A stretch of DNA of 64,000 nucleotides from Armatimonadota bacterium (GTDB taxonomy: Bacteria > Armatimonadota > HRBIN16), in NCBI GenBank assembly GCA_963677485.1, contig OY781964.1, positions 2,571,288 through 2,635,287 of the forward strand, read 5' to 3'. A program made the translations under genes and the position numbers. This document shows, one piece after another, positions 1 to 64,000 of the stretch. A model generated the notes under the pieces. The model saw only the letters and a program-made list of their open reading frames with translations. It ran no database searches and was not told the origin of the DNA. The stretch's first letter is position 1, and every line of letters begins with the position of its first letter.

Positions 1-9260: not shown

Positions 9261-9665
9261 CTACCCAGACTGCAGCGCGGTCAGGGCGGCCTGAAGGCGT
9301 GCCTTCACCTCGCCAGGCAGTGCAGCGAGTGCTTTGGCGGTCGCCGCATCCACCACACTGAACATCACCTCGGGGTCCAGAATACTCACCTCAACATCGC
9401 CTTGCCCCTCCCGCAACACCACATTACATGGCAGCAGCAGACCGATATTGGGGTCGGCGGAGAGTGCCTGGTGGGCGAACTTGGGATTGCAGGCACCGAG
9501 GATAAGGTATGGCTCGATTTCCACGCCGATTTTCTCGCGCATGGTCGCTTGAACATCGATAGTCGTGAGAACCCCGAATCCTTGCGCCTTGAGCGCATCC
9601 AGCACGCGCGGCCGGATGGATTCGACGGTACCAGGTAGCGTGATACTCATAGCATATTGGGTCAT
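9261..9665 (-). CDS. DUF302 domain protein
   Basis: 134 aa. FGVLTTIDVQATMREKIG...YLILGACNPKFAHQAL matches the DUF302 family pattern. Confidence 0.6.
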   Translation of the reverse strand: MTQYAMSITLPGTVESIRPRVLDALKAQGFGVLTTIDVQATMREKIGVEIEPYLILGACNPKFAHQALSADPNIGLLLPCNVVLREGQGDVEVSILDPEVMFSVVDAATAKALAALPGEVKARLQAALTALQSG

Positions 9666-9808
9666 TTTGGTATCTCCTTTGTGCTAAGTGTACCTTGTGG
9701 CTGGTGACTATAGTTGGCGGGAGCGGAACTCTGCTGAAAGCAAATGGTCGTTCTATGGGCAACCTGCACGATCGGTCGGATTAGTCCAATCCGTCGGATT
9801 CTAGCCAC

Positions 9809-10444
9809 TCACTCCTCCTGGTCGTCCAGCAGATCGCCTAGCGGCAGGGTGCTGGTGGAGAGCTTCTCCCGCCAGTAGCTCCGTAACTGCTCCATCTCGG
9901 GGTTATCGCCATACGCCAGGTCGAGTATCAGCATCACCACATCGGGCCAGCGGCCATCGATCACATTGATCGCCACGGGCCGGTTGGGACGTTCATTGAG
10001 CTCGTTGTGGAAGGCGTGGATCAGCCGGTCGATCAGCATCAGCTTCTGACGGCTGCTCTGAGCACCTTCAAACTGCTCCACAAACGCGGTCACCGCGGTT
10101 AAGGCGTTGGTCGCCACCAACTGCTTATCCTTGTAGCTGCGGTAGTATTGCTCCCAACTCGTCTCCCATCCGCATGAGGGACACCTGATGATCTCCTCAC
10201 CTCGCTGCTTACCCATGCGTTTATCGGTGCGGATGATGAGCTGTTCGCACTGTGGACAAGTCACACGCCCCTCTATCGCTGCGGTGACGGTGAGCAGACT
10301 CCGGCAACGCAAGAAAAGGGCGATGAACAGATCGTCCAGCAACTGCTCATCAAGCTGATCCCGTGCCTCGGATTCGTAGAGCTTCCGAATCTTATCAGGA
10401 CTCACCTTAGGGGCCCACTTGATGCGGGGCGATTGCGCTGTCAT
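9809..10444 (-). CDS. hypothetical zinc-ribbon protein
   Basis: CPQCEQ...CPSCGW forms a four-Cys ribbon. Start chosen at the ATG preceded by GGAGAG; the longer ORF extension to 10567 would run into the GH3 promoter. Confidence 0.45.
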   Translation of the reverse strand: MTAQSPRIKWAPKVSPDKIRKLYESEARDQLDEQLLDDLFIALFLRCRSLLTVTAAIEGRVTCPQCEQLIIRTDKRMGKQRGEEIIRCPSCGWETSWEQYYRSYKDKQLVATNALTAVTAFVEQFEGAQSSRQKLMLIDRLIHAFHNELNERPNRPVAINVIDGRWPDVVMLILDLAYGDNPEMEQLRSYWREKLSTSTLPLGDLLDDQEE

Positions 10445-10526
10445 TGACCACTCTCCTGTGATGTCAATGTACCTGTTCATATTTCGATATACAAGACAAC
10501 GGGGGCGGGTGGGGGTCGAACCAATC

Positions 10527-10555
10527 CTGCCTTGACATCGCACGCTAAACGGGTT
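10527..10555 (+). promoter_or_regulatory. sigma70-like promoter upstream of the GH3 gene
   Basis: TTGACA, a 17-nt spacer, then TATAAC (cttgacatcgcacgctaaacgggttataac), about 75 nt upstream of the GH3 start. Confidence 0.45.
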
Positions 10556-10630
10556 ATAACAATCCAAAGCGGCATGGAATGCATAGGCGAATCGCCATGC
10601 GCGGCAGCACCAACAACAAGAAGGTATACA

Positions 10631-13282
10631 ATGAGACTTTTCCTGATCTGTGCGCTGCTGTTCGCATCAGCGAATGGTGCGTTTGCCGCCAATCTCCCCA
10701 CCCCATCCAATCCAAAGGACAAGGCCATGGAACGCAAGATCGAAGCATTGTTGAAGAAAATGACCATCGAAGAGAAAGCCGGTCAGGTCAACCAGAGCGG
10801 CTTTGGACCGTTCGAAAAGTATATGACCTCCAAAACCGGCCTTGGCCACCTGGTGCTGCAGTGGGGTGGAGGCACCACCTCTACACAGGCCGCGGCCGAA
10901 GTGAACCGGCTGCAGAAACTCGCAGTGGAGAAAACCCGGCTGAGCATCCCCTTGCTGGTAGGCTGTGATGGAATCCTGGACGCCCGCGTGGCCGATTCCG
11001 TCACCTTCCCGCAGGAGATAGGGATGGGCTCCACCTGGAACCCCGGCCTGATTCAGAAGGTCTACTCGGTGATATCCAAAGAGCTGCGCGCGGTGGGATA
11101 CGGACGCACCTACACACCTAACGTGGGACTGGCCCGCGACCCCAGGTTCGGCCGAACCGGTGAGTGCTACAGCGAAGACACTTACCTCACTACCCAGATG
11201 GCCATCGCCGCGGTGCAAGGCTTGAAGGACGAGTCGCTGAAGACCGGCATCATGGCCACCCCAAAGCATTACGCGGCCTACGACGCCACAGACGGCGGGA
11301 AAGACTCATCGGCGATTGATATCTCCGACCGGCGGTTGCGTGAGGTGTGGCTGCCTCCCTTCCGTGCCGCGGTGGATGCCGGTGCTGGTTCGATCATGTG
11401 CGCCTACCACGCCGTGAACGGGGTGCCGGTCGCGGCCAACCACTATCTGCTCACGGACATCCTGAGGAATGAGTGGGGGTTCGACGGGTTTGTCGTCACC
11501 GACTTCGTGTGCATCGAAAGCCTGCACAACTCCCAGCATGTGGCTGAGAGCTTCGATGATGCGATCAAGCTGGCCTTCGAAGCGGGCGTGGATGTGCATG
11601 ACCACGACATGGGTGATGACTTCGCCACCCGGATGGCGGCCCTGGTTCACAAAGGCACCATTTCGGAGAAGGTGCTGGATGAGGCTGTCCGCCGCACTCT
11701 CCGCGCCAAATTTAAACTGGGGCTCTTCGACAACCCGTATGTGGATGTGGAGAAGGCCTCGCAGACTGTCGGCACGAAAGAGCATCAGCAGCTCTCTCTT
11801 CAGACGGCGCGCGAATCGATCGTGTTGTTGAAGAACGACAAAGAGGCCCTCCCGCTGAAGAAGGATGTGGCTTCCATTGCGGTGATCGGGCCCAACGCGG
11901 ACAGCCTCAAGAACCAATGCGGGGTATGGGTGCGTGACCCGCAGGGCTACACCTCGCGGATGGTCACCATACTGCAGGGCATCAAGAGTGCGGTCTCACC
12001 TGGCACTGTGGTCAACTACGCCAAAGGCTGCGAGGTGATGGCCGGATCGCTCTCGATGACCGATATCCCGATCCTCACTGCTGGCTCGCAGGCTGGCTGG
12101 CAGGCGGAGTATTTCAACAACAAGGAGCTGGAAGGCACGCCAGTGCTCACCCGCATTGATGCGAAAGTGGACTTCGACTGGGGCAACGGCTCTCCGGCTC
12201 CCGAGGTGAATGTGGATAACTTCTCCGCCAGATGGACGGGCCGCTACACCGCTTCCTGCAGCGGTAAGCACCGGTTTAACCTAGATGTAGATGATGGCGT
12301 ACGCCTTTACGTCGATGACAAGCTGGTGATGAACGCCTGGCCAGACCATGTGGGTGTCACCACCGCCTTGGTTGAGATGCAGCAGGGGCAGCAGTATGAA
12401 CTCCGCGTGGAATACCATGAAAGTACCGGCGGTGCGAAGTGCAAGCTCACGATGGAGACGCCCATCGCGGGTGAGGCGGGCATCGCCGAGGCGGTAGTTG
12501 CGGCGAAGCAGTCCAGTGTCGCGGTGGTGGTAGTGGGCGACTGCCCGGAACTTAACGCGGAGATTCACGACCGTGCCGACCTGAACCTCACCGGCTATCA
12601 GCAGCAACTGGTGGATGCGGTCTATGCAACCGGCACCCCGACCGTGGTGGTGCTTGTCAATGCCCGGCCGCTGACCATCAACCGCATCGTCGATGGTATC
12701 CCCGCCATCGTAGAGGCATGGAATCCGGGCGAGCAAGGCGGAACGGCCGTGGCGGAGGTGCTGTTTGGCGACTACAACCCTGGCGGTAAGCTGCCGATCA
12801 GCTTCCCGTATTCGGTGGGACAACTGCCTGTCAACTACAACCAGGAGCCTGGCTGGCACCAATCGGGCGACTACTGCGACGGCACGCCCTCCGCGCTGCT
12901 ATACAACTTCGGCTTCGGGCTCAGCTACACCAGCTTCAAATACAGCAATCTGCGGCTTTCCAAACCAGAGATGGGCCGCGACGGCCAGGTGGAAGTAAGT
13001 GTAGACGTGCAGAACACCGGACAGCGGGCGGGCGATGATGTGGTGCAGATGTATATCCACGACCCCGTAGCCAGCGTGGTCCGACCCGTCAAGGAGCTGA
13101 AGGGGTTCAAGCGCGTGCATCTGCAACCCGGTGAGCGTCAGAGGGTTATCATCGTGTTGAAGGCCGACCAGCTTGCCTTCTTCAACAACGCGATGAAGTG
13201 GGTGGTGGAGCCTGGCGAGATTGATATCATGGTGGGCGGCAACTCCGTGGAGCTGCAAAGCGTGAAGCTCACGGTGAAGTAA
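10631..13282 (+). CDS. glycoside hydrolase family 3 beta-glucosidase (BglX-like) with a PA14 insertion and signal peptide
   Basis: Signal peptide MRLFLICALLFASANGAFA after an AAGAAGG RBS. The GH3 catalytic region has GFDGFVVTDF. The PA14 domain reads GWQAEYFNNKELEGTPV...FSARWTGRY. A C-terminal fibronectin-like domain follows. Confidence 0.85.
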   Translation: MRLFLICALLFASANGAFAANLPTPSNPKDKAMERKIEALLKKMTIEEKAGQVNQSGFGPFEKYMTSKTGLGHLVLQWGGGTTSTQAAAEVNRLQKLAVEKTRLSIPLLVGCDGILDARVADSVTFPQEIGMGSTWNPGLIQKVYSVISKELRAVGYGRTYTPNVGLARDPRFGRTGECYSEDTYLTTQMAIAAVQGLKDESLKTGIMATPKHYAAYDATDGGKDSSAIDISDRRLREVWLPPFRAAVDAGAGSIMCAYHAVNGVPVAANHYLLTDILRNEWGFDGFVVTDFVCIESLHNSQHVAESFDDAIKLAFEAGVDVHDHDMGDDFATRMAALVHKGTISEKVLDEAVRRTLRAKFKLGLFDNPYVDVEKASQTVGTKEHQQLSLQTARESIVLLKNDKEALPLKKDVASIAVIGPNADSLKNQCGVWVRDPQGYTSRMVTILQGIKSAVSPGTVVNYAKGCEVMAGSLSMTDIPILTAGSQAGWQAEYFNNKELEGTPVLTRIDAKVDFDWGNGSPAPEVNVDNFSARWTGRYTASCSGKHRFNLDVDDGVRLYVDDKLVMNAWPDHVGVTTALVEMQQGQQYELRVEYHESTGGAKCKLTMETPIAGEAGIAEAVVAAKQSSVAVVVVGDCPELNAEIHDRADLNLTGYQQQLVDAVYATGTPTVVVLVNARPLTINRIVDGIPAIVEAWNPGEQGGTAVAEVLFGDYNPGGKLPISFPYSVGQLPVNYNQEPGWHQSGDYCDGTPSALLYNFGFGLSYTSFKYSNLRLSKPEMGRDGQVEVSVDVQNTGQRAGDDVVQMYIHDPVASVVRPVKELKGFKRVHLQPGERQRVIIVLKADQLAFFNNAMKWVVEPGEIDIMVGGNSVELQSVKLTVK

Positions 13283-13315
13283 GGCATAGAGCCGATTGGC
13301 CGGAAGGGAATGATA

Positions 13316-13568
13316 ATCCACAGATTACGCAGATTACACGGATTCGGTCATGGCCGGTGCGGTTTTCCCTTCTGCGCCGGCAAGTAGGTCGGATGGATAC
13401 AAACGCAATGACGCAAGGAAGCAAAGGCGCAAAGGGGAGGGTATATAACGGCGCGGTCATGAGCCATCTCCCCATCCGTGTCATCCGATAAATCCGCGCA
13501 ATCCGTGGTTCAGACAAAGGTCCGCGCGGTCATGACCTCATCTGTGTCATCTGCGTAATCTGTGGATT
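13316..13568. repeat. MITE-like element, family A (TIR aatccacagattacgcagat...)
   Basis: 253 bp bounded by inverted repeats: aatccacagattacgcagattacac at the left and catctgtgtcatctgcgtaatctgtggatt at the right. The interior carries a gcaaaggcgcaaagg motif shared with other copies. Confidence 0.6.
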
Positions 13569-13580
13569 ATGATTCCTGTG

Positions 13581-14672
13581 CTATTTCTTGCTATCCAGCA
13601 CCTGCGACTTGAGTGCCTGAACCAGCTTTTGGGCCAATCCGGTGCTGCCCTCGGCGGTGGGGTGGACGGGGCCATCATACCAGCCGGTGGTGTCGATGTA
13701 GTACACACGGCGGTCACCGGCTGCATGGCAGTCGTCAACCACCGCTTTGATACTCGCCTCCTGCGAACCGATAAACGGGCGCAGAGCTACGATCTTTGTC
13801 TTGGGATAGGCTTTGCGGATCATGCCGATGTAGCGGGCATACAGTGGCTTATACTCTTCAGTCGTCATGCCGCTATCATTGGTGCCCTGGTTGACCACCA
13901 CCACATCCGGCTGCCACTTATCACGAGGGCATCCCGCGTAGAACCAGTTGAAGGAATCCAGCGCCCCCACCGCTCCACCGCTTCCACCGTGTTGCAGGCC
14001 CGTGGCGCCGAACCCGACCTGGCGCCAGGCGGCACCTAGAGCCATCGCGGTCTGCCCGGCATAGGAATTCCGAGCGTCGGTCAGCCAGCTCCAGGCACGC
14101 GGCATCCCTGCAACCACACCGGCACGGCCTTCTTGAACAAGCACCCCCTCGGTGATGCTGTCGCCAAAGAACTCCATGCTCAAAGCGGGCTTCTTCCACT
14201 CGGGGAGCGCGCTCTCCAGCTTGCCACCGCGGCCGAATGTCAGTCCGGTGAAGGTCACACTCGCCACCAGCGGAGGTGTCCATCGGCTCTGATGTTCATC
14301 TAGACCGCGCACCATCAGCATCAGACGGTGTTTGCCAGTGCTAAGACCCTCAGCCAGCTTGACTGAAGGGCCGATTTCCGCCTCTCTCCAGTTGCCGCCG
14401 TCGATCTGCCAGGCGATGGTGGGCAGTGCGCCTTTTTCGGTGCAAATACACTGCGCGGTGTTGGTCGAGATATCAAATGTGGCATTCAAACTTGTGCCAG
14501 TGAAGCGGGCCAGCAGGTAGCTTCCTGTGTTCACCGTGACCGCACGCTGTGGGGTGCGCAAATCCCACCGGCCGAAAAAGCAATAACTGCCCGGCCATGA
14601 GGGAGCCGCCTGTAACGCAGATGATGCCAGCAGTAAAATCGGGAGTACGATACCGTATGAGAAACGATGCAT
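13581..14672 (-). CDS. secreted SGNH/GDSL-family hydrolase (carbohydrate esterase-like)
   Basis: Signal peptide MHRFSYGIVLPILLLASSALQA. SGNH block I is FFGDSITEG; a later NQGTND block follows. An N-terminal beta-sandwich-like domain of about 180 aa precedes them. Confidence 0.7.
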   Translation of the reverse strand: MHRFSYGIVLPILLLASSALQAAPSWPGSYCFFGRWDLRTPQRAVTVNTGSYLLARFTGTSLNATFDISTNTAQCICTEKGALPTIAWQIDGGNWREAEIGPSVKLAEGLSTGKHRLMLMVRGLDEHQSRWTPPLVASVTFTGLTFGRGGKLESALPEWKKPALSMEFFGDSITEGVLVQEGRAGVVAGMPRAWSWLTDARNSYAGQTAMALGAAWRQVGFGATGLQHGGSGGAVGALDSFNWFYAGCPRDKWQPDVVVVNQGTNDSGMTTEEYKPLYARYIGMIRKAYPKTKIVALRPFIGSQEASIKAVVDDCHAAGDRRVYYIDTTGWYDGPVHPTAEGSTGLAQKLVQALKSQVLDSKK

Positions 14673-14827
14673 TGATCTCTCCTTAACGCCTGTCGTGTGT
14701 TGACTATCTTGCAGTATATCGCGGTTATAAAGATCATGGCAGGGGAGACGCATAAAGCGCAAGCACGCAAAGGGGCAAAGTCGCACTGGTGATCTGGCGT
14801 CTACCTAACAGGCTACAATCGCGGCCG

Positions 14828-15625
14828 TTATGAAATAACTGTGTTGGTGTTGGTATTCCAGTTCAGTTGATGAACTGGGTGGATACCGCTGTCGTGACTG
14901 GCCATCAGCTTCGGCCGCTCATTAACCATTGTGGGGCTTGTGGTGCGTTTCTTGAAGAATGATAGAAAGTGAGCCTGGTATTGCTCCAGCTTGGGCTGTT
15001 CATACCACTCGCCCTCGTTGAACATCTCGTAGATGACATGCTCGTATTTTGCGGTGGCCTCAATCAAGCGATGGCAGAACCGCTCTTGGTAGAACTGGTT
15101 CTTCTGCTGCCATGTCCACACGGGGTTATACTGCGACGGCATTTCGTTCTGGTAGTCATGCAGCTCAATATACTGGTCTCTGCGATTCAGCGGACCACCG
15201 AGAGCACAGTTAAACGGGTGACCCGAGAACAGCGTTGTGCTCCAACCGTCATGCACTCTCAGTATCACCACAATGCCCTTCGTCTTCGCGGTGTGTATGA
15301 AGTCACGTAGACGGAGGAAGTATTGGTCATTGATGGTCGACAGGTCAAACAGGTTGCCGGTTTTAGCCCAGGGCCACAGTTCAGAAGCACTGTAACCCAC
15401 GCGTGCATCAATAACCTGATTTCCTAGCCCGATGTACGACCATAACACCACAGCATTACATCCGTGTTTAGCCAACATCGAGAGGTAGGCTTTCCATTCG
15501 AAGTTGGTTCCCAGACCTCGCCCGCCGTGTGTCACCGAATCACCCACCAGAAGAGTGCGCTTGCCGTTCAGTGTGGCAAAGCGGTCGTCTAGAGTCAGCA
15601 TTTGTATGGATTCGTGTTTCAGCAT
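14828..15625 (-). CDS. TIM-barrel glycoside-hydrolase-like protein (GH5/cellulase superfamily; tentative)
   Basis: 265 aa. Motifs VVILRVHDGWS and EMFNEGEW resemble the NEP/acid-base region of clan GH-A. Family not assignable by eye. Confidence 0.4.
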   Translation of the reverse strand: MLKHESIQMLTLDDRFATLNGKRTLLVGDSVTHGGRGLGTNFEWKAYLSMLAKHGCNAVVLWSYIGLGNQVIDARVGYSASELWPWAKTGNLFDLSTINDQYFLRLRDFIHTAKTKGIVVILRVHDGWSTTLFSGHPFNCALGGPLNRRDQYIELHDYQNEMPSQYNPVWTWQQKNQFYQERFCHRLIEATAKYEHVIYEMFNEGEWYEQPKLEQYQAHFLSFFKKRTTSPTMVNERPKLMASHDSGIHPVHQLNWNTNTNTVIS

Positions 15626-15766
15626 TTCTGCACCCGATCACCCGATGTAGTCGCTCGTAAGGGTTATAAGGGTATAGACGATGTGGAGAGCCAATGGTTT
15701 ATCACAAACAAAAGCGCCTGCGGGTAATATCCCGCAAGCGCCTCATGTCTGAATTCGGGGTAGAGG

Positions 15767-17362
15767 TTACAGGTCGCCCTGAGCTCCGAAGTTCTGGTCG
15801 ATGATCACATAGTCGAACAGGTTCACCAGACCATCGCCATCAAGGTCCGCCATGGCATAGCTCGAGCCGAAATGCGAATCGAGCACCACAAAATCAAACA
15901 GGTTGACCATGTTATCGCCATCGGCGTCGCCGTTTGTCAGCGCAATGATCTGACCCGAGATGCCATCCACCGTAATGTTACGGAATACCCGCTTCAACCA
16001 GTGGCTGCCGTCCAGGCTAAGGGTATAGGTGCCGACACGCAGCCCCTTGATGCTGCCCTTACCGGAGTGATCCAGGACCAGGCTGCCGGTATAGTTATCG
16101 GCTCCGGTCAGGATGTAAGTGAGGGTGATATTCTCATAGGCCCCTTTGTATTCACTGCCGGTGGTGATGGTCACATTGAAGCTGGTGGGCTGGTATACGA
16201 TGAAATCAGTGGCACTCTGCACCGATCCGCCTGAGGTGGTCACTTCGATCGGGCCGGTGGTGACACCCTGGGGCAGTGTCGCCTTAATAGTGGCGTCATC
16301 CACCACCGTAAACTGCGCGTTCCAACCATCAAAACTCACCGATATGGTCCCTGCCGTGCTGGCGTTGGCCAATCCGATGAAGTTCTGGCCTTTGATGGTG
16401 ATCTCCTGGCCATAGCTGCCGGCGGCGGCACCGTCTGGTGTGAACGAGCTAATCAGTGGGGCCGGCACAGTCATCACTTGAAAATTCTTGGAGCTGGCCG
16501 CCATACCACCTGCGGTGCTGACCACGATCGGCCCGGTAGTCACACCTTGTGGCAGAATCACCGTGATCGTGGAGTTATCCACCACTGTGCAGGCCGCACC
16601 CCACCCACCGATGGTGACGCTGGTATCGCCACCGATGTGGTTGCCCACAATCTTGAAGTTGGTGCCTTTGATAGTGATCACCTTGCCGTACTCACCGACG
16701 AAGCACTTCTCTGGCGTGAAGGAACTGATAGTGGGCACAGGAACGGGTATCACCGTAAAATTACTGGCACTGGTAGCCGTACCGCCGGATGTGGTCACAG
16801 CAACCTTACCGGTGCTCACACCTTGCGGCACCGTCGCTTTGATGGTGGTGGCATTAACGATTGTAAAGTCCGCACCCCATCCGCCAATGGTCACATCGGT
16901 TGCGCCGCTAAAATAGGTGGCGGCCACACTGGCAAAGTTGGTGCCCGTGATCGTGATCTCTTGACCATAATCATCTACATAACCAGTATTGGGTGTGAAT
17001 GAGCTGACGGTGGGTGCAGGGATGGGCCGCACCTCGAAATCCTGTGCGCTTGATACGGAGCCACCCGGGGTCGTCACAGTAATAGGCCCTGATATCACCA
17101 CCTCAGGAAGCACCGCCGTGATCTTGGTACTGCTGACCACCGTAAAAACCGCTGGCAGCCCTGTAAAGCTGACCGCCGTGGTTCCGGTGAAGTTGGTGCC
17201 GTTGATGGTAATCTGCTGCCCAAAATCCCCCTCATAGGTGCTTGTAGGCGAAAATGTGCTGATGGTGGGTACTGAGACCGCAAATGCGGGGGCGACAAAT
17301 AGGCATACTAAAAGCAGCCAGGCCGGTAAGAAGATGCATTTATGACGATTCATGGACGACAC
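15767..17362 (-). CDS. cell-surface protein with five IPT/TIG repeats and a C-terminal type-I dockerin
   Basis: Signal peptide, then five roughly 95-aa repeats (PTISSFTP...GTNF...VVD.TTI...LP.GV.TGPI.V.T.GG). The C-terminus has DADGDNMVNLFDFVVLD and DLDGDGLVNLFDYVIID, a duplicated dockerin calcium-binding motif. Repeats are also visible at the DNA level. Confidence 0.7.
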   Translation of the reverse strand: MSSMNRHKCIFLPAWLLLVCLFVAPAFAVSVPTISTFSPTSTYEGDFGQQITINGTNFTGTTAVSFTGLPAVFTVVSSTKITAVLPEVVISGPITVTTPGGSVSSAQDFEVRPIPAPTVSSFTPNTGYVDDYGQEITITGTNFASVAATYFSGATDVTIGGWGADFTIVNATTIKATVPQGVSTGKVAVTTSGGTATSASNFTVIPVPVPTISSFTPEKCFVGEYGKVITIKGTNFKIVGNHIGGDTSVTIGGWGAACTVVDNSTITVILPQGVTTGPIVVSTAGGMAASSKNFQVMTVPAPLISSFTPDGAAAGSYGQEITIKGQNFIGLANASTAGTISVSFDGWNAQFTVVDDATIKATLPQGVTTGPIEVTTSGGSVQSATDFIVYQPTSFNVTITTGSEYKGAYENITLTYILTGADNYTGSLVLDHSGKGSIKGLRVGTYTLSLDGSHWLKRVFRNITVDGISGQIIALTNGDADGDNMVNLFDFVVLDSHFGSSYAMADLDGDGLVNLFDYVIIDQNFGAQGDL

Positions 17363-17519
17363 TCCTTCATGGGCAGCAGTGATATCCGTCCATTATGGGC
17401 GGTTTCACTATGTACGTTCCACTCATATCATACCCGTTGGTGTCACCGGTTTCCATATACAAGCTTCCGCCCGTCTATGCACGGCAGCTCATACTGTAAC
17501 TGATGCGTTCCAAATATTT

Positions 17520-17683
17520 GCCTAAGTCCGGGGCGGTCTGCGAGTAGGCTAGCGGCTGCAGAAGGCTCGAGACCGCGCCGGTCTGGCGGATAGCCATGAA
17601 AGATAGGTGTCGTGAACAAGACCGGCGCGGTTTATCGACAGCGGGCATCATAGGCTTACTGACAGACCGCCCCGGACATAGCC
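17520..17683. repeat. MITE-like element, family B (TIR gcctaagtccggggcggtctg)
   Basis: 164 bp with 21-bp terminal inverted repeats: gcctaagtccggggcggtctg at the left and cagaccgccccggacatagcc at the right. The internal gaccgcgccggtctggcgg / caagaccggcgcggt forms an inverted pair. A near-identical copy lies at 20216-20380. Confidence 0.6.
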
Positions 17684-17757
17684 AACCCAGTTACATGCAA
17701 GCAAAACCCCTCGAACGATATAGCCCGAGGGGTTGGGGAGGGAAGCCAGGGGATGCT

Positions 17758-18687
17758 TTACTGGACGGGCTGACCAGTGACTGGATCGTAGACTGGTGCG
17801 TTGTTGCAAGAGTAGGCCTGTTTGCCCCACAGGAAGTTCGCCGGGTTCAGGGTTGTCTCCAGCTTTAAGAACTTGGCATGACCATCGGCGAACACATAGT
17901 TGGCTCCGCCGTTGTGGCGTGATGGGCTAATGTAAGCGATGTGGTGCTGTCCACCTGCGTTGTTGTTCTGCTTGGCGTAGTTGATGGCTCCCAGGGCCTG
18001 CGCGAGTGTCAAGGCATAAACCGGGCCTGTCACACCTTTCTCGCCATCGAACACGGCTCCATTATCACTGACCCCGTTTGTGGGTCGATGGCTTTTGATG
18101 GCCGCGCCACCTGTGGGGCTGCTGTCATTCATGGCTCCAAGCGTATCGGTAATCTCCGCGACCGCGATTACCTCAGCCGGACTGTCGACCGCACTGTTGG
18201 TGACCACATTCTGAGGAATAGCCTCGAACTTTTTGCGGGGCATCAGCAGTTCGTTGGCAATATAGCTCATGCGCCGTGCCTGGACGTCTTGTACACCGGC
18301 GGTTTGCGGTGTTTGCCCGGCGGGAGCATTGCCGCTTGTGAAGTTGGTAGGTGCAAAACCGTGCAGCAGGTGGCTGGGGCATGTCCAAACACCGCTGGCG
18401 GAATTCTTCTGTTTGGTGTAAGGATCAACCAACCCAGTCCACTGAACATAACCGTTGGCGCTGCTGGCCCCGTTGACGTAGTAGTAGGCCATCGGGTAGG
18501 TCTCGTCGAAGTCCTGGGCATACATTGTCACGGCCAGGCCGATTTGTTTCTGGTTGGAAAGGCAGCTTGCCTGCTTCGCCTTTTCGCGTGCCTGGGCAAA
18601 TACCGGGAACAGGATCGCCGCCAGGATCGCGATGATCGCGATCACCACTAGCAGTTCGATCAGGGTGAAGGCGTTTCTCTTGTGCAT
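17758..18687 (-). CDS. prepilin-type N-terminal methylation-domain protein with H-X9-DG motif (DUF1559 family)
   Basis: N-terminus [37 protein letters not shown] is a type-IV-pilin-like leader plus hydrophobic helix. The C-terminus [17 protein letters not shown] is the H-X9-DG motif. Confidence 0.8.
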
Positions 18688-18857
18688 CTTAACTCCTCGA
18701 AAGCTCATCGTCGGTCAAAAACTGTCATTGCCTCATGGGCAACAGATACAGCGTATCTAGCCGTTGTTATGCAGCAGTTAAGGTCATGTTAGCGTTCCGT
18801 TAAGGCTGGGATGTACCATATACAGGAGCCATTCGTGACTAGATAAAGGGGATCCAC

Positions 18858-19814
18858 ATGAAACTGCGTCAAACCATCACCATACTCGCGATCATCGCCT
18901 CAAGCAACTTGGCCGCATGGCTGTTGTTTCGAGAGCAAAAGATCCCGACGCAGTGGATCGGCCCCAGCGCATTTTGTGCTGTGACACTGGGCTCACTGAT
19001 CATCGCGCTCATCCTGGCGGGAATACAAACCCGATTGGACCGGCTCCACGAACCGGCAGAACGTCGAGAAACCCCTCCAGACGATAACCCATGGACCGCC
19101 CAGGTGATGCTGTTTGGCGGGAGCGACCGCGAAGCGTTGCAGGCAGACCTGTACACGGCCAGCAAACTGGGTGCCGTGAAAGTCGTCGGGAAAAGCATGG
19201 AGCTCACTCCGGCCTCCGCCGAGGTATTGCCCGACCGAATTCAACGGCTTCTGCAGCCGCTGCAGGGCGGTCAGAAGAGCCACTTTGTCTCCACATATGA
19301 ACTGATTCGCAGAAAGGCCGCACGGCAGGCAGGCAAGCAGATCAACTATACGGCCAGCTATGTGATGCCAGTGGGATTGTTCGTCCTGATGATGGGGTTA
19401 GCGATTGCCGCTCCTTTGGGTGAAACCACAAAGCCCCTGGTTACTCTACTGAGCTGGATCATCGCCTCCGCACTGTATTTGTCTATTCACACGCTTACCA
19501 GTTGGATGATGTGGACGGCGAAACCCAGGATTGTGGAGGGCCTAACCGCTGGATACTGCGTCTATGTGGTTGCAATGGCGGCGATGCAGGCCCACTGGCC
19601 AGACCTGATGCCGTTCTGGTTCCTGGGATTTATGGCCTCTGTGCTGGGTGGCATCTGGCCGCTCTGCTGGCGTGTGAAGGGCGCTCACCAGAGTGTACAG
19701 ATGCAGTGGACGGCCTATTGGAGCTATCTGCGCAGTGTGGCGGCCAGCAATGACCCGGCGGTGCTGGAACGCCACAAGGCGATGCTCATCGCGCTGCATA
19801 TGCGCCGGATGTAG
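18858..19814 (+). CDS. hypothetical integral membrane protein
   Basis: 318 aa with several predicted TM segments. No recognisable motif. Confidence 0.45.
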   Translation: MKLRQTITILAIIASSNLAAWLLFREQKIPTQWIGPSAFCAVTLGSLIIALILAGIQTRLDRLHEPAERRETPPDDNPWTAQVMLFGGSDREALQADLYTASKLGAVKVVGKSMELTPASAEVLPDRIQRLLQPLQGGQKSHFVSTYELIRRKAARQAGKQINYTASYVMPVGLFVLMMGLAIAAPLGETTKPLVTLLSWIIASALYLSIHTLTSWMMWTAKPRIVEGLTAGYCVYVVAMAAMQAHWPDLMPFWFLGFMASVLGGIWPLCWRVKGAHQSVQMQWTAYWSYLRSVAASNDPAVLERHKAMLIALHMRRM

Positions 19815-19876
19815 GGGCGGTCGGCGGTGTATGCCCTGGGCGTGGAAACCACGCCCCTACACGTCGCGCGTGCCTG

Positions 19877-20104
19877 TCTGAACCACGGATTACACGGATT
19901 ACACGGATAGGAACGGATGGGACGGTTATATGTCTGAACCACGGATTACACGGATGGCACAGATAGGTTCAGGCGGAGAGGGAGGCCAATCCGGAGATTG
20001 GCGTTCCCAGGTGAATGCCAACCTTGCGCCATTGTATCTCTGCGCCTTTGCGTTAGAATCCCATCCGTGTCATCGAATTCATCCGTGTAATCCGTGGTTC
20101 AGAC
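19877..20104. repeat. MITE-like element, family A variant (TIR ctgaaccacggattacacgg)
   Basis: Left end tctgaaccacggattacacggattacacgg. Right end ccgtgtaatccgtggttcaga. There is an internal duplicated copy of the left end, and the interior gcgcctttgcgtt motif is shared with family A. Confidence 0.55.
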
Positions 20105-20215
20105 GAATCCTCGGCGCGGTCTGGCGGATAGCCCAAGCTACTAGCCCACACACCCACGATTAGGGAAAGCCTGCAAGGAGGTTCCGTGTAGATACTGTTA
20201 TTGACTCGCAAGCGT

Positions 20216-20380
20216 TGCCTAAGTCCGGGGCGGTCTGTGCGCAGGCTAGCGGCTACAGACTGCTCAGGACCGCGCCGGTCTGGCGGATAGCCATGATAGA
20301 TCGGTGTCGGGAACAAGACCGGCGCGGTCTATGGACAATGGCGATTGCCAGCGTACCGCCAGACCGCCCCGGACATAGGC
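20216..20380. repeat. MITE-like element, family B (second full copy)
   Basis: Roughly 85-90% identical to 17520-17683 (estimated by eye), with the same 21-bp TIRs. Confidence 0.6.
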
Positions 20381-20419
20381 ATAACCGGATGCCCACGAGG
20401 GGCATCCGACGTGCGGACG

Positions 20420-22594
20420 CTACAACCTGATCTTTAGCAGCCGACCGGTGCAGGCCTTCGGCAGCTTGACTGTCAGCACACCGCGGTGCGCATTCCAGCT
20501 CCACTGACACTCAAACCCCTTGCTGGGGTATATCTGCTCGATGCAGGGCTTCTGGCCAGTGAAGTGCTTGAGGGGCAGCTCCAACACCTCGTCGCCCTTC
20601 TCCAGACGCCACACGGCCAGGATCGCCTCGGTCTTGGCTTCGTTGATCAGTCCGACGCTGGCTTGGGTTTGGTGCTGGATGCCGGTCATGCCGGTCGGCC
20701 AGAAGGGGAAACTCTGGCGGATGAAGCTGCGCAGCTCACGGTAGAGCGATACGCCCTCTTGGATCAGCCCCATGTTGAACTCGTCGGCTTTGTCGATGTG
20801 CCCGCTCAGGTAGAAATTGCCCACCAGGCCGTTGACCACGTTGAACACGGTCTCTTCGCCGTCCGCCATCGTGGCTAGATACTCTGGCGTGTCCAATATC
20901 CCAGGGTTGGAGGTGTTTGGATAAAGCAGCGGATACGGAAACACCCAGTTGCCCAACTGCTCCGGCAGAATGCCGGCCAGCGATCCCACAATGATGCTGG
21001 GGCACTTGGTGTAGTATTCCTGGTCGCTGAAGCTTTGAACATGGAAATGCTTCAGTGCCTCGGGCTCTTCGCGCATCGCTCCCGACCCGCAGTTCTCAAT
21101 GATCAGCCGGGGGTGCTTGGCACAGACCTCATCGATGAAGCTGTAGAAAGCGCGGTTGTTCACAATCAGGCCGTGTGCGGCACTGCTGCCCAGGTTGTCT
21201 GCTCCAACGCCCACACACTCGTTGTAGTCGTTCTTGATGAAGCCTACACCCATGCCCACCAGCATGTCGATCACCCCATGCATATAGGCACGCACTCCCG
21301 GGTTGGTCCAGTTGAAGAAATAGCGGGTCTGACCAAACACACGCTTGCCGTGACGCATCAGGAACCAGTCATCCGGCTTTTTGGCGATCTCGCTGTCGAA
21401 GCCGACAATCTCCATCTCAAGCCAGATTCCCGGGATCAGCCCCTCCGCTTTGATCTCGTCGAGCAGCCCCTGAAGACCGACCTCGCCAAACCGGTCAGGA
21501 CTCGGTACCCAGTCGCCAAGACCGCTGCTCCAGCTAAACCCTGCCTTGCAGAACCAGCCGGCGTCGATGCAGTAGACATCCGATCCGGCCTTCTTGGCCG
21601 CTTTGAACAGGGGACGCTCGTTCTCCAGGCTGGGGTTCGCCCAGATGGCGTTCATGTAGTCGTTAAAGCAGACCGGCCATTCGCCTTCCCAGGCGTCGAC
21701 GGGCTTCTGCTGACGCTTGTAAATGCTAAGCGCGCGCACGGCCTCTTCAAAGCCACCTTCGGTCACGCCCACCACAGCAGGCGCCGCGGTGAATGTGTCA
21801 CCGGGTTTCAGCTCCAGGCTCCAGCCGCAATAACGCTCATCGGCACCATCAAGCTGCAGATACATCCCTGGTCGGCTGCCGTCCCAGTTGCTGTGTGATC
21901 CCACTTCGATATGCCAGTTGTGGCCACCTTCAAGGTGCGCAAAGTAAATCTTGCCCAGTTCGGTGTCTTCAAGCATGATCATGGGCATGTAACGTGCCGT
22001 CGACTGACTGCCCGTTTGTCCTATATGAACCGCTCCGGCGGTTTTGTGCCACTCTGAGACGACATAGAGGCCCAGCTCTTCCAGTGTGTTGGTCTGCCAC
22101 TGGCCTTCGCCTTCCCATACGTTGCGGCATGTGTGAACCAGGATGCGCCCTGGGTCATTCCAAGGACGCACGCCATCTGTAGCAAGTCCCGGGAACAGTG
22201 CGCTGGAGAGGTGTGTCATGGTGATGGTTTCGGTGCCGTGGTTGGCGATGGTGGTCAAAACCTGGGTCACCGGTGTGCCCGGGCTGAGTTTGTATTCCAC
22301 CTTCGCACTGAGTCCCTTCTCAGCGTAGAGATAATTCAGGATGTAGCCCGAATCGGTCTGCTCCTCGCTCTCAAGAAGAAAATGCCAGGGATATTCGGTC
22401 ACGCCCGTGTTCATGGCATGGCTGAATCCATAACTCTCACCAGCCACTGCCATTGCAAACGGCATCGTGCCGAAACTCTTCCAGATTTCCGAGCCTTTTT
22501 CGGTGGTATTGAGGGTGACCAGCAGTGGGCCGTTGGCCCCGCGGTCAAACTCCATCCGCATACCTTCGTGATCGATTGAATATGTCGACATCAT
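20420..22594 (-). CDS. glycoside hydrolase family 36 alpha-galactosidase
   Basis: 724 aa. The central TIM barrel has GLIPGIWLEMEIV (nucleophile region) and GFIKNDYN...ENCGSGAMR, matching the GH36 pattern. N- and C-terminal beta-sandwich domains flank it. Confidence 0.75.
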   Translation of the reverse strand: MMSTYSIDHEGMRMEFDRGANGPLLVTLNTTEKGSEIWKSFGTMPFAMAVAGESYGFSHAMNTGVTEYPWHFLLESEEQTDSGYILNYLYAEKGLSAKVEYKLSPGTPVTQVLTTIANHGTETITMTHLSSALFPGLATDGVRPWNDPGRILVHTCRNVWEGEGQWQTNTLEELGLYVVSEWHKTAGAVHIGQTGSQSTARYMPMIMLEDTELGKIYFAHLEGGHNWHIEVGSHSNWDGSRPGMYLQLDGADERYCGWSLELKPGDTFTAAPAVVGVTEGGFEEAVRALSIYKRQQKPVDAWEGEWPVCFNDYMNAIWANPSLENERPLFKAAKKAGSDVYCIDAGWFCKAGFSWSSGLGDWVPSPDRFGEVGLQGLLDEIKAEGLIPGIWLEMEIVGFDSEIAKKPDDWFLMRHGKRVFGQTRYFFNWTNPGVRAYMHGVIDMLVGMGVGFIKNDYNECVGVGADNLGSSAAHGLIVNNRAFYSFIDEVCAKHPRLIIENCGSGAMREEPEALKHFHVQSFSDQEYYTKCPSIIVGSLAGILPEQLGNWVFPYPLLYPNTSNPGILDTPEYLATMADGEETVFNVVNGLVGNFYLSGHIDKADEFNMGLIQEGVSLYRELRSFIRQSFPFWPTGMTGIQHQTQASVGLINEAKTEAILAVWRLEKGDEVLELPLKHFTGQKPCIEQIYPSKGFECQWSWNAHRGVLTVKLPKACTGRLLKIRL

Positions 22595-22610
22595 AAGTTC
22601 TCCTGTGTAG

Positions 22611-23345
22611 ATGATTCTATGCTCATGTTACACTAAAATAGTGATGAATACTCAACCCCTCTATCAGGTCCGCCGGAGCACCAGACGGCGCACGTTGAGC
22701 ATCAAGGTCTCAGTGGATCATGGTGTAGTAGTCTACGCCCCCGCTCGGACACCGAACACAGATATCGCCCTTTTCGTGCTCAGCAAACGCGAGTGGCTGG
22801 CAAAAAGCCTGGAACGGATCAACACATACCGCGAAAAGACCAAACGCCCCGCCTTCATGGACAGAACTGAACTTTTATACCGTGGTGTACGCCATCAGCT
22901 TCGATTTGATACGGGATCACCTGCCACGGTGCAGATTCAAGATGGCTGTATTACGGTCACCGCACCACAACAGACCACCCCTGAGGCCTACTACGAGCTG
23001 CTCTGGAAGACGCTGGTCAACTGGTTGCTGCAGGATGCGATGCAGAGCTTAAGCGAAATGCTGAAGCAACGGGCCACGGAGATGGGTGTGAGCTGGCGCA
23101 TGGCATCGATCAAGAGCATGAAAAGCCGATGGGGCAGTTGCAGCCGAAACGGCAACATGAGCCTGCACTGGGCATTGATCATGGCCCCGCCCGAGGTGGC
23201 TGATTATGTGATAGTGCACGAGCTGGCCCACCGCACTCACATGAACCACAGCGAGAATTTCTGGAAACTGGTGGCGCAGTTCATTCCCGACTACGCCGTG
23301 CATCGAAAATGGTTGAGGCTGAATGGATGGGAGCTTTTGTTGTGA
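22611..23345 (+). CDS. YgjP/DUF45-family metal-dependent hydrolase (M48-like HEXXH)
   Basis: VIVHELAHRTHMNHSENFWKLV matches the DUF45 signature HELxH...NHsxxFW. The likely start is the internal ATG at 22644. Confidence 0.75.
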   Translation: MILCSCYTKIVMNTQPLYQVRRSTRRRTLSIKVSVDHGVVVYAPARTPNTDIALFVLSKREWLAKSLERINTYREKTKRPAFMDRTELLYRGVRHQLRFDTGSPATVQIQDGCITVTAPQQTTPEAYYELLWKTLVNWLLQDAMQSLSEMLKQRATEMGVSWRMASIKSMKSRWGSCSRNGNMSLHWALIMAPPEVADYVIVHELAHRTHMNHSENFWKLVAQFIPDYAVHRKWLRLNGWELLL

Positions 23346-23983
23346 GCGCGCTTCTTAAGTTTAGTGAGTTGAGTTACACCATGGGTGAGTCACGTCGGCT
23401 CCGCGTATCTGGCGAGGCGACCTCTGGCGAGATACTGCAGATCACCGGCCCCAGCGGCTGTGGAAAGAGCACGCTGCTGCGCCTGCTGGCCAGGCTGATC
23501 CCGCGGGAGACCGGCCAGATCACACTGCTGGACCAGCCCGATACCGCCATCAACCCTCTGGTGTGGCGCACCAAAGTGCATTACTTCGCACAAAAGCCGA
23601 TCATGACCGAGGGCAGCGTGTGGCAGAACATCCTATACCCCTTCACGCTGAAAATCCGGGCCGACCAGCCCAAACCAGACCGTCACGTTGCCATCCAGCT
23701 TCTGCAGAAAATGGCATTGCCGGCCGAGATTCTGGAGCAGACAGCGGCCTCGCTGAGCTGGGGTGAGAAGCAGCGTGTGGCCCTGGTGCGCAGCCTGCTG
23801 ATGGAGCCTGTGGTGATGCTGCTTGACGAACCGACCGCCTCGCTGGACGACGGCTCGCGAGGAGCGATGATGGCATTGGTGGCGGAGTGGCTTTCCGAAC
23901 GAGATGGCAGATCGGTGGTGCTGGTGTCACACAACAGCGAGCAGTTGGCCGGGGTTCCACTGAGGGCGTTGAGTTTGGGGTAA
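23309..23983 (+). CDS. ABC transporter ATP-binding protein (small, FetA/YbbL-like; no adjacent permease)
   Basis: Walker A GPSGCGKST, ABC signature LSWGEKQRV, Walker B LLDEPTASLD, and an H-loop VLVSHN. Start codon ambiguous: 23309, 23327 or 23381. Confidence 0.8.
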   Translation: MVEAEWMGAFVVSALLKFSELSYTMGESRRLRVSGEATSGEILQITGPSGCGKSTLLRLLARLIPRETGQITLLDQPDTAINPLVWRTKVHYFAQKPIMTEGSVWQNILYPFTLKIRADQPKPDRHVAIQLLQKMALPAEILEQTAASLSWGEKQRVALVRSLLMEPVVMLLDEPTASLDDGSRGAMMALVAEWLSERDGRSVVLVSHNSEQLAGVPLRALSLG

Positions 23984-24318
23984 GGGGCGGGCGAAGCTGA
24001 GCTTGTCAGTAACTGGTCGTTATAAAGGTTATTCCGGCTAATTGCGACGGGTTCCATCAGCCCGCTAAAGCAGGCCTCATCACCCGTCGCTTATCATCTG
24101 GCGGTCCGCTGAAGCGGACGCGGGCATAATCCCTGCGCCGGCCGGAGCGTAGCGGCGCCGGCCGCTAATGATCAGCCACGCGGTGTGGAAACCCCGTAGG
24201 GACGCCAGTCCCGTGGGGTGACTGAACCCGTGGCCATTTGCCGACATTATCCGTTACACCATGGGCTGCCGTGTCTGCACGGGCGGGTGCTTGTTCCTGA
24301 CACAAATCATCATGGCTA

Positions 24319-24385
24319 ACCGCCAGACCGGCGCGGTCTTGAGTCTTCTGCATCCGCTAGCCTACGCACAGACCGCCCCGGACAG
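24319..24385. repeat. partial family-B MITE (3' half)
   Basis: aaccgccagaccggcgcggtcttgag...cacagaccgccccggacagtggc matches the right half of family B. Confidence 0.45.
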
Positions 24386-24708
24386 TGGCAACGCTTGGCT
24401 GCAATAGAGGCGAATAGCCATTCGCATATCGATCTGTCGCCTCAGCGTGACGCATCAGTTGCAGCCTGGGCTGCCGTGTCAACACGGGCATGTGCTTGTC
24501 CTTATAACTCCGCGATCGGCACGGTGAGGATGCCAAATATCAGCGGGAGCATGTTACTGCCCGGAGGCCATGGTGGGACGCAAAGTTTGGATACAGGCAG
24601 TCATCACCCAGGAACTCGTCACGCGGCCGTCGAGTTGTAGGTATAACTGCCTGCAGTTTCGGTGACACCACGAAGGGGGAGCCTTATCCCGCTCGCATTC
24701 CTCCGAGG

Positions 24709-25776
24709 TTATTTCAAAGAGCTCAGATCGTAGGCGTAGACCCGCCCAGTAGCCGCTTGCTGGATAGTGAACGACCTGAGAGCCAGATCAGCGGGAACAT
24801 CATAGTAATATCGAACCCGCATCTCCTGTCCTGGCCCGAGATTGCCGCGTACGGCCTCGTCCTTGCTAGCGAAGAGAGCAGATTCGTTCCACCTTACATC
24901 ACTACCGTCCTGATCGATCAGACGGGGCTTAAATATATTCCATGCGAGTGATCTGTCGCCGGTGCATCCATTTTTCGCTGTCAGTATAGCCACAAAACGC
25001 CGCTCTCCCGGCTTCGGAGCTTTGCCCATGATCGGGGCGTCCGAGAAGCTCACTTCATCTACTTTGACATCAAAATCACGCAACGGGTAAGATTCGCCTA
25101 TCTGTCCCGGGACGGTTTCGAGGGCGGTCGCGCCAGTAGGATCAGCGGGGTCAGCGATCGGCTCGGGCAATGCCTTCACCGGATTGAGGTATTTGCCCTT
25201 GGCGTCCTTTTCCTGCAGGTTGTACCGGAGCACCAGGCGGTCACGTGATTGAATGACGAGTTTTGGCAGTGCGCCTTTTGCAGGCATCATAATCAGCGTG
25301 TAGAGCTGAACCTTCTGACCCGGCTTGAGCGACATGTAGCACTTCGCACCGGTGCCCTCCAAGGCGACATTAGCTACATACCGCAGGTTCTGGTTATTGG
25401 CATCTACGCCGAATATCTCCAGTGTGCTCCATGCCAACCCGTAGTCGCTTCGGTTTGGATTGTGTAGTGTGTAGTGGAGCATCAGAAACTTCTGATCTCT
25501 ATTTGTCAGGAACATCCCGTTATCGATGGAGACCTGATCCACAGTATACTCAGCTCTGTCTACGGTCACATTGATAGGCGCAGTTTTACCCAGGGTGTAT
25601 GTATGGGTAAACAGTGCGTGATCATTCGCTCCCTGAAGCTGGGTTGTCCCCTTCGTGGCTTGATTCTTGGGGTTCTTCACGGGCGTCTTGGCCGCAAACG
25701 ACATGCTGCATGCGAACACTAGAAGCGCGATCAAGATAGACCTGCGCTGCGTGACAGTTGTCTTCATGTTTACCAT
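24709..25776 (-). CDS. secreted hypothetical protein with two internal beta-sandwich-like repeats
   Basis: Signal peptide MKTTVTQRRSILIALLVFACSMSFA. Two halves share V.VD...(F/Y)..., ...LAW... and PGQ motifs, which suggests an internal duplication. Confidence 0.45.
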   Translation of the reverse strand: MVNMKTTVTQRRSILIALLVFACSMSFAAKTPVKNPKNQATKGTTQLQGANDHALFTHTYTLGKTAPINVTVDRAEYTVDQVSIDNGMFLTNRDQKFLMLHYTLHNPNRSDYGLAWSTLEIFGVDANNQNLRYVANVALEGTGAKCYMSLKPGQKVQLYTLIMMPAKGALPKLVIQSRDRLVLRYNLQEKDAKGKYLNPVKALPEPIADPADPTGATALETVPGQIGESYPLRDFDVKVDEVSFSDAPIMGKAPKPGERRFVAILTAKNGCTGDRSLAWNIFKPRLIDQDGSDVRWNESALFASKDEAVRGNLGPGQEMRVRYYYDVPADLALRSFTIQQAATGRVYAYDLSSLK

Positions 25777-26025
25777 CCTTATGAGTATAGAACACGGCTG
25801 ATGATCGTCACTATGACACCGATACCCAGGATTCGGCTAAGCCCCATATGGAGTGGTGCCATACCGATGTCAAGATCGACCATAGACTAATCGTACCTGA
25901 TATGCAAGGCTTAGTGTGTACAGGATGTTGTGTGGTCGAAAAATCCACATGAAGATGAGATGGTGTGTAGATGGGGCAGTTACCAGACCGCCAATTGAAA
26001 ATGAGGTTAAGGTTTGAGCCCCCCA

Positions 26026-26463
26026 TCACAGTTCCGTAATTGGCACACTGAGGATGCCAGGAGCCAACGGGAGCGCAGTGCTGCCCAGATGCACCAGCCA
26101 GCCCCGGTCCGTGCGGTCAGAGTAGTCCTCCATGAAGCTCTTCAGCCCGGAGGCCATGAGGGGCCGTGGGGTGGATGTCGACTTCACCTCAAGAGGGATC
26201 AACATCCCCTGTTGTTCGATCACAAGATCCACTTCGTGGGTGCCTGTCCGGATGCCTGATGGCGTTATGTATATGCTAGACCAATACCCGGCAGATTTTA
26301 CAGAATGCCGATTAGCTACGTATTTGGTGTAAATTTGCAATCGAAATGCAAATTTACACCAAAACCCACAGGTCAGCAAAAGACTACAACCCACATTTGG
26401 TGTATTTTCTGGGCTGCCCAAGGCGTTAATCGGACGGATTGGACGAATCGGGCGGATATTCAC
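26026..26463 (-). pseudogene. truncated C-terminal fragment of a DUF4143-type AAA+ ATPase
   Basis: Only the last about 75 aa (GTHEVDLVIEQQGMLIPLEVKSTSTP...GLKSFMEDYSDR...GWLVHLG) resemble the DUF4143 restriction-endonuclease-like C-domain. The N-terminal part of the ORF is low-complexity (MNIRPIRPIRPI) and overlaps a repeat. Confidence 0.4.
26324..26362. promoter_or_regulatory. perfect 16-bp inverted repeat with 7-nt spacer (candidate operator)
   Basis: ttggtgtaaatttgca atcgaaa tgcaaatttacaccaa. The arms are exact reverse complements. Confidence 0.4.
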
Positions 26464-26501
26464 GATTCGCCCGATCCGTCCGATCTCAATAACTCGGTCA
26501 C

Positions 26502-27638
26502 CTACGGTTTCTCTAGAACTCCCGTGAACAGAAGCTCACCCGTTGCGTCGTTGCGCACTATGTACACGAACGGCCGGTTGAACAGCAGTGGGCGAGGCAT
26601 GGATAACATGATGCCTATGCCGGTGGCTGCAGCGGCCTTGGTTCCCGCCTCATCCACTGTGATGGTGGCCTTTTGAAGTGCCTCATAGATGAACAAACCG
26701 CGTGATCCCGTGCCGCTCATCGCGCTGAAGTCAGCCTGTCCACCGAAAGGAAGCGTCATGCCCAGGGCATTCATCACAGGGATCAGTTTATGCTCAGAGG
26801 TCAGGTCGAACTTAGGCACAAAAAGCGATACTTTGGCCGTAACCAGGCTATTCTTGATATCGGTCAGTTTGGCCGCGGTCAACTCGTTCAGGAATTGGCT
26901 CATGGCTACGTTCGCATTGGGCATGATCAGCAGCATGGACCAGCCCTTCACATCATAATCCATTTGTACGGCTGTGTACAGATTGTCCTTACACGCGAAC
27001 ACGCCGGTCGTGTTCATAAACGGTACTTTTTGCATCATCTTGTTGCGCGTCATCCAAGGTGCAAGTGCTGTCTGTTTTGGGTCAAACTGCTTTGCCCATT
27101 TACCGTCAAACGCCACCGCATTCACCAGAAGCAGTGTGGTATCCGGATCAAGTCTTTCAAACAGCTTTTTGATGCGGCTCTTGGTCTTTTGCTTCACCCA
27201 GTTATTGACTTTGTCCACCGCGTCCCTCTGGCGGAAGTCCTGCTGGAAGGCATCTGCGCGATAATCGGTACCCACGCGACGGACATACTCGGGGTTCAAC
27301 TTTTCATTTATCGACATCCACATGCTGTTGGCGATCTGTAGCATTTCGGGCGGAAGCCCTGCCATCATCTGGCGTAGCGCGGTGTTGTTCTGCCGGTTGA
27401 TCTCCGGAACAGGGCCGGTATACCCGAGCACCGAGGCCATCTGACGCAGCGTAGTTCCCGCTGCACCATTGAGTGCCATGCAGAATGTCATACGCACACT
27501 GTATGGAGACAGGCTCATGTTGAGCCCAGGTTTATAGCACTGACGGGTGAGTTTGAGAGCAAATTCGGTATTGGAGAGGGAAGTCGCAGCCATAATGTAA
27601 AGCCTCCGAAACATCATCGTAGAGTGGAGAGTTACCAA
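26502..27638 (-). CDS. serpin (serine protease inhibitor) family protein
   Basis: 378 aa. Serpin-domain motifs NAVAFDGKWAKQFDPKQT, a reactive-centre-loop region TITVDEAGTKAAAATG, and the C-terminal signature FNRPFVYIVRN...GELLFTGVLEKP. Confidence 0.8.
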   Translation of the reverse strand: MVTLHSTMMFRRLYIMAATSLSNTEFALKLTRQCYKPGLNMSLSPYSVRMTFCMALNGAAGTTLRQMASVLGYTGPVPEINRQNNTALRQMMAGLPPEMLQIANSMWMSINEKLNPEYVRRVGTDYRADAFQQDFRQRDAVDKVNNWVKQKTKSRIKKLFERLDPDTTLLLVNAVAFDGKWAKQFDPKQTALAPWMTRNKMMQKVPFMNTTGVFACKDNLYTAVQMDYDVKGWSMLLIMPNANVAMSQFLNELTAAKLTDIKNSLVTAKVSLFVPKFDLTSEHKLIPVMNALGMTLPFGGQADFSAMSGTGSRGLFIYEALQKATITVDEAGTKAAAATGIGIMLSMPRPLLFNRPFVYIVRNDATGELLFTGVLEKP

Positions 27639-27718
27639 TACAGGAGCTTGTCAGTTCCTGCACTGTTATTAGGACTGTCTGCTTCTTGGTATGGTTATCA
27701 TGACGCCCACCGGATTTC

Positions 27719-27775
27719 TCTGAACCACGGATTACGCGGATTGATAGGATGGCACGGATGGAGAGGGAGGACTGG
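27719..27775. repeat. partial family-A MITE (left end only)
   Basis: ctgaaccacggattacgcggattgataggatggcacggatggagagggagg parallels the left end of the 19877-20104 copy. Confidence 0.4.
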
Positions 27776-27915
27776 GGCCGTGTATGGGCGTTTCGCGAAA
27801 CGCCCTGGGTGACAGTGCCCATACCATGCGATACCTGAGTAGTTACATCAACTGCATGGCATAATATACATAGACGGTTCCGAATACTAACTCTCAACCG
27901 CAAAGGATATTTCGC

Positions 27916-28446
27916 TTGTTATTACTAGCCGCCAGGACGCTTCAATCAGCCTCATCTGCCACCACAGAGGCTTTGAAAGGCACTCCCACGATTTGGGGTC
28001 ATCTGTCTGTATTGATTGCCATACTGGCACTATTCGCGGTGGGATATTACACGGCAAAGTCCAATAAAGGCGGCCAAAAGGTTGAGCCAGAGGACCAGAC
28101 AGATGGTAGCGTGCCCGTGTGCGAAGAGACCTGGGCCAACAGCCGTGAGCTTGGCACGCTTGTGGAGGAGTTCGACCAAGATGGTGTGCATGTTCAGATA
28201 TACAACATGTGGGTGCAGATTGACGGGCTGATTACCTACCATCGTGCATTCTGCTTCCTGCCCGATAAGACGGAGCCTTTTCTGATCTTCAACCTCGATG
28301 GTGCCATGGGTTGCTTTTTCTTCAGCGTGCATAACCATCGCCACCGCATTGCCCATGCGCAGGTGCATAACAGTGTGACTGTGGCACAATGGCGTTCGTG
28401 GGCGATGTCGATGTTGCCAAGATACTATAAACCTGTGACGGAATAA
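27916..28446 (+). CDS. hypothetical protein with one TM segment
   Basis: 176 aa with a hydrophobic segment HLSVLIAILALFAVGYY. No other motif. Confidence 0.35.
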   Translation: MLLLAARTLQSASSATTEALKGTPTIWGHLSVLIAILALFAVGYYTAKSNKGGQKVEPEDQTDGSVPVCEETWANSRELGTLVEEFDQDGVHVQIYNMWVQIDGLITYHRAFCFLPDKTEPFLIFNLDGAMGCFFFSVHNHRHRIAHAQVHNSVTVAQWRSWAMSMLPRYYKPVTE

Positions 28447-28563
28447 GATTTCGACACCCCTTGCCAGATGTCTTGTTACAGGAGATCATTGAGGCAACCA
28501 TCATATGATATTCCTCATGGGTTACACTACTACTAGAGTATTGAAAAACCGGGAGGATGCAGC

Positions 28564-30582
28564 ATGTTTGCTGTTGTCACGCCTTTTGCACTTGGCATAA
28601 TCGCTGCATTCGTCATGATCTGCATCATCTGGTCATCACGGCATACCCGTACGGGCCGGTATTTTATCAAATTTGCTCTGATCATGATGTGGTGGAGCAC
28701 ATTCTACGTGCTTGAGTTATTCAGCACCACGAAAAACACGGCTCTGTTCTTCGCCAATATCCAATTTCTGAGTATTCCATTTTTACCCGGATACTGGTTT
28801 CTGCTGGTAAGGTCTCATCTGGGCATGGCCACTATGACTCGTCCAGCCAAAACATTGCTGTTTTTACCTGGTATCATCACGTTGGTTTTCGCCGTTACGG
28901 ATCCCTGGTTGGGACTCCTGCGTCATAACCCTCAATTTTTACAAGCGCCCGGCGGATCCTGGGTGGTTGATGCCCACTATAATCTGTGGCATAACGCTGT
29001 GTTTCTGCCATACCTCTATATCACGATAGCCGTCAGCAGCAGCATCCTGCTCTTGCGCGTAAAATCAATGCCCTCGTATTACCGGTTACCCACCATCGTG
29101 CTTGCTCTTGTGCCTGTGCCGGTTTGTGTGGCTGGGGTGATATACCACATGGGATATAGTCCAATTCCCCATGTGAACTATGCGGTTGCGGTATTTAGTG
29201 TGATGTCAATCCCCGTCTGCTGGGGTATCTACCGCAAAAAGTGGTTGAATCTGGCACCACAAGCACGGGACCTACTCATTTCCTCGATGCAGGACGGTGT
29301 GGTGGTGGTTGACCGAGACCACATGGTCATAGATTATAACCACGCCGCCGAGACGCTTCTTGAGTTGAATCTGGAGCACAATATCGGCCGCGCCATCAGC
29401 ACTTTGATCCCTTATGTTGACCACACCGAACAGATATTTCAAATCGGTGGCCGTTCCCTGCAATATACGCACCATGTGATACATGATCGCACAGGCGAGG
29501 GTCTGGGCTGGATTTACGTATTCAGCGACATCAGTGCCGAGATACGTCTGCGGAGGCTGTTGCAGGTGGCGGTTCAGATGCTGCCTAACCCTACAGTTGT
29601 GGTTCAAGATGGCCAGGTGGTGCAGCACAGCCTAACCATGGAGAGCTGCTTTGGCTACCAACTATCTGAATTTACAGATTTCCATACCTGGGCCAAAAAG
29701 GCGATGCCTGAATGGTCGTTTGACCCTGCCACCTCGCCCAATGCGGCGGCCACGGAGTATGTGATGCACTGCGCAAATGGCGTTCAGAAGCATGTGCAGG
29801 TCGCCAGCGCTGACTTGGGTGAAATGGTCACCTGGACATTGACCGACATCACCGATCGGTACCAAATGGAGCAGAAGCTTCAGCAGGCACTTCATGAGCT
29901 GGAACATACGAACCAGGAGCTGCAGAGTTTTGCTTACGTCATCTCCCACGACTTGAAAGCACCGCTGAGGGCGATCAGCAACATCAGCCAATGGATGCAG
30001 GAAGACTACTCCGAACAGCTGGATGACGCCGGTAAAGAGCAGCTTGCCTTGCTGGCGGACAGGTCAATCCGGCTGAGCACGATGGTGGACGGTGTGCTGC
30101 GTTATTCGCGCATGAACAGCCGCGACTATGTCATGGACCTAGTTAACTCTGATGCGATGGTGCGGACGATTATTGATTCGTTAAGCATACCCGAAGGACT
30201 GCAAATCATCGCCAACCCATTACCAAACTTATATGGCGATGCGGTGAGGTTGGAGCAGGTGTTTCAAAACCTGCTGAGTAACGCGGTGAGGTTCATTGAT
30301 CGGACTGATGGAGTGATCGAAATCCTGTATATGGGCGAAGAAGCCTGCTTCAGTGTGCGAAACAACGGCCCGAGCATCCCCGTCAGGGACCGCGAGCGTA
30401 TATTTACGCTGTTTACCACCGGATCCAACCGCAAAGAAGACAGCACCGGGGTGGGGCTGGCTCTGGTTAAACGTGTGGTGGAGATGTATGGCGGGCATAT
30501 CTGGCTGGAAGACCCAGGGCATGAGGGCTGTGAGTTCCGCTTCACCCTGCCGAAGTGCATGGAGCGTCCAGAAGCCGTCTAG
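28564..30582 (+). CDS. multi-sensor histidine kinase (N-terminal 7TM-like domain, PAS repeats, HisKA, HATPase_c)
   Basis: Strong RBS GGAGG. About 230 aa of multiple TM helices, then PAS-like repeats. The HisKA H-box is FAYVISHDLKAPLRAI. The HATPase has an N-box LLSNAVRF and G-boxes DNGPSIP...GTGLGLALVKRVVEMYGG. No response regulator is adjacent. Confidence 0.8.
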   Translation: MFAVVTPFALGIIAAFVMICIIWSSRHTRTGRYFIKFALIMMWWSTFYVLELFSTTKNTALFFANIQFLSIPFLPGYWFLLVRSHLGMATMTRPAKTLLFLPGIITLVFAVTDPWLGLLRHNPQFLQAPGGSWVVDAHYNLWHNAVFLPYLYITIAVSSSILLLRVKSMPSYYRLPTIVLALVPVPVCVAGVIYHMGYSPIPHVNYAVAVFSVMSIPVCWGIYRKKWLNLAPQARDLLISSMQDGVVVVDRDHMVIDYNHAAETLLELNLEHNIGRAISTLIPYVDHTEQIFQIGGRSLQYTHHVIHDRTGEGLGWIYVFSDISAEIRLRRLLQVAVQMLPNPTVVVQDGQVVQHSLTMESCFGYQLSEFTDFHTWAKKAMPEWSFDPATSPNAAATEYVMHCANGVQKHVQVASADLGEMVTWTLTDITDRYQMEQKLQQALHELEHTNQELQSFAYVISHDLKAPLRAISNISQWMQEDYSEQLDDAGKEQLALLADRSIRLSTMVDGVLRYSRMNSRDYVMDLVNSDAMVRTIIDSLSIPEGLQIIANPLPNLYGDAVRLEQVFQNLLSNAVRFIDRTDGVIEILYMGEEACFSVRNNGPSIPVRDRERIFTLFTTGSNRKEDSTGVGLALVKRVVEMYGGHIWLEDPGHEGCEFRFTLPKCMERPEAV

Positions 30583-30645
30583 CGCAACCGCGAGGGGAGG
30601 GTTTGTGTCACGCGGAGACGCGGAGGGCGCGGAGGGGGAAGGTTC

Positions 30646-30792
30646 ATCCACAGATTACGCAGATTTCGCAGATGAGGTTCTGAATGACCGCATCGGAAGG
30701 CATCTGCATAGAAAGCGCAAGTGTGACGATAAACCTCGCAGTTCATTCGCTTTCGCACGAATTAATCTGCGCAATCTGTGTAATCTGTGGAT
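30646..30792. repeat. MITE-like element, family A (short copy)
   Basis: Ends atccacagattacgcagatttcgcagat and atctgcgcaatctgtgtaatctgtggat are inverted repeats. Confidence 0.55.
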
Positions 30793-30917
30793 GATTCCCT
30801 CCGATGAAGCCAACATAAGAACCAATAGGACATGTCAGACGAGTAGGACGAGGTGGAGTTATTGCCACAATAACGTAATTATTCCGTCTCCTATCTCCTC
30901 GCTATCTCCTCCCCAAG

Positions 30918-33526
30918 CTACTCCATCCACTGCCGAAGCTGCTGGTCGTCGACCTCCAGCTCGCCGCGCAGCCAGGCGGTGATCCGCTCCAGCTCGCGGT
31001 CGGCCTGAGGCAGGCGGGTAGCCCCAGCCTCGGGCTCAGGGTAGTGCCGGTATTCCATGCCGTGCTCGAGGCCAGGCTGGCAGGAGTTCGGCACCGGGAT
31101 GCCCGCCGCCTTCAGAAGCACCTCCAGCCAGGTGCCCTTGCAGTCGGGGAAGCCCAGCATCACCAACTGGTGAATCGGGCGGGTGCAGGCCACGTACCAC
31201 AGCCGCAGCTCCTCCTCCCAGCTCCGCTGCCGTTCCCACTGCACGCACGCCTGCGTGAGGCAGCTTTCGCCCACCAGGTCATGCGCCAGCAGGTGCAGCG
31301 ATGGCACGCAGCGCAGGGGGATGGTGCCCGGGTTGCGGGTGACCTTCCGCGTGATATCTGCCAGATAGACCACCGGAAACTCAAGACCCTTGGCACCGTG
31401 CACGGTGAAGATGCGCACCACATCGGCCTGCTCCTCAAGCAGCGGAGCCTCCCCCTCGCGCATCGCCAACTGCACCAGATCATCCGCATGGTCGCAAAAC
31501 TCCAGCAGCGTGCCGGTGTGCTCCAGCGTGATCTCAATCAGCTTGCGCACGTTCAACCAGCGTTGCTTGCCATCGGGTCGGCAGATCAGCTTGAGTTGAA
31601 GTTGCGTGGCATGGGCTAATTCCTCCAGGCATTGAGCGGCGGTCAGACGCTCACCGCGCTTTTGAAGCTGGCGTACGGTGCTCACGAACGGCTCCGCCAG
31701 TGCCTTCTGCGGGTGGGGTTCTGAGCGGTTCAGCCAGTTGGTCAGCCGAATCCAGAACGGGTTCTTGGCTGGGTTAGCTCCGCCGTCGCGGGCGATCAGC
31801 TCCAGCGTATCGCTGTCCAGACCGACCAGCGGCGATCGCAGCACGCTGGCCAGTGCGATGTCCTCCCACGGAGTTGCGACCACCACGGCCGCGTTGAGCA
31901 TATCCCGCACCTCCGCCCGATGGTAGTAGTGCCTTCGGGCCGTGTTGTAGAACGGAATGCCCAACTCAGTAAGCCCATGCTCCAGATCGGCCACATTGCT
32001 GGTCTGGCGAAGTAGTATCGCGAAGTCGCCGTATTTCCGACCATGCTCCTTGCGCTGATGCAGGATGTCGTGTCCAATCGCCCGCGCAGCGGCTCGCGCG
32101 TACTGAGCCTGCGAAGGCTGCGGATCGACCATCAGCAGCGCGGTGCAGGCGCTGCGGCTGGGCTCGAACTGTTGACCGGCACTCAGTGCCATGAAGCCAG
32201 ACTGCCACATCGGCTCGAACGCCTTCTGCACAAATAGTAGCACGCCTTCGCGGCTGCGGTAGTTGGCCGTGAGCTGCACCACGGCACCCTCTCCATCGCG
32301 GCCGCCGTTTTGCGTCAGCCCAGATAATAGCGAGGGCTCCGCATGCCGGAAGCCATATATGCTCTGCTGCACATCACCTACCGTGAACAGCCGGCCAGGC
32401 GCGGCTACCAGCTCCAGCAGACGCATCTGCAGCGGGTTGGCGTCTTGAAATTCGTCCACCATCACGCATTTGAAGTGCTTCTGGTAGCGCTGCTGCACCC
32501 CGGGATGCTGGCCCAGCAAGTCGATGCAGCGCTGCAGCCCATCGGTGAAGTCCTGCGCAGATCTTTTCTGCTTGATTTCCTGGAAGTTATGCCAGCAGCT
32601 TTCGATGATCTGCAGGATGCCCGGGTTGAGTGCCATCGCCTGCTGGTTGGTCTCGCTGCCGACACCGCTGAGTATCCGCTGCCAGGCCCGGCACCGATCT
32701 TGTGCCTGCACAGCCACCGGATGCTGCAGGCTTCCGCGCGTTTGGTACGCCAGCAGCTTGCACAGCTCCTCAATCTCCACTCCGGATCCGTCGCTGCAGC
32801 GGTCCACAATCTGCTGCCAGAAAGGCTTGACGGGGTTGCTTCCGACCAGCGGAATGGCCGATGGCAGTATCCCCATCAGGCTGGTGATGGCCGCCTGGGA
32901 TAGCTGCTGCTTCCACAACTCCGGCTGCGACTGCATCTGCTCGCGCCATTGCTGTAACTGTGGCAGGTCGAAACCGTATATGCGCAGGTTGTTGAGTATC
33001 TGAAACAATGCCTTGCGGATGGCTTGAAGGGGGTCGCGCAGATTGGAGTCGTAGTCGACCCGGCCGTAAGCTAGCTTCAGCACGCTGCGCGCCGGTTCGA
33101 TGTGGTCAATCACCAGCTCATCCATGCTCTGAGTGAACGCGGTGGCAAATATCCGCTGCTCCTCCACCTCGGAAAGCTGGCTGGTGTCGGGGTCATAGCA
33201 GGCATCAAACGGGTTTTCCTGCAGCAGCCGCACGCAGAACGCGTCGATGGTGCTGATGTAGGCGCTATCCAGACGGCGCAGTTGCTCCGACTGGCCCTCT
33301 TCGTTCAGCCGACGGCGGATGCGGGCGCGCATTTCCCCCGCGGCTTTGCGCGTGTAGGTGATGGAGAGGATCTGCGTGACATCCGCCTCACCCTGCAGCA
33401 CCATTTGGATGAACCGCTCCACCAGCACCGTGGTCTTGCTGAGCCGGCGCCCGCGCTCACGATGATGTCGCGCTCGCGCAGTGATACCGCCTGCTGCTGG
33501 TGCTCTGTCAGCCTGATGTTCGCCAA
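30918..33526 (-). pseudogene. UvrD/PcrA-family DNA helicase, interrupted by a 1-nt frameshift inside the Walker A motif
   Basis: The upstream ORF 33305-33526 encodes MANIRLTEHQQQAVSLRERDIIVSAGAGS, then the frame changes. The downstream ORF continues ...LVERFIQMVLQGEADV...ITYTRKAAGEMRARI. Restoring one G in ggctcag-caagaccacg reconstitutes AGAGSGKTTVLVERF. The C-terminal YVACTRP matches UvrD motif VI. Confidence 0.75.
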
Positions 33527-33613
33527 AAATGCTCTTTTCCCCTGGGTGATCGGTGCTCTACAGGGCTATTATGCCACGAGCGGTGCTTGTGCTGCCTTTT
33601 TGGTGGGTGCAAT

Positions 33614-34200
33614 AATCCACAGATGACACAGATTGCGCAGATTGGGTTGTGGTCTCACGCGAAGACGCGAAGGACTATACGGTCGACCTTCGCATCGGCG
33701 TCATCTGTGTCATCTGTGGATTGCCCTTCTCCTCGTGCCGATAGCCATCCGCCTTGGAGCAAGACCGGCGCGGTTAGGGAAAACCGCCCCGGACATAGGC
33801 AATTGAGCTATAGCGGTCGTCTCCCCTGCGCCGGAAGGGCTGAACCACGAATTCGGAATTGTCTCACGCGAAGACGCGAAGGATCATACGGTCAACCTTC
33901 GCATCTGCGCCATCTGTGGATTGTCTTTCCCCTCGTGCCGATGGCCATCCGCCTTGGAGCGAGACCGGCGCGGTTAGGGAAAACCGCCCCGGACATAGGC
34001 AATTGAGTTATAGCGGTCGCCTCCCCTGCGCCGGTCGGGCTGAACCACGAATGAACACGAATTCGGAATTGACTCACGCGAAGACGCGAAGAGTGTACGG
34101 TCAACCTTCATATCTGCGTAATCTGCGTAATCTGTGGATTGTCCTTCCCTTCTGCCTTCGCGTCTTCGCGTGAGACTTGACCGGCGGTGTCGTCTTCCGC
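33614..34200. repeat. composite tandem repeat, about 210-bp unit and about 2.6 copies, built from family-A and family-B MITE fragments
   Basis: Units begin tcacgcgaagacgcgaagg at 33655, 33867 and 34073. Each contains ccttcgcatc...catctgtggattg and gaccggcgcggttagggaaaaccgccccggacataggc. The array ends with the inverted copy ccttcgcgtcttcgcgtga at about 34165. Confidence 0.6.
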
Positions 34201-34272
34201 CCTGTCAAGCCATCTTACGGTAATATCTAGATATCACACGCGAATTGCTCCAGCCACTGAGGATACCAAGAC

Positions 34273-36168
34273 ATGCAGAGCCTACCGCCAGAGGAGTTGC
34301 CAGAGATGAAGAAGCCGCAACAGATTGCCCCCAGTATCTATATGTATACCGACTCCTGCAACTGCTACGCGCTGGTGTCTGGTGATAGCGCGCTGCTGAT
34401 CGACCCTGGTGAGGGCGGCATCATCGACCACCTGAAGACGCTGGGCGTGAAGAGGGTGGACTGGGTGCTGCATACGCACGCGCACCGAGAGCTGGCCGGG
34501 GCCGACGAACAGCTGATCCGAATGGGCGCGAAGGTCGCCGTGCCGGAACGTTCGCGCGCGTTTTTCGAGCAAGCCGAGGAGCTGTGGCAAAAGCGGCACA
34601 CCTACTTCACATTCGCCTACGCCGAGAAATATGCCTTGCCCCTGCGCAACATCGCGGTGAGTGCGGAGCTGAGCGGCGGCGGACGGTTCCTCTGGAACGA
34701 GTATGAGCTTCGAATCCTCAGCACACCCGGCCACAGCGAGTTTGGCGTGAGCCTGATTCTGAATCAAGGCAGCCAGCGAATCGGCTTCACCGGAGACCTC
34801 ATGGCCGCTCCGGGTAAGATATGGGAGTTTGACAGCCTGCAGACCGGCTATGAGGAGTTCATACAGGGTCCCGAGCTGGTGCGCGTGCCGGAGCTGCAAG
34901 CGAGTCTGAAGGCGCTGGCGAAGCAGGAGCTCATGTTGATGCTTCCTGCGCATGGGGAGCCGATGAAGAGTCCAAACAGTGGGATGATGCGGCTAGACAG
35001 GCAGCTCACCCGGCTGGTCGAGAACGCCAAAGAGACAAGGTATTTCGACGGTGGTTTTGATCCTGTGCCGGAGGTGATCGCCATTGGCACCTGCGCCATC
35101 CAGTATTTCATCCCAGACGGTCAAGGCAACTGCGTGATGATCGACGCCGGCTTCTACGACTGGGACGGCGGGCGCATCAACCTGTTCGAGAAGATGAAAG
35201 AGTACCCTGAGATCAAGAACATCGAGATCGTGATCCCCACGCACATCCACTCCGACCATGTGGCACTCTGCCGCGCCATGCGTCACCGCTACGGCGCGAA
35301 GCTCTACGCACATGAGTGTCAGGCGGACATACTGGCGCGGCCCGAGCGGTATTTCGTGCCGTGCCTATGCAATCAGCCCATCACCGTGGACCGCGTGTTC
35401 AAGGAGGGTGAGAGCTTCACCTGGAGCGGTATGAAATTCAGCATGTACCACTTCCCCGGGCACACCTACTGGCATCAGCTCACCGTGCTGGAGGTGAACG
35501 GCAAGAAGATCGCCTTCACCGGCGATGCGATTGACGATTTCGACCATGTGCGCAGCATCGACACCTTCAACTACAACCCCATCGGCGAGCATGTGGGCGC
35601 CAACCGCTGCGTGGACCTGCTGGAGCAGATCAACCCCGACTACCTCTGCACAGGCCACTGGAGCATCCACAAGTGGAAGCCCGAGTATGTGAAGGGGATG
35701 CGCGACTGGGTGAGCCGTCACAACCGGCTGATCACCCAGATGAGCGCGCAGGCCGACCCAAACCTGAGCTACCATATCCGCTGGGCCGACCTGCTGCCCT
35801 TCCGGAGCGTGCTGCAGCCAGGCGAAAAGAGGAAGTTGAACGTGAAGCTGCTGAACCACCTGCCCACAGTGGGTCAGTTTGAGGTCAAGCTGGAGCTGCC
35901 CGAAGGCTGGAGCGCGAAACCGGCCGTTGCCCACCTCAGCCTCCCCGCCAAGGGCAGTGCTGAGCTTCCGTTTGAGGTCACCGCCCCACGGCAGGCCAAG
36001 CCCATGCGCTACATGGCCGGGGTGAACGTGGTGCTGAACGGTCAGGCTTACGGTGCCATGGGACTGGGCTGCCTGGACATCGGCGAGGACTGGAGTATCG
36101 AGAACCGCGACCCCAACCAGGTGCCCGGTGTCAGCCAGCCGGACTACGGTTTTCAGGCCAGCAGCTAG
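34273..36168 (+). CDS. tandem metallo-beta-lactamase-fold hydrolase (two MBL domains plus a C-terminal beta-sandwich)
   Basis: First domain has LHTHAHRE, a degenerate HxHxDH. Second domain has VIPTHIHSDHV, a canonical HxHxDH. 631 aa. Confidence 0.65.
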   Translation: MQSLPPEELPEMKKPQQIAPSIYMYTDSCNCYALVSGDSALLIDPGEGGIIDHLKTLGVKRVDWVLHTHAHRELAGADEQLIRMGAKVAVPERSRAFFEQAEELWQKRHTYFTFAYAEKYALPLRNIAVSAELSGGGRFLWNEYELRILSTPGHSEFGVSLILNQGSQRIGFTGDLMAAPGKIWEFDSLQTGYEEFIQGPELVRVPELQASLKALAKQELMLMLPAHGEPMKSPNSGMMRLDRQLTRLVENAKETRYFDGGFDPVPEVIAIGTCAIQYFIPDGQGNCVMIDAGFYDWDGGRINLFEKMKEYPEIKNIEIVIPTHIHSDHVALCRAMRHRYGAKLYAHECQADILARPERYFVPCLCNQPITVDRVFKEGESFTWSGMKFSMYHFPGHTYWHQLTVLEVNGKKIAFTGDAIDDFDHVRSIDTFNYNPIGEHVGANRCVDLLEQINPDYLCTGHWSIHKWKPEYVKGMRDWVSRHNRLITQMSAQADPNLSYHIRWADLLPFRSVLQPGEKRKLNVKLLNHLPTVGQFEVKLELPEGWSAKPAVAHLSLPAKGSAELPFEVTAPRQAKPMRYMAGVNVVLNGQAYGAMGLGCLDIGEDWSIENRDPNQVPGVSQPDYGFQASS

Positions 36169-36316
36169 CGTGTGGGATGGTGGGGGTAATTGGCCTACTC
36201 GTCGTAGCTGTCTTGTAGGGTATTTGCTACCCACCGGCGTAACCCGGCGGGCATTCCGGGTATCTAGTGGCTTACCATCTCCGGTATCATCACACCAAGC
36301 CATGTGCTATTGATAG

Positions 36317-36535
36317 TCCGGCACCCACGAAGTGGGTAAGATTCATTATAGCCAGGGGTGAGCGAAGCGATACCCCTGGTAAAGGTTGCACCTTCTTACC
36401 CCGAAGTGGGTCGAACCATGTCGGCACCACAGAAGGCCCACGTTCGTGGGTAAATGATGTTGGGCTGCCTTCCACGGGTTACGCTTTCGCTCACCCGTGG
36501 CTATAATGAATCGCACCCGCTTCGGGGTGCCCGGA
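36317..36535. repeat. structured repeat, family C copy 2 (long imperfect palindrome)
   Basis: ccggcacccacgaagtgggtaagattcattatagccaggggtgagcgaagcg ... cgctttcgctcacccgtggctataatgaatcgcacccgcttcggggtgcccgg. The arms are imperfect reverse complements of roughly 100 bp. It shares its core with 9014-9170. Confidence 0.5.
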
Positions 36536-36704
36536 CAGTGCAAAACACATTCAGCAGCCTGATTCTACCGCCACCCATTACATACCACGTGTTGTTATGC
36601 ACACTCCTTTCACTTCGCATTGCCCCCCTTGACATATCGCATGAAGGAATCGCTATCAAGGCTGTCGAAACAAATGCTATGATACCCATCACGAGACAAT
36701 TCCA

Positions 36705-37673
36705 ATGAACTGTATTCCAATCAATATCACGATGTTGGCATCCGTGTTGGTGGCATGTCTGCTGGTTCCAGCATTCATGCTCATGGCTGCGAGGCGGGTA
36801 GTAGCACGAACGTTAATGCCGGAAGACAAGCGGTACTACGCAGAGATATGGTGGATGTGCCTCTATTGCGCTCTGCCTAACTTGGCACTACTATATGGAT
36901 TGATTGCTTTTGCCTTCTCCATCACGGTCAACACGTTCAACATGCTGCAGTCACAGTTACTGTTGGACCTACCGGCCATCGTATGGTTTGTTCTATGCTA
37001 TCGAAAAATGGCTAATCTGCGAGCCAGCCTTGTTCCTGACACAGAATACAAACAATATGCTCCCAAATGCGCAGCACTCAAGTTTCGTGGATATGCTTCT
37101 GTATTGCTGTTAATGCCGTTTGTCATGGCAGTATCTGCAGTTATGATCGGATCGAATGATGATTTTACATTCTCTGTGCTGGTGAGTTTCGGTTTGTCTT
37201 TGGCGTATATCATTCTTATGTATATCTTCGTGGTCCGTTACATCCCACCGTTATTCGACCGTATCATGCCTGCATCTGAAATGGAGATGTTGAAGAATAA
37301 ACTAGCAGAGGCCAACCGCCTACTCAACCAGAACCTGCCAGACGGTCATATCCCCGTTAAGCTGGAGATCATGAGGATGATGCATTTCAAAGACTCCTTC
37401 CAGAGTGTTAGTGTCGACATGATATCCGAAAAACGCGTTAGTGTCAGCCTCCTTGGCCTGAAGCGGCTTGATGAGAATGAGCTGTTGTTTCTGTCACTGA
37501 GCGGAGCTTTTCGAGGCATATCTATGAAAAGCCAGGTTCTAGCGGACCAGCGCGCTCTGGCCATCACCGCAGACCGCCCCGCGGCGATTTCGTCCTTGAA
37601 GAAGGAGCTAGCGACCGCCTTTAAAGAAGTGCGTCAACTGCAGAAGCGTATCAAGGCTTTGGAAGTGATATGA
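36705..37673 (+). CDS. membrane protein, paralog 1 of an M48/M56-like pseudo-peptidase family (no HEXXH)
   Basis: Multi-TM N-terminal half. The C-terminus has LDENELLFLSLSGAFRG, positionally like the dElEaVlAHElsH motif but without His or Glu, and ADQRALAITADRPAAISSLKKEL, like the HtpX/BlaR1 C-terminal E..AD...tGdp...AL.kL helix. Confidence 0.55.
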   Translation: MNCIPINITMLASVLVACLLVPAFMLMAARRVVARTLMPEDKRYYAEIWWMCLYCALPNLALLYGLIAFAFSITVNTFNMLQSQLLLDLPAIVWFVLCYRKMANLRASLVPDTEYKQYAPKCAALKFRGYASVLLLMPFVMAVSAVMIGSNDDFTFSVLVSFGLSLAYIILMYIFVVRYIPPLFDRIMPASEMEMLKNKLAEANRLLNQNLPDGHIPVKLEIMRMMHFKDSFQSVSVDMISEKRVSVSLLGLKRLDENELLFLSLSGAFRGISMKSQVLADQRALAITADRPAAISSLKKELATAFKEVRQLQKRIKALEVI

Positions 37674-37740
37674 AACAGCTGCCATTGGCAATCACGGCTG
37701 TCGAAACAAGAGCTATGATACCCATCACAGGACAAAACCT

Positions 37741-38691
37741 ATGAACTCAGAAATCTACACACTAGTGGGATGCCTGCTGTTACCGATCACGTTGGTGATC
37801 GCAGCCAAGCAGTCCTATATCAACGCCGTGTCCGATGAAGACAGACGGTATTTTACCGAAAACTGGCGAACGGGTATCAACAAGGTACTGCAATATGCGG
37901 TCATGCCTTACGGTATAACGTTGTTCTTGATAGACTTAGACCCCTCCAGGCATTCTATGGGCAGATTTGCCATTGCTCTAGCACTACTGGGGCTTGTGGT
38001 TCTCATAATCTGTTACCGCACAATGGCCAAGATGAAACACAGCCTGACGCCGGAAACAGAGTATAGCAAGTACGAACCTCGGGTGAAACTGATCAGCTCT
38101 GTGGTAATGGCGATTTACATTCTATCTACTCTTTCCGTAATGGCAATATGTATACATTTTGCCGACTCGATAGATGATCCCATACTCTTGATGCTGGCTG
38201 CGATCGGTATGCTTGTGGCGATCTGTGGTTCACTGGCTATCATCGTGGACCGCTACGCAATATGGTATCGGGACCGCATCTTACCAGCCTCTGAAATGGA
38301 GATGCTGAAGAGTAAGCTGGCCGAAGCCGATCATCTGCTTAACCAGCACCTGCCAGACGGTCATATCCCCGTTAAGCTGGAGCTCATGGAGTTCATGATG
38401 GGTTTCAAGGACTCTTTGCTGTGTGTCAGCGTCGATATGAAATCGGAAAAACGCGTTAGTGTCAGCCTTCTTGGCCTGAAGCGGCTTGATGAGAATGAGC
38501 TGCTGTTCCTGTCACTGAGCGAAGCCTTTAGAGGCGTCTCAAACAAAAGCCAGATAGCGGCTGACCAGCGCGCTCTGGCCATCACTGCTGACCGTCATGC
38601 GGCTATTTCGGCTCTGAAAAAGGAGCTGGCCACCGCATTCAAGGAGGTGCGTCAACTGCAGAAGCGCATCAAGGCGTTGGAGGTAATATGA
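37741..38691 (+). CDS. membrane protein, paralog 2 (C-terminal about 140 aa nearly identical to paralog 1)
   Basis: ILPASEMEMLKSKLAEADHLLNQHLPDGHIPVKLE...DENELLFLSLSEAFRG...ADQRALAITADRHAAISALKKELATAFKEVRQLQKRIKALEVI. It is preceded by the same roughly 45-bp upstream element as paralog 1. Confidence 0.55.
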   Translation: MNSEIYTLVGCLLLPITLVIAAKQSYINAVSDEDRRYFTENWRTGINKVLQYAVMPYGITLFLIDLDPSRHSMGRFAIALALLGLVVLIICYRTMAKMKHSLTPETEYSKYEPRVKLISSVVMAIYILSTLSVMAICIHFADSIDDPILLMLAAIGMLVAICGSLAIIVDRYAIWYRDRILPASEMEMLKSKLAEADHLLNQHLPDGHIPVKLELMEFMMGFKDSLLCVSVDMKSEKRVSVSLLGLKRLDENELLFLSLSEAFRGVSNKSQIAADQRALAITADRHAAISALKKELATAFKEVRQLQKRIKALEVI

Positions 38692-39983
38692 AAAAGCAGA
38701 TATTGGCCATTCTTCCAGCACTGGGGGTCATGGTGATTACCTGGGGGGCACCAAGGCTGCTGAACTATGTTCATCAGTTGAACACGCCGTCTATTGTTGG
38801 TCCCATGGTTCCGTATGGGGTGCCGGACGCGCAGCTGCCTCCTCCACCAGATGGTATGATGCCCGCACCCGCCGGTGATTCAATACCTGGCAATGTGCCA
38901 ATGCCGTATCCTGGTGATGCCAAGATGTCCCACCCCACAACCGGATCATTCCCAAACCTGCAAATCAACTGGGTGTTGATATGGGTTGTGGTCGCTATAG
39001 AACTAGGACTATTTGGCAGATTGATATGGGCTGTCACACAACACCGATCTGAGCTTCCTGGCCATGCCCTATTCTGGGTTGTAAGCCAGGCGATTTTATC
39101 TGCATTTTTGAGTCAATCCTCCGTCTTCGACGTCATGGCTCATGGGATACTCCGGCCGATTGGCTTCTGCTTGATCGCTATCTCAATGGCAGGCACGTTG
39201 GTTGCGCTCAGCGAACTCATTATAAGGAGGCACATGCTATTTGGTGATGATGTTGTTGAAGTGCTGATGCATTTTGACAACCACACCGGGACGTCTTTGA
39301 TGTTGATGTATTTCTGGCTCATCCCGATGTTGAATGCCGGAATGTATTGGATACTGAGTATCCAAGTGATTTTCACGATCGGTGTGCAGATATGGGTTTG
39401 GCTAAGCTCAGATGCTTTACGAACATCGCTACGGCGCAGAGTGGACCCAGCGGCGTTTGACGTGCTTGAACAGAGCATCGCCAGGCTGCGCATATCGATG
39501 AGCAACCACTATCCAGGTAGACATGTCGATATGATGGCAAACAAAGAAGGCGACCACATTATCTCTTCGATGTCTCACCTAGATGGTAGTATTTCGGTGA
39601 GTGTGGCGGCGTTGCAGCAGCTCACCGACGAGGAAATGCTGGTGCTTTCGGCGATGCAAGCGGTGCGGCCTTTTTCCTATCGGTTACTCGATATACCCAA
39701 CACGATGACGTTCATGTTGGTAGGGATAGCTGTGATTGTATCAGATGGTCTATCCATGTTCTGGCTTATGTTGGTGCTGATACCGGTGCTCATGTCCGAA
39801 TACTACCGCCGGAATCTAGCTGTGGCAGCCGACCGGCGGGCCATTGACCGGTTGAACATGGAGAAGACCGCAGTGGCGGTGCTGCAAAAGCAGATTGAGG
39901 GCTCGACCGGTGAGGTTCGCAAGGGGCTGCTCATCCGTGCAGGTGCCATCTTCAAACACGGCGGAATTCCGTTGACTGAGTAG
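38688..39983 (+). CDS. membrane protein, paralog 3 (more divergent; same degenerate M48-like C-terminus)
   Basis: Its start overlaps the stop of paralog 2 (ATGA). C-terminus reads LTDEEMLVLSAMQAVRP ... YYRRNLAVAADRRAIDRL. Confidence 0.5.
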   Translation: MKKQILAILPALGVMVITWGAPRLLNYVHQLNTPSIVGPMVPYGVPDAQLPPPPDGMMPAPAGDSIPGNVPMPYPGDAKMSHPTTGSFPNLQINWVLIWVVVAIELGLFGRLIWAVTQHRSELPGHALFWVVSQAILSAFLSQSSVFDVMAHGILRPIGFCLIAISMAGTLVALSELIIRRHMLFGDDVVEVLMHFDNHTGTSLMLMYFWLIPMLNAGMYWILSIQVIFTIGVQIWVWLSSDALRTSLRRRVDPAAFDVLEQSIARLRISMSNHYPGRHVDMMANKEGDHIISSMSHLDGSISVSVAALQQLTDEEMLVLSAMQAVRPFSYRLLDIPNTMTFMLVGIAVIVSDGLSMFWLMLVLIPVLMSEYYRRNLAVAADRRAIDRLNMEKTAVAVLQKQIEGSTGEVRKGLLIRAGAIFKHGGIPLTE

Positions 39984-39998
39984 AGCCGTCGTGATTCT

Positions 39999-41579
39999 GT
40001 GTTCGCCCTGTGTTTATACGCCAGTTGGAAGGTTGTTGAACCAGCCAGTTTCGTCCGTAAAGGAGACATCATGCCGCGTAAAATGTTGATTCTGCTGCTC
40101 TGCGGGGCGATGATGCATTACTTCCTCGGGTTCATACCAAGGGGCATCGTGCCCAAGGATGTGAACCATCTGCTATCAGAGCAAATCAAGCAGATAAAGG
40201 AGGGTTACCGGCCGCCGGCTGTCATGCCAAAAAGCTGGCTGGTCATTACTGCAGGTAGCTCTTATCGAACGCTGCTTTACCTAAGCGAAAGCAATCCCGA
40301 CCAGCAAGCCGTTGAGCGCGCGTTCACAAAGATGGGTGCGCTGCCTGGCGAGGTCACGTCCGGCATGAGCGGCCGCCGTTACGTGATGCGATGGCACCAC
40401 CAGTGGTCATACTTTGGCCGGTTATATGCATCCACAGACCTGTATCCTGAGAATCTCCGCCTTCGGTTTGTGCGTGCCATGGGGCTGTCCGCACAAACCC
40501 CAACGATACCGATGATGGTCTGCGTAGACAAATGCGCCGCGCTGGATCCTAAATCGTATGGCTACGGCGAGTCGGGCAATGAGTTGATGGTCGTTAATGG
40601 GAAGTTCGTCGCAGATGAGGTTCTGAATATCAGCCAGTGGATTGACTGGTACCAATGCATATTCTTCGTGGCGTTTGTGATCGGGTTTGTGTGGGATATG
40701 CTGAAATGGCGAAAAAATCATGACAAACGGTCGAATCTACAACTGCCATTGATGCAGCACGTGAAGATATTTAGGCAGACAACAAGCATGGTATTGGTCG
40801 TGATGTTCACATTTCTAAACCATAATGGATATCATGAGTTGTTTGGCAACGGGCTTATAGATATGTGGGCAGGTGGGACGCGAAACATATTGTTGGGGTT
40901 AGTTTTATTTTCACCGATCCTGTGTTATGTGTTGGCAGCGGCGCCGATACGATACCACCTCAAGGCTGACCTGTCGAAAGCGGTATCACAGCAGCACGAG
41001 CGATTTCCAATCCTTCAAAAGACACTTTCTAACATAATATACAAGCGATCGAAACAGCTACGGCATGAAGACTACATCCTGGCAAAGTGTGACAGCCTCG
41101 ACCTGATGGGAGTTCTGCTTTCAGTCGACCACAGCAGGAAGATCGTGTTCGTGCCGCCAATGGCACGGTTGGGTATGGATGTCGCCCAAATTGACTTCTG
41201 GATCACGCGAGCACTTCAGGACCCTCACAGTCGACGCAACTACGACATGGCGGTCGGCTTATGCCTACTCGCCGCGGGCGGTTTCACGCAGATTATGGGA
41301 TACCGGACAGCATCCATCATACTGCAGGTTGTTTTTTTGGCCATTGTGTTTCTGTGGATCGGTGGAAGGTGGGGTATTGAGACGGTCAGGAACACCCGTG
41401 CCGACCTCGCTGCCATCGCGGTAACAGGTGACCCAGAAAGTGCCAAGCGGGCGATCAACCGGCTGTTTGGCAACGGCAAGACCGGTGCGATCGAAACCCC
41501 CAAACGCATACTCACCATCGATGCGAAATACCCACCCGCTGCGAAGGCTGTCGAGAAGGTGCTTGAAGCCGTTCCGTAG
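39999..41579 (+). CDS. signal-peptide membrane protein with periplasmic N-domain and degenerate M48/HtpX-like C-terminal region, paralog 4
   Basis: Signal peptide MPRKMLILLLCGAMMHYFLGF. An extracytoplasmic domain of about 190 aa, then TM helices, then RNTRADLAAIAVTGDPESAKRAINRL (compare the HtpX motif REFHADAGSAKLTG...ALQRL). No HEXXH anywhere in the protein. Confidence 0.55.
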   Translation: MFALCLYASWKVVEPASFVRKGDIMPRKMLILLLCGAMMHYFLGFIPRGIVPKDVNHLLSEQIKQIKEGYRPPAVMPKSWLVITAGSSYRTLLYLSESNPDQQAVERAFTKMGALPGEVTSGMSGRRYVMRWHHQWSYFGRLYASTDLYPENLRLRFVRAMGLSAQTPTIPMMVCVDKCAALDPKSYGYGESGNELMVVNGKFVADEVLNISQWIDWYQCIFFVAFVIGFVWDMLKWRKNHDKRSNLQLPLMQHVKIFRQTTSMVLVVMFTFLNHNGYHELFGNGLIDMWAGGTRNILLGLVLFSPILCYVLAAAPIRYHLKADLSKAVSQQHERFPILQKTLSNIIYKRSKQLRHEDYILAKCDSLDLMGVLLSVDHSRKIVFVPPMARLGMDVAQIDFWITRALQDPHSRRNYDMAVGLCLLAAGGFTQIMGYRTASIILQVVFLAIVFLWIGGRWGIETVRNTRADLAAIAVTGDPESAKRAINRLFGNGKTGAIETPKRILTIDAKYPPAAKAVEKVLEAVP

Positions 41580-41584
41580 CGGTG

Positions 41585-41935
41585 CTGATGCATGCGGCGG
41601 TTTGCCTTTATTTAACCACGAATGGACACAGATGAACGCGGATACCGGAATCCAACGCAAAGGCGCAGAGGGGCAAAGAGCGCAATGGTTCAGTTCGAAT
41701 CGCGGACAAAGCCGACCACCCAGCACGGTCATATACCTTTGCGTCATTGCTTCTTGGCGTCTTTGCGTTGAATCCCGTCCGTGTAATCCGTGGTTCAGAC
41801 AATTTGTAACCACGAATGGACACGGATAGACACGAATGGACACAGATGAACGCGGATACCGGGAATCTAACGCAAAGGCGCAGAGGGGCAAAGGGCGCAA
41901 AGTTGCTGATGACCGCATCCGGTTCTTGACAAGCC
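41585..41935. repeat. cluster of family-A-related MITE copies
   Basis: Repeated aaccacgaatggacacagatgaacgcggataccggaa, acgcaaaggcgcagaggggcaaag and gtccgtgtaatccgtggttcagac motifs. An almost identical cluster follows the next paralog at 43545-43990. Confidence 0.55.
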
Positions 41936-42034
41936 GGAAATTGCAGGTTAACCTTATCCTTAGTAAACGTATGTAGTGGTGTATATTCATGAGACAAGAT
42001 CACATTCACCAATACCGAAAACCAAGAAGCCATT

Positions 42035-43540
42035 ATGCCGCGTAAAATGCTGATCCTGCTGCTCTGTGGGGCTCTAATGCATTACTTCCTCGGGTTCATG
42101 CCGAAGGGTATCGTGCCCAAGGATGTGGATCATCTGCTGTCTGAGCAAATCACGCAGATCAAAGCAGGTTACCAGCCGCCAGCGACAATGCCGAAAAACT
42201 GGCTGGTGATTGCCGCCGGAAGCTCCTATCGAACCCTGTTTTACCTCAGCGAAAACAAGCCCGACCAGCAAGCCGTTGAGCGCGCGTTCACAAAGATGGG
42301 TGCACTGCCAGGCGAGGTCACCGCCGGTATGAGCGGTCAACGTCATGTGATGCGATGGCACCACCAGTGGTCGTACCTGGGCCGGATATATGCTTCGACA
42401 GATCTGTACCCTGAAAATCTCCGCCTTCGGTTTGTCCGCGCCATGGGGCTGTCCGCACAAACCTCTACATTGCCGATGCTGGTGTGCGTAGACAAATGCG
42501 CCGCGCTTGACCCACCACAATATATCGACAGCGCGAACCGCGATGAGTTGATAACCGTGCAAGGACCGTTCGTCGCGGGCGAAGCGTTGAATATCAGCCA
42601 GTGGATCGCCTGGTGGCTGTGGCTTGTGTTGGCAATATTTATGTTTGCGTTCATTTGGGAGATGTTGGCACCGCGTGAACATGACAAACGGTCGGACCCG
42701 AAAATGTCGCTGATGCAGCATGTGATGGCCTTTAAGCAGATAACAAGCGCTGTTGTAGTTGGGCTGTTCCTATTTCTGAACCATGATGGACTTCAAGAGA
42801 TGCTTGGCAACGGGCTAGTCGATCTATGGGCGGGTGGGACGCGAAACATATCGTTAGGATTAGTTTTATTTTTACCGATCGCGTGTTTTGTGTTGACTTC
42901 GGTGTCGACAAGATATCGCCTCAAAGCCGACCTGTCGAAAGCGGTATCACGGCAGCACGAGCGACTTCCACGCCTGCAAAAGACCCTCGCGGAGATCGTC
43001 TACAAGCGATCGATGCAAATACGGCATGATGACTACATCCTGGCAAAGTGTGACCGTCTCGACCTGATGGGAGTTCTGCCCTCAGTGGACCATAAACGGA
43101 AGATCGTGTTCGTGCCGCCGATGGCGCGGCTAAGCATGGATGTCGCCCAAATTGACTTCTGGATCACGCGAACACTACAAGACCCTCGCAGCGGACGTAA
43201 TTGGGATATAGGGATCGGTCTTGGCGTGCTCATCGCAAGCGGTGTCACGCAGATCATGGGATACGACAACGCCTCCCTCATACTGCTGCTTGTTTTTTTG
43301 GCCATCGTGTTTCTTTGGGTAGGGGGCAATTGGGGTTATGAAGCGGCCAAGAACACTCGGGCTGACCTGGCTGCCATCGCCGTGACAGGCGACCCCGAAA
43401 GTGCCAAGCGGGCGATCAAGCGGCTGTATGGTTATAGCAAGAACGGTGCTAAGGAGACACCGAAGCGTATACTCGCCATCGATGTGAAATACCCGCGCGC
43501 TGCGGAGGCCGTCGAAGAGGCAGTCGAGGCTGTTTCGTAG
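42035..43540 (+). CDS. paralog 5 (about 75% identical to paralog 4, estimated by eye)
   Basis: Same signal peptide and domain order as paralog 4. C-terminus reads RADLAAIAVTGDPESAKRAIKRLYG. Confidence 0.55.
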   Translation: MPRKMLILLLCGALMHYFLGFMPKGIVPKDVDHLLSEQITQIKAGYQPPATMPKNWLVIAAGSSYRTLFYLSENKPDQQAVERAFTKMGALPGEVTAGMSGQRHVMRWHHQWSYLGRIYASTDLYPENLRLRFVRAMGLSAQTSTLPMLVCVDKCAALDPPQYIDSANRDELITVQGPFVAGEALNISQWIAWWLWLVLAIFMFAFIWEMLAPREHDKRSDPKMSLMQHVMAFKQITSAVVVGLFLFLNHDGLQEMLGNGLVDLWAGGTRNISLGLVLFLPIACFVLTSVSTRYRLKADLSKAVSRQHERLPRLQKTLAEIVYKRSMQIRHDDYILAKCDRLDLMGVLPSVDHKRKIVFVPPMARLSMDVAQIDFWITRTLQDPRSGRNWDIGIGLGVLIASGVTQIMGYDNASLILLLVFLAIVFLWVGGNWGYEAAKNTRADLAAIAVTGDPESAKRAIKRLYGYSKNGAKETPKRILAIDVKYPRAAEAVEEAVEAVS

Positions 43541-43544
43541 CTGT

Positions 43545-43990
43545 GCCGATGAGTGCGGCGGTTTGGTTCCATTTAACCGCGAATGGACACAGATAGACAC
43601 GAATGGACACAGATGAACGCGGATACCGGGAACCCAACGCAAAGGCGCAGAGGGGCAAAGGGCGCAATGGTTCAGTTCGAATCGCAGACAAAGCCGACCA
43701 CCCAGCGGTCATTTACCTTTGCGTCATTGCATCTTGGCGTCTTTGCGTTGAATCCCGTCCGTGTAATCCGTGGTTCAGACAATTTGTAACCACGAATGGA
43801 CACGGATAGACACGAATGGACACAGATGAACGCGGATACCGGGAACCCAACGCAAGGGCGCAGGGGTGCAAAAGCGCAAAGGTTCTGTTCGAGCCGCGGA
43901 CATAGACGACCATCCAGCGCGGTCATATACCTTTGCGTCATTGCTTCTTGGCGTTTTTGCGCTGAATCCCGTCCGGTTCCCCATACACAC
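43545..43990. repeat. cluster of family-A-related MITE copies (duplicate of 41585-41935 with an extra unit)
   Basis: Same motif order as the upstream cluster, with additional acgaatggacacagat repeats. Confidence 0.55.
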
Positions 43991-44057
43991 TCTACGCAGG
44001 ATTGCGAACTCCCGTTGCCGAACTATACAGCGATTGTTTGTTTTAGGGAGTAACTCC

Positions 44058-45662
44058 ATGAGGTTCTTTGCCGTAATGATAGCACTGTGTAGCTGCGCTG
44101 CGTTGGCCCAGACGCAAAAGCCGTTCCAAGTGGGTATCGAGCTGCCCACTATGTTGCCAGTCGACCCCACCGTGGAGCTGATGTTGAAGGACCTTGGGGT
44201 GAACTACCTCAACTTCTATACATTCAACAACTACGGCCCGCCGGAGCAGGATGCCATGGCGGTGTATGACGCGCAGGCGGCATTGGCGAAGCGGCTGGGG
44301 GCGAACTACCAACTGGCGTGCCACCACATGGATGTGCCCGAGGCGGTGGTGCGCAAGGCGGCGCAGGACCCGCTCTGCCAAGGTGTGATCATTGATGAGT
44401 TGGAGCACATCCGGCTGCTGTGGCGAGTGGCGGGACCCTCTGCGGCGGTGCTCGCTGACCCAGCGACCTTCACCGACCTCTATGATGCCCACGACAAATC
44501 GGTGGCGGCCTGGCAAAAACTGGCTGATAAGTATCGCGGATACGGTCTGACCAACTTCAACAGCACGCACGTTTGGCCGGTGCTGCTCTCGGTGGCGGCG
44601 AAAGGCGGATGGAACCCCACGCCAAAAATCTGCAAGGAGTTCTACTCGCCGGTTTCGCTTGCCATCGGCATGGGCGCTGCGCTGCAGTATGAAAAACCGC
44701 TGATGGTAGACTGTGACCTGTGGTTCTGGGATCTGCTGCCCGGTCACACGCCCGAGGAGTATCGCAGCAATCTGCTGCTGGCCTACTGGAGCGGTGCGGA
44801 CGGCGTATATACCGAGGGTGCCGGGTTCAACCTGTATCCTGCGGGTCGGCAGGGGTTTCCACACACCCTCATGGCAAAGCTGACCGACACGGAGTATTCG
44901 CTCACAGCCCATGGCGAGATACTGCGCTGGTTCATTAAGGATTATCTGCCGAAGCACCCGCGTGCCTGGAGCTTCCGCGACATCCAGCCGGATGTGGCGA
45001 TCATCCGGTTCGAGGATAGCTGTTTTGGCCAGCGTTTCAGCAATATGCCGGACACGCTGTATGGCAGCGAGAAGCTGAAGAGCGATGCCGACACCGAGGC
45101 CTGGTTCCAGATTTGGAACGTGCTGACGGGTGGCAAGACCGGCCGAGACGGTATCAGCATGTTCCGAGCCACCCAGGGCATGTTTGGCCTGGAGTATGTT
45201 CCGCACACCACGCGGCGCGACAGCTACCTCACCCGGCCCATGATGTCGGGTTCGCACAACTTCTGGACGCCCCTGAACAACGTGGTGGTGTTCGACGACA
45301 CCGTGACCGCGGAGCGTCTGGGGCAGATCCCCTGCCTGTTCCTCACAGGCAAGCGGATCAGTGATGAGACTTGGCTGGCGGTTCAAGAGCGTGTGAAGCA
45401 GGGGGCGACTTGCGTGATCTGGGCTCCGCTGGCGAAGAAGCTGGGGCTGGAACCCAAGGGCGACATCACTGAACTGACCATGGGCAAGGGCAAGATGATC
45501 ATCACCACCGATTTTGGGCTGACACCGGTCACCACCGCCGTGTGGAGCTTCATCGGCCGCGCCGACCAGATCCGCTACCGCTTCAAGCAGGGTGAAGTGG
45601 TGTTTAAGACGCTCGACGAAAACAAGGTGGATGTTCAGACCACGGTGTATCCCAACCCGTAG
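44058..45662 (+). CDS. secreted hypothetical protein (possible glycoside-hydrolase-like TIM barrel)
   Basis: Signal peptide MRFFAVMIALCSCAALAQ. 534 aa. Ends with TAG, directly followed by a GC hairpin. No family assigned. Confidence 0.45.
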   Translation: MRFFAVMIALCSCAALAQTQKPFQVGIELPTMLPVDPTVELMLKDLGVNYLNFYTFNNYGPPEQDAMAVYDAQAALAKRLGANYQLACHHMDVPEAVVRKAAQDPLCQGVIIDELEHIRLLWRVAGPSAAVLADPATFTDLYDAHDKSVAAWQKLADKYRGYGLTNFNSTHVWPVLLSVAAKGGWNPTPKICKEFYSPVSLAIGMGAALQYEKPLMVDCDLWFWDLLPGHTPEEYRSNLLLAYWSGADGVYTEGAGFNLYPAGRQGFPHTLMAKLTDTEYSLTAHGEILRWFIKDYLPKHPRAWSFRDIQPDVAIIRFEDSCFGQRFSNMPDTLYGSEKLKSDADTEAWFQIWNVLTGGKTGRDGISMFRATQGMFGLEYVPHTTRRDSYLTRPMMSGSHNFWTPLNNVVVFDDTVTAERLGQIPCLFLTGKRISDETWLAVQERVKQGATCVIWAPLAKKLGLEPKGDITELTMGKGKMIITTDFGLTPVTTAVWSFIGRADQIRYRFKQGEVVFKTLDENKVDVQTTVYPNP

Positions 45663-45663
45663 G

Positions 45664-45692
45664 GGCGACCGGCGGTCGCCCTTGTTGGTGGG
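45664..45692 (+). terminator. GC-rich hairpin, candidate intrinsic terminator
   Basis: ggggcgaccggcggtcgccc is a perfect 9-bp stem, followed by ttgttggtgg. A second hairpin ggggcaggcccccgtgcctgcccc at 45796-45819 lies downstream of the convergent M42 gene. Confidence 0.35.
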
Positions 45693-45697
45693 GGATT

Positions 45698-45733
45698 CAA
45701 TCCACAGATTACACAGATTACGCAGATTTGTGG
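45698..45733. repeat. solo family-A TIR-like fragment
   Basis: aatccacagattacacagattacgcagatttgtgg. Confidence 0.4.
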
Positions 45734-45869
45734 GGCGATGGGACGTGACGTCTGGCGTAGGGGCGGGGTCACCCCGCCCACCACACCCCAACCCGTAGGG
45801 GCAGGCCCCCGTGCCTGCCCCATATAACCATAGCCCCATGGACGGGGTCACCCGCCCCCCAAATCCAGC

Positions 45870-46940
45870 CTACGCCATGGGACGGAAATCGGTGCTGGCG
45901 TTGATGCGGCGTACAAAGCCTGCGATCAAGCGCACACCGTTCTGCAGATCGGCCATACTCATCACCTCGCAGGGGGTGTGCATGTAGCGTAACGGCACGC
46001 TGATCAACCCGGTGGCCACACTGGCCCGGTTGAGCTGCATCATGTTGGCGTCGGTACCGGTGCCACCGGGGTTGACCTCAATCTGAACCGGGATGTCATC
46101 TTCCTTTGCGGTCCGCATCAGCAGATCAAACACCACAGGATTCACATTGGCACCACGGGTGATGCTGGGGCCTTTTCCGCACACGGTTTCGCCAAATCGC
46201 TTCTTGTCCGCGCCTGGGAAATCAATGCTGTGACACACATCCACCGCCACACCCACCAGCGGGTCGATGCCGTAGGCCGCCGTCTTGGCGCCTCTCAGTC
46301 CGATCTCTTCCTGCACGGTCGCCACGCTGTATAGACCGCAACCCAGATTGGCCTTCTCACTGCTCAGTTCGCGCAAGACCTCGGCCACCATCCAGGCACC
46401 CATCTTATCGTCAAAGCCGCGTGCGCACACCATATCGCCCAGCAGCTCTTCCATTTCATACTGATACGTAATGGGGTCACCCAGGTTCACATATTCCATC
46501 GCCTCGGATTTATCTTTAGCCCCGATATCCACCCAAACTTCGTTCAGCGTGGGCATTTTAGACCGCTCATCGGGTGTCATCAGATGGATGGCGCGTCGGC
46601 CCATTACCCCGGTGATGGTGCCCTTGGTGCCATGCACGTTCACCCGCTGCCCAAAGGGGATCAGCACATCGTGCCCTCCCACAGGAGCGACATACAGCAG
46701 CCCCTCATCGCTGACATGTTTTACCAAAAAACCGAGTTCGTCCACATGTCCACTGATCATCACCCTTACTAGCGAATCGGGGTTGATGACGGCGATGGTA
46801 TTGCCATGAAGGTCGGTAGATATCTGGTCGGCGTAAGGTGCCAGATAGTCTCGATAGCATTTGGCCGCCTGCTGTTCATATCCGCTGGGACTTGGCATAT
46901 TCGCCAATTGGGTGAGGAAGTTATAACTCTCAGATTGCAT
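45870..46940 (-). CDS. M42-family aminopeptidase (FrvX/YpdE-like glutamyl aminopeptidase)
   Basis: N-terminus LTQLANMPSPSGYEQ...VMISGHVDELGFLV is the M42 metal-binding His/Asp region. 356 aa. Confidence 0.8.
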   Translation of the reverse strand: MQSESYNFLTQLANMPSPSGYEQQAAKCYRDYLAPYADQISTDLHGNTIAVINPDSLVRVMISGHVDELGFLVKHVSDEGLLYVAPVGGHDVLIPFGQRVNVHGTKGTITGVMGRRAIHLMTPDERSKMPTLNEVWVDIGAKDKSEAMEYVNLGDPITYQYEMEELLGDMVCARGFDDKMGAWMVAEVLRELSSEKANLGCGLYSVATVQEEIGLRGAKTAAYGIDPLVGVAVDVCHSIDFPGADKKRFGETVCGKGPSITRGANVNPVVFDLLMRTAKEDDIPVQIEVNPGGTGTDANMMQLNRASVATGLISVPLRYMHTPCEVMSMADLQNGVRLIAGFVRRINASTDFRPMA

Positions 46941-47139
46941 GACATCATCTCCAGACCGAATTTATGGGCAATTCTGCCCGTAATTCTCATTTTACACTCA
47001 ATTCAAAATATACTGCATTAAGTTCTACTAGTATAGACAAATTTACGCTAATATGAATACACACTTTCCATGTCCGCGGCATTTTAGTTAAAAATACCTC
47101 TCAAAATTCGCATTTATTTTTACATTTTAGTCACTATTT

Positions 47140-47168
47140 CGTTGAATAGTGGCCTATAAGAGGGTATT
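47140..47168 (+). promoter_or_regulatory. candidate Pmra promoter
   Basis: TTGAAT, a 17-nt spacer, then TATTCT, inside a roughly 400-bp AT-rich intergenic region shared with the divergent M42 gene. Confidence 0.35.
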
Positions 47169-47198
47169 CTAAGTCTGTTGAGGCAAAATCAACAGTAA

Positions 47199-47232
47199 AG
47201 TGGGTGCAAAGTGGTGTCAAACTGGGTGCACT
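47199..47232 (+). promoter_or_regulatory. MraZ-box-like direct repeats
   Basis: aGTGGGtgcaaaGTGGTgtcaaacTGGGTgcac: three (G)TGG(G) boxes spaced about 10-12 bp apart, between the putative promoter and the mraZ start codon. Confidence 0.45.
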
Positions 47233-47371
47233 TTACATCCGATTTTTGTCCATACCGCAAACAAGGCGAGTGAAACCGAAAATGTCCGATGAATCCAATC
47301 AGATTGAGCAGTTCGTAAACAACTCTTTGGCTGAAGAGAAGTCTGAGCCCAAGATGAGCCCGCTCGCGCAG

Positions 47372-47821
47372 ATGCAGGGCTACTCCGAACACGCTCTCGA
47401 TGAGAAATGTCGGTTGATACTGCCCGCTCGATTTATCAAGTGTTTTGAATCCAGGCAGATGGTCATCACCCGCGGTTACAGCCAGACGCTGTGGATATTC
47501 CACCCCAGCACATGGCAGCAGCTGCAGCAGCAACTGGCTACCATGGCCAATACAAATGCAAACAGCTTATCGCTTCAGCGGTTTTTCGCAGGAGCGGCCG
47601 AGTCCGTGCCCATCGACAGTGCCGGACGGTTTATGGTACCACAGCATCTTCGAGCACTGGCAGATATTCAACCATCAGCAAAAGATGAAAAGCCAGTGGT
47701 GCTCCAAGGGGTGCCCAACCGCATAGAGATATGGTCCAAGGCTAAATGGCAGAGCTACAATATGCAGCTTACCGATGACGATGTCATGTCGGCGATGGAA
47801 GCCACAGGCTTCTCGTTTTGA
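47372..47821 (+). CDS. mraZ: transcriptional regulator MraZ
   Basis: MQGYSEHALDEKCRLILPARF matches the MraZ N-terminus (M.G...lD.KgRl.lPa.fr). Length about 150 aa from this ATG; the longer ORF would overlap the MraZ boxes. Confidence 0.8.
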   Translation: MQGYSEHALDEKCRLILPARFIKCFESRQMVITRGYSQTLWIFHPSTWQQLQQQLATMANTNANSLSLQRFFAGAAESVPIDSAGRFMVPQHLRALADIQPSAKDEKPVVLQGVPNRIEIWSKAKWQSYNMQLTDDDVMSAMEATGFSF

Positions 47822-48747
47822 GTTCCGCTCCGCACGTGCCGGTGATGTTGGAGGAGTGTCTGCAGCTTTTGGCACTTCAACCCGGCGAAACTGCGGTTGA
47901 CGCCACTTTAGGTGCAGGCGGGCACAGTATGCGCATGCTGCAGGCACTGCAGCCAGGCGGCACGTTGATAGCTTTTGATCGGGATGCCAGTGCAATCGAA
48001 CTGGCCCAACAGCGTCTGGCAGCGGTGCCGGCGCAGGCCAACATCATATTGGTGCATAGTGATTACCGCGAAATGCGTCAGCAATGTTCAGATCGAGACA
48101 TTGAACAGGTAGATGCCGTTTTTTTTGACCTTGGCGTCTCATCAATGCAGCTAGACCTCCCAGAAAGAGGTTTTTCTCATCGCTTAGATGCTCCACTGGA
48201 CATGCGCATGGACCAGAGCCAGCCACTGACGGCATACCATGTCGTGAACGAGTGGGATGAAGTTGATATCGCAGCCGCCATTTGGGAATTCGGTGAGGAC
48301 AGGGCCAGCAGACGGATCGCACGCGAGATCGTGAGACACAGGCCTATTGAAACCACCGGGCAGTTGGCGGAAGTGGTCAGCAGAGCTGTCGGCAGATTTA
48401 AGGGTGAACACCACCCGGCGGCGCGCACGATGCAGGCCATTCGGATCGTAGTGAACCGGGAACTAGAGGGGCTGCAGCAGATAGTGGAGCAATCCATTGA
48501 GATGCTGAAACCAGGGGGACGAATCGTGGCTCTTACTTATCATTCATTAGAGGCACGGGCCGTCAAACAAGCATTTTTGGCTTACAGCGGAAAATGCCAG
48601 TGCCCGCCCTCATTCCCCATCTGTGTTTGCGGAGCAACGAAGCAGATCGAATACATCGTCAAGGGTTCATTGAAGCCCACAGAACAGGAAGTGGCCGCCA
48701 ACCCCAGAGCACGCAGTGCTCAGTGCCGAGCGGCCAGAAAACTGTAG
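47818..48747 (+). CDS. rsmH: 16S rRNA (cytosine1402-N4)-methyltransferase RsmH
   Basis: HVPVMLEECL, the SAM-binding region VDATLGAGGHS and GTLIAFDRD. The TTG start overlaps the mraZ stop. Confidence 0.85.
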   Translation: MSSAPHVPVMLEECLQLLALQPGETAVDATLGAGGHSMRMLQALQPGGTLIAFDRDASAIELAQQRLAAVPAQANIILVHSDYREMRQQCSDRDIEQVDAVFFDLGVSSMQLDLPERGFSHRLDAPLDMRMDQSQPLTAYHVVNEWDEVDIAAAIWEFGEDRASRRIAREIVRHRPIETTGQLAEVVSRAVGRFKGEHHPAARTMQAIRIVVNRELEGLQQIVEQSIEMLKPGGRIVALTYHSLEARAVKQAFLAYSGKCQCPPSFPICVCGATKQIEYIVKGSLKPTEQEVAANPRARSAQCRAARKL

Positions 48748-48830
48748 TCAACCAACCGGAACACCATCGAGTAATACTTATTATTTATGACCTACGAGGG
48801 GATACCCTCAAATGCCAGGGAGAAGCTACC

Positions 48831-49211
48831 ATGTCTACTACCATTATCAGTCCTTCAGCCCGGCCCTTGCGGTCGAAATCGGTATCGGATTCGAGGATGA
48901 AGCACCATAAAGGTCTGAATCCACTCAGCAAATTGATCATCTCAATCAATGGGGTGCTCGTGCTGTTTTGGCTCTTCATCGCCTCCAGCGGGCCAGGCAA
49001 TTTGAACAGGATGAGCACCGAACAAAGCCAACTCATTGCCGAAATAAACCGTCTCACCTATGCGAACCAACAGCTTAAAAGTGACATTCTCACAGAGACA
49101 TCAGATGTAGTGATTGAACGATGGGCGGCTGTTCACAATTTCGAAAAGGAGACCGCTCCTGAAGCATCTGCCGCATTGAACCGTAACCAAGCATCAGCAG
49201 CTTCACGATAG
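48831..49211 (+). CDS. ftsL: cell division protein FtsL-like (septum formation initiator family)
   Basis: 126 aa with one TM helix (LIISINGVLVLFWLFIA) followed by a coiled-coil. It sits between rsmH and ftsI. RBS GGGAGAAG. Confidence 0.55.
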   Translation: MSTTIISPSARPLRSKSVSDSRMKHHKGLNPLSKLIISINGVLVLFWLFIASSGPGNLNRMSTEQSQLIAEINRLTYANQQLKSDILTETSDVVIERWAAVHNFEKETAPEASAALNRNQASAASR

Positions 49212-49222
49212 AGTGAACCGGC

Positions 49223-51181
49223 ATGACTGACCGACCAGGGCGGCACAATCGTGTGACCGACCCCCTTACTATCACTGGCCAGAATGCGCTGTCTATAACA
49301 ACTTTAATAGGCGGCGTTATGCTGCTTGTCATATTCCTAAGGCTGGCATGGTGGCAAGTAGGCAAGCATCACGAGCTCTCAGAGGCTTACGCCAACCAAC
49401 ACATCAAGGTAGTTTCCATACCCGCGCCTCGCGGACGCATCCTGGACAGCGAAGGCAATGAGCTCGCGATGAATAACCGGTGCGTTCATCTGCTAATCCA
49501 GCCCAAGCGTATCTTCGCGCCTGTCATGGCGGCTGACGTGATTTCCATCATCACCAAGATAGACCGTGCCCAACTGCTCGATCAGTTTTCAAAGCATAAG
49601 AGTTCATTTTACATAATGAAAAATGCTCTAGGCCCCAAAATGGACAGGCTGATTGCGATGGAAACTATCATGAACCAACGAACCCGACGGCAGCGGGAAG
49701 CCACTATCAAAGCCAATTTCAAGGGTGCTGAGGCCCAACAGCTATTGCAAGTCGTCGAGGGTAAGAAGCAGTTTACCCCTGAAGAAGTAAAGACATGGAC
49801 AGCCGGGGTGATTGTAGAGCGCGACAATGTACGCAAATACCCGATGAACCAGGCGGCATGCCAACTCATAGGCACGGTTGATAGCGCGGGTGTTGGGAGA
49901 GACGGGCTGGAACTAAAATTCAACCCTCCACTTGATAAGAACGGAAAACCGACAGGAATCGGACTTCAGGGTAGAAATGGCCAGATGCAGGCTGAATTCG
50001 CCCGTGACGGACATATCGTGCCAGGCACCGAGAAGGACCTGGTCAAGATGATTCCGGGGGTCGACGTCAAGCTGACCATCAACGGCTATATCCAATCAGC
50101 CGCAGAAGAAGCATTGAATGAACTGGCTGCCAAACACAAGCCCAAACGGGCTTGTGCCATCGTGATGGACCCGAACACCGGCGAAATACTGGCCATGGCC
50201 AATGTGCCTGGGTATGACCTCAACCAGCGCTCCAAATTGATACGCAAAACGGCCGATATCGAGAAAACCCGCAATATGGCCGCATCACACGCTTTTGAGC
50301 CTGGCTCAATTTTTAAACCGATTACCATCTCTGGCGGCCTGCACTGCCACGTGATTACCGAAAACTCACAGTTTTATTGTGACGGCAGCCTGCCCCTGCC
50401 CGGCAAGACGATCCACTGTACACACGGTGTGAAGCATGGGCAGCTGACGCCAAGGGAGATCATCGCTCAAAGCTGTAATGTCTCTACAGGACGCATCGCA
50501 CTGAGGATGGGACCGAAGACCTTGTATAACTGGATTGTTTCGATGGGATTGACCAAAAAGGCCTGCCGTGACATCCCGTCATCAAGCTGGGGATACCTAC
50601 CGAACCCCAGCATTAAGAGAACCCGATGGGGACAGATAGCGAATGCCAACATCGGATTCGGACAAGGGGTCACAGTCACTCCAATCGGGTTGTTGACCTC
50701 ATTCTGTAGCTTGATCAACGGCGGGGAGTATATTCCCGCTCAGATTATTAAGGGCAAGAAGGGCAAAGTACGCCGCTTGCTCACTCAAGAGGAATCAATG
50801 GAACTCCGCAGTTTCTTGAAAGCAACTGTGGACGAAGGCACCGGACCACTCGCACAAGTTCCTGGCTACCTGGTAGGGGGCAAGACAGGAACCGCACAGC
50901 GAGTGTATGAATCGGTGCGTGGGCAAAAGCGGGCAGGAACTGGTTACGAACAGGGCGCCTATGTCGCCTCCTTTATAGGTTTCGCTCCTGTGAATGAACC
51001 AAGAGTCGCTATTCTGGTTACAGTAGACCGTCCCACAGAGAATGGGCACTATGGGGGAACGGTCGCTGGGCCCGCTTTTGCCAAGATCATGGGTGAGTCA
51101 CTCGCCCACCTATCTGTCACCGCAGACCCGTTCATGAAACTGCATCCGCAGTATCACAAACGCAAGAAACTGAACGACTAG
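49223..51181 (+). CDS. ftsI: peptidoglycan D,D-transpeptidase FtsI (class B PBP)
   Basis: N-terminal TM and dimerisation domain. Transpeptidase motifs SIFK (SxxK), SCN (SxN) and KTGT. Confidence 0.85.
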   Translation: MTDRPGRHNRVTDPLTITGQNALSITTLIGGVMLLVIFLRLAWWQVGKHHELSEAYANQHIKVVSIPAPRGRILDSEGNELAMNNRCVHLLIQPKRIFAPVMAADVISIITKIDRAQLLDQFSKHKSSFYIMKNALGPKMDRLIAMETIMNQRTRRQREATIKANFKGAEAQQLLQVVEGKKQFTPEEVKTWTAGVIVERDNVRKYPMNQAACQLIGTVDSAGVGRDGLELKFNPPLDKNGKPTGIGLQGRNGQMQAEFARDGHIVPGTEKDLVKMIPGVDVKLTINGYIQSAAEEALNELAAKHKPKRACAIVMDPNTGEILAMANVPGYDLNQRSKLIRKTADIEKTRNMAASHAFEPGSIFKPITISGGLHCHVITENSQFYCDGSLPLPGKTIHCTHGVKHGQLTPREIIAQSCNVSTGRIALRMGPKTLYNWIVSMGLTKKACRDIPSSSWGYLPNPSIKRTRWGQIANANIGFGQGVTVTPIGLLTSFCSLINGGEYIPAQIIKGKKGKVRRLLTQEESMELRSFLKATVDEGTGPLAQVPGYLVGGKTGTAQRVYESVRGQKRAGTGYEQGAYVASFIGFAPVNEPRVAILVTVDRPTENGHYGGTVAGPAFAKIMGESLAHLSVTADPFMKLHPQYHKRKKLND

Positions 51182-51226
51182 CTTGACTCTGATAAAATAG
51201 ATTGGTAACACAACGGACTTATACGA

Positions 51227-52711
51227 ATGACAGCGCAGTATCTTCTCGACATGTTTCAAACAGTACACGGAGCACGTGTGCCGGCAGAGGCCAACCCACT
51301 CATTGAAGGAGTGGCTTTTGACTCCCGGCAAGTGAAGCCGGGTTATCTGTTCATCGCCCTTCAGGGCGATCATGTTGACGGCCGCCAGTTCATCCCATCG
51401 GCTATCCAGAACGGTGCCGTGGCGGTCATGACTGCCCTCCCCGCCGATACTCACCTGCCACAGGTCATCGTGCCCGACGCCGAACTCGCCATGGCGCAGG
51501 TGGCATGCCAATTCTACCAATACCCCTCCCGCAAGATGCGTGTGATAGGGATCACCGGCACGAATGGAAAGACCACCACCGCGATTTTGGCCGCGCATAT
51601 CATGAGATATGCTGGCCGTAAGACGGCTGTGATAGGCACCCTTGGGGCGTCTTCGGACGGTGTTAATTGGAAGTCCACTGGTCACACCACGCCGCAATCG
51701 CCCGACTTGCAGCGCATTCTGGCAGAACTCCGCGATGAGGGTGTGGCGGATGTTGTGATGGAGATCAGCTCACATGCCATCAGCCAGAAACGCACACACG
51801 GTCTGGAGCTTGATGTCGCCGCGATGCTGAACCTGACCCAAGACCACCTTGACTATTACGGCGATATGGCCAGTTATGCGGCCGCCAAAAAACAGCTTTT
51901 CACCGAGTACCCGGATTTTACCCAGAAGAAGTTCACCAGTGTCATGAACATGGCGGACTCCACCGCCCGAGGGTGGTCAGCCTGCCTTGAAACTAGCCAG
52001 CTAAACTTCGGTCCAGAAGGAAGCGGAGCAGATGCCGCTGTCAGTGGTGTTCAACTGGCGGTCGATTCCGTCAGCTACACGCTGACATATCACGGCCACA
52101 GCTATCAAGTGACAGTGCCCCTGGGCGGTGGATTCCAAGTATGGAACAGCGCGGCCGCCTGGTGCTGCTGCGTATCAATAGGCATCGAACCTCAGATCGC
52201 GGCAGATGCACTGCGCTGCTGTCCCAGCTCACCAGGCCGTTTTGAGATGGTGCCTAATGATCGAGGCGTGACTGTGCTTGTAGATTACGCGCATACACCG
52301 GATGGATTAGTTAACGTTTTGAACAGTGCCCGCAACCTGAACCCGCGGGAATTGGTTGTGGTTTTTGGATGCGGTGGAGACAGAGACGCCACAAAGCGGC
52401 CTGTCATGGGCAAAATCGCAGTGGAATCCGCTGACCGCGTATATGTCACAAGTGATAATCCGCGCACTGAAGATGCTGAGAGCATCATCCAACAGATAAT
52501 AGCTGGTATGCCCCAGCCTCAGTCCCATCAAGTGAGCATAGAAGCCGACCGCAAATTGGCCATTCATATGGCTCTTGCCAGCCTGCAGCCAGGTGATATT
52601 CTGGTCATCGCAGGTAAGGGACACGAAGATTACCAGATCATTGGAACAACTAAATACCCCTTTGATGACCGCATCATAGCAACTGAGTGGTTTCAGGGAG
52701 ATAGAAGATAA
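51227..52711 (+). CDS. murE: UDP-N-acetylmuramoyl-L-alanyl-D-glutamate--2,6-diaminopimelate ligase MurE
   Basis: GITGTNGKTTT P-loop, Mur ligase central and C-terminal domains, and the DNPR motif region. Confidence 0.85.
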   Translation: MTAQYLLDMFQTVHGARVPAEANPLIEGVAFDSRQVKPGYLFIALQGDHVDGRQFIPSAIQNGAVAVMTALPADTHLPQVIVPDAELAMAQVACQFYQYPSRKMRVIGITGTNGKTTTAILAAHIMRYAGRKTAVIGTLGASSDGVNWKSTGHTTPQSPDLQRILAELRDEGVADVVMEISSHAISQKRTHGLELDVAAMLNLTQDHLDYYGDMASYAAAKKQLFTEYPDFTQKKFTSVMNMADSTARGWSACLETSQLNFGPEGSGADAAVSGVQLAVDSVSYTLTYHGHSYQVTVPLGGGFQVWNSAAAWCCCVSIGIEPQIAADALRCCPSSPGRFEMVPNDRGVTVLVDYAHTPDGLVNVLNSARNLNPRELVVVFGCGGDRDATKRPVMGKIAVESADRVYVTSDNPRTEDAESIIQQIIAGMPQPQSHQVSIEADRKLAIHMALASLQPGDILVIAGKGHEDYQIIGTTKYPFDDRIIATEWFQGDRR

Positions 52712-52714
52712 ATC

Positions 52715-54112
52715 ATGTTTATAAGTAAGCTGCAAGATATCGCCAAAGCGTCTGGAGGAGCCCTATGGGGCCCCGGTGATGTCGAGGTGAAGGGCGTAGC
52801 CATCGACAGCCGTGCTGTCCAACCCGGCGATCTGTTTGTAGCTATCCCTGGTGACCGTGTAGACGGGCACCAGTTCATATCAGCTGCCATTCAAGCGGGA
52901 GCCGTGGCGGTCATGGCCAGCAATGCGGCCTACGTGCCTGAGGGTTTCCCGGCTGTGCTGATTGGCGATACCGTATGGGCCTTAGGCAATCTGGCGAAGT
53001 GCTGCCGTATGGCCTGGCAGGTCTATCGATACGAAGTCGATGAAAACCCCAGCGCGCCTCTTGTGGCTGTCACCGGCAGCGTCGGTAAATCCACGACCCG
53101 AGAAATGATAGCTGCGGTGATGAGTGCCAGTTACAACGTGCTGCGGACACCACGAAACTACAACACGGAGATCGGTCTGCCCCTGACCATCATTAATCTG
53201 AACGAACAGCATACCGCTGCGGTGCTGGAGATGGGTATGCGAGGCCGTGGACAAATCGACCTTCTGGCGGATATGGCTCAGCCCAATATCGGTGTCATCA
53301 CGAACATCGGAGATGCTCATCGCGAGTTGCTGGGCAGCCGTGACGAGATCATGCTGGCAAAATCGGAACTGCTCAACCGACTGCCGGAAGACGGTGTGGC
53401 AATACTGAACGCCGACGACCCTTATTACCAGCAGCTACGAGAACTGGTGCCTTGCCGTGTCATCAGCTTTGGATGCAGCGACTGGGCCGGGTTGCGGGCC
53501 AAGAATATTAAGGCCTTTATCGATGGCCACGTGGAGTTCACTCTGCGCACAGGACAGCGGAACCTCCCAGTCACGGTGCCATTGGCTGGTACCCACAATG
53601 TGATGAATGCACTGGCCGCTTTGGCCGTCGCCCAAGCCGCAGGTATTGATCTTGAGCTGGCGATCGAAATGCTGCAGCAGGTCAAGCCGCTTGATATGCG
53701 TATGAATGTTAAAACACTGAAAAACAGCGTCACCATCCTGGACGACACATATAACGCCAATCCCACTAGCACACGGGCTGCACTCGACACGCTGGTCAGC
53801 ATGAGCGAATCCGCCCGCAAGGTAGTGGTGCTGGGTGACATGCTGGAGCTGGGCGATAACAGCAGCAGCATGCACAGGGAAATCGGTCGGAATGTGGGCC
53901 AGGCAGGGGCGCATCTTTTCATCGCCGTCGGCAGTAAGGCGCGTGATATGGTCGCCGGGGCTAAGGAGATAGAACGTCCACCGCTGTGCATGTGCTTCAA
54001 TTCGAGTGTGAGTGCTGCGGCACATATCAATGAATGGATCATGCCCGGTGACATTGTACTGGTTAAAGGCTCGCGAGGCGTTCAGATGGAATCCATCGTG
54101 GAGGCCATCTAG
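52715..54112 (+). CDS. murF: UDP-N-acetylmuramoyl-tripeptide--D-alanyl-D-alanine ligase MurF
   Basis: VAVTGSVGKSTT. Position follows murE. Confidence 0.85.
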   Translation: MFISKLQDIAKASGGALWGPGDVEVKGVAIDSRAVQPGDLFVAIPGDRVDGHQFISAAIQAGAVAVMASNAAYVPEGFPAVLIGDTVWALGNLAKCCRMAWQVYRYEVDENPSAPLVAVTGSVGKSTTREMIAAVMSASYNVLRTPRNYNTEIGLPLTIINLNEQHTAAVLEMGMRGRGQIDLLADMAQPNIGVITNIGDAHRELLGSRDEIMLAKSELLNRLPEDGVAILNADDPYYQQLRELVPCRVISFGCSDWAGLRAKNIKAFIDGHVEFTLRTGQRNLPVTVPLAGTHNVMNALAALAVAQAAGIDLELAIEMLQQVKPLDMRMNVKTLKNSVTILDDTYNANPTSTRAALDTLVSMSESARKVVVLGDMLELGDNSSSMHREIGRNVGQAGAHLFIAVGSKARDMVAGAKEIERPPLCMCFNSSVSAAAHINEWIMPGDIVLVKGSRGVQMESIVEAI

Positions 54113-55128
54113 TGACGGCATTTTACGTCGCCTTAATAGTGGCAGCCATCAGCTCTGCCGCGTTGGGATACCCCATCATCAAGGTATTGCGTAACCTTAA
54201 GGCGAAGCAGATCATCAGCATGGATGCACCGAAACAGCATCAGAAAAAGGCGGGCACCCCCACCATGGGCGGGATTATTATCCTGGCTGGATTTCTGATC
54301 GCCTTGTTAATCACTTCGATGATATACCCTGAGATGACGCTGGGTGCGAAATACGGAAACGCGCACCGCGCAGCGTTGGCGCTGCTGACCGTACTCTGCA
54401 GTGCTATCGGCTTTGCCGATGACTACCTCATCGTCAAGCGAGGGAAAAACCTCGGGCTGAAAGCACGCCAGAAACTGGCTATGCAGATCGTTGTCGCCGT
54501 GGCGTTTGTGGGCTATCTGGCTAGCACATCAGGTGCAGCACTCACCCTCGTCTATATCGCTCCGCATCACACTATCGACCTGGGGTGGTTCTACTATCCA
54601 TTGGCCGTGTTGATGATTGTCGGGTTGTCAAACGCCGTGAACCTTGCTGATGGGCTTGATGGGCTGTGCGGCGGGCTTACTGCGATTGCCGCCGCGGCTT
54701 TAGGAGCCTTGCTGATGACTATCAACCCCATCGGTGACTTTCGCCCCTGGTTGATGGCATTCAGTGGCGCCTTAGCGGGAAGCTGTATCGGCTTCTTGCT
54801 GCATAACATCCATCCCGCAAAAGTGTTCATGGGCGACACCGGCTCATTGGGTCTGGGGGCCGCTTTGGGCGGACTCTGTATCATGATGAAGCAGGAGCTG
54901 ATTGGGCTGATCATCTGTGCTGTTTTCGTCGCAGAGGCCTTATCTGTGATGATTCAAGTGGGCTCCTTCAAACTGCGGGGTAAACGCGTCTTTCGCATGG
55001 CCCCTCTGCACCATCATTTTGAACTTAGCGGCTGGAAAGAGACCAAGATCGTAGCTGTGTTTTGGGCATGGGGCATCGTATTTGCATTCATCGCGCTAGG
55101 GCTTGGAGTCTGGAGTGCCCGCTCATGA
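54112..55128 (+). CDS. mraY: phospho-N-acetylmuramoyl-pentapeptide transferase MraY
   Basis: Polytopic membrane protein with NAVNLADGLDGL and the HHHFE motif. GTG start. Confidence 0.85.
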   Translation: MTAFYVALIVAAISSAALGYPIIKVLRNLKAKQIISMDAPKQHQKKAGTPTMGGIIILAGFLIALLITSMIYPEMTLGAKYGNAHRAALALLTVLCSAIGFADDYLIVKRGKNLGLKARQKLAMQIVVAVAFVGYLASTSGAALTLVYIAPHHTIDLGWFYYPLAVLMIVGLSNAVNLADGLDGLCGGLTAIAAAALGALLMTINPIGDFRPWLMAFSGALAGSCIGFLLHNIHPAKVFMGDTGSLGLGAALGGLCIMMKQELIGLIICAVFVAEALSVMIQVGSFKLRGKRVFRMAPLHHHFELSGWKETKIVAVFWAWGIVFAFIALGLGVWSARS

Positions 55129-56522
55129 CGCTGCCCGATAACAACATCGCGGTATTGGGATTAGCTCGCAGTGGTAGTGACCTCATGCGTGCGCTGGTGG
55201 CTCTGGGTGCTGGCAGCCGCACCATCGGTATCGACCGTGGTGACCCGATCTCAAGCGACAACTCTTTTCTCTCTAGTCTGCAGCAGGCAGGCGTACGGCT
55301 TCTTCTGAACTATGACGGCTCTCTGCCGGGCGACTGCGGTTTGCTGATCACCAGCCCGGTGATACCGGAAGACCATGCGATGATCCTGGAGGCCAAACGC
55401 CAGAATATTCCGGTCTGGGGTGAGGTAGAGTTCGCCTACCAGATACGTGAGGCGCCGCTGATCGCCGTCACCGGCACGAACGGCAAGAGCACGACCGCTA
55501 TGATCGCCGCCGAACTCCTGAACGCCGCATCAAGGCGGGCGTTGCTATGCGGAAACATCGCAGCAGACCATATTGCACTAACCTTGACAAAGGCGGCGTT
55601 ACAGGCTGGGCCAGCCGATGTGCTGGTGGCGGAAATCAGCAGCTTCCAACTGGAGCAGACCGTGAAATTCCGACCGCGGTCGGGGGTATGGACTACCCTT
55701 TCTCCAGATCACCTCAACCGGCACCCGGATATGGAGAGCTACGCGCGGGCCAAGGCACGGATGTTTCTACACATGCAGCCTGAGGACTTGGCGATACTAC
55801 CGGTCCGGCAGCCGGAAATCCGAGATTATATCAGCACCAAAGCGCGTATTTTTCTGTTTGATGACCAACCTGTTGCCGAAAATATGGATGCCATGTGGTG
55901 TACACCGGAAGGTCTCTACCTGCGGCGGCAAGGCTCGGAGATGCGGATTAGCGACATCGCGGAGTTTCAGCTCATCGGGGCCCATAACCGACGCAACCTG
56001 GCGGCTGCTGCGGCTGCCTGTCTGCCGTTTGTAGATGACCCAATGCGGCTTGCCGCTGGTATTGGCGCCATTCGCGCCTTGCCGCACCGTATGGAGCCTC
56101 TGGGGAGCGTACGTGGCATCCGTATGATCAACAACAGCATGTGCAGTAACCTTGAAGCGGTGATAGAAAGCCTGAGGGGCATGGAGTGGCCGTATGTGGC
56201 CATTCTGGGCGGCCTTGATAAAAGCGACAGTCCGTTTGAGCTTCTGGTGCCCATTTTACAGCAGTGCTGTAAAGCTGTGGTGGTCATTGGTCAGGATGGT
56301 CCTGCTATTGGTCAGAAGCTGGTAAGTGGTGGCTGGTCAAAGGTGTTAAGCGCCGATGACATGCAAAGTGCTGTGGACCAGGCTATGCAACTGCTGGTGG
56401 CTGGTGATGCGCTGGTACTGGCCCCCGGCTGTGCCAGTTTTGGGATGTTTGCCAATTTCGAGGATCGTGGCCGCGTATTCCGTGAGGTGGTAGGCAGCCT
56501 GGAGGCACAACATGCGTCCTGA
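55125..56522 (+). CDS. murD: UDP-N-acetylmuramoylalanine--D-glutamate ligase MurD
   Basis: Start ATGA overlaps the mraY stop. N-terminus IAVLGLARSG, then VTGTNGKSTT. Confidence 0.85.
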   Translation: MTLPDNNIAVLGLARSGSDLMRALVALGAGSRTIGIDRGDPISSDNSFLSSLQQAGVRLLLNYDGSLPGDCGLLITSPVIPEDHAMILEAKRQNIPVWGEVEFAYQIREAPLIAVTGTNGKSTTAMIAAELLNAASRRALLCGNIAADHIALTLTKAALQAGPADVLVAEISSFQLEQTVKFRPRSGVWTTLSPDHLNRHPDMESYARAKARMFLHMQPEDLAILPVRQPEIRDYISTKARIFLFDDQPVAENMDAMWCTPEGLYLRRQGSEMRISDIAEFQLIGAHNRRNLAAAAAACLPFVDDPMRLAAGIGAIRALPHRMEPLGSVRGIRMINNSMCSNLEAVIESLRGMEWPYVAILGGLDKSDSPFELLVPILQQCCKAVVVIGQDGPAIGQKLVSGGWSKVLSADDMQSAVDQAMQLLVAGDALVLAPGCASFGMFANFEDRGRVFREVVGSLEAQHAS

Positions 56523-57708
56523 GACCAACCATATTCGGAAGACTGAATCGGACCGTCAAGCCAACGCGCTGACTATCTTTGCCCTTACTTTCGTTGTGTT
56601 CATGTTGGGCACATTCTTTATCTTCAACTCTTCGTACTCTCGTGGTCCGAATATGGAGTATCGCGAGCCGGTCACACAATTTGTGGCGGCCATCGCTGCA
56701 GTGTCAGGCATTGCCGTGCTGTACTGGATGCGTTTCAGGCTCGAACCCACAAAGAAACACATCTGGTTGATGGTGTTTTTCTGTATCTTGTTATCGCTCA
56801 GCCCGCTTTGCCCCGGGCTGGGAGTGGAGCGGAACGGAGCCAGGCGCTGGATACTGATCTATAAGCTCATGATTCAACCTTCTGAGATAGTGAAGTTATT
56901 GCTCATCATGACGCTGGCTGCGATTTTGGATCCATTCAAGCAGTCCAAAACTGCGACAGGTAACATTGCAGCTAGAAACGGCATCAACGCGTTGCTCTTA
57001 ATCGGTGTTGTCTGTGGAATTCTCGTTGCCCTACAAGATGATCTGGGAACAGCGTTCGTGGTAGGAATGATGGGCTTGGTTCTGTGCATCATAGCAGGTG
57101 TGGATCTCAGGCACATTATGATCAGCAGTGGTGCGGCTATCCTTATGTTTGTGTGTGCTCTTATCATGGAGCCATACCGGCAAGTCCGTATGCATGTATG
57201 GTGGGATCCTCTGGCCCATCTGAAAGATGAAGGGATGCAGACAGCCGAAACACTGATGGGTATTGGTCATGCAAGCTGGCTTGGCGTCGGCCTTGGCCAA
57301 GGCCGTATCAAATGGAATATACCCGCAGCCAATACCGACTTCGCATATGCGACGGTGGTAGAAGAACTCGGCTTGATCGGTGCAATACTGTTCGCAATAC
57401 TCATCTTCGCACTGGCCTATTTCTGCGTGTTAGGTGCAGCCAGATACGCTAAAAGCCGGTATACGATGCTGATAGGAACGGGCGTCGGTCTCTGGCTGAT
57501 GATACAAAGCGGAATGAATATGATGGTGGTGCTGAATGTGCTGCCCCCTACTGGCTTTCCTTTGCCTTTTGCAAGCAGTGGTGGAACTGCGATCTTCATG
57601 AACATAATGGCGATCGGGATCGCCCTGTTCGTAGTGCTAGGCGATGCTCCTGTCAAGGAAAAAGTTGTCAAGCCCAAAGTGCCGAAGAAAGGTCAAGTTA
57701 GTAGATGA
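56512..57708 (+). CDS. ftsW: SEDS-family peptidoglycan glycosyltransferase FtsW
   Basis: Ten TM helices, PSE(F/I)VK-like region QPSEIVKLLLI, and C-terminal SSGGTA. Confidence 0.8.
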   Translation: MRPETNHIRKTESDRQANALTIFALTFVVFMLGTFFIFNSSYSRGPNMEYREPVTQFVAAIAAVSGIAVLYWMRFRLEPTKKHIWLMVFFCILLSLSPLCPGLGVERNGARRWILIYKLMIQPSEIVKLLLIMTLAAILDPFKQSKTATGNIAARNGINALLLIGVVCGILVALQDDLGTAFVVGMMGLVLCIIAGVDLRHIMISSGAAILMFVCALIMEPYRQVRMHVWWDPLAHLKDEGMQTAETLMGIGHASWLGVGLGQGRIKWNIPAANTDFAYATVVEELGLIGAILFAILIFALAYFCVLGAARYAKSRYTMLIGTGVGLWLMIQSGMNMMVVLNVLPPTGFPLPFASSGGTAIFMNIMAIGIALFVVLGDAPVKEKVVKPKVPKKGQVSR

Positions 57709-58769
57709 AATTGTTGATGGCGGGGGGAGGCACCGGAGGCCACCTGAGCCCTGCGCTCAGTGTGGGTGAGGCCCTCATGGCTTTAGGCCATGAAGTGGCT
57801 TTCGTGGGTGCCCCGGACCGCATTGAGGGCCGTGAGATTCCGCAGTTGGGCTATCGCTTTTTTCCAGTCAAGGCGCGTGCCTGGAGCGGGCGCAACTTCC
57901 CATGGATGATCAAATCGCTGTTGGATGCCCGCAAGGTGATCTCGCAGTTCGAACCGGACGCAGTGGTCTGCTTTGGTGGTTTCGCGGCCGCTTCAACAGC
58001 GCTGGCCCAAGGTCTGCGTAAGGGTAAGCTGATCATTCATGAAGGGAATGCCGTACCCGGCAGAACCAATCTTCTATTAAGCCGATATAGCCAGGCGGTG
58101 TGCGTGACTTTTGACAACACGATCAACAGTTTCCATGCACCGCAGGTCGTCTGTACCGGCTATCCGCTTAGGCGGCAGTTCCTCAGCCTGCCGACAAAAG
58201 CGGATGCATTCAAGCAATTTTCGTTTAATCCAAAACGCCGTGTGCTATTCGTTCAGGGTGGCAGCCTCGGCGCACTCGCTTTGAATGAGCTGTTGTTTGC
58301 TGTCGCTCCAAAGCTGCTGGACCAGGGCTTTCAGATACTGCATCAGACGGGCTTCAGCAAAGCGGACGGGGTTTCAGATGCCACGCGAAACCACCCCAAC
58401 TACCGCGGTTTTGAGTATCTATCCGCTCAGCAGATGGCTGCAGCCTACATGGCCGCGGACCTTCTACTGGGACGCAGTGGGGCCGGTAGCTGCACGGAAG
58501 CGGCGGTCACATCAACCCCCGCGGTTCTGGTGCCTTACCCGTATGCATACGCCAACCACCAGAACGAAAATGCGGTGCAGTTGCAATATTCGGGTGGAGC
58601 CGTATTGGTGGAGCAAAAGTCACTCACGCCAGACTCTCTCTACACGCTTCTTTCGGAGATGTTGTATGACATCCGACGGCTTGAAGCGATGGGTGTCGCC
58701 ATACGACAGTGGTCGAAGCCTGATGCTTGCGATCGAATTGTGGATGTTGTGAAGGAGGTAGTCGCTTAA
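57705..58769 (+). CDS. murG: undecaprenyldiphospho-muramoylpentapeptide beta-N-acetylglucosaminyltransferase MurG
   Basis: N-terminus GGGTGGH. GT28 C-domain. Confidence 0.85.
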   Translation: MKLLMAGGGTGGHLSPALSVGEALMALGHEVAFVGAPDRIEGREIPQLGYRFFPVKARAWSGRNFPWMIKSLLDARKVISQFEPDAVVCFGGFAAASTALAQGLRKGKLIIHEGNAVPGRTNLLLSRYSQAVCVTFDNTINSFHAPQVVCTGYPLRRQFLSLPTKADAFKQFSFNPKRRVLFVQGGSLGALALNELLFAVAPKLLDQGFQILHQTGFSKADGVSDATRNHPNYRGFEYLSAQQMAAAYMAADLLLGRSGAGSCTEAAVTSTPAVLVPYPYAYANHQNENAVQLQYSGGAVLVEQKSLTPDSLYTLLSEMLYDIRRLEAMGVAIRQWSKPDACDRIVDVVKEVVA

Positions 58770-58770
58770 G

Positions 58771-60159
58771 ATGGACATTAATAGCCGAGTTCACTTCATG
58801 GGCATTGGCGGAATCGGAATGAGCGGAATCGCACAGATGCTCTACAAACAGGGATGGAAAATCTCAGGCTGCGACGCCTATGATACCGAAATGGTGAAAC
58901 GCCTGCGTGCCATAGGCATCCCTGTGAGCGTTGGACATCAGCCTGAACATATCGATGAGGTTGACGCGCTTGTGATCACCGCTGCGATCAAGCATGATAA
59001 CCCCGAGCTTTTGGCCGCCCAAGCGGCTGGAGTGCAGATACTGCGCCGGTCTGAGGCGCTTGATCTGCTCATGCGCTCGCAGCAGGGGCTGGCAGTCACC
59101 GGCACCCATGGCAAGACCACTACCACCGGTATGTTGTCAGCCGTGCTTGAGGGAGCTGATCTGGACCCCTCGGTAGTGATTGGCGGTGATGTCCGGCGAT
59201 ATGGGGGAAACTGGCGACTTGGCTCTGGACAGTATGTGGCTGTTGAAGCGTGCGAGGCGTACGGATCATTTTTAGACCTGCATCCATTTGCGGCCATCGT
59301 CACCAATGTAGAGGCCGACCATCTCGATTACTATCATACCGAGCAAAACATGATGGAGGCCTACCGCACATTCCTGAGTCAAGTCAGCCCCGATGGAGTG
59401 ATCGTGGTGCCCTCTGAGGATGCAAAGGCGGTGGCCGTCTCCGTAGACCATCCCGCCCGCATGGTGACCGTGGGTGAGAGCGAGACCTCGGATTATTGCT
59501 GGCGGCCGACCAGACAGGGTATCTGTCTGCGAGATGCGCAGATGGTGTGGCACACGATGCCCATGCACGTGTTCGGCCTGCAGAACAAAGCCGATGCCGC
59601 GTTGGCGGTTGCGATGGGGTTAGAGCTGGGGCTCACACCGGATCAGGTGGCCAATGGGCTGGCCCTGTTTCATGGCGTAGACAGACGGCAGCAATTTATC
59701 GGTCATGCTTTCGGTGTAGATGTTTATGATGACTATGCCCACCATCCCACCGAAATTGCGGCTGTGCTGAGAAGTTTCCGTGAGGTGATACAGGGACGGC
59801 TGGTGGTGGCCTTCCAGCCGCATCTCTTCAGCCGCACCGCTGACTTTTTCCAGCAGTTTGCCACTGGACTTGCGAATGGTGCCGATGAGTTGGTGCTGGT
59901 CGAAATCTACCCAGCCAGGGAACGTGCCGAAGACTTTCCTGGCATCAGCAGCTCCAGCCTGGCTGATACCGTACGGCTTGTGAAACCCTCGTTACCTGTG
60001 ACGGTGGTGGACACGCCACTTGCCGCAGCGGAGGCATTGGTAAAGCAGTTAAAGCCGACGGACACATTAGTGACACTGGGTGCTGGTGAGCTGAACCAGA
60101 CAGCGATGTGGGTATATGAGGCCTTATCGAGGGCTGAGAAGGAGAATGGCGGGTTATGA
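58771..60159 (+). CDS. murC: UDP-N-acetylmuramate--L-alanine ligase MurC
   Basis: VHFMGIGGIGMSGIA, then VTGTHGKTTTT. Confidence 0.85.
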   Translation: MDINSRVHFMGIGGIGMSGIAQMLYKQGWKISGCDAYDTEMVKRLRAIGIPVSVGHQPEHIDEVDALVITAAIKHDNPELLAAQAAGVQILRRSEALDLLMRSQQGLAVTGTHGKTTTTGMLSAVLEGADLDPSVVIGGDVRRYGGNWRLGSGQYVAVEACEAYGSFLDLHPFAAIVTNVEADHLDYYHTEQNMMEAYRTFLSQVSPDGVIVVPSEDAKAVAVSVDHPARMVTVGESETSDYCWRPTRQGICLRDAQMVWHTMPMHVFGLQNKADAALAVAMGLELGLTPDQVANGLALFHGVDRRQQFIGHAFGVDVYDDYAHHPTEIAAVLRSFREVIQGRLVVAFQPHLFSRTADFFQQFATGLANGADELVLVEIYPARERAEDFPGISSSSLADTVRLVKPSLPVTVVDTPLAAAEALVKQLKPTDTLVTLGAGELNQTAMWVYEALSRAEKENGGL

Positions 60160-61145
60160 ATGTCTGGCTGTTAATGGGCGGCGATTCGGGTGAACGTGAG
60201 ATATCGCTGAAAAGTGGTGCGAATGTCTATCAGGCATTGAAGAATCTGGGCCATGATGTCACACCGCTGGATGTGGTTTTCAACGCAGACAAGGCGTCGG
60301 AATGGGGTATCAGCAGCGACGAAACCCATGCGGTCGGCCTCGTGGAACTGGTGCAGCGCATCACAGATGCCGGTCCTGACGCCGTTTACCTCGCTTTCCA
60401 TGGCTCACCAGGTGAAGATGGTCAGATTCAAAGCGTGCTCAATCTTCTGCGGATTCCTTATACAGGCTCCGGTGTGGCGGCCAGCGCGGCTGGTATGAAC
60501 AAGATCACCACCAAACGGCTGATGGCACCCTGTGGTATGCCCATGACGCCTGATGTGGTGGTGACTGCAGCGCACATCGACTGGGAGCAGATTCATCAAG
60601 ATGTCGCCGCGTTGGGTTATCCTGTCATCATCAAACCGGTGTTGAGCGGCAGCACAGTTGGGGTCACGCGGGCATTCAATGAGGCGGAGTTAACATCGGC
60701 GGTTGAGGAGTCTCTACAGACCGGTGACACACTCATCATCGAGCCAATAGTCACGGGGGTAGAGTTGAGCACTCCTGTGATCGGCGGGATGGACCCGGAA
60801 AGGCTGCCCTCAGTTGAGATTAAGCCGCAAGGCGGATTTTACGACTTCGAGCGTAAATACACCTTGGGAGCCACCGAGGAGATCATCCCTGCCGGCATAC
60901 CGGCGGAGATCGAAGCCGAATGCCAGAGGCTATCTGCACTGGCACACAGCACCCTTGGATGTAAAGGGGTGACTCGGAGTGACTTTTTCTGGCTTCCCGA
61001 GACGAACGAGATCATATTTCTTGAGATCAACACCATTCCTGGGATGACAGTCACCTCACTGGTGCCCCGCGCAGCCCAGCATGTGGGGGTGAGCATGGAT
61101 GAACTGGTCAGCAGAATTCTTGGGATGGCCGATTTTGAACGGTAG
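60156..61145 (+). CDS. ddl: D-alanine--D-alanine ligase
   Basis: ATP-grasp fold with a Dala_Dala_lig N-domain. LEINTIPGMT motif. Confidence 0.85.
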   Translation: MNVWLLMGGDSGEREISLKSGANVYQALKNLGHDVTPLDVVFNADKASEWGISSDETHAVGLVELVQRITDAGPDAVYLAFHGSPGEDGQIQSVLNLLRIPYTGSGVAASAAGMNKITTKRLMAPCGMPMTPDVVVTAAHIDWEQIHQDVAALGYPVIIKPVLSGSTVGVTRAFNEAELTSAVEESLQTGDTLIIEPIVTGVELSTPVIGGMDPERLPSVEIKPQGGFYDFERKYTLGATEEIIPAGIPAEIEAECQRLSALAHSTLGCKGVTRSDFFWLPETNEIIFLEINTIPGMTVTSLVPRAAQHVGVSMDELVSRILGMADFER

Positions 61146-61154
61146 CTCAGGCCC

Positions 61155-62417
61155 ATGAATCAGTACGACTCTCAAGGTAAAAGGACAGGAGGCAAGCTGC
61201 CGAAACTGCGCGACACGTATGGACCTCGTCACAGGGGGAAGGATCGTGTGCTGCCAAAACGCCCGTTTAACTATGAGCCGTACTATCGGATATGTCTTGC
61301 TGTCTTGTGGATCGAGATACTGGCTGCGCTTATCACGAGCAAGGGTATGGTGGTCAGGCATGTGGATATCAGCGGTAATCGTCTGATTCAACCGCCGGCT
61401 ATCGAACGCTGTGTGGATTTTCGTACCGGCCAAAACTGGCTGTTTTGGCGGCCAGGAATACGTGAGAAACGGCTGAAGGCCTTCGCCCAGGTGAAAGACG
61501 CGACGGTCAAACACAGTTGGGTCGGCACAATCACAGTCAAAATCGAAGAGCGGAAAGCAATTGGTATACTCGTTGCGCCTTTGATCACGCCACAGGGTAA
61601 AAGATACCAGACCTATATGCTGGCATCGGATGGGGTTCTATATAACAGGCTGACCAACCCGGTCAAGCTGCCACGCGTGGAGCTTCGCGGGCCGACAGAG
61701 TTGTTTTTGGGGATGAATGTGTTTGATGGTATTAGTATCAAGCGCACCGACATCAAGAACCCCGTGGCTGTATACGAGTTGTTGACCGATAAGGAGCTGC
61801 TGAAAGGCGACCCCAGGCGAAAGATAGCCGCACTTCTCAGTAAGAAGACTCGGCACCTGTTCGACCCAGTCACCGGAAATCCAAGCAGCCTGGATGCCCG
61901 CATCAGTTTGGTCGATGACCTGAACAGCATCATCTCAAAAGGTGAGATCACGGCTGGTGGGATTTCATCTCGGGTGGAACTACCGCCAGAAATACGAAAT
62001 GATATTGATTTAAGGCCTGAGGGCAAAGAGTTAGCGGACGTCAATCGCAAGTTGCTAGAGTTCCTGTTGCCTTCACAGATTGTGAGTTCACGGATACCAG
62101 GTGATTCATTACGTGTTGCAGTCAATACGCTCACTCAGGTTCTTCCGAAATACAGATTCCGTGTGAAAAGCGTCGTGGTTGACCCTTTTGGCTTTTTATG
62201 CTTTAATATGGAATCTGGGGTGATTGTGAAACTAGGTGATGAAAACGACATGGAGGCTAAGCTGTTGATGCTCGATAAGGCACTGTGCAGTCGAGAAGGA
62301 AACACAGCGATCAAGATTGACGTGAGTGCTGTCACCGATGAAGCGGTGAAGTCTGGATCATCAGGTTACTTCACGACGCCCAGAACAGAACCAAATGTGC
62401 CAAAACAGGAGCAATAG
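61155..62417 (+). CDS. ftsQ: cell division protein FtsQ/DivIB-like (POTRA domain) with a long C-terminal extension
   Basis: Single TM (ICLAVLWIEILAALI) followed by POTRA-like VRHVDISGNRLI. It sits between ddl and ftsZ. Confidence 0.7.
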   Translation: MNQYDSQGKRTGGKLPKLRDTYGPRHRGKDRVLPKRPFNYEPYYRICLAVLWIEILAALITSKGMVVRHVDISGNRLIQPPAIERCVDFRTGQNWLFWRPGIREKRLKAFAQVKDATVKHSWVGTITVKIEERKAIGILVAPLITPQGKRYQTYMLASDGVLYNRLTNPVKLPRVELRGPTELFLGMNVFDGISIKRTDIKNPVAVYELLTDKELLKGDPRRKIAALLSKKTRHLFDPVTGNPSSLDARISLVDDLNSIISKGEITAGGISSRVELPPEIRNDIDLRPEGKELADVNRKLLEFLLPSQIVSSRIPGDSLRVAVNTLTQVLPKYRFRVKSVVVDPFGFLCFNMESGVIVKLGDENDMEAKLLMLDKALCSREGNTAIKIDVSAVTDEAVKSGSSGYFTTPRTEPNVPKQEQ

Positions 62418-62426
62418 GCCTTCCGT

Positions 62427-63203
62427 ATGAATATCTTTGCTTCCGCAATTAACGGAAATAAGTATATCGGTCCCTTGACCGCATTTGCGGTGGTATTGGG
62501 GGGGCTGATTGGTCTGTCGCTAAAAACGCAGATAAATCTGCGCCAACAAAGTTTGCCAAGCAACCGGTTCCCTGGACTGGCCAGTGCCTACCTTGATCAG
62601 CAGGATAAGTTGAAGGATGCCAATAGCGAAATCGCACGGCTGCGCATTCGCATCACCAAATACGAAAATGAGATGAGCAGTGCCTCTGGACGGGTGGAGC
62701 TGATAAATCAGTCTCTCCAGGAGGCTAAGTTCTTGTCAGGACTGACGGAAGTTCAGGGCCCTGGAGTTGAAGTGGTGTTGCAGGACAGCAAAAAGCGCAA
62801 TACAGGCATGACTGGACTGGCACTTGAGAACTATATCATACATGATGTAGATATCCAGCGAATGGTGAACGAACTGCACGCCGCAGGATGTGAGGCTGTT
62901 TCCGTGAACGGCCAGAGAGTGGTGGCGAACACGGCGATCCGGTGTGTAGGGCCAAGTATTCAGGTGAATGGAATTGCACTCTCGCCCCCTTATATCATCA
63001 AGGCGATTGGCGATTCAGAAGGTATGGCGACTGCACTAGATATGCTGGGTGGACTTATAAAGGATGTTGAGGCAGTAGATCCCTCGATGATCCAGCTTGC
63101 AAAAAAGACCACGATCGTGGTGCCGGCATACAACGGCAGCAGCGTGTTTCGGTTTGCTAAGCCAGTGAAGGCGAAAAGCGCCGAATACGAGGTTCCACAA
63201 TGA
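62427..63203 (+). CDS. DUF881 domain protein (YlxW/YlxX-like division-associated protein)
   Basis: TM segment, a coiled-coil, then GPGVEVVLQDS...IHDVDIQRMVNELHAAGCEAVSVNGQRVV...PPYIIKAIGDSEGMATAL. Confidence 0.75.
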   Translation: MNIFASAINGNKYIGPLTAFAVVLGGLIGLSLKTQINLRQQSLPSNRFPGLASAYLDQQDKLKDANSEIARLRIRITKYENEMSSASGRVELINQSLQEAKFLSGLTEVQGPGVEVVLQDSKKRNTGMTGLALENYIIHDVDIQRMVNELHAAGCEAVSVNGQRVVANTAIRCVGPSIQVNGIALSPPYIIKAIGDSEGMATALDMLGGLIKDVEAVDPSMIQLAKKTTIVVPAYNGSSVFRFAKPVKAKSAEYEVPQ

Positions 63204-63586
63204 ACTGGCTGCCAGTGATCGGCATGATCTTAGGATTTATGGTGGTGTATGCACTGCCAATTAGTGTACCTGGCGGTGTGGCTGCTTATATCAGCCTCGC
63301 CACCCTTTCCGCCATGGATACCATGCTGGGCGGTGTTCGCAGCGGCATGGAAGGCAAATTCCATGTAGATGTTTTTGCCAGCGGATTTGTAGTGAATACA
63401 CTGCTGGCAGCCTTATTAGCGTATATCGGTGACCAGATAGGTGTGGACCTGTTCCTGGCTGCCGTAGTTGCTTTGGGTGGACGTATGTTCTTGAACCTGT
63501 CGCTCATCCGGCGTTTTTGGTTGACACAGCGTTCGATGGTAAAACAGCAGCGCGAGATGGAGCAGAGTACTCCACCCATGCGCTAA
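63200..63586 (+). CDS. small basic protein Sbp (DUF1290) homolog
   Basis: 128 aa, three TM segments. ATGA overlap with the upstream gene. Its position between DUF881 and ftsZ mirrors Firmicutes. Confidence 0.65.
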   Translation: MNWLPVIGMILGFMVVYALPISVPGGVAAYISLATLSAMDTMLGGVRSGMEGKFHVDVFASGFVVNTLLAALLAYIGDQIGVDLFLAAVVALGGRMFLNLSLIRRFWLTQRSMVKQQREMEQSTPPMR

Positions 63587-63631
63587 CGAGATGCGAAAAC
63601 ACTTTGAGATGTCGGAGGACTGGAGATTACC

Positions 63632-64000
63632 ATGACTAAAGATGCCAAGATAACTGTGGTCGGCGTAGGCGGCGGTGGAACAAACGCTGTCAATCGCATG
63701 ATCGAAGCAGGCCTGATCGGAGTCGAATTCTGTGTGATGAACTCAGAATTACAGGCTCTGGATAACAGCCCAGCAGAAAAAAAGCTGCAACTGGGACCAG
63801 AAACCACCCGCGGTTTGGGAGCCGGGGGCAACCCTGACACCGGAGCCCGCGCCGCTGAGGAAAGCCGCAGCGAGATCGGTAAGATGCTTGAGGGTTCCCA
63901 ACTGGTGTTCATCAGCGCAGGAATGGGCGGAGGCACCGGAACAGGTGCTGCGCCTATGGTGGCCAACATCGCCAGGCAAGCAAAAGCACTGACGGTGGCC
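63632..64000 (+). CDS. ftsZ: cell division protein FtsZ (N-terminal 123 aa; continues beyond the window)
   Basis: RBS GGAGGA. ITVVGVGGGGTNAVNRM is the tubulin/FtsZ GTP-binding motif, followed by GLGAGGNPD and FISAGMGGGTGTGAAP. Confidence 0.9.
   Translation, partial: MTKDAKITVVGVGGGGTNAVNRMIEAGLIGVEFCVMNSELQALDNSPAEKKLQLGPETTRGLGAGGNPDTGARAAEESRSEIGKMLEGSQLVFISAGMGGGTGTGAAPMVANIARQAKALTVA

Follow-up and report, generated by a model that had tools for sequence, protein, structure and literature searches.

Hairpin-forming repeats of short tandem units, resembling REP/BIME elements, in intergenic spacers of an Armatimonadota genome

The hairpin-forming intergenic repeats in a 64-kb stretch of an Armatimonadota genome, the whole of which is referred to here as the window, are composed of short tandem units of 8-10 bases. 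They are best supported as REP/BIME-type hairpin repeats that have expanded in this lineage and have been enlarged by local duplication. More precisely, we regard the elements, at a probability of about 0.55, as a multi-unit variant of REP/BIME-type repeats that is probably handled in the form of single-stranded hairpins by an HUH/Y1 enzyme. In terms of classification, they are described as working like REP/BIME elements, as a multi-unit and untagged variant, and are not filed as a proven member of that class. An initial annotation had taken the same repeats for a family of MITEs. The observation itself is confirmed, and the reading as an active MITE family is partly supported: the family is real, dispersed, and intergenic with inverted ends, but it lacks a target-site duplication, a common length, and a conserved core, and no transposase with its ends was found in the DNA examined.

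Architecture of the repeats

The basic unit is a heptamer, C-R-C-R-G-A-T, with a spacer of 2-3 nt. Two to five of these units follow one another with a period of 9-10, and the resulting arrays usually form inverted pairs, with the left run on the plus strand and the right run on the minus strand, giving long hairpins. In its generalised form, the unit has the core C-R-C-R-R-A-K and 1-3 spacer bases. When an array is defined as at least two CRCRGAT units spaced by 8-11 nt, the window contains 18 of them, compared with 0.025 expected from 200 block shuffles, and the generalised unit CRCRRAK yields 28 arrays against 0.585 expected by shuffling. Likewise, the 15-mer CCACAGATTACGCAG has 25 matches in the window with up to three mismatches, whereas 1.7 are expected and none of 100 shuffles reaches 25. 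The heads of the arrays are of type A, (A/C)ATCCACAGAT…, type B, TCTGAACCACGGAT…, or a third, period-10 type, AACCACGAATGGACACAGATGAACGCGGAT. Whole elements are mosaics of the short-period modules CACAGATTA, CACGGATGGA, ACGCAAAG, ACGCGAAG, and ACGCGGAG, the last three of which accompany the heads as inverted pairs with a period of 8-9, often with the head TCTCACGC. Searches of Rfam returned no match at the gathering threshold, and relaxing E to 5 brought none at the elements; a tRNA scan found no tRNA. In a string search of the literature, the 16-mers and 14-mers of the repeat were absent, and its 11-mers matched unrelated texts only (primer-like, judging by title).

The motif is present at all nine places listed in the initial annotation (13316-13568, 19877-20104, 27719-27775, 30646-30792, 33614-33722, 34100-34145, 41585-41935, 43545-43990, and 45698-45733), which are not equivalent. 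At the first of them, the string AATCCACAGATTACGCAGAT begins at 13315/13316 and its complement terminates at 13568. Four sites are full hairpins (13307-13576, 19875-20107, 30644-30794, and 33611-33723), and five are solo ends (27715-27765, 45698-45730, 34112-34136, the partial 33894-33930, and the nested 13468-13518, which had been missed). The 41.6-kb and 43.5-kb sites (41585-41935 and 43545-43990) are composite hairpins with a period-10 variant, CACGAATGGA and similar. The features are as follows.

13307-13576, unstranded: type-A composite hairpin; arms of 50 nt, 88% complementary; predicted RNA fold -136.7 kcal/mol
13319-13343 (+) and 13540-13564 (-): outer arms of this hairpin, three tandem 9-nt units each
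13403-13434 (+): inner module ACGCAAAG, four copies with period 8
13468-13518 (-): nested solo right end of type B (…AATCCGTGGTTCAGACA), 88% to 27715-27765
19811-19860, unstranded: canonical GTAG-tagged REP pair (GTAGGGGC…) adjoining the type-B element
19875-20107, unstranded: type-B hairpin (TGTCTGAACCACGGATTACACGGAT … ATCCGTGTAATCCGTGGTTCAGAC); predicted fold -111.4 kcal/mol
19931-19967 and 20029-20062: second left head and CTTTGCG module, respectively, inside the type-B hairpin
27715-27765 (+): solo left end of type B in a divergent spacer, with no partner within 400 nt
30610-30636 (+): ACGCGGAG module, three copies with period 8-9, abutting the element at 30644-30794
30644-30794, unstranded: type-A hairpin with three units per arm; arms of 30 nt, 93%; DNA fold z -6.1
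33611-33723, unstranded: type-A hairpin with an inner ACGCGAAG module (33658-33672); fold z -7.1
33652-34052 (+): tandem duplication, 200 nt x 2, 89% matches, containing a ACGCGAAG module, part of a type-A right end (33894-33930), and a fragment of family B
34072-34176, unstranded: ACGCGAAG-type hairpin (heads TCTCACGCG… / …CGCGTGAGA) around the solo type-A right end at 34112-34136
41612-41803, unstranded: composite hairpin of a period-10 array (41617-41643) and a type-B right end, with the modules CGCAAAGG (41656-41690) and CTTTGCGT (41737-41768) inside
41806-41902 (+): left half of a further composite, a five-unit period-10 array with a GCAAAGGG module
43573-43783, unstranded: copy of the 41.6-kb composite (96%), made along with the duplication of paralogous genes (flanking genes 85% and 79%)
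43786-43975, unstranded: second tandem composite in the same spacer, 96% to 41726-41892, with a second match at 84%
45659-45681, 45757-45779, and 45795-45821 (+): three canonical GTAG REPs around a solo type-A left end, with stems of 8-9 bp directly after GTAG
45698-45730 (+): solo type-A left end, three units

A shared interior motif had also been proposed. gcaaaggcgcaaagg or its complement does occur at 13403-13434, 20029-20062, 41656-41690, 41737-41768, 41871-41902, 43638-43667, and 43717-43748, but not at the 30.6-, 33.6-, 34.1-, and 45.7-kb sites, which have ACGCGGAG or ACGCGAAG modules or nothing. In agreement with the annotation, every site is flanked by long ORFs whose Pfam domains are of ordinary kinds, among them GH3, GDSL esterase, melibiase, serpin, histidine kinase, UvrD-like helicase, metallo-beta-lactamase, and M42 peptidase. 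Four sites are in convergent spacers, two in tandem spacers after a gene, and two in divergent spacers (27.7 and 33.6 kb). The density, given as roughly one copy per 6 kb and called unusual, is about one site per 8 kb, which is ordinary for REP-rich genomes such as that of E. coli.

Local duplication and gain in this lineage

Near-identical copies within the window are local only, namely the 200-nt tandem unit at 33652-34052 and the composites at 41.7 and 43.7 kb (96%). The composites at 41.6 and 43.5 kb are 96% and 84% identical because both belong to a region in which the paralogous genes 39999-41579 and 42035-43540 were duplicated in tandem, taking the composites along. The best matches between loci cover 51 nt at 88% and 75 nt at 73%, with modules in common and no core, and on this account the recent activity that had been suggested is not borne out.

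Syntenic contigs are available from relatives in which the histidine kinase is 75% and 66% identical and the M42 peptidase 86% identical. These relatives have 0-1 arrays in 25 kb of syntenic DNA and ordinary GC-hairpin-plus-T terminators at the corresponding junctions; for example, the GFO/melibiase junction measures 60 bp with an ordinary terminator in a relative, as opposed to 605 bp here. Since relatives at 66-86% protein identity lack arrays at matching gene junctions, the expansion took place in this lineage, although the same divergence is too great for exact element boundaries to be drawn. Their absence from these relatives is the sole ground on which the elements may be presumed mobile. 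In the closest relative (L272), the gene for the M42 peptidase is not accompanied by the region that spans 36 to 45.7 kb here, which may therefore be an insertion specific to this lineage. Named homologues of the peptidase are no closer than 56-57% identity, and these come from Armatimonadota, indicating that the organism comes from a poorly sampled lineage.

The repeats are not restricted to the window, as a local duplication would be. About 2.2 kb past its end, this genome has another mosaic of the same modules, inside which a short-read contig of the same organism breaks, and the type-B head is also present in another 5.3-Mb genome (L044). No family-A array occurs in the 7.6 kb preceding the window start. 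In practical terms, about 3 kb of the window is a repeat mosaic that breaks short-read assemblies, seeds spurious ORFs, and marks spacers that have been remodelled compared with those of relatives.

Distribution in other genomes and phages

At least 118 species-representative genomes, isolates included, contain the 17-mer CCACRGATTACRCRGAT, and they represent well over ten phyla; the count proves nothing by itself because about 555 chance matches are expected in 596 Gb. The carriers belong to Acidobacteriota, Verrucomicrobiota, Planctomycetota, Bacteroidota, Proteobacteria, Chloroflexota, Gemmatimonadota, Spirochaetota, Ignavibacteriota, candidate phyla, and others. A third periodic unit accompanies 52 of the 145 matches under a strict test and most of them by eye, and an inverted array lies within 400 nt of 59. 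In viral contigs, the array pattern occurs at 120 loci or more, compared with 30 for its reversed sequence. A second module, ACGCAAAGGCGCAAAGG, which has the conserved head (T)CTCACGC, occurs at 57 loci, compared with 6 for the reversed control, and forms both head-outside and head-inside dimers; the ACGCAAAGG family does likewise, as REP families do.

Outside the window, the arrays lie in 23 convergent and 9 divergent spacers, against a background of 80 and 88 (Fisher p 0.013). No neighbouring gene recurs across about 100 genomes, the neighbours being unrelated housekeeping genes: 150 flanking ORFs hit 202 Pfam families, none of them in more than four ORFs and none a transposase; when 2,967 ORFs from 118 loci were clustered all against all, generic families only were returned; and no transposase was found with array pairs separated by 0.5-4 kb. 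A segment of one viral contig (L148) and a synthetic array had no BLAST match among phage and plasmid records, in the latter case probably because of low-complexity masking.

While the case of the window is fairly ordinary, the periodic repeat form seen across phyla is part of a wider interest. A hairpin core that extends from Acidobacteriota to Bacteroidota, candidate phyla, and phage contigs, in a multi-unit form without GTAG, would widen the known sequence range of REP systems or indicate an unrecognised conserved partner. Such a repeat would also account for many small 'hypothetical proteins' with 3-residue periodic sequences.

Several individual loci deserve mention. In a delta-proteobacterial MAG (L035, 1013-1768), six hairpins of the family are arranged in tandem with a spacing of 130-132 nt, and they are of two subtypes in alternation, which makes a higher-order repeat of 262 nt, present three times. 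In a phage contig, IMG/VR 3300021387_001464 (L148), CACGGAT and CACGAAT arrays at 7340-8420, 9700-9910, and 11490-11750 bracket single ORFs, beginning shortly ahead of the start codon and reaching the stop codon, with TTTTAACGA before and TTCAAAAA after, as if marking gene cassettes; the bracketed ORFs encode a Cys-rich protein of 67 aa and a radical-SAM-like protein that has a CxxxCxxC motif. In a Proteobacteria MAG (L075, 672-3023), a 783-aa ORF runs through a CACAGAT array (…GPQITQITQKGED…) and other short-period repeats; either the repeat was inserted in frame, or a stop-free hairpin has fused two genes.

Relation to REP/BIME elements

REP, BIME, and REPIN elements, which are mobilised by RAYT, an HUH Y1 transposase, are extragenic imperfect palindromes present in many copies. 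The window elements have the same properties: they occur as singles, as inverted dimers in both the head-head and tail-tail arrangement, and as tandem clusters mixed with other motifs, show a bias to gene 3' ends, and have expanded in a particular lineage. Insertion without duplication agrees with this relationship and does not prove it, as the relatives provide no close-strain empty site. There are differences, however. The 5' foot of the window elements reads TTA[T/G/A]-CCAC in place of a GT[AG]G or CGTC tag, whole elements reach about 270 nt, and each arm has 2-5 tandem units, whereas a REP arm is one stem of 8-20 bp. Moreover, the core is common to many phyla, whereas REP families are normally lineage-specific and are thought to be the lineage-specific partners of their RAYT.

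Canonical REPs are also present in the window. All five of these GTAGGGGC REPs (GTAG and then a G+C stem of 8-9 bp) lie in two of the eight family-A spacers, and they imply a RAYT-type system in this genome. No RAYT gene is present in the 85 kb examined of its 5.19-Mb contig, and a regular expression for the HUH/Y motif had no match in 2.9 Mb of fetched loci. Nor is any of 80 metagenome RAYT loci flanked by CRCRGAT arrays; arrays occur at two of the 80, one inside the RAYT coding sequence and the other 1.9 kb away. On a Chloroflexota plasmid (L342), a RAYT gene has short tandem units with CTCTCAC on its flanks. Two plasmid candidates for RAYT subclass 2.1 were set aside as too short for that subclass.

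REPs that flank RAYT genes of subclasses 2.6 and 2.7 contain the same heptamers, with one unit per arm (Quentin et al. 2018, PMC6006769, Table S1). According to the same table, the REP of Ignavibacterium album is GTAGCACAGATTAGTAATCTGTGCTAC, arranged as GTAG-CACAGATT-AGT-AATCTGTG-CTAC, and that of Chloroflexus aggregans is GTAGCACAGGATTAATCCTGTGCTAC, with the stem CACAGGATT. Flavobacterium johnsoniae has …GGCACGGATTGCAAATCCGCGC…, arranged as CTTTGCGG-GCACGGATT-GCA-AATCCGCGC, in which CTTTGCG stands in front of the stem heptamers CACGGATT/AATCCGCG. F. indicum has CCGCGCGAATCCTTTCGCGTGG, with a stem CGCGCGAA/TTCGCG that is also present in O. hongkongensis, and Flexibacter litoralis has GCGCAAGGTTCTACCTTGTGC, with the stem GCGCAAGG/CCTTGTGC (PMC6006769, Table S1). 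In contrast to these REPs, which have a single unit per arm and in many cases GTAG, the window elements are multi-unit and untagged, and no RAYT gene was found to adjoin them.

The enzyme and the single-stranded route are what we infer, and they would operate as follows. A trans-acting HUH/Y1 (RAYT-like) enzyme, the gene for which lies at another place in the genome, would recognise the elements when replication exposes them as hairpins of single-stranded DNA. This enzyme would copy them into AT-rich intergenic sites after a TTAN-like tetranucleotide, leaving no duplication. Arrays and clusters would then grow by slippage and local tandem duplication, and effects on transcripts, such as 3'-end protection and occasional termination, would be by-products.

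Other known repeats and sites offer less complete parallels. Short tandemly repeated repetitive (STRR) heptamers, which were reportedly described in heterocystous cyanobacteria by Mazel and colleagues in 1990, are likewise intergenic arrays of tandem heptamer-scale units scattered round the genome, but they differ in sequence, have a period of 7, are confined to cyanobacteria, and are not defined by regular inverted pairing. Integron attC sites were rejected: the type-B feet TCTGAAC / GTTCAGA fit only five of the seven box positions (RYYYAAC … GTTRRRY, by eye), and the sites, which have both orientations, are dispersed among housekeeping genes. The motifs of CsrA, IHF, NrdR, parS, and uptake sequences do not fit either.

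Alternative explanations

As MITEs, the elements would be deletion derivatives of a DDE-type IS that move by cut-and-paste through terminal inverted repeats (TIRs). Like the Correia/NEMIS, Nezha, and ERIC-like MITEs, they are small, non-coding, and intergenic, with many copies and inverted ends (arms of 30-50 nt at 88-93% in the four full copies); they are missing from the orthologous junctions of relatives, and the window contains one IS110-family transposase gene. However, MITEs are marked by a defined TIR, a target-site duplication, a cognate IS, and a length and core specific to the family, and none of these was found for the window elements. Their ends are tandem heptamer arrays of variable unit number rather than a unique TIR, solo ends are common (five sites), and element length is a continuum of 33-272 nt with no uniform size or shared core. 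The inverted repeat reaches only 2 nt outside CCAC, and no target-site duplication is visible in the window copies; among 69 non-redundant hairpins from the window and other sources, offsets of 0-6 revealed an excess of palindromic dinucleotides only. The IS110 element is single-copy here with no arrays at its borders, and IS110 elements are not known to have such TIRs. A cognate transposase with the same ends was found neither in the window, nor in 85 kb of this genome, nor in about 2.9 Mb of loci from other genomes, and none recurs beside the arrays of about 100 other genomes. These points make a MITE family quite unlikely. Alternatively, the repeats may act at the RNA level, by terminating transcription, protecting mRNA 3' ends, or regulating translation beside start codons. 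Their location mostly at gene 3' ends, the high predicted stability of the stems, and the arrays that abut start codons in phage contigs all fit this idea, as do the T runs that 26 of 65 hairpins of AT-rich genomes have within 16 nt, on one strand or both, compared with 5% in the background. Yet the window copies have no T tail and none of its hairpins is called terminator-like, which argues against the suggestion that they serve as terminators. Across genomes, downstream A runs are as frequent as T runs (30 vs 36). Copies also lie in the divergent promoter regions at 27.7 and 33.6 kb of the window, relatives use ordinary terminators at the matching junctions, and no Rfam family matches. Furthermore, G.U and A.C mismatches relative to transcription number 47 and 38 (p 0.39), and this lack of a strand bias fits a DNA-level element. 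A primary role in transcripts is therefore unlikely.

It is also conceivable that no dedicated enzyme is involved, the repeats having spread solely by replication slippage, hairpin-templated repair, and segmental duplication, with the likeness across phyla being convergent. Local tandem duplications are indeed demonstrable, the R positions are homogeneous within arrays (84 all-A-type and 36 all-G-type vs 23 mixed), and arms match better within one element than between elements (48% vs 34% at unselected positions). Such processes, however, fail to explain copies with related heads at eight or more separate spacers, the identical 17-mers and conserved feet in all those species, or the excess over the reversed-sequence control in viral contigs, and an origin of this kind is distinctly improbable. 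A different view starts from the foot of the elements. The bases that precede CCACAG were outside the search pattern and have the consensus tttAt. For this reason, the terminal 9-mer seen most often in the CCACAG subfamily is TTATCCACA (11 of 101), which is the consensus of the DnaA box; CCATCCACA, TTGTCCACA, and others come next in frequency. Element feet make up five of the 24 near-consensus DnaA boxes of the window. The arrays may accordingly be double-stranded protein-binding sites, in which converging 9-mers on a DnaA-box-like site bind, titrate, or recruit DnaA or a protein with a DnaA-type domain. The specificity of DnaA is conserved across phyla, and this would explain the cross-phylum conservation of the repeat. 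In addition, RAYT-like subclass 2.1.2 has a Bac_DnaA_C-like domain and no known REP partner (PMC6006769). The resemblance to oriC-type arrays of DnaA boxes includes two converging same-orientation 9-mer arrays, but the window elements are many per genome and, being absent in close relatives, dispensable, and a period of 9 leaves no spacing between units. Relative to TTWTNCACA, the terminal units of the window have 1-2 mismatches, whereas the interior units (GATTACACA, GATTACGCA, and GATTACACG) do not fit, departing from the box at positions 1-2 and in many cases at 7 or 9. In the CCACGG subfamily, position 4 is G or A and position 9 is G. Independent position frequencies already predict about 7 occurrences of TTATCCACA against the 11 observed. 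DnaA binding is rated highly unlikely, given that the interior units misfit and the CCACGG subfamily fits poorly.

A broader and quite unlikely scheme would unite the CACRGAT arrays and their sister CTCACGCAAAGG arrays in a pan-bacterial, phage-borne superfamily of periodic hairpins, kept alike in more than ten phyla by a conserved trans-acting protein that reads the DnaA-box-like foot TTATCCACA; the candidate would be RAYT-like subclass 2.1.2 or, alternatively, recruited DnaA. By analogy, the TTAN of the foot may instead serve a Y1 enzyme as a guide or as the target of insertion, a part that a tetranucleotide of this type plays in the IS200/IS605 family.

Other features of the window

The sole transposase of the window is the IS110-family protein of 473 aa encoded at 2411-3832 (-), which matches Transposase_20 and, weakly, DEDD_Tnp_IS110. 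Its gene is single-copy on record and lies in a low-GC stretch (about 2000-4400) with 48% G+C, compared with about 55% elsewhere. Tandem paralogue sets with no Pfam match and a DNA identity of 79-85% are present at 36705-37673/37741-38691 and at 39999-41579/42035-43540/about 44300-45662.

An unrelated second family of repeats (TGCCTAAGTCCGGGGCGGTCTG… / …CAGACCGCCCCGGACATAGGCA) is arranged as inverted pairs with about 100 nt between them, at 17518-17685, 20209-20381, 24309-24397, 33767-33801, and 33967-34001. It is further recorded at L120 (9420-9446) and L275 (about 16650-17130), being present both in a relative with 75% protein identity, a contig of which ends in the repeat, and upstream of the window. 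The third and small repeat TTATAGCCAGGGGTGAGCGAAGCGATACCCCTGG occurs at 9042-9079 and 36469-36506 and in L275 at about 17150-17190; a 65-nt inverted pair at 36302-36366/36486-36550 is listed with it. Finally, three direct repeats with a period of 11 (AAAGTGGGTGC) are located at 47197-47230, at the head of the mraZ-rsmH-mur-fts cluster, and resemble the repeated MraZ operator; the relative L272 has ACCACTTTGC repeats at the corresponding position.

Follow-up and report, generated by a model that had tools for sequence, protein, structure and literature searches.

Organization of the gene array

The window (the whole 64,000-nucleotide stretch of an Armatimonadota genome that was analyzed) hosts an array of five membrane protein genes, P1 to P5. 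In three genomes, the locus keeps its syntenic position, flanked by uvrD on one side and the dcw cluster on the other, both of housekeeping type. The genes and the accompanying duplicated elements are the following (positions within the window):

36652 to 36711, forward strand: leader 5' of P1, with an 85% identical copy 5' of P2 at 37688-37747
36705 to 37673, forward strand: P1, 322 aa (ORF, hydropathy, family alignment, residue map)
37741 to 38691, forward strand: P2, 316 aa (ORF), tandem paralog of P1
38688 to 39983, forward strand: P3, 431 aa (ORF, hydropathy, profiles, model, residue map)
40071 to 41579, forward strand: P4, 502 aa, with ATG 40071 preferred over GTG 39999
41617 to 41892, forward strand: repeat units of ~213 bp directly 3' of P4, starting at 41617 and 41831
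42035 to 43540, forward strand: P5, 501 aa (ORF), tandem paralog of P4
43493 to 43975, forward strand: the repeat family found after P4, now 3' of P5, with units starting at 43598 and 43811

The first-pass annotation had placed five open reading frames on the forward strand, which was confirmed except for the start of P4, formerly given as 39999. Resemblance to P5 reaches just 11 nt beyond the ATG at 40071 on its 5' side, so that this codon and not the GTG at 39999 most likely represents the start. Sequence comparison identified P1/P2 and P4/P5 each as the product of a recent tandem duplication, with BLASTP identities of 54.5% and 73%, respectively. The leader copied 5' of P2 indicates that the P1/P2 duplication unit (~1.02-1.04 kb) took in the 5' region. 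The P4/P5 unit (~1.96 kb) comprises the gene together with the ~213-bp repeat, which is also found 3' of a P4-like gene in L002. The same MITE cluster had been suggested to follow each pair; repeats do follow P4 and P5, but P2 runs straight into P3. An Rfam search of the region 33-46 kb gave no match. The P2 stop overlaps the P3 start by 4 nt (ATGA), and such a 4-nt overlap of a P1-type with a P3-type gene is conserved in two genomes, L004 being the second. All five are genuine genes that evolve under purifying selection, with dN/dS values of 0.32 for P1-P2, 0.27 for P4-P5, and 0.17-0.32 across paralogs and orthologs versus 0.05-0.09 in neighboring genes.

According to hydropathy, P1 consists of ~5 predicted transmembrane (TM) segments followed by a ~145-aa domain without TM hairpin, with an AD motif at residues 280-281; P1 and P2 are devoid of an extracytoplasmic domain. 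P3 begins with a signal-anchor, followed by a Pro-rich segment, a multi-TM block, and an HtpX-like domain (residues ~243-431), into which a two-helix TM hairpin is inserted at ~336-375, with AD at 381-382. The previously noticed N-terminal insert of extracytoplasmic type in P4 and P5 was recovered as a hydrophobic segment followed by ~165 non-membrane residues before the next TM segment. In P4, this part precedes ~3 TM segments and a domain predicted on the cytoplasmic side, after which come a TM hairpin and, at the C-terminus, the NTRADLAAIAVTGDPESAKRAINRL helix. A hydrophobic hairpin lies between the two ligand-equivalent helices of P3, P4, and P5 and is absent in P1 and P2, where only ~10 residues separate these helices. 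Hydropathy and the positive-inside rule suggest, as for HtpX, a cytoplasmic location of the HtpX-like domain.

Relationships and distribution of the family

The designation of all five proteins as paralogs stood for the close pairs P1-P2 and P4-P5 and, with P3 joining P1/P2 by profile, for these three, but is overstated for P4/P5 versus the rest. BLASTP aligned P2 and P3 with 23% identity over 173 aa (32.7 bits), and pairwise BLAST among the five gave no link between P1-P3 and P4/P5. An hhalign comparison of the P1 and P3 family profiles, at a probability of 86-90% and E values of 1.6e-6 to 5.5e-6, establishes P1/P2 and P3 as homologous on profile level. The full-length hhalign match of P4/P5 to P1+P3 barely exceeds reversed controls, and a kinship of P4/P5 with the other three is only suggestive. 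The motifs quoted in the first-pass annotation for P1 to P3, i.e., LDENELLFLSLS[GE]AFRG and ADQRALAITADR, occur verbatim in P1 and P2 but not in P3, which carries the divergent equivalents LTDEEMLVLSAMQAVRPF and AADRRAIDRL. The C-terminal motif NTRADLAAIAVTGDPESAKRAI[NK]RL of P4 and P5 was found verbatim.

Among ~15 billion public proteins, the family comprises only 14 members, all traceable ones originating from Armatimonadota. Exhaustive HMMER searching with the P1+P3 profile retrieved only two further, remote members, and a metagenome scan found no additional P4/P5 relatives. Two P3-like relatives, P0013 and P0014, lack an accompanying P1-type protein. Neither the five proteins nor their neighbors gave a meaningful match in scans against Pfam, NCBIfam, PADLOC, and PHROGs. 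Even at E<=10, no M48 or M56 entry of Pfam/NCBIfam or the PDB matched the five, which are too divergent to be detected by Pfam PF01435. PDB sequence/profile searches (P5, A5, A3, A7, D534) gave chance matches only, e.g., Fab light chains. No curated library among those searched annotates this apparently orphan family.

Likeness to HtpX and replacement of the catalytic residues

HtpX (MEROPS M48B; E. coli b1829) is a zinc metalloprotease that is anchored in the membrane and takes part in the quality control of membrane proteins. In hhalign, the P1+P3 profile matched an 81-sequence HtpX profile with a score of 45.3 (E 2e-5, probability 77%), and at low mact the alignment is end-to-end and colinear, pairing P3 207-427 with HtpX 17-292. 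Four reversed-profile controls reached scores of <=23 (E 0.02-0.19), and a block-permutation null gave 21.5±3.3 with a maximum of 30.4, none of the 120 decoys attaining the real score. The two TM-free segments match HtpX in the correct order, scoring 22.8 versus a null of 10.1±2.0 (0/150) and 21.2 versus 14.1±2.8 (4/150). A 14-sequence profile including P4/P5 scored 50.6 (E 4e-6, probability 87%, 0/60 decoys), i.e., the addition of P4/P5 strengthened the M48 match instead of diluting it. On their own, P4/P5 stay within the noise when compared with M48 (59/120 decoys attain the score), and P1 alone is not significant (20/120). The large HtpX profile was needed because hhalign against a four-sequence E. 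coli M48 alignment gave no significance, yet the expected helix was picked; in hmmsearch --max with an HtpX HMM, the array proteins reached <=8 bits. The probabilities of 77-87% sit under the usual comfort level of 95%, with very shallow profiles (Neff 1.3-2.5). The order of elements shared with HtpX covers a strand-rich segment, an 'L..L..eE' turn, the HEXXH-helix equivalent, the TM hairpin, an 'E..AD' helix, and a C-terminal 'R-I..L' helix. The earlier description as dead M48-like proteins is in consequence supported on profile level for P1+P3 and the 14-sequence set, but not for P4/P5 alone. At this profile-profile level, the data support an M48/HtpX-like family with HEXXH and the Glu ligand lost.

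In the residue map, the HtpX positions H139, E140, H143, and E222 are all replaced by non-ligand residues, which differ between subfamilies. The HEXXH-aligned positions read M/S/R, Q-L/G-E/T-A, and R-S-H/R-T-C/D, the equivalent stretch being S-G-A-F-R in P1 and M-Q-A-V-R in P3. E222 aligns with A/S/Y in the P3 family (Ala378 in P3 itself), Q in the P1 family, and N in the P4/5 family. As had been noted before, HEXXH is absent, and neither this motif nor HXXEH occurs in any of the five proteins; a conserved His or any other metal site is missing from P1-P3, and the P1+P3 domain contains no conserved His/Glu. The structural residues A225, D226, and R282, in turn, are invariant in all 14 proteins as well as among the four E. 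coli M48 paralogs, and the V120 equivalent is invariant, too. With all zinc-binding and catalytic residues lost, the proteins are probably non-catalytic pseudo-proteases, which should be unable to bind a catalytic zinc or to hydrolyze peptides. Replaced catalytic positions together with purifying selection give the picture of a pseudo-peptidase, the homology being at profile level only.

AlphaFold2 models reached a pLDDT of 38.6 for P5 (5-sequence alignment) and 54.1 for P3 (9-sequence alignment), too low for a reliable fold assignment. The P3 model displays its secondary-structure elements in the order of the M48 domain, and its top three Foldseek matches in the PDB were ZMPSTE24 (M48A), not significant at E 0.14 and TM 0.24.

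We interpret the array as part of a lineage-restricted membrane superfamily that probably goes back to a zinc metalloprotease of HtpX type (M48) and lost its four catalytic/zinc residues, a reading to which we assign a probability of roughly 60%. The lack of any curated HMM or PDB sequence match, the noise-level comparison of P4/P5 with M48, their full-length match to P1+P3 close to that of reversed controls, and the confinement to few genomes would also fit lineage-specific orphan membrane proteins of other descent. The likeness to HtpX would then be due to chance or convergence (amphipathic helices beside TM segments), with P4/P5 as an unrelated adjacent family. However, P1+P3 scored above all permuted and reversed controls with the TM-free segments in order, the M48 match rises when P4/P5 are added, the three invariant residues are shared with the E. 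coli paralogs, and the best Foldseek matches, although not significant, are to an M48 protease; we therefore regard an orphan origin as unlikely.

Gene context, proposed role, and related systems

The first-pass annotation had further proposed signal-transducing or anti-sigma-like sensors. In a BlaR1-like scheme, the outer domain of P4/P5 would sense the envelope, and the cytoplasmic pseudo-protease domain would bind or release a regulator without cleavage. The placement of the ~165-aa domain of P4/P5 after the first hydrophobic segment and before the second, the predicted cytoplasmic location of the pseudo-protease domain as in BlaR1, and an MBL-fold gene upstream of the array in 3/3 genomes are in line with this idea. 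The gene context does not support it, though: genes for a sigma factor, a BlaI/MecI-type repressor, or any further conserved regulator are missing next to the array in all three genomes, P1/P2 are devoid of a sensor domain, and no penicillin-binding or other recognizable sensor domain was found with Pfam and NCBIfam, which leaves the scheme rather improbable. The analogy of the upstream gene to a beta-lactamase/BlaR1 operon was rejected because a signal peptide is missing from the MBL-fold protein, which also stays below all beta-lactamase cut-offs, and because there is no repressor. CPBP/Abi-type membrane protease homologs confer bacteriocin immunity, and by analogy the tandem duplications, flanking repeats, very narrow taxonomic range, and an omega 3-5 times that of neighboring genes might reflect an arms race of rapidly diversifying immunity or conflict proteins; this is very unlikely in view of an omega well under 1, the syntenic position, the lack of PADLOC and PHROG matches, and the lack of toxin, bacteriocin, secretion, or defense genes next to the array.

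In HtpX-derived pseudo-peptidases, the polypeptide-binding groove would most likely be kept, allowing for a non-catalytic action at the membrane. By analogy, they might serve as holdase, adaptor, or regulator subunit in the quality control of membrane proteins, perhaps alongside an active protease. The conserved 4-nt overlap points to joint production of P1-type and P3-type proteins, which may assemble into a hetero-oligomer, and through their extracytoplasmic domain P4/P5 could link the module to the envelope. More tentatively, the array may represent an undescribed HtpX-derived bacterial pseudo-protease family with lost zinc binding and three architectures (minimal, hairpin, extracytoplasmic-domain), in which P1/P2-type and P3-type proteins would assemble into hetero-oligomers. 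In Armatimonadota, the family would trap substrates without catalysis or regulate proteolysis at the membrane or the assembly of the envelope, as a bacterial counterpart of FtsHi or iRhom; this extended version is possible but doubtful.

Catalytically inactive relatives of proteases that serve in regulation or as chaperones have been studied in depth in eukaryotes and plastids (iRhoms, FtsHi), but few are characterized in bacteria. If the HtpX-derived reading is true, the array provides an HtpX/M48-derived bacterial example, and with three architectures in one operon-like array a natural system for the role of the M48 scaffold after catalysis is gone. Moreover, it would illustrate how profile methods, when paired with explicit null models, can link an apparently orphan family of this size to a known fold. 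In practical terms, its reach is narrow, as the family is found in few uncultured or little-studied Armatimonadota genomes.

Compared with known systems, the array proteins resemble HtpX in having N-terminal TM segments followed by a domain predicted on the cytoplasmic side. They also share the succession of helix, strands, 'GLL..m..dE' turn, active-site helix, hairpin (P3, P4, P5), 'AD' helix, and C-terminal 'R-I..L' helix, and the invariant equivalents of A225, D226, R282, and V120. They differ by the replacement of H139, E140, H143, and E222, by additional N-terminal TM segments and domains, and by the missing hairpin of P1/P2. Ste24/ZMPSTE24 (M48A), a seven-TM zinc protease with an intramembrane chamber, resembles the predicted architecture of the array proteins in being multi-TM, its M48 domain lying between the late TM segments, and gave the non-significant top Foldseek matches of the P3 model; in contrast to it, the array proteins lack catalytic residues. 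BlaR1/MecR1 (M56) are sensor-transducers with a cytoplasmic zinc-protease domain and, as predicted for P4/P5, join an extracytoplasmic domain to a cytoplasmic gluzincin-like domain in one membrane protein. Yet the extra domain of P4/P5 is N-terminal, and the array proteins have neither HEXXH nor a C-terminal penicillin-binding sensor domain nor an adjacent BlaI-type repressor; no Pfam M56 or transpeptidase domain was found in the five and no repressor gene in 3/3 contexts. Related in concept are FtsHi, a membrane pseudo-protease of the M41 family (PMC8197885), the rhomboid YqgP (S54), which acts as adaptor toward FtsH (PMC7231995), and BepA, which has a protease-independent, chaperone-like function while still being catalytically competent (PMC8423444). 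With these, the array proteins would share a protease scaffold that is kept under selection after catalysis was lost or bypassed, whereas FtsHi and YqgP belong to other protease families; the role proposed for the array by analogy would be to bind substrates or to serve as an adaptor.

Composition of the gene array and its surroundings

The five membrane-protein genes reported by the first-pass annotation, P1 to P5, are present as open reading frames within 36.7-43.5 kb of the window. The start of P4 was revised to ATG 40071: the GTG at 39999 chosen by the ORF finder is unlikely, since the similarity between P4 and P5 begins just 11 nt 5' of this ATG.

Genes of the array
36705-37673, + strand: P1, ORF of 322 aa
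37741-38691, + strand: P2, ORF of 316 aa
38688-39983, + strand: P3, ORF of 431 aa, its ATG overlapping the P2 stop as ATGA
from ATG 40071, + strand: P4, ORF of 502 aa
42035-43540, + strand: P5, ORF of 501 aa

According to hydropathy, P1 and P2 consist of ~5 transmembrane (TM) segments followed by a soluble C-terminal region of ~145 aa. P3 starts with an N-terminal signal-anchor, from which a Pro-rich stretch leads to a multi-TM block; beyond this block lie a soluble segment, a further pair of hydrophobic helices, and the C-terminal tail. In P4 and P5, a non-membrane domain of ~165 aa separates the N-terminal hydrophobic segment from three TM segments, after which come a soluble segment and a hydrophobic hairpin followed by a tail. 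Based on the positive-inside rule, the soluble segment past the last N-terminal TM is predicted to lie on the cytoplasmic side in all five.

BLASTP among the five linked only P1 with P2 (54.5%) and P4 with P5 (73%), P2 and P3 sharing 23% across 173 aa. Both pairs are tandem DNA duplications that include flanking sequence, with a unit of ~1.02-1.04 kb containing a 60-nt leader (P1/P2) and one of ~1.96 kb containing the downstream repeat (P4/P5). Profile-profile comparison by hhalign supports homology of the P1 family (P1/P2) and the P3 family (probability 90%, E 1.6e-6; with more sequences 86%, E 5.5e-6). Matches of P4/P5 to the other families are weak, the last 50 C-terminal residues reaching E 0.003-0.013. 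In TM-free comparisons with P1+P3, the joint profile of P1-family and P3-family relatives, the first soluble segment scored 14.3 (column-block permutation null 10.4±1.6; 2/150 decoys as high) and the C-terminal segment 20.9 (null 11.5±2.9; 1/150). Taken together, the BLASTP, duplication, and profile results resolve the proposed set of five paralogs into two recent pairs and one distant relative, P3, with the tie of P4/P5 to the rest being only probable.

On one side, the locus adjoins uvrD and a double MBL-fold gene; D534 (encoding an orphan protein), an M42 peptidase gene, and the dcw cluster from mraZ onward lie on the opposite side. The MBL-fold gene (34273-36168, +; 631 aa) encodes two MBL-fold domains and an NPCBM_assoc domain without signal peptide; its top NCBIfam match, the class B beta-lactamase core, reaches 79 bits where the cut-off is 100. 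In 3/3 genomes the gene is found in synteny directly 5' of a P1-like gene. D534 (44058-45662, +; 534 aa, signal-peptide-like N-terminus) had no match in Pfam, NCBIfam, PADLOC, or PDB. It is located 0.5-7 kb 3' of a P4/5-like gene in 3/3 genomes, even where the latter is relocated, and forms a tandem pair in both relatives (L001 16340-17947 and 18219-19769; L002 11161-12765 and 12986-14590). D534 may be functionally linked to P4/P5.

Several repeats accompany the array. A ~213 bp repeat (unit starts 41617, 41831, 43598, and 43811; spans 41617-41892 and 43493-43975) lies directly 3' of P4 and P5 and nowhere else in the window; it also occurs 3' of the P4-like gene of a related MAG (L002 10912-10940). 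An imperfect inverted repeat (36302-36366 / 36486-36550; 65-nt arms, 78% complementary, 119 nt between) occupies part of the 536 nt that separate P1 from the MBL-fold gene. A separate tandem repeat of ~200-209 bp (33637-34152; 2-3 units, 89% matches) is found 5' of the MBL-fold gene, and a partial inverted copy (45698-45738; 33-41 nt, 80-94% complementary) 11.5-12 kb away beyond D534, both together flanking the entire MBL-to-D534 block.

Profile comparison with HtpX

Neither Pfam nor NCBIfam yielded an M48 or M56 match to P1-P5 at E<=10, and PDB sequence and profile searches returned chance matches only. As M48 references, we used E. coli HtpX, YcaL, BepA, and LoiP as well as 80 HtpX-type loci from GTDB genomes (30-89% identity). 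Against the four-sequence E. coli M48 alignment, hhalign selected the expected "E..AD" helix without reaching significance. Against the HtpX profile of 81 sequences, the P1+P3 family, whose 9 sequences had been aligned independently of M48, scored 45.3 (E 2e-5, probability 77%), with a core match of P3 220-319 to HtpX 33-135; at lower mact the alignment ran end to end with the motif order kept (P3 207-427 to HtpX 17-292). Taken singly, the P3 family reached E 0.0025, the P1 family E 0.0023 (at HtpX 216-244), and P4/P5 E 0.017 (at HtpX 219-250). Reversed query or template profiles scored 17-23. Decoys (n=120) were versions of the HtpX alignment shuffled in blocks of 15 columns (null 21.5±3.3, maximum 30.4).

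Scores against HtpX and decoys scoring as high
P1+P3: 41.2; 0/120
P3 alone: 31.3; 0/120
P1 alone: 22.6; 20/120, not significant
P4/P5 alone: 19.5; 59/120, not significant

In order to rule out composition artefacts, TM-free segments were compared: P3 243-332 with HtpX 56-150 gave 22.8 (null 10.1±2.0; 0/150 decoys) and P3 368-431 with HtpX 214-293 gave 21.2 (null 14.1±2.8; 4/150). Addition of the P4/P5 family (14-sequence alignment) raised the score to 50.6 (E 4.1e-6, probability 87%, P3 282-425 to HtpX 98-290; 0/60 decoys), and for the C-terminal halves only to 46.4 versus 38.9 for P1+P3. An admixture of unrelated sequences should weaken the profile rather than sharpen it, so P4/P5 are probably members of the same superfamily. 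We assign M48 ancestry of P1-P3 a probability of roughly three in four; for P4 and P5 it appears somewhat probable.

Catalytic positions and predicted fold

None of the five proteins (0/5) contains HEXXH or HXXEH, and the positions equivalent to the catalytic and zinc residues are substituted.

Equivalents of HtpX catalytic and zinc residues
H139: P3 family M; P1 family S; P4/5 family R
E140: P3 family Q/L; P1 family G/E; P4/5 family T/A
H143: P3 family R/S/H; P1 family R/T/C; P4/5 family D
E222 (third ligand): P3 family A/S/Y; P1 family Q; P4/5 family N

HtpX V120, A225, D226, and R282 correspond to V, A, D, and R in 14/14 proteins, and L242 to L or I. The four E. coli M48 paralogs share few invariant positions, and A225, D226, and R282 belong to these. 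Structural residues are kept and catalytic ones lost, with replacements differing by subfamily, a pattern expected of a pseudo-enzyme lineage. Within the P1+P3 domain, the family alignment contains no conserved His, and the D226-equivalent Asp is the only acidic residue conserved in all, and any cryptic alternative to the metal site is thereby excluded for P1-P3, the family of P4/P5 (>=68% identity) being too shallow to judge.

AlphaFold2 models were of low confidence (P5: pLDDT 38.6; P3: pLDDT 54.1, pTM 0.33). In the P3 model, helix 254-274 is followed by two strands (279-284 and 290-295), a short helix (306-311), the HEXXH-equivalent helix (314-325), a hairpin of two helices (336-352 and 358-389), and two further helices (392-405 and 409-425), a predicted order as expected for an M48 domain. 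When this model was searched by Foldseek against 350,542 PDB chains, ranks 1-3 went to human ZMPSTE24 (M48A), without significance (E 0.14-0.21, TM 0.24).

The earlier observation is confirmed in part, and its main inference of dead M48-like proteins is supported by profile-profile evidence. Of its statement that HEXXH and Glu were lost from a retained M48-like scaffold, the replacement of the residues and the P1+P3 match stand, with P1 alone and P4/P5 alone not reaching significance. Membership of P1-P5 among M48 peptidases fails on the defining catalytic motifs, and they are probably best called lineage-restricted HtpX-like pseudo-peptidases.

Distribution, selection, and possible function

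Across 5.8 billion clusters, word-indexed searches of the three families returned only 5, 5, and 2 members. When 1.84 billion representatives were scanned exhaustively by HMMER, the P1+P3 profile recovered just two additional proteins, the remote P3-like P0013 and P0014, and a JGI metagenome scan for P4/P5 relatives returned none. All traceable members originate from three related Armatimonadota assemblies and short Logan contigs, annotated as "hypothetical protein" at best. The syntenic site of GCA_942492855.1 has just two such genes, one P1-like and one P3-like, likewise with a 4-nt overlap, a P5-like gene being located ~0.7 Mb away. That of MAG GCA_054606775.1 holds a P2-like and a P4-like gene, the latter (L002 9287-10843) broken by TGG->TGA at the conserved Trp codon 193 (WID*YQ vs WIDWYQ) and therefore called as two ORFs (192 and 280 aa), which reflects either pseudogenization or a fault in the assembly. 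Downstream of P0013, five tandem genes (L009 1593-11442; 889, 725, 724, 724, and at least 712 aa), several overlapping by ~10 nt and none with a significant Pfam domain, look like another lineage-specific tandem expansion.

Selection on P1-P5 is purifying but relaxed: dN/dS (Nei-Gojobori) amounts to 0.32 for P1/P2 and 0.27 for P4/P5, and comparisons with the orthologs of two related genomes give 0.17-0.32, against 0.09 for the MBL-fold gene and 0.05-0.06 for the strongly conserved D534.

A role as signal-transducing receptors or anti-sigma-like sensors, as proposed initially, finds no support from gene context, since none of the genes conserved beside P1-P5 in three genomes encodes a sigma factor, a BlaI-type repressor or other regulator, a toxin, or a defence function. 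The 4-nt overlap of a P1-type with a P3-type gene, kept in two genomes, suggests co-production, perhaps as a heteromer; P0013 and P0014 have no P1-type overlapping partner. Our preferred mechanism, put forward tentatively and rather doubtful in its specifics, is that P1-P5 would be cytoplasm-facing, membrane-anchored, HtpX-derived polypeptide binders without catalysis, acting as holdase, adaptor, or regulatory subunit in the quality control of membrane proteins or in envelope biogenesis. As a candidate bacterial membrane pseudo-protease the family is clean, but the evidence lies in the twilight zone and the distribution is tiny. Possible analogues of the preferred mechanism are the FtsHi pseudo-proteases (PMC8197885), the rhomboid YqgP as an adaptor towards FtsH (PMC7231995), and BepA with its role independent of protease activity (PMC8423444).
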